Positions 1 through 328 of a stretch of 328 nucleotides of DNA are shown here, one piece after another. The notes under the pieces were generated by a model. The model had not been told where the DNA came from. It saw only the letters and a program-made list of their open reading frames with translations, and made no database searches. The translations under genes were made by a program, and so were the position numbers. Source of the DNA: Escherichia coli. Its GTDB lineage: Bacteria; Pseudomonadota; Gammaproteobacteria; Enterobacterales; Enterobacteriaceae. Location of the stretch: assembly GCF_003334335.1 (NCBI RefSeq), contig NZ_QOWQ01000220.1; one strand, written 5' to 3'. Each line of letters begins with the position of its first letter. Positions within the stretch are counted from its first letter, which is position 1.

Positions 1-99
1 GGTGAGCCTGTTGAGCATGTTGATGCTGGCAGAGTAATTCTGATGCCCCCCTCAGTGGCAAAAGACATGGTCAGGAGCGGAATGGCCGTTTATGCGTGA
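1..99 (+). CDS. 3' end of a phage head assembly / DNA-packaging accessory protein, lambda gpFI-like (5'-partial; the start lies upstream of the window)
   Basis: Frame 1 is open from the window edge to TGA at 97-99 and translates to GEPVEHVDAGRVILMPPSVAKDMVRSGMAVYA*. This aligns without gaps to my recollection of the lambda gpFI C-terminus (EPV..V..G.......VA..M...G.A), ending at the same distance from the stop. It sits immediately upstream of an FII homologue, as FI does in lambda (E-FI-FII-Z-U-V). Identity is modest, so the assignment leans on synteny. Confidence 0.55.
   Translation, partial: GEPVEHVDAGRVILMPPSVAKDMVRSGMAVYA
73..81 (+). promoter_or_regulatory. Shine-Dalgarno-like ribosome-binding site for the FII-like gene, embedded in the 3' end of the upstream CDS
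   Basis: AGGAGCGGA at 73-81 is purine-rich and complementary to the 16S rRNA 3' end. The AGGAG core (73-77) is 14 nt upstream of the ATG at 92, which is long, but the GGA at 79-81 gives a 10-nt spacing. Sequence-only call. Confidence 0.4.
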
Positions 100-328
100 T
101 TTTGAGAATTCCTTTGATGCTGCCCTTGCCGGGGTGGACAGAACGATTGTTGAAGTGATGGGACTCTGTGCGCAGTTCACCTCGGGGGCACAGTGTGGCA
201 GCGAAGTTCAGGGGGTTTTTGACGATCCGGAGTCGCTGGGGTTTGCCGGTAGCGGGGTCCGTATTGAAGGAAGCAGCCCGTCATTATTTGTGCGGACGGA
301 TACGGTTCGTGCCGTGCGGCGTGGTGAC
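92..328 (+). CDS. FII: Phage head-tail joining (head completion / tail attachment) protein, lambda gpFII family (3'-partial; continues past the window end)
   Basis: ATG at 92-94 is the only start codon in frame 2 after the in-frame stop at 41-43. The frame is open to the window end and translates to MRDFENSFDAALAGVDRTIVEVMGLCAQFTSGAQCGSEVQGVFDDPESLGFAGSGVRIEGSSPSLFVRTDTVRAVRRGD. This is collinear with lambda gpFII as I recall it (MADFDNLFDAA...TSGEQSG...GVFDDPE...AGQGVRVEGSSPSLFVRTDEVRQLRRGD), roughly 60% identical with no gaps, including the near-invariant blocks GVFDDPE and EGSSPSLFVRTD.VR..RRGD. Confidence 0.9.
   Translation, partial: MRDFENSFDAALAGVDRTIVEVMGLCAQFTSGAQCGSEVQGVFDDPESLGFAGSGVRIEGSSPSLFVRTDTVRAVRRGD

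Follow-up and report, generated by a model that had tools for sequence, protein, structure and literature searches.

The window, that is, the whole 328-nucleotide stretch of DNA that was analysed, almost certainly spans the point at which FI and FII meet, two late genes of a lambdoid siphovirus that resides in Escherichia coli as a prophage and has a head module of the phage-21 type. The sequence of this junction is already known, is annotated as FI/FII in RefSeq and is ordinary. Two long open frames occupy its + strand (frame 1, positions 1-99; frame 2, positions 92-328), as the first-pass annotation had described, and both agree with RefSeq: the FI coding sequence (WP_000201508.1; product of 122 aa) stops at window 99 and the FII coding sequence (WP_001204198.1; product of 117 aa) begins at window 92. 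In frame 2, the ATG at 92 is the first possible start, with none after the upstream stop at 41-43, and the frame remains open to 328. The features referred to below are as follows (window coordinates):

1-99, + strand: 3' end of the FI gene (DNA-packaging chaperone), comprising the last 32 codons (GEPVEHVDAGRVILMPPSVAKDMVRSGMAVYA) and the stop TGA at 97-99.

92-328, + strand: the first 237 nt of FII (product: head-tail joining, stopper or head closure Hc1 protein), codons 1-79 of 117.

92-99, + strand: the 8-nt overlap of FI and FII, ATGCGTGA, with the FII ATG at 92-94 and the FI stop TGA at 97-99.

73-81, + strand: a weak purine tract within the coding sequence of FI, candidate ribosome-binding site of FII, with AGGAG at 73-77 and GGA at 79-81.

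38-99, no strand: right edge of the variable FI cassette (mosaic joint), at which homology to other E. coli prophages begins, as placed by megablast match starts and by identity in 60-nt bins.

Using megablast, the window was found to be 100% identical in four complete E. coli chromosomes (JE86-ST05, JE86-ST02, UCPROB-001 and UCPROB-002) and to be present at 99.7% in many further E. coli, the O104:H4 outbreak lineage included. Of 5,426 complete E. coli genomes, 1,366 contain related copies, as many as five in a single genome and ~1,800 places in all; the matches listed all fall under coding sequences annotated 'DNA-packaging protein FI' and 'head-tail joining protein'. We fetched the JE86-ST05 locus (NZ_AP022815.1; L001 in the coordinates below), in which positions 20001-20328 correspond to the window base for base, and take its prophage as the host prophage in what follows.

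The nature of each gene can be read both from the part encoded in the window and from the full-length product. The window-encoded part of FI is the C-terminal half of its C-terminal domain, and this 32-residue fragment alone matches PHROG 92 ('DNA packaging chaperone FI') at 1.1e-5, on the end of the model (positions 97-128 of 128). Full-length FI matches PHROG 92 at 1.4e-41 (residues 1-121 on model positions 1-127 of 128) and Pfam PF14000 (Packaging_FI) at 1.3e-15 (residues 3-119 against the whole model, 1-131 of 131); in NCBIfam, no model matched FI at E <= 0.1. BLASTP aligns FI with lambda gpFI at 29% identity (E = 2e-9). Moreover, a profile of phage-21-type FI proteins built without lambda is aligned by hhalign with lambda gpFI at 95.2% probability and collinearly (residues 3-120 versus 2-130), the window-encoded tail falling on lambda residues ~100-130 with high column confidence at the motif EPV..V..G......A..M..G.A. 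The two proteins have the same layout (a conserved N-terminal region, a variable acidic middle and a C-terminal domain), but lambda gpFI is 132 aa long compared with 122 aa here, the middle region being shorter here, and only ten of the 32 residues of the window-encoded tail are identical in lambda. PDB sequence searches with the FI protein or with a four-sequence profile without lambda did not retrieve the structure of the lambda gpFI C-domain (PDB entry 2LSM, residues 72-132), whereas lambda's own gpFI does retrieve it. The FI gene sits directly 3' of the major capsid gene E and 5' of FII in the JE86-ST05 prophage, lambda, phage 21, PhiR5_1 and PhiR12. Judged by its sequence, the FI protein is a member of the gpFI family (PF14000/PHROG 92). 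It should also be noted that FI (L001 19731-20096) matches two further PHROGs: PHROG 15460, labelled 'terminase', over the N-terminal 67 aa of FI (4.7e-21), and PHROG 2353, labelled 'major head protein', at the C-terminal end of that model (positions 361-476 of 481, 4.2e-15). These two matches suggest that FI-like domains are fused to, or mis-clustered with, capsid or terminase proteins in some phages.

The part of FII encoded in the window reads MRDFENSFDAALAGVDRTIVEVMGLCAQFTSGAQCGSEVQGVFDDPESLGFAGSGVRIEGSSPSLFVRTDTVRAVRRGD. On its own, this 79-residue fragment matches PHROG 5874 at 1e-38, PHROG 82 ('head closure Hc1') at 3.8e-27 and Pfam PF05354 (Phage_attach) at 3.8e-9. The full-length protein matches PHROG 82 at 5.9e-51 and the NCBIfam equivalog NF049848 with 53.2 bits (cut-off of 25), and it finds PDB entries 1K0H, 2KX4, 8K37, 8XOW, 8XPM and 8XQB, with lambda virion structures among them, at 3.2e-52. 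Its identity to lambda gpFII is about 70% (82 of 117 residues, no gaps, E = 9e-61), and lambda gpFII (PDB entry 1K0H, and 8K37 in the virion) has the same length of 117 aa and the same FI-FII-Z position. The two proteins share the C-terminal PPAVNRRR and the β-hairpin core GVR(V/I)EGSSPSLFVRTD, and differ more in the N-terminal helix and in residues 20-40; the hairpin region is PESLGFAGSGVRIEGSS here and PENISYAGQGVRVEGSS in lambda. On the same kind of evidence, FII is a member of the gpFII head-tail joining family (PF05354/NF049848/PHROG 82). Since the 79-residue fragment by itself reaches PHROG 5874/82 and PF05354, and the 32-residue fragment PHROG 92, the assignment of the two frames to FI and FII is not a product of chance.

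These results bear directly on the first-pass annotation, which had read the window as the FI/FII junction of a lambdoid head-completion module and had proposed a profile search for the lambda FI and FII families. All four profiles concerned (PF14000, PHROG 92, PF05354 and PHROG 82) were matched, and the reading is supported by the Pfam, PHROG, NCBIfam and lambda-protein matches alike. In particular, the translation of 92-328, on which the reading had been made to depend, falls in the gpFII family.

We further compared the codon positions of the window with those of four relatives (phage 21, PhiR5_1, PhiR12_1 and PhiR12_2*). In FII, 10, 2 and 20 variable columns fall on codon positions 1, 2 and 3, respectively (chi-square p = 5e-4), which is the bias expected of a frame under purifying selection. 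In the FI tail the distribution is 16/16/22, which is not significant in this small set of four relatives.

The closest classical phage is phage 21, through its FI/FII pair (OL657228.1 CPT_21_09/10; gene 8 and ORF1 of M81255): blastn aligns it with window 10-328 at 84.7% DNA identity, and it has the same ATGCGTGA overlap and the same gene order. Since blastn finds phage 21 and its relatives, whereas lambda gives no match to the window at the DNA level, the head module is of the phage-21 type and not of the lambda type. At the protein level, identity to phage 21 is 96% for E, 58% for FI (20 of 32 residues in the window-encoded tail), 86% for FII and 67% for Z, compared with 60%, 29%, 69-70% and 68%, respectively, for lambda. 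Z being only 67% identical to its phage 21 counterpart, homology drops once more directly 3' of FII, and the tail module belongs to another lineage. A second mosaic joint was observed at this head/tail module boundary, from window ~412 onward (L001 ~20412-21200), where identity to phage 21 passes from ~0.9 to ~0.7 after FII; the Z protein itself is 177 aa long in the host prophage, compared with 192 aa in phage 21 and lambda (67% identity). Closer matches were found in the PhiR5_1/PhiR12 series (PV340545, PV340549-54), in which PhiR5_1 and PhiR12 are annotated with FI and FII and the same overlap as the window. PhiR5_1 matches the whole window at 96%, with an FI tail identical at 32 of 32 residues. 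The PhiR12 series has FII in common with the window (96% aa) but a different FI allele (52% aa), and thereby defines the mosaic joint inside the window. The records that contain the PhiR5_1 (96%) and PhiR12 (92%) junctions were deposited as phages, and their listed host is E. coli C or MG1655. The lambda picture drawn by the first-pass annotation therefore holds for the identity and the order of the genes, and needs amending in three respects: the closest classical relative is phage 21, the FI tail is identical to that of lambda at only ten of 32 residues, and the junction is an 8-nt overlap with an ATG start for FII, whereas lambda has an 11-nt FI-FII spacer and an annotated GTG start.

In JE86-ST05, for which the flanking 40 kb were read, the late operon lies on one strand in the order Nu1-A-W-B-C-D-E-FI-FII-Z-U-V-G-T-H-M-L-K-I-J-lom-stf, in which Nu1 and A are the small and large terminase subunits, B is the portal, C an S49 protease, D the decoration protein, E the major capsid protein and H the tape measure; the lambda order C-Nu3-D-E-FI-FII-Z-U-V-G-T agrees with it. 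FII is placed between FI and the genes for tail completion (Z) and the tail terminator (U), at the boundary of the head and tail modules (E-FI-FII-Z-U-V), in the host prophage as in lambda and phage 21. On the 5' side of the late block are Q, a lysis cassette and three tRNAs, and to the left of the late region one finds genes for replication and immunity, an exonuclease and, next to yccA, a tyrosine integrase. An exact direct repeat of 65 bp is present at record positions 1,189,365 and 1,239,649 (L007 9366-9430 and L001 37738-37802) and corresponds to attL and attR; its right copy overlaps the last ~60 nt of the tRNA-Ser gene that immediately precedes hyaA. The integrase and this repeat thus place the window inside a prophage of ~50.3 kb whose integration site, the 3' end of tRNA-Ser, lies between yccA and hyaA. 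The expectations that D and E lie upstream and Z, U and V downstream, and that the window belongs to a prophage, are thus borne out, the former in both lambda and the host prophage and the latter by the integrase and the att repeat. Indeed, inspection of the flanks for terminase, portal, capsid and tail genes and for attL/attR, as had been recommended, found all of them in JE86-ST05, the flanks being phage structural genes in the lambda order. The annotation gives all ~25 genes for structural and packaging proteins, Nu1 through tail fibre, as intact. Among the early and lysis genes it lists pseudogenes (a split DUF551 gene, a partial ead/Ea22, a frameshifted DUF4752 and a partial YdfR).

Several other observations were made while reading this prophage. 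The late-regulatory region (L001 2705-9483; NZ_AP022815.1 ~1,204,616-1,211,394) contains the Q antiterminator, a DNA methyltransferase, tRNA-Ile/Arg/Arg, a SASA-family (NanS-p-like) esterase and a holin, a layout that we take to be the one familiar from Stx-converting phages. The usual stx slot holds TerB-family and DUF3927 proteins, with no stx annotated. Between the tail-fibre genes and attR (L001 34873-37604) lie a YadA-like gene of 1,464 nt, a hypothetical gene and a minus-strand gene for a YkgJ-family cysteine-cluster protein; these are probably moron or cargo genes, with a possible adhesin among them. Also present in the prophage are hokD, for a type I toxin, and dicB, for an inhibitor of cell division, at L001 681-836 and L007 13631-13819, as in Qin/Rac-like cryptic prophages. 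Just outside attR, hyaA (hydrogenase-1 small subunit; L001 38257-39401) is annotated as frameshifted in JE86-ST05. Finally, two places in the JE86-ST05 chromosome (NZ_AP022815.1) match the window, and some E. coli have up to five. This multiplicity indicates that related lambdoid prophages coexist in one genome and could exchange FI/FII alleles.

At the junction itself, the 8-nt overlap shows no substitution in phage 21, PhiR5_1, PhiR12_1 or PhiR12_2*. The AGGAG of the candidate purine tract is located 14 nt before the FII ATG, which is longer than the usual spacing, and the GGA at -13 to -11 corresponds to the ribosome_binding_site annotated for the FII homologue of phage 21. The overlap suggests an arrangement compatible with translational coupling. 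FI and FII are co-transcribed within the long late operon and, given the 8-nt overlap, translation of FII is probably started by ribosomes that terminate at the end of FI or read through it.

What the two products may do can be proposed by analogy with lambda. As summarised in two reports (PMC4856287, PMC7889075), lambda gpFI is an assembly chaperone that aids the association of Complex I (terminase-DNA) with the prohead; it stimulates terminase-prohead association and packaging and is absent from the virion. The proposal made there is that it sits on the gpE lattice and works by binding DNA non-specifically. The FI product would likewise be a non-virion chaperone on the major-capsid lattice of the prohead, and would help the terminase-DNA complex to dock there, so that packaging can start. 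The stopper of lambda, gpFII, is a hexameric ring that lies between gpW, the adaptor, and gpU and is needed for the tail to attach; its N-terminal helices (residues 4-24) seat the gpW adaptor barrel, and a hairpin (residues 46-62) enters the gpU tail-terminator ring by β-sheet augmentation (PMC10721106). By alignment to lambda gpFII, residues 1-79 encoded in the window cover the N-terminal helix, the first strands of the β-sandwich and the β-hairpin, and thus include both the gpW- and the gpU-interaction elements. With 70% identity to its lambda counterpart, hairpin residues 46-62 included, the FII product would form a hexameric 'stopper' ring beneath the gpW adaptor on the DNA-filled head, and this ring would offer a docking surface for the gpU-terminated tail.

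The window is uneven in its conservation. FI (window -269 to 99, L001 19731-20099) is less conserved than the other proteins of the E-FI-FII-Z block, whichever comparator is used. Its N-terminal 41 residues are near-invariant (33-41 of 41 identical among phage-21-type relatives), and the flanking E and FII keep 86-97% identity while the middle and C-domain of FI vary. Against PhiR12_1, for instance, identity is 15 of 46 residues in the middle region and 14 of 32 in the window-encoded tail, compared with 92% for E and 96% for FII. At the DNA level, in 60-nt bins, identity to PhiR12_1 is 0.43-0.52 at -128 to -8 (the 3' half of FI), 0.73 at 52 and at least 0.93 from 112. We sampled 30 rows, spaced evenly along the ranking of the 1,368 E. 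coli records with a match; their megablast alignments begin at window 1, 10, 38, 50, 53, 79 or 92, and 29 of the 30 reach 328. From the uneven bins and the scattered starts we conclude that the window holds the right-hand joint of a variable FI cassette. The variation of the FI tail, present at all three codon positions, fits an exchange of diverged alleles rather than drift; FII is found at 88% identity or above in about a quarter of complete E. coli genomes (1,366/5,426), with changing FI alleles next to it. It has long been known that lambdoid genomes have mosaic joints where genes meet, so the FI/FII joint is typical rather than new.

Might the two genes be correctly named and yet be idle? 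They could be evolutionary leftovers, or parts borrowed by recombination with lambdoid phages that infect the cell, in a defective and non-inducible prophage, and this is the alternative to which we give real weight, although we consider it unlikely. Cryptic members are common among lambdoid prophages, the junction occurs up to five times in an E. coli genome, and the pseudogenes in the early and lysis regions mean that FI and FII may not currently serve phage production. However, the structural and packaging genes are intact from Nu1 to the tail fibre, the integrase and both att repeats are present, the PhiR5_1 and PhiR12 junctions come from phage records, and the FII frame is under purifying selection. 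The JE86-ST05 prophage is probably still functional. A more ambitious reading of the uneven conservation is that the window straddles a preferred recombination joint and that the variability of FI stems from diversifying selection, not from neutral mosaicism. The middle and C-domain of FI would then be a hypervariable cassette between the conserved E and FII, with its right breakpoint at or just before ATGCGTGA. We regard this as improbable. More doubtful still is the idea that FI is not a true gpFI orthologue and is instead a chimera, in which an FI-like N-terminal region is joined to an unrelated C-terminal domain with a different partner. The marked difference between 33-41 of 41 identical residues at the N-terminus and 14-20 of 32 in the tail (PhiR12_1 and phage 21), or 10 of 32 against lambda, could be taken in this sense, as could the failure of the PDB sequence searches to reach 2LSM; yet PF14000 is matched over its full length, C-terminus included, the 32-residue tail alone finds the C-terminal end of PHROG 92, and the hhalign alignment stays collinear with lambda through the motif at residues ~100-130.

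Finally, an extra element could be hidden in the window, be it an antisense ORF (minus strand, 52-180 or 177-284), a small RNA, or an internal promoter or terminator tuning the stoichiometry of head and tail proteins, but we find this scarcely credible. The complete ORFs of at least 20 aa inside the window are one of 20 aa on the + strand and two of 42 and 35 aa on the minus strand. The minus-strand pair match no PHROG or PADLOC family, have no antisense gene annotation among the genomes listed, and show variation that follows the sense frame, the third-position variation being that of the + strand FII frame; as genes they were rejected. The minimum free-energy fold does have a long 3' hairpin, but the window folds like its shuffles (z = 0.19; 55 of 100 shuffles fold as well or better), and a permissive Rfam scan gave snoR442 as its sole match, at 20.9 bits compared with a gathering score of 50, so that a hidden RNA element was also rejected. 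No sigma-70-like promoter or intrinsic terminator was found in the window (0.1 and 0.2, respectively, are expected by chance), and the proposal of an internal promoter or terminator was dropped. The first-pass annotation had seen no hallmarks of defence in the window; PADLOC indeed assigns 0 families to all four candidate products (FI, FII and the two minus-strand ORFs), and defence or toxin cargo in the window was rejected on that basis.

The window thus remains best read as the FI/FII junction of a phage-21-type head module in a lambdoid prophage. FI and FII are textbook lambda head-completion genes, and the window matters little in itself; the mosaic joint that it captures is its only point of interest, and a mildly instructive one. 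If the variability of FI did turn out to be the work of diversifying selection, FI would determine specificity or immune evasion in lambdoid phages, a role so far unrecognised, and would possibly be driven by escape from a host sensor of the prohead-terminase-FI complex or by the matching of terminase specificity. The practical value of the window is as a landmark for a tRNA-Ser-integrated lambdoid prophage of ~50 kb with a phage-21-type head module, which is found in enteroaggregative/O104:H4-like and other E. coli (99.7-100% matches).

Follow-up and report, generated by a model that had tools for sequence, protein, structure and literature searches.

Positions 92–99 of the window, by which we mean the whole 328-nucleotide stretch of Escherichia coli DNA analysed here, read ATGCGTGA and lie within the sequence ...GGAATGGCCGTTTATGCGTGATTTTGAG.... 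This octamer carries the start codon of one gene together with the stop codon that ends the gene before it, which raises the question of whether ribosomes that terminate on the first gene go on to translate the second, or whether the two coding sequences simply happen to meet in this manner.

All features described here are on the plus strand. Frame 1, which carries the FI-like gene, is open from base 1, has the peptide tail ...VAKDMVRSGMAVYA and ends ...GEPVEHVDAGRVILMPPSVAKDMVRSGMAVYA with the stop codon TGA at 97–99. Frame 2, which carries the FII-like gene, is closed upstream by a TGA at 41–43, and the 16 codons that follow (CPPQWQKTWSGAEWPF) contain no ATG, GTG or TTG. The frame starts with the ATG at 92–94, continues with MRDFENSFDAAL... 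(residues RDFENSFDAALAGVDRTIVEVMG...) and stays open to the end of the window. The FII ATG is thus located five bases ahead of the FI stop codon, and, as frame 1 stops at 97–99 and frame 2 starts at 92–94, the two genes are co-directional, occupy different frames and have 8 nucleotides in common. The preliminary description had reported both this overlap and the lack of any other upstream in-frame start for FII, and a direct reading of the sequence agrees with it on both points. A second in-frame TGA at 103–105, two codons past the first (frame 1 reads ...YA*F*EF), is a back-up stop for the FI allele of the window. A stop codon in that frame and position is expected at about 3/64 of random gene starts; the overlap, however, is the boundary of two genes supported by homology and not a statistical pattern in need of a chance test.

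The FI-like gene (1–99, frame 1, the last 32 codons and the TGA) is assigned to the DNA-packaging chaperone FI by PGAP, Pfam and PHROG. Its product matches the Pfam family PF14000 (Packaging_FI) over model positions 1–131 of 131 (E=1.3e-15) and PHROG 92 (‘DNA packaging chaperone FI’, E=1.4e-41); an NCBIfam profile search and a PDB sequence search gave no match for it. In the RefSeq annotation of NZ_AP022815.1, FI has the major capsid protein gene on one side and FII on the other. The FII-like gene (92–328, frame 2, codons 1–79 of 117) is assigned to the head-tail joining or head closure protein by PGAP and homology. Residues 1–117 of its product align with residues 1–117 of lambda gpFII (PDB 1k0h, E=3e-52), and the product also matches NCBIfam NF049848 (tail_join_FII, 53 bits against a cut-off of 25), Pfam PF05354 (Phage_attach, E=1e-18) and PHROG 82. 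Because this alignment with gpFII runs from end to end, the ATG at 92 is homologous in position to the start of lambda FII, and, on the strength of the alignment, ATG 92–94 is homologous to Met1 of gpFII. The FI-like and FII-like identities, originally proposed from the letters of the window and its open reading frames, are borne out by these matches; neither reading frame is open by chance, and both belong to real genes.

The window is 100% identical to positions 1221912–1222239 of the E. coli JE86-ST05 chromosome (NZ_AP022815.1). In the stretch of this chromosome that we designate L001, RefSeq/PGAP annotates a gpFI coding sequence at 5731–6099, the end of which is window position 99, and a head-tail joining protein coding sequence at 6092–6445, the start of which is window position 92. 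The FII start and FI stop calls are confirmed as right for what is a very common prophage module, similar sequence being present in 1366 of 5426 complete E. coli genomes; O104:H4 and JE86 strains are among those with a copy 99.7–100% identical to it. Both genes sit within a contiguous, same-strand block of late genes, which begins with terminase, a W-like protein, portal, an S49 protease, a decoration protein and the major capsid protein, and continues with gpFI, the head-tail joining protein and the Z-, U-, V-, G-, T-, H-, M- and L-like tail genes. Overlaps are found at 8 of the 15 junctions of this 12-kb late-operon stretch (−17, −4, −11, −8, −4, −20, −4 and −1), so the FI/FII junction is typical of its operon. 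The locus belongs to a phage-21-like lambdoid prophage of E. coli and is the FI/FII junction of its late operon. The late operon of lambda is expressed as one transcript, and the window contains no promoter-like or terminator-like site. A search of the window against Rfam returned no family above threshold; a snoR442 match at 1–45, which scores 20.9 bits where the gathering score is 50, was set aside as a chance match.

Two minor observations concern FI itself. Its reading frame is open for 11 codons further upstream, where it has another ATG (MPPCFFHRELD-MATKEE..., about 5698–5730 of L001); PGAP and the phage records chose the MATKEE start, which has GGGAG at −11 to −7, and the longer, 408-nucleotide form was apparently used by the annotators of phage D2. 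The FI protein (5731–6096 of L001) also matches phrog_2353 ‘major head protein’ at profile positions 361–476 of 481, and phrog_15460 ‘terminase’ over its N-terminal 67 residues, which suggests that some phages have FI-like domains that are fused to capsid or terminase proteins or annotated under these names.

The preliminary description had proposed that the junction be compared with homologous prophages, and we did so with a set consisting of 80 IMG/VR loci encoding close FII relatives and of phage and E. coli records. The overlap is carried by all 86 related loci (22 distinct 120-mers). The 80 IMG/VR loci are not independent observations, as that sample is biased to FII proteins that share at least 95% identity with the query. 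The octamer is ATGCGTGA in 85 of the 86 loci and ATGCATGA in the remaining one, and the start and stop codons are kept in both. These loci span three or four types of FI C-terminal sequence, which end in ...GMAVYA (with two upstream variants), ...GTAEYA and ...GTAEHA; the corresponding FI alleles read ...VAKDMVRSGMAVYA (the window), ...DAKTHVDGGMAVYA (the phage 21 type), ...ATAMIQHGTAEYA and ...ATAMIQHGTAEHA upstream of the octamer. The mean column entropy is 0.57–0.65 bits upstream of the ATG, 0.03 bits in the octamer and 0.15 bits in the next 52 bases. Furthermore, the 8-nucleotide overlap is annotated in four more E. coli chromosomes sampled across the identity range. Judged by this set of junctions, the overlap is kept across the phage-21-like clade whatever the FI allele upstream.

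The FI side of the junction is mosaic. In BLAST comparisons, similarity between the window and other E. coli prophages sets in at position 10, 38, 50, 53, 79 or exactly 92, the last of these being the FII ATG, and FII stays 88–96% identical; mosaic breakpoints therefore cluster in the 3′ end of FI and at the gene boundary. In one IMG/VR locus (UViG_2645727717_000008), FI is cut short by a premature in-frame stop (...PVELT*RGMRVLV...), 27 codons ahead of the FI stop, and the junction is otherwise intact. This is a natural version of a premature stop in the upstream gene, and the locus is probably a decaying prophage.

Among the closest described relatives of the junction is that of the phage 21 head operon (GenBank M81255, a record of the 1990s), in which ORF1, the FI analogue (7599–7973), and gene 8, the FII analogue (from 7966), share the identical octamer ATGCGTGA in an 8-nucleotide overlap at 7966–7973. 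Phage 21 also resembles the window in its FI tail (GMAVYA), in its FII start (MRDF) and in a GGAA at −13 to −10, which is marked as a putative ribosome_binding_site (7953–7956) in M81255. It differs from the window in having another allele of the FI body (its aligned part shows about 73% nucleotide identity), in lacking AGGAG at −19 to −15 and in having two extra in-frame upstream ATGs in the FII frame. The overlap, already present in M81255 and in the RefSeq annotation, is not new; it is real, ordinary and already known, and nothing in it departs from known biology. The phage-21-like lineage has kept it stably, and it is of little importance beyond correct annotation.

Lambda (NC_001416; FI 7202–7600, FII 7612–7965) has homologous genes in the same order, and its FII protein is 70% identical to that of the window and equal in length. 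The start region of lambda FII, GTG-GCT-GAT (GTGGCTGA), contains an out-of-frame TGA, as does that of the window. Unlike in the window, the lambda FI stop codon, TAA, precedes the GTG start of FII by 11 nucleotides, and there is no overlap. N15, mEp237, HK225, phi80 and Gifsy-1 are lambda-like in this respect and have spacers of 10–11 nucleotides in place of the overlap; FII of N15 and phi80 starts with ATGGCTGA, in which the embedded TGA is unused. The number of residues from the Gly-x-Ala motif to the end of FI is equal in both groups (GMAVYA vs GLARMQ). It is therefore where FII starts, as counted from the FI stop, that sets the groups apart. In phage D2 (OM475427), as in the window, an 8-nucleotide overlap ends at the TGA embedded in FII codons 2–3. 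Unlike in the window, however, this junction joins a phage-21-type FI to the spacer and FII of lambda, and it has a GTG start and a strong Shine-Dalgarno (SD) sequence. Here FI crosses the lambda TAA in another frame, ends at the TGA contained in GTGGCTGA (about 650–702 of the D2 locus in our set) and thereby gains a novel tail, ...VDNNGRRCG.

The two kinds of junction also differ in their SD sequences. The preliminary description had placed a poorly spaced SD sequence upstream of FII. That holds for the window, in which AGGAG at 73–77 (−19 to −15) lies 14 nucleotides before the ATG. AGGAG is specific to the FI allele of the window and absent from the phage-21-type and AEYA/AEHA-type junctions, and only the GGAA at 79–82 (−13 to −10 from the FII start), a weak SD candidate, is conserved, which weakens the case for reinitiation. 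This GGAA belongs to GGAATGGC at 79–86 (consensus GGAAyGGC, −13 to −6), which is present in all overlap-type junctions and is the sole element common to them, the flanks being divergent. Columns −13 to −11 and −8 to −6 are invariant across the 22 distinct junction sequences. The same element encodes the Gly-x-Ala of the FI C-terminus, so that protein constraint and ribosome-binding-site constraint are inseparable in these sequences.

We expressed SD strength as the computed energy of the duplex with the 3′ end of 16S rRNA. Among junctions with the overlap, this energy is −7.0 kcal/mol in the window, where the duplex forms at −20 to −12, too far upstream, −4.9 kcal/mol in phage 21 and −4.1 kcal/mol in the AEYA/AEHA alleles. 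Among junctions with a spacer, it is −10.3 kcal/mol in lambda (the GGGAGG of its spacer), −10.8 kcal/mol in N15 and mEp237 and −9.4 kcal/mol in phi80, with the duplex at −12 to −3 in all four phages. The overlap types thus have weak or badly spaced SD sequences and the spacer types mostly strong and well-placed ones. Gifsy-1 departs from this pattern, as its spacer carries only a moderate SD sequence (−6.9 kcal/mol).

The association of a weak SD sequence with the overlap and of a strong one with the spacer fits translational coupling, and we lean towards the view that coupling contributes materially to FII translation. FI and FII would be carried on one late transcript, on which FII would have no strong, well-spaced SD sequence of its own, AGGAG being 14 nucleotides away and GGAA weak. 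For want of such a sequence, FII initiation would probably proceed largely via ribosomes that have just translated FI, and these would account for a substantial share of it. When such a ribosome terminates at the TGA, the FII AUG would be 5 nucleotides behind its A site, in or next to its footprint, and it is plausible that the ribosome reinitiates there; ribosomes on FI could also hold the FII initiation region unfolded. Lambda-type relatives would reach the same end by means of a 10–11-nucleotide spacer with a strong SD sequence. The FI/FII spacing of −8 falls in the range of about −8 to +10 nucleotides, which has been treated as predictive of termination-reinitiation (PMC10666635). The junction has the geometry of the ‘−8’ class of co-directional overlaps (NTGNNTGA), and among 2.66 million pairs of co-directional prokaryotic genes only the spacings −4 and −1 are commoner than −8 (PMC10666635; PMC12548453).

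Of the two forms of coupling, unfolding has no visible substrate in this junction, as the predicted folds of 52–141 and 1–200 are no stronger than those of shuffled sequence (z = +0.20 and +0.29, respectively). Comparison of the minimum free energies of these two segments with those of shuffles revealed no stable, conserved structure hiding the FII ribosome-binding site. A small hairpin, GAGCGG / CCGUUU (75–80/86–91), is predicted between AGGAG and the AUG. We rejected it as a regulatory structure: its stem sequence differs among FI alleles, and the fold is no better than those of shuffles.

The chief alternative to coupling, to which we give somewhat less than an even chance, is that the overlap is incidental and that FII initiation is mostly independent and weak. 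Any FI allele brought into that frame, unless it had already met a stop, would simply end at the TGA embedded in FII. Free 30S subunits would start FII mainly de novo on the weak signals GGAA (−13 to −10) and, in the FI allele of the window, AGGAG (−19 to −15), and the resulting low output would suit a protein needed in few copies per virion. All E. coli-phage FII genes examined begin with NTG-NNT-GAT and hence carry an out-of-frame TGA, including those of the spacer-type phages lambda, N15, mEp237, HK225 and phi80. As this TGA is present in FII codons 2–3 where FI stops earlier, it was not selected for FI termination. The D2 chimera, furthermore, made the same 8-nucleotide overlap by joining a phage-21-type FI to the lambda spacer, and, since it combines the overlap with the strong SD sequence of lambda, the overlap and a weak SD sequence need not co-occur. 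The mosaic breakpoints in the 3′ end of FI, some of them exactly at the FII ATG, fit a stop codon supplied by FII. That short overlaps originate when a stop codon is lost or replaced is an established model (PMC3887535). Considering (i) the embedded TGA of the spacer phages and (ii) the recombinant overlap of D2, the overlap could be incidental; such an overlap can arise, and perhaps persist, without selection for coupling.

The literature on coupled genes bears on both readings. Coupling is described as poorer with longer overlaps, its efficiency dropping as the overlap exceeds −4 (Tian and Salis, as cited in PMC12548453), which favours an incidental origin. The coupled pairs of the ‘−8’ class literature are enriched for subunits of heteromeric complexes (PMC10666635; PMC12548453), whereas no interaction between the products of FI and FII is known: FI has been linked to terminase A and the capsid protein E, and FII to W (PMC3224144). 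With no known FI-FII complex, the usual stoichiometry rationale for coupling is inapplicable here. On the other hand, overlaps of −8 stand out genome-wide by an enrichment well beyond that of other lengths, and this is usually taken as a sign of function (PMC10666635). The incidental reading also has to contend with the fact that a good SD sequence is consistently missing in the overlap types and strong in most spacer types, as would be expected if coupling compensates. Finally, a ribosome that terminates 5 nucleotides past an AUG could hardly avoid affecting initiation there.

If coupling does operate at the overlap, the two kinds of junction may be interchangeable modes of setting FII output relative to that of FI: a −8 overlap with almost no SD sequence and coupled translation, and an 11-nucleotide spacer with a strong SD sequence and independent initiation. 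Recombination at the boundary would then swap the mode together with the FI allele. We offer this extension tentatively and regard it as rather doubtful; phage D2 and the breakpoints at window positions 79–92 are the instances of boundary recombination to which it appeals. Were it true, the junctions would be a natural matched pair for measuring the share of the −8 overlap in E. coli reinitiation. The junctions with a −8 overlap and a weak SD sequence, those with a +11 spacer and a strong one, and D2, with the overlap and a strong SD sequence, form a comparison set of modest value for separating geometry from SD strength.

There would be no overlap to explain if the true FII start lay downstream, at a GTG or ATG such as that of Val15 or Met23, but this is very improbable. 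In-frame GTG or ATG codons are indeed present at 134–136, 149–151 and 158–160. Such a start is contradicted by the alignment of residues 1–117 with gpFII, the chain of which has 117 residues in 1k0h, 2kx4 and 8k37. The first codons, M-(R/A)-D-F-(E/Q/D)-N, are kept from the prophage of the window to lambda, N15 and phi80, and the position of ATG 92 was picked by PGAP as well as by those who annotated several phage records. We accordingly discarded other FII starts: upstream there is none in frame, and those downstream are ruled out by the end-to-end alignment.

The remaining alternative, an FI-FII fusion made by programmed +1 frameshifting, would have CCC-CCC-T at 46–52, on which tRNA-Pro can slip +1, and an FII frame open from position 44 on, yet it is extremely unlikely because the other FI alleles that share the overlap (the phage-21 and AEYA/AEHA types) lack the C run, and besides, folding of 52–141 and 1–200 revealed no stimulatory structure, lambda-type spacer junctions have stops in all frames, and no FI-FII fusion is known in lambda. 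The run of six C at 46–51 encodes Pro-Pro in FI and directly follows the TGA at 41–43 that opens the FII frame; its distribution among the FI alleles suggests that it is probably incidental.

What the first reader, a model, noticed from the sequence alone, without database searches (positions are those of the whole stretch)
92..328. Mosaic conservation in the FII homologue: divergent N-terminal third with two cysteines, near-identical C-terminal block
Compared with lambda gpFII as I recall it, residues 1-40 are substantially substituted, including Cys at residues 26 and 35 (codons 167-169 and 194-196) where lambda has Ser. Residues about 41-79 are almost invariant (GVFDDPE, EGSSPSLFVRTD, RRGD). 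gpFII is the adaptor between the DNA-filled head and the tail, so the variable portion may track partner specificity (head connector or tail terminator) in this phage lineage. Two cysteines 9 residues apart could form a disulfide or metal contact, but that is speculative.
Basis: inference. Interest (0 to 1): 0.3.

Follow-up and report, generated by a model that had tools for sequence, protein, structure and literature searches.

The report
Ordinary phage-21-type FII head-tail joining gene
The window holds the end of gene FI and the first 79 codons of an already annotated prophage head-tail joining gene (FII); its uneven similarity to lambda comes from uneven selective constraint along the protein, and the two cysteines are recent one-base variants at two very changeable sites, not a conserved pair.

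Summary
The window is 100% identical to an E. coli prophage and is annotated in RefSeq as FI plus a "head-tail joining protein". Bases 92-328 are codons 1-79 of a 117-codon FII gene, the lambda gpFII family.

Identity to lambda gpFII is 20/40 for residues 1-40, 30/39 for 41-79 and 32/38 for 80-117. Cys26 and Cys35 do replace lambda Ser26 and Ser35.

It is not a recombination mosaic against lambda. Synonymous sites are saturated in both parts, so the conserved block reflects purifying selection (dN/dS about 0.1).

Across the family the N-terminal helix, which clasps gpW, is among the better conserved parts. The variable piece is residues 25-40.

Close relatives carry S/R, R/R, C/R, S/S and R/S at these sites, all joined by single first-base codon changes (AGT/CGT/TGT). 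C26/R35 occurs in 27 complete genomes.

True DNA-level mosaics with a junction at codon 40/41 exist in relatives, but not here. One natural chimera pairs a lambda-type FII N-terminus with a 21-type gpW, which argues against strict partner specificity.

Verdict: an ordinary, known gene of low interest.

The parts
1..99 (+). 3' end of FI (DNA-packaging chaperone): the last 32 codons, ...GEPVEHVDAGRVILMPPSVAKDMVRSGMAVYA, and the stop TGA at 97-99
   Evidence: Translation of frame 1. RefSeq CDS gpFI at L001 5731-6099. PHROG 92, E 1.4e-41.
73..77 (+). Shine-Dalgarno-like AGGAG, ending 14 bases before the FII start. This spacing is long, so translational coupling to FI is likely.
   Evidence: Read from the sequence. 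Function is inferred, not tested.
92..99 (+). 8-base overlap ATGCGTGA of the FII start codon with the FI stop. It is also the junction at which FI alleles are exchanged among relatives whose FII genes are nearly identical.
   Evidence: Annotation. Phage 21 has the same overlap. FI of PhiR12_2 and P0013 diverges up to this point, while their FII genes are 93-97% identical to the window's.
92..328 (+). Codons 1-79 of FII (head-tail joining / stopper / head closure Hc1 protein; 117 codons in full)
98..160 (+). Codons 3-23: N-terminal alpha-helix. In lambda this is the ring that holds the gpW beta-barrel.
   Evidence: AlphaFold2 model, helix 3-23. Lambda cryo-EM helix 4-24 (PMC10721106). Residues 1-24 are 14/24 identical to lambda. 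The helix is relatively conserved family-wide.
164..211 (+). Codons 25-40: strand beta1, loop 30-37 and the start of beta2. This is the most variable segment of the family.
   Evidence: Model strands 25-29 and 38-44. Mean entropy 2.50. Six of the ten codons with three or more amino-acid states among seven 21-type genes lie here.
167..169 (+). Codon 26, TGT (Cys). Relatives have AGT (Ser) or CGT/CGC (Arg); lambda has TCA (Ser).
194..196 (+). Codon 35, TGT (Cys). Relatives have CGT (Arg) or AGT/AGC (Ser); lambda has TCA (Ser).
212..232 (+). Codons 41-47, GVFDDPE: a conserved motif. Its 5' edge is the recombination junction seen in relatives P0054 (Salmonella) and P0021.
   Evidence: Nucleotide identity profiles and codon alignments.
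227..277 (+). Codons 46-62: the beta-hairpin that inserts into the gpU ring in lambda
   Evidence: PMC10721106. 11/17 identical to lambda. pLDDT below 50 for residues 48-57 in the monomer model, as expected for a segment that orders only on assembly.
278..328 (+). Codons 63-79: the first part of the second half of the beta-sandwich (PSLFVRTD...RRGD). The window ends here.

Best explanation
The window covers the FI/FII gene junction of a lambda-like E. coli prophage. Its head genes are of the phage 21 type and its tail genes are of a third type. Bases 92-328 encode the first 79 of 117 residues of FII, the hexameric 'stopper' that binds the gpW adaptor ring under the portal and then offers the docking surface for the tail terminator gpU.

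The uneven similarity to lambda gpFII is ordinary domain-wise rate variation between two anciently diverged alleles. The gpU-binding hairpin, the beta-sandwich core and the C-terminal loop are under strong purifying selection. The N-terminal helix is moderately constrained. The beta1-loop-beta2 segment (residues 25-40) is weakly constrained.

Cys26 and Cys35 are recent, lineage-specific states at two of the most variable sites of the family. They were reached by single first-base changes within NGT codons (Ser AGT, Arg CGT, Cys TGT), and they are not a conserved functional pair.

Shown here: gene identity, identity figures, saturation of synonymous sites, the distribution of residue states, and recombinant relatives. 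Inferred: that residues 25-40 are weakly constrained because they lie outside the partner interfaces.
For: Identity and context:
- The window is 100% identical to E. coli JE86-ST05, and RefSeq annotates gpFI and a head-tail joining protein there.
- The gene order is lambda's: W-B-C-D-E-FI-FII-Z-U-V-G-T-H-M-L.
- W, B, C, D and E are 95-99% identical in amino acids to phage 21. FII is 86% identical. Z to M are 66-84% identical to both phage 21 and lambda.

Family membership:
- phmmer to lambda gpFII (1K0H/8K37) gives E 3e-52 over 1-117 without gaps.
- NF049848 is met and PHROG 82 matches.
- The AlphaFold2 model (pLDDT 79) matches 8K37_M with TM 0.82.

Selection rather than exchange:
- Against lambda, pS is 0.86 for codons 2-40 and 0.67 for 41-117. 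dN/dS is 0.11 for 41-117. Only 26 of 62 conserved residues use the same codon.

Rate variation across the family:
- Mean entropy is 1.69 (1-24), 2.50 (25-41), 2.09 (42-62), 1.90 (63-107) and 2.18 (108-117). Position 26 shows 13 residue types and position 35 shows 12.

Cysteines:
- Cluster representatives show C/C 18, R/R 10, S/R 9, C/R 4, R/S 2 and, among 21-type sequences, S/S 2.
- Codon pairs at 26/35 are AGT/CGT (phage 21), CGT/CGT, TGT/CGT, TGT/TGT (window) and AGT/AGT. Overall FII nucleotide identity to the window falls in the order C/C 97%, C/R 95%, R/R 93%, S/R 88%.
- The C26/R35 haplotype is found exactly in 27 complete E. coli genome records.
- Codon 17 shows the same Ser/Arg/Cys set.
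Against: - The drop in identity at about residue 40 coincides exactly with a true recombination junction in relatives. An ancient exchange that has since been blurred by divergence therefore cannot be excluded.
- pS is somewhat higher in codons 2-40 than in 41-117 (0.86 against 0.67). That would also fit a somewhat older split of the N-terminal part.
- Cys35 was seen only together with Cys26, apart from one frameshifted fragment. A functional link is therefore not formally excluded.
- The distance between residues 26, 35 and 101 could not be measured, because no coordinates were available.
Confidence: 0.85

Rival explanations
1. The gene is a recombinant mosaic. A 21-type head-side 5' part (codons 1-40) was joined to a lambda-type tail-side 3' part (codons 41-117) by a crossover in the conserved GVFDDPE-coding stretch.
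For: Junctions of exactly this kind exist in relatives. The Salmonella prophage P0054 goes from 47-50% to 100% nucleotide identity with lambda at codon 41 and then carries lambda-type Z (99%) and U (98%). P0021 switches from 21-type to lambda-type at the same codon.
Against: For the window gene there is no jump. Nucleotide identity to lambda is 43-67% before codon 41 and 60-80% after it. Synonymous sites are near saturation (pS 0.67) in 41-117, and fewer than half of the conserved residues use the same codon. The whole gene is uniformly 80-97% identical to phage 21 up to codon 110. blastn with the window does not find lambda. The downstream Z and U genes are not lambda-type, at 68% and 80% amino-acid identity.
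Confidence: 0.05
2. The divergent N-terminal part has co-evolved with this lineage's gpW (head side), so it encodes partner specificity.
For: The helix 4-24 surrounds the gpW barrel in the lambda virion. gpW here is only 50% identical to lambda's, whereas gpU is 80% identical. Across 11 loci, gpW type and FII helix type mostly go together. N15, phi80 and mEp237 have W 81-85% and FII 1-24 75-79% identical to lambda. The 21-type loci have W 46-50% and FII 1-24 58%.
Against: The association is what physical linkage within the head module would give by itself. The gpW hairpin that is actually enclosed is conserved, 10/14 identical with only conservative changes. The helix is among the better conserved parts of FII family-wide, and the truly variable part is 25-40. 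The chimera P0025 has lambda-type FII residues 9-62 with a 21-type gpW identical to the window prophage's. However, it was found only in prophages and in no isolated phage, so its viability is unproven.
Confidence: 0.2
3. Cys26 and Cys35 form a disulfide or a metal site that stabilises the neck of this phage lineage.
For: Cys35 occurs almost only together with Cys26. The C/C allele is present in a phage record whose listed host is E. coli K-12 MG1655 (PhiR12_2).
Against: C26/R35 alleles are common, including 27 exact matches in complete genomes. The states form a nested series that fits a single recent origin of Cys35, so the co-occurrence is one event and not co-variation. Both positions are hypervariable family-wide. 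In the model, residue 26 is at the start of beta1 and residue 35 is in the loop at the far end of the beta1-beta2 hairpin. By topology that puts them apart within a subunit, but this is an inference and no distance was measured. Virions assemble in the reducing cytoplasm (general knowledge).
Confidence: 0.04
4. Residues 25-40 are under diversifying selection, for example as an exposed neck surface that is recognised by something. This would explain repeated three-state changes at codons 25, 26, 35, 37, 39 and 40.
For: Six of the ten codons with three or more amino-acid states among seven 21-type genes lie in this 16-codon stretch. dN/dS against phage 21 is 0.44 for codons 2-40 and 0.11 for 41-117.
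Against: dN/dS stays below 1. Only seven sequences were compared, recombination was not modelled, and no site test was run. Relaxed constraint explains the same numbers.
Confidence: 0.1

Closest known systems
Bacteriophage lambda gpFII (NP_040589; PDB 1K0H, 2KX4, 8K37, 8XOW)
   Same: Same length (117 aa), aligned without gaps at 69-70% identity. Same fold (TM 0.82 to 8K37_M). Same gene position between FI and Z. The motifs GVFDDPE, EGSSPSLFVRTD, RRGDTLTI, FWVDRVSPDDGGSC and PPAVNRRR are conserved.
   Different: Half of residues 1-40 differ. Cys replaces Ser at 26 and 35. The start is an ATG that overlaps the FI stop by 8 bases, whereas lambda has a GTG start 11 bases after FI. The partner gpW is only 50% identical.
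Phage 21 FII ('distal head completion protein', UMO75425.1) and the 21-type FII of phages 4A7, ev017, 1W, 3W and PhiR57_1
   Same: 86% amino-acid and 88% nucleotide identity, spread evenly along the gene. The same 8-base FI/FII overlap. The head genes W to E are nearly identical.
   Different: Phage 21 has Ser26/Arg35 (AGT/CGT). Its FI is only 58% identical, and its tail genes are lambda-type (Z 99%, U 97% to lambda), while the window prophage carries a third tail type.
FII of Escherichia phage PhiR12_2 (XSB41715.1) and the RefSeq protein WP_001204198.1
   Same: WP_001204198.1 is the product of the 100%-identical locus. PhiR12_2 FII is 95.7% identical in amino acids and 97% in nucleotides, has Cys26/Cys35, and has the same W, Z and U (99%).
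   Different: PhiR12_2 carries a different FI allele, and the exchange point is at the FI/FII overlap.
Stopper / head-completion proteins of other siphophages (R4C stopper 8GTF_M, phage Chi neck 8VHX_F, T1 stopper 9L0E_A)
   Same: Same fold class and the same place in the neck. Foldseek E is 1e-4 to 3e-3.
   Different: Only 11-22% sequence identity, so these are not the same sequence family.

Membership tests
Lambda FII head-tail joining protein family (Pfam PF05354 Phage_attach; NCBIfam NF049848 tail_join_FII; PHROG 82 head closure Hc1) | Score above the curated family threshold | tested here: met
   NF049848 equivalog: 53.2 bits against a cut-off of 25, E 2e-14. PHROG 82: E 5.9e-51. PF05354 is precomputed for nearly all homologues.
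Lambda FII head-tail joining protein family (Pfam PF05354 Phage_attach; NCBIfam NF049848 tail_join_FII; PHROG 82 head closure Hc1) | Full-length collinear homology to lambda gpFII | tested here: met
   phmmer E 3.2e-52, residues 1-117 against 1-117, no gaps.
Lambda FII head-tail joining protein family (Pfam PF05354 Phage_attach; NCBIfam NF049848 tail_join_FII; PHROG 82 head closure Hc1) | Fold of assembled gpFII: N-terminal helix, beta-sandwich and inserted hairpin | tested here: met
   AlphaFold2 model with pLDDT 79.3: helix 3-23 and six strands. Foldseek to 8K37_M gives E 1.9e-14, TM 0.82 and rmsd 2.8 A.
Lambda FII head-tail joining protein family (Pfam PF05354 Phage_attach; NCBIfam NF049848 tail_join_FII; PHROG 82 head closure Hc1) | Gene located between FI and Z/U in a lambda-like morphogenesis operon | tested here: met
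   The RefSeq feature table of L001 gives the order A, W, B, C, D, E, FI, FII, Z, U, V, G, T, H, M, L.
Lambda FII head-tail joining protein family (Pfam PF05354 Phage_attach; NCBIfam NF049848 tail_join_FII; PHROG 82 head closure Hc1) | Forms a hexameric ring between gpW and gpU and is required for head-tail joining | not testable with these tools
   Known for lambda from cryo-EM (PMC10721106). Testing it here would need virions or complementation.
Intragenic recombinant (mosaic) gene of lambdoid phages | Abrupt switch of nucleotide identity, including synonymous sites, to a second parent at a definable junction | tested here: not met
   Window against lambda: 43-67% before codon 41 and 60-80% after it, with pS 0.67-0.86. 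The feature is met in relatives P0054 (Salmonella), P0021 and P0025.
Conserved structural cysteine pair (disulfide or metal ligand) | The two cysteines co-occur and are retained among homologues | tested here: not met
   States at 26/35 among 21-type clusters: C/C 18, R/R 10, S/R 9, C/R 4, R/S 2, S/S 2. C/R occurs in 27 complete genome records. In the 38-sequence family alignment, 2 sequences have Cys at 26 and 1 has Cys at 35.
Conserved structural cysteine pair (disulfide or metal ligand) | Geometry compatible with a bond (S-gamma atoms within about 2-3 A, or shared metal coordination) | not testable with these tools
   Neither model nor PDB coordinates are exposed to the scripting tool. Only secondary structure is available: residue 26 in beta1 and residue 35 in loop 30-37.

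The most novel reading that the evidence does not exclude
Codon 40/41 of FII, the 5' edge of the GVFDDPE-coding stretch, may be a preferred crossover point. It would split the adaptor into a head-linked unit (the gpW-clasping helix plus beta1 and its loop) and a tail-linked unit (the gpU-binding hairpin, sandwich core and C-loop). Head and tail gene modules of lambdoid phages could then reassort while each half of the adaptor stays with its own partner.
Probability: 0.15. Interest if true: 0.35.

Novelty: already known. Interest (0 to 1): 0.1.

Why it matters
It matters little for this gene. FII is one of the best characterised phage neck proteins, and this allele is already annotated and widespread: related sequence occurs in 1,366 of 5,426 complete E. 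coli genomes.

The useful outcome is negative. The conservation step is not a recent recombination mosaic, and the cysteine pair is not a conserved site.

A by-product has modest value for phage genomics. FI, the FI/FII overlap and codon 40/41 of FII are real exchange points among lambdoid prophages. Natural chimeras such as P0025 offer ready-made tests of how specific the gpW-gpFII-gpU interfaces are.

Tried and rejected
- **Cys distances.** I looked for the coordinates of the AlphaFold2 model or of 8K37 in the scripting environment, to measure distances between Cys26, Cys35 and Cys101. None are exposed, so only secondary-structure topology could be used.
- **Haplotype counts.** I tried to count 26/35 haplotypes in complete E. 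coli genomes through exact matches of 99-base queries. Other polymorphisms in the stretch make the counts lower bounds: only 4 exact matches for the window haplotype and 27 for C/R. I therefore use them only as proof that the haplotypes exist. Member counts of the 90% protein clusters were not used as weights, because members may differ at these two sites.
- **P0025 in isolated phages.** I searched the phage collection for the P0025 chimera to see whether it occurs in an isolated phage. The best hit was 88.7% identical, so there is none.
- **Literature.** A full-text search for FII + phage 21 + lambda + mosaic found no paper. The 1993 phage 21 head-gene paper and the 2002 gpFII NMR paper are not in the searchable library.
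- **RNA families.** Rfam on both strands gave only a sub-threshold snoRNA match (20.9 bits against a gathering score of 50), which I treat as chance.
- **Minus-strand ORFs.** The 42 and 35 aa ORFs on the minus strand lie inside two well-supported plus-strand genes and were not pursued.
- **Decaying pseudogene.** Rejected. The reading frame is intact, dN/dS is 0.1-0.17, and a 96%-identical allele sits in a phage record whose listed host is a laboratory strain.

Full report
**What the window is.** The 328 bases are 100% identical to a prophage in E. coli JE86-ST05 and three other complete genomes, and 99.7% identical to prophages in O104:H4 outbreak strains. Related sequence is present in 1,366 of 5,426 complete E. 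coli genomes. RefSeq annotates the region as 'DNA-packaging protein FI' followed by 'head-tail joining protein' (WP_001204198.1). It sits inside a lambda-ordered morphogenesis operon: A, W, B, C, D, E, FI, FII, Z, U, V, G, T, H, M, L. In the window, frame 1 gives the last 32 codons of FI, with the stop TGA at 97-99. The ATG at 92-94 opens FII, so the two genes overlap by 8 bases (ATGCGTGA). Phage 21 has the same overlap. Lambda instead has a GTG start 11 bases after FI. The window ends exactly after FII codon 79, and the full gene has 117 codons.

**Check of the observation.** The alignment to lambda gpFII (PDB 1K0H/8K37) is full length and gap-free with E 3e-52, and lambda has Ser at 26 and 35.
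- Identity is 20/40 for residues 1-40, 30/39 for 41-79 and 32/38 for 80-117.
- The difference is statistically real: Fisher p = 0.019 inside the window and 0.0012 against the whole C-terminal part.
- 'Almost invariant' is too strong for 77% identity.

**Is it a mosaic?** Not with respect to lambda.
- Nucleotide identity to lambda is 54% (codons 1-40), 68% (41-79) and 74% (80-117).
- Only 26 of the 62 conserved residues in 41-117 use the same codon.
- The proportion of synonymous differences is 0.86 in 2-40 and 0.67 in 41-117, so both are near saturation. dN/dS is 0.11 in 41-117.
- A blastn search with the window retrieved phage 21-type genes but not lambda.

The conserved block is therefore kept by purifying selection on the protein and was not acquired by recent exchange. 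Against phage 21 the gene is evenly 80-97% identical up to codon 110.

The real mosaic structure of this prophage lies elsewhere.
- W, B, C, D and E are 95-99% identical in amino acids to phage 21.
- FI is only 58% identical, and FII is 86%.
- Z to M are 66-84% identical to both phage 21 and lambda, so the tail is of a third type.

**Where the variability sits in the family.** I aligned 38 diverse family members, going down to about 30% identity. The N-terminal segment 1-24 has the lowest mean entropy (1.69). The segment 25-41 has the highest (2.50). The others lie in between: 42-62 at 2.09, 63-107 at 1.90 and 108-117 at 2.18. Positions 26 and 35 carry 13 and 12 different residue types. So the 'divergent N-terminal third' is really a moderately diverged helix followed by a hypervariable stretch at 25-40.

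**Structure.** An AlphaFold2 model (pLDDT 79) has a helix at 3-23, strands at 25-29 and 38-44 with a loop at 30-37 between them, then four more strands. It matches lambda gpFII in the virion (8K37_M, TM 0.82, rmsd 2.8 A). The lambda cryo-EM paper (PMC10721106) reports that:
- the helix 4-24 forms the ring into which the gpW beta-barrel fits;
- residues 25-41 and 63-107 form the beta-sandwich;
- the hairpin 46-62 inserts into the gpU ring;
- the C-terminal loop 108-117 binds the gpU O-loop.

Cys26 is thus at the start of beta1 and Cys35 is in the beta1-beta2 loop.

**The cysteines.** Among protein-cluster representatives of the 21-type lineage, the pairs at 26/35 are C/C (18), R/R (10), S/R (9), C/R (4), R/S (2) and S/S (2).

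| Allele | Codon 26 / codon 35 |
|---|---|
| Phage 21 | AGT / CGT |
| P0013 | CGT / CGT |
| P0007 | TGT / CGT |
| Window and PhiR12_2 | TGT / TGT |
| P0009 | AGT / AGT |
| P0023 | CGC / AGC |

- Every step between these states is a single first-base change.
- Overall FII nucleotide identity to the window falls in the order C/C 97%, C/R 95%, R/R 93%, S/R 88%. This fits a nested series in which C/C is the most recently derived state.
- The C26/R35 haplotype occurs exactly in 27 complete E. coli genome records, including O104:H4 strains that also carry the window-type prophage.
- Codon 17 shows the same Ser/Arg/Cys set.
- Cys35 was seen almost only with Cys26, but that amounts to one evolutionary event and is not co-variation.

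I could not measure the geometry, because no coordinates are available to the script tool.

**Partner specificity.** The N-terminal helix does touch gpW, and gpW here is only 50% identical to lambda's while gpU is 80% identical. Across 11 loci the gpW type and the FII helix type mostly agree. Four things weaken the inference.
1. Linkage within the head module would give that association anyway.
2. The gpW hairpin 23-36, the part actually enclosed by the FII ring, is the best conserved part of gpW. It is 10/14 identical and all four changes are conservative, against 5/18 in helix 2. The gpU O-loop is 11/13 identical.
3. A natural chimera, P0025, has lambda-type nucleotide sequence for FII codons 11-50 (87-100% identity to lambda), in a background whose gpW is 100% identical to the window prophage's gpW. 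It was read on 24 contigs, but I found it only in prophages, so its viability is unproven.
4. Phage 21, a viable phage, combines a 21-type FII hairpin (8/17 identical to lambda) with a gpU 97% identical to lambda's.

**What is interesting nearby.**
- A Salmonella prophage (P0054, L006) goes from 47-50% to 100% nucleotide identity with lambda exactly at codon 41. It then continues with lambda-type Z (99%) and U (98%).
- P0021 (L012) switches from 21-type to lambda-type at the same codon.
- FI alleles are exchanged among relatives with nearly identical FII genes, and that junction is at the FI/FII overlap.

FII and FI therefore sit in the head-tail module exchange zone. Mosaic junctions at gene and domain boundaries are a long-known property of lambdoid phages (my own knowledge; not retrieved).

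**Other checks.** Within the 21-type clade, six of the ten codons with three or more amino-acid states lie in 25-40. dN/dS against phage 21 is 0.44 for codons 2-40 and 0.11 for 41-117. This fits relaxed constraint and does not demonstrate positive selection. Rfam finds nothing above threshold on either strand. The short minus-strand ORFs have no support.

**Verdict.** This is a correctly recognised, already annotated FII gene of the phage 21 type. The conservation gradient is real but ordinary. The word 'mosaic' does not apply to this allele against lambda. The cysteine pair is a recent variant at hypervariable sites. Partner tracking remains a weak possibility that is untested here.

Noticed in passing
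window 1-99; L001 5731-6099, L011 7236-7652, L016 172-588: FI is exchanged as a cassette among prophages whose FII genes are 93-97% identical. PhiR12_2 and P0013 carry a different FI allele, and the divergence stops at the FI-stop/FII-start overlap (TATGCGTGATTTT). Against phage 21, FI is only 58% identical in amino acids, although E (96%) and FII (86%) flank it.
   Followed up: partly
L006 8001-8354 (Salmonella enterica LS483477.1) and L012 374-727: These are true intragenic FII mosaics with a junction at codon 40/41. In P0054, nucleotide identity to lambda jumps from about 50% to 100%, and lambda-type Z and U follow. P0021 switches from 21-type to lambda-type at the same codon, but its Z and U are only 45-51% identical to lambda's.
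   Followed up: yes
L004 and L005 8001-8354 (E. coli assemblies GCA_039636505.1 and GCA_012794755.1): The FII chimera P0025 is a lambda-type patch (about codons 11-58) inside a 21/window-type gene, next to a gpW identical to the window prophage's. It was read on 24 contigs. No isolated phage in the phage collection carries it.
   Followed up: partly
L001 6811-6880 (inside gene Z): A 70-base island is shared exactly, apart from one base, by this prophage, phage 21 and lambda. The rest of Z is about 70% identical. The island encodes the conserved gpZ motif FIQ.LKNGRWHVMQRVAGKNRYPIDVVKIP. Identity at synonymous sites suggests either a conversion patch or a constraint at the nucleotide level.
   Followed up: partly
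NZ_CP023061.1, NZ_CP009050.1 and NZ_CP023531.1: The same O104:H4-type genomes hold two lambdoid prophages with different FII alleles. One is window-like (C26/C35, 99.7% identical) and the other is C26/R35, at a different chromosomal position. This gives an opportunity for exchange between co-resident prophages.
   Followed up: no
FII codon 17 (window 140-142): Codon 17 shows the same Ser/Arg/Cys three-state variation (AGT/AGC, AGA, TGT) as codons 26 and 35. The window has the rare Arg (AGA), which is why its exact 99-base haplotype is found in only 4 complete genomes.
   Followed up: partly
protein P0003: A 169-aa protein named 'head-tail joining protein [Bacillus thuringiensis Sbt003]' carries a sequence identical to lambda gpFII over residues 1-117. 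This is most likely lambda DNA contamination of that assembly.
   Followed up: no
L001 6460-11912: The tail genes Z to M of this prophage are 66-84% identical in amino acids to both lambda and phage 21, whose tails are nearly identical to each other. The prophage thus joins a 21-type head to a third tail type. Its gpZ is 177 aa, against 192 aa in lambda, and lacks the basic RRRRRKKGQRSSLKGGG stretch.
   Followed up: partly
window 1-45, + strand: There is a weak Rfam match to the eukaryotic snoRNA snoR442 (20.9 bits; gathering score 50; E 0.023). I treat it as chance.
   Followed up: yes

Follow-up and report, generated by a model that had tools for sequence, protein, structure and literature searches.

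A stretch of 328 bases of Escherichia coli DNA (the window) holds two reading frames on the same strand, both of which run off its ends. The first of these provokes a question: which protein ends here, and does its ending bear the mark of a conserved contact with a phage capsid? The initial annotation had proposed that the ending belongs to a relative of the lambda protein gpFI and that its conservation fits such a contact.

Frame 1 translates as GEPVEHVDAGRVILMPPSVAKDMVRSGMAVYA and is closed by a TGA at positions 97-99. The second frame begins with the ATG at 92-94, runs to 328 and reads MRDFENSFDAALAGVDRTIVEV...; because this start lies inside the end of the first frame, the 8 bases ATGCGTGA are common to both genes. 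The principal features of the window, all on the plus strand, are listed below, with the evidence in parentheses.

1-96, plus strand: last 32 codons, residues 91-122, of a 122-aa gpFI-family chaperone (translation, DNA match, PF14000, phrog_92, BLASTP and AlphaFold2 model)
1-96, plus strand: C-terminal half of a small predicted head-binding domain (C-terminal domain of the AlphaFold2 model compared with PDB entry 2LSM)
1-91, plus strand: right-hand end of the variable FI cassette (low DNA identity to other FI types, 92-100% again at the FII start)
92-99, plus strand: FI/FII overlap ATGCGTGA, 8 bases (FII start codon 92-94, FI stop codon 97-99)
97-99, plus strand: FI stop codon TGA (sequence)
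92-328, plus strand: first 79 codons of a gpFII-type head-tail joining protein (117 aa in the prophage)

Three further ORFs in a mechanically produced list were rejected as lacking support: one of 20 aa on the plus strand that overlaps the FI and FII genes, and two on the minus strand (52-180 and 177-284) that are antisense to these two well-supported genes. No Rfam family scored above threshold in the window; a sub-threshold match to a plant snoRNA (20.9 bits against a gathering score of 50) was attributed to chance. Promoter-like and terminator-like sites were sought in the window, and none was found.

Identity of the FI gene

We compared the 32-residue tail with the C-terminus of lambda gpFI as read from J02459, which ends ...DEPVAFVLPGTAFRVSAGVAAEMTERGLARMQ. 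Anchored at the end and without gaps, the two share 10 of 32 residues (EPV, V, G, VA, M, G and A). These are exactly the identities that the initial annotation had listed, and its placement of the feature at 1-99 was right. The alignment has a BLOSUM62 score of 34, compared with -23.8 +/- 11.5 for 200,000 shuffles (P = 2.5e-5 when end-anchored; 2.6e-4 if the tail may be placed anywhere in gpFI), and of all placements along lambda gpFI the C-terminal one scores best. The resemblance thus exceeds chance.

A prophage carried by E. coli JE86-ST05 (locus L002) and by several other strains matches the window at 100% identity, and phage PhiR5_1, which carries the same FI annotation, matches it at 96%. 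About a quarter of complete E. coli genomes (1,366 of 5,426) contain a match at 80% identity or better. In the JE86-ST05 prophage, the full ORF occupies L002:8731-9099, has its own ATG at 8731 and encodes 122 aa; RefSeq names the gene gpFI and its product 'DNA-packaging protein FI' (WP_000201508.1). Window positions 1-99 are therefore the 3'-terminal part of FI in a lambda-like E. coli prophage; as a gpFI-family protein (PF14000), this FI is unremarkable and has already been annotated.

Profile searches with the full ORF, for which the initial annotation had called, matched gpFI-family models end to end. PF14000 (Packaging_FI) aligned at 1.3e-15 (query 3-119, model 1-131 of 131), and phrog_92, 'DNA packaging chaperone FI', aligned at 1.4e-41 (residues 1-121 against 1-127 of 128); the latter profile is also matched by lambda gpFI. 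These two full-length matches bear out the assignment to the gpFI family that had been made from the tail. Direct comparison by BLASTP gave 29% identity to lambda gpFI (E = 2e-9), with residues 3-119 and 2-129 collinear over the whole length. Among 5.8 billion proteins searched, 140 relatives were found, the best 120 of which range from 98% down to 38% identity and nearly all carry PF14000. In NCBIfam, no model matches either the FI ORF or lambda gpFI.

The surroundings of the gene are those of lambda. In L002, genes for the small and large terminase subunits, W, the portal, an S49 protease/scaffold, a decoration protein and the major capsid protein precede FI, which is followed by FII, Z, U, V, G, T, the tape measure and further genes. 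The order Nu1-A-W-B-C/Nu3-D-E-FI-FII-Z-U-V is found in both L002 and L001, and PhiR5_1 has the same order and names. FI is hence flanked by the major capsid gene (E) on one side and the head-tail joining gene (FII) on the other. The gene directly upstream indeed encodes a gpE-type major capsid protein, as the initial annotation had anticipated: the product has 342 aa, is 60% identical to lambda gpE and is collinear with it to its end.

That the segment might instead be the C-terminus of this capsid protein, or part of a capsid-FI fusion, is exceedingly improbable: the FI ORF does match positions 361-476 of 481 in phrog_2353, a 'major head protein' profile (4.2e-15), which shows that in some database entries a capsid protein is fused to an FI-like segment, but the FI families match much more strongly, and at the L002 locus the capsid stop codon (end of the gene, L002:8679), the 51 bases of spacer that follow it, with a hairpin and a T-run, FI's own start and a capsid protein collinear with gpE to its end exclude it. 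The FI segment is accordingly separate from the capsid ORF, and it is not part of the C-terminus of the gpE family (PF03864).

Several observations were made on the spacer and on fused or shortened genes at related loci. The hairpin between E and FI (L002:8687-8717, about 290 bases upstream of the window) has a GC-rich stem of 9 bp and is followed by a T-run (GCGGGGGCGAAATGCCCCCGT GTTTTTTT); the lambda spacer has a different hairpin at the same place (GGCCCTTCGGGGCC). The prophage hairpin could lower FI expression relative to E or stabilize the E message. The phrog_2353 profile ends in 120 FI-like positions, and four database proteins (P0079, P0094, P0106 and P0063) have an FI segment joined to FII (PF05354), to the minor tail protein Z (PF06763), to Big_2 or to another domain. 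These fusions are probably products of frameshifts or deletions, or else of gene calling. At locus L045 (IMG/VR UViG_2695420480_000002; FI region from 3001), FI is fused in frame to a long tail-tip (J-like) sequence two residues before the FI C-terminus, in an open frame of 992 aa, apparently the result, in a decaying prophage, of a deletion that runs from the FI end into the tail fibre gene.

Predicted structure of FI

We modelled FI with AlphaFold2 from an alignment of 24 sequences. The model is of medium confidence (mean pLDDT 70.6). It has helices at residues 4-18 and 28-49 in its N-terminal part, an acidic, low-confidence linker at 47-69 (pLDDT below 50), and a C-terminal domain comprising strands 73-77, 81-87, 93-97 and 102-105, followed by a helix (107-116) and a last strand (119-121). 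The predicted architecture is thus a helical N-terminal segment (about 1-45), an acidic disordered linker (about 47-69) and a beta-beta-beta-beta-alpha-beta domain (about 73-121).

We then compared the model with 350,542 PDB chains using Foldseek. The top match was 2LSM, the NMR structure of the lambda gpFI C-terminal domain (residues 72-132), with a probability of 1.00, a modest E-value of 3e-3, a target-normalized TM of 0.78 and an rmsd of 2.9 A over 60 columns. The two-domain architecture of gpFI, including a C-terminal domain of the 2LSM fold, is therefore present in this medium-confidence model. The next matches, to FI residues of about 70-122, were small beta domains of GINS subunits from archaeal and eukaryotic replisomes (50-60 columns, target TM 0.2-0.6, E 0.04-1); this weak resemblance is probably generic to the fold. 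Searching the PDB with the FI sequence missed 2LSM and returned a single match, to a racemase at E = 1.1, which was dismissed as chance.

From the predicted fold, it follows that the window encodes strand 93-97, a turn at G100, strand 102-105, the helix, a cap at G117 and the last strand, as set out below.

7-45, plus strand: predicted beta-hairpin, with strand 93-97 (nt 7-21), G100 turn (nt 28-30) and strand 102-105 (nt 34-45) (DSSP on the AlphaFold2 model)
49-93, plus strand: predicted helix 107-116 (nt 49-78), G117 cap (nt 79-81) and strand 119-121 (nt 85-93) (AlphaFold2 model)

The full-length family matches, the gene order and the superposition on 2LSM together establish this FI as a gpFI homologue. 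The alternative that an unrelated small acidic protein occupies the same position, its tail resembling gpFI by chance, could appeal to the mere 31% tail identity, to the want of an NCBIfam model for either protein and to the PDB sequence search that missed 2LSM, but it is excluded by the profile matches (1e-15 to 1e-41 over the full length) and the fold, and is countered as well by the shuffling result, by the graded intermediates (from 94% down to 38% identity, with PF14000, among the relatives listed) and by the lambda gene order; we give it practically no credence.

Conservation along FI

Is the tail the conserved part of this protein? In the 24-sequence alignment, the mean pairwise identity is 77% for residues 1-42, 20% for the linker, 36% for the C-terminal domain and 35% for the 32-residue tail. 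Ten of 42 columns in the N-terminal segment are invariant among the 24 homologues, compared with 2 of 32 in the tail, namely G100 and G117. The 'EPV' that the tail shares with lambda becomes ESV, RPV, DEV or RVL in other FI types, and the other well-kept tail positions are alternating hydrophobics. The tail therefore belongs to the half of the protein that varies rather than to the one that is conserved. With glycines kept at the hairpin turn and the helix cap, along with the alternating hydrophobics, the fold skeleton is preserved while the surface changes: what the tail keeps is the skeleton and not the contact surface. Thus, of the proposal that a conserved tail fits capsid contact, the gpFI identity stands, and the conservation was overstated. 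If the C-terminal domain contacts the capsid, a type-specific surface would fit these data better than a conserved one.

The N-terminal segment (residues 1-42, L002:8731-8856) behaves differently. It is nearly invariant in the E. coli, Citrobacter and Salmonella types, with lambda as an outlier at 44%. This pattern points to a conserved partner, which may be terminase, DNA or the portal, or to repeated homogenization by recombination.

The variability of the remainder is organized in discrete forms. Three types of FI occur in head modules that match the window's prophage at 91-100% identity in D, E and FII, and the head modules of types B and C are 91-97% identical to that of the type A prophage.

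Type A (the FI of the window): 122 aa, reference
Type B: 124 aa, 58-60% identity to type A
Type C: 127 aa, about 51% identity to type A

The junction with FII

The second frame of the window matches NCBIfam NF049848 (tail_join_FII, 2.1e-14) and phrog_82 and is 70% identical to lambda gpFII. A well-placed Shine-Dalgarno sequence for FII was not found, the nearest candidate being AGGAG at 74-78, 13 bases upstream. In lambda, the two genes are separated by an 11-base spacer containing GGGAGG, whereas in the prophage they overlap by 8 bases. The arrangement suggests that translation of FII is probably coupled to that of FI in types A, B and C.

This overlap raises an alternative account of what conservation there is at the end of FI (about nt 79-99, ...GMAVYA*), namely that it reflects a nucleotide constraint from the overlapping FII start and from ribosome loading rather than capsid contact. 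Consistent with this notion, the DNA of types A, B and C becomes similar again at about CGGAATGGC..TATGCGTGA, immediately ahead of the FII start, against 43-72% identity over the remainder of the cassette. However, lambda and the Salmonella types, in which FI and FII do not overlap (the spacers are 11 bases in lambda and 9 bases in locus L339), likewise retain G117 and the hydrophobics that follow it. Moreover, such a constraint could explain at most the last 5-7 codons of FI, not the domain. We therefore consider this explanation unlikely.

FI types and the capsid protein

We fetched 345 loci in all, some of which re-sample the same contigs, and extracted E, FI and FII from each. When type A (L002) and type C (PhiR12_1) are compared in 60-base sliding windows over the region from D to Z, DNA identity is 88-100% outside two valleys: one at E codons of about 146-185 (60-75% identity) and one at FI codons of about 40-122 (43-80%). 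These are the sole valleys in 2.7 kb, and about 470 bases of E that are 88-100% identical lie between them. PhiR5_1 (type A) and PhiR12_1 (type C), both isolated phages, have head genes that otherwise agree at 92-100%. On its right, the FI valley is bounded by the FII start codon (window position 92). Because the valley runs up to this start, six of the seven matches in a megablast search of phages do not begin until window position 38. The stretches that diverge between prophages of different FI type are as follows.

L002:8086-8211: diverged E stretch, codons about 146-187
L002:8857-9099: diverged FI stretch, codons about 43-122

Variation in the E patch is associated with FI type. Across 68 distinct E+FI pairs, 12 positions of E (148, 149, 150, 158, 159, 163, 165, 166, 169, 172, 182 and 187) have a normalized mutual information with FI type of 0.45-0.83, compared with 0.28 or less for the 49 other variable positions, including the polymorphic 195-332 between the patch and FI. 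Relative to type A, the type C patch carries the charge changes T158E, K159G, I163E, S166D, E169K and K172E. The net charge of E 148-172 is +1 in type A and -4 in type C; for the FI C-terminal domain, the corresponding values are -2 and +4. This complementarity is a trend (r of about -0.6, an estimate from seven types), with Salmonella S1 as a misfit. In the loci examined, lambda-type FI was seen only with lambda-type E, and three loci with 'S2'-type FI have similar E patches despite widely differing FII genes. The pairing has exceptions: one type-C FI accompanies a type-A E patch, some patches are hybrid, and a type-B FI occurs with I163.

Some loci deserve separate mention. In a natural chimera (L342:2001-2399, on GCA_054682115.1 contig DBLRAV010000071.1, and L343:588-986), a type-C capsid gene and FI N-terminus are joined to a lambda-type linker, C-terminal domain and FII; the junction falls after about codon 42, at the end of the conserved N-terminal segment. 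This segment may serve as a homology anchor for recombination. Within lambda-type loci (L165-L244), E codons 158-159, which are Glu-Glu in lambda, are mostly Ala-Ala (42 loci vs. 7), and EA and VA are rare; this polymorphism (EE, AA, EA, VA) has no clear link to FI variation among the lambda-type prophages. A scan of viral contigs with a Salmonella-type FI (P0076) returned only E. coli types already in the set, and the P0084 and P0097 contigs were too short to take in E. An apparent '82%-identical E type' proved not to be a new type; its capsid gene is truncated to 294 aa. Truncation to this length occurs in four type-B loci (L042, L047, L048 and L049), which are probably defective prophages.

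Two explanations of the association between FI type and E 146-187 must be weighed. The first invokes no physical contact: FI type and patch would co-occur through shared ancestry or through diversifying selection acting independently on two exposed, fast-evolving patches, for instance to evade host defences that sense the capsid protein. Residues 141-200 are the most variable stretch of E among eight representatives, so two rapidly changing patches could be associated through common descent. The FI types number only about three to seven, which leaves few independent events; the pairing exceptions and the C/lambda chimera are also in keeping with this explanation. In addition, bacterial immune systems that recognize phage capsid proteins are documented. 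Against it, the two valleys are the only ones in 2.7 kb between types A and C, and are set apart by well-conserved E sequence; the variable E sites between them show little association with FI type; and independent literature (PMC4856287) puts gpFI on the gpE lattice. On balance, shared ancestry or separate selection has close to an even chance of being the correct explanation.

The second explanation is that the variable part of FI (its linker and C-terminal domain) and E of about 146-187 are matched allelic pairs in natural lambdoid prophages, forming the two sides of a chaperone-prohead contact. Their joint replacement would then mark the gpFI docking site on gpE. The pattern is what a type-specific contact would produce, and it hints at one from few independent events (A, B and C plus a handful of distant types). 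Given those few events, the general variability of E 141-200, the weakness of the charge trend, the exceptions and the chimera, we put matched pairs forward tentatively, as a possibility with somewhat more against it than for it. An 'EFi domain' of gpE was reportedly defined by Murialdo and Tzamtzis in 1997 from FI-bypass mutations, and it reportedly lies in this part of E. To our knowledge, the docking site of gpFI on the prohead has not been seen structurally.

Proposed role of FI

What might this protein do in the prophage? Lambda gpFI is described as an assembly chaperone that aids association of the terminase-DNA complex with the prohead (PMC4856287) and assists assembly of the terminase-DNA-prohead complex (PMC4856287, PMC7889075). 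It is proposed to sit on the gpE lattice and so promote formation of the ternary complex (PMC4856287). Contact with the capsid is attributed to its C-terminal domain by Popovic et al. (2012), as cited in PMC4856287 and PMC7889075, which agrees with the premise from which the initial annotation set out.

By homology, the C-terminal domain of the prophage FI would bind the gpE lattice of the prohead, and the chaperone would thereby be tethered there. The rest of the tethered protein would help the terminase-DNA complex to dock and to start packaging. The segment encoded in the window would be part of this head-binding domain. The contact between FI and gpE may be type-specific, as the exposed residues of FI vary by type alongside a matching variant of gpE at about 146-187. 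Taken as a whole, an explanation that combines gpFI identity, the predicted fold, head binding by homology and a putative type-specific surface is the best available, and we hold it with high confidence. Within it, the family membership, the gene order, the predicted fold, the pattern of variability and the association with E come from the present data; head binding, the part played in packaging and the matching of surfaces are inferred.

The identification itself matters very little: FI is already named in RefSeq and in deposited phage genomes, and the head-binding role of the lambda C-terminal domain was reported in 2012. A useful correction is that the conserved module of gpFI is its N-terminal 42 residues and that its C-terminal domain is a swappable, type-specific cassette. 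Only the two-patch mosaic linking this cassette to E 146-187 deserves the attention of specialists. If the two are truly matched, natural variation would map gpFI docking on the prohead and would furnish pairs, both compatible and incompatible, on which the packaging-chaperone model could be tested.

Comparison with known systems

The prophage FI resembles lambda gpFI in the position of its gene between E and FII, in its predicted three-part architecture, in a collinear full-length alignment, in common Pfam and PHROG families, and in a modelled C-terminal domain that superposes on 2LSM. It differs in being only 29% identical overall (31% in the tail) and 10 residues shorter, mostly in the linker. 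The capsid protein that accompanies it is likewise only 60% identical to lambda gpE.

The FI proteins of other lambdoid prophages in E. coli, Citrobacter and Salmonella (types B, C, D, S1 and S2) share with type A the nearly invariant N-terminal sequence MATKEENxKRLxELAxxLGRExDxSGSAADIAQRVAEWEEE, the order of domains and the turn glycines G100 and G117. In contrast, their linkers and C-terminal domains are only 36-60% identical to those of type A and fall into discrete types, each accompanied by a variant of E 146-187 of its own.

More distant comparisons are provided by chaperones recognized through their fold. The 2012 abstract of Popovic and colleagues reportedly assigns head binding to the gpFI C-terminal domain, and the same work is said to have recognized gpFI-like chaperones in other myo- and siphophages by their fold. 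These proteins reportedly have a small C-terminal head-binding domain of the same fold at very low sequence identity. Unlike such remote relatives, the prophage FI is a plain, sequence-level member of the lambda family.
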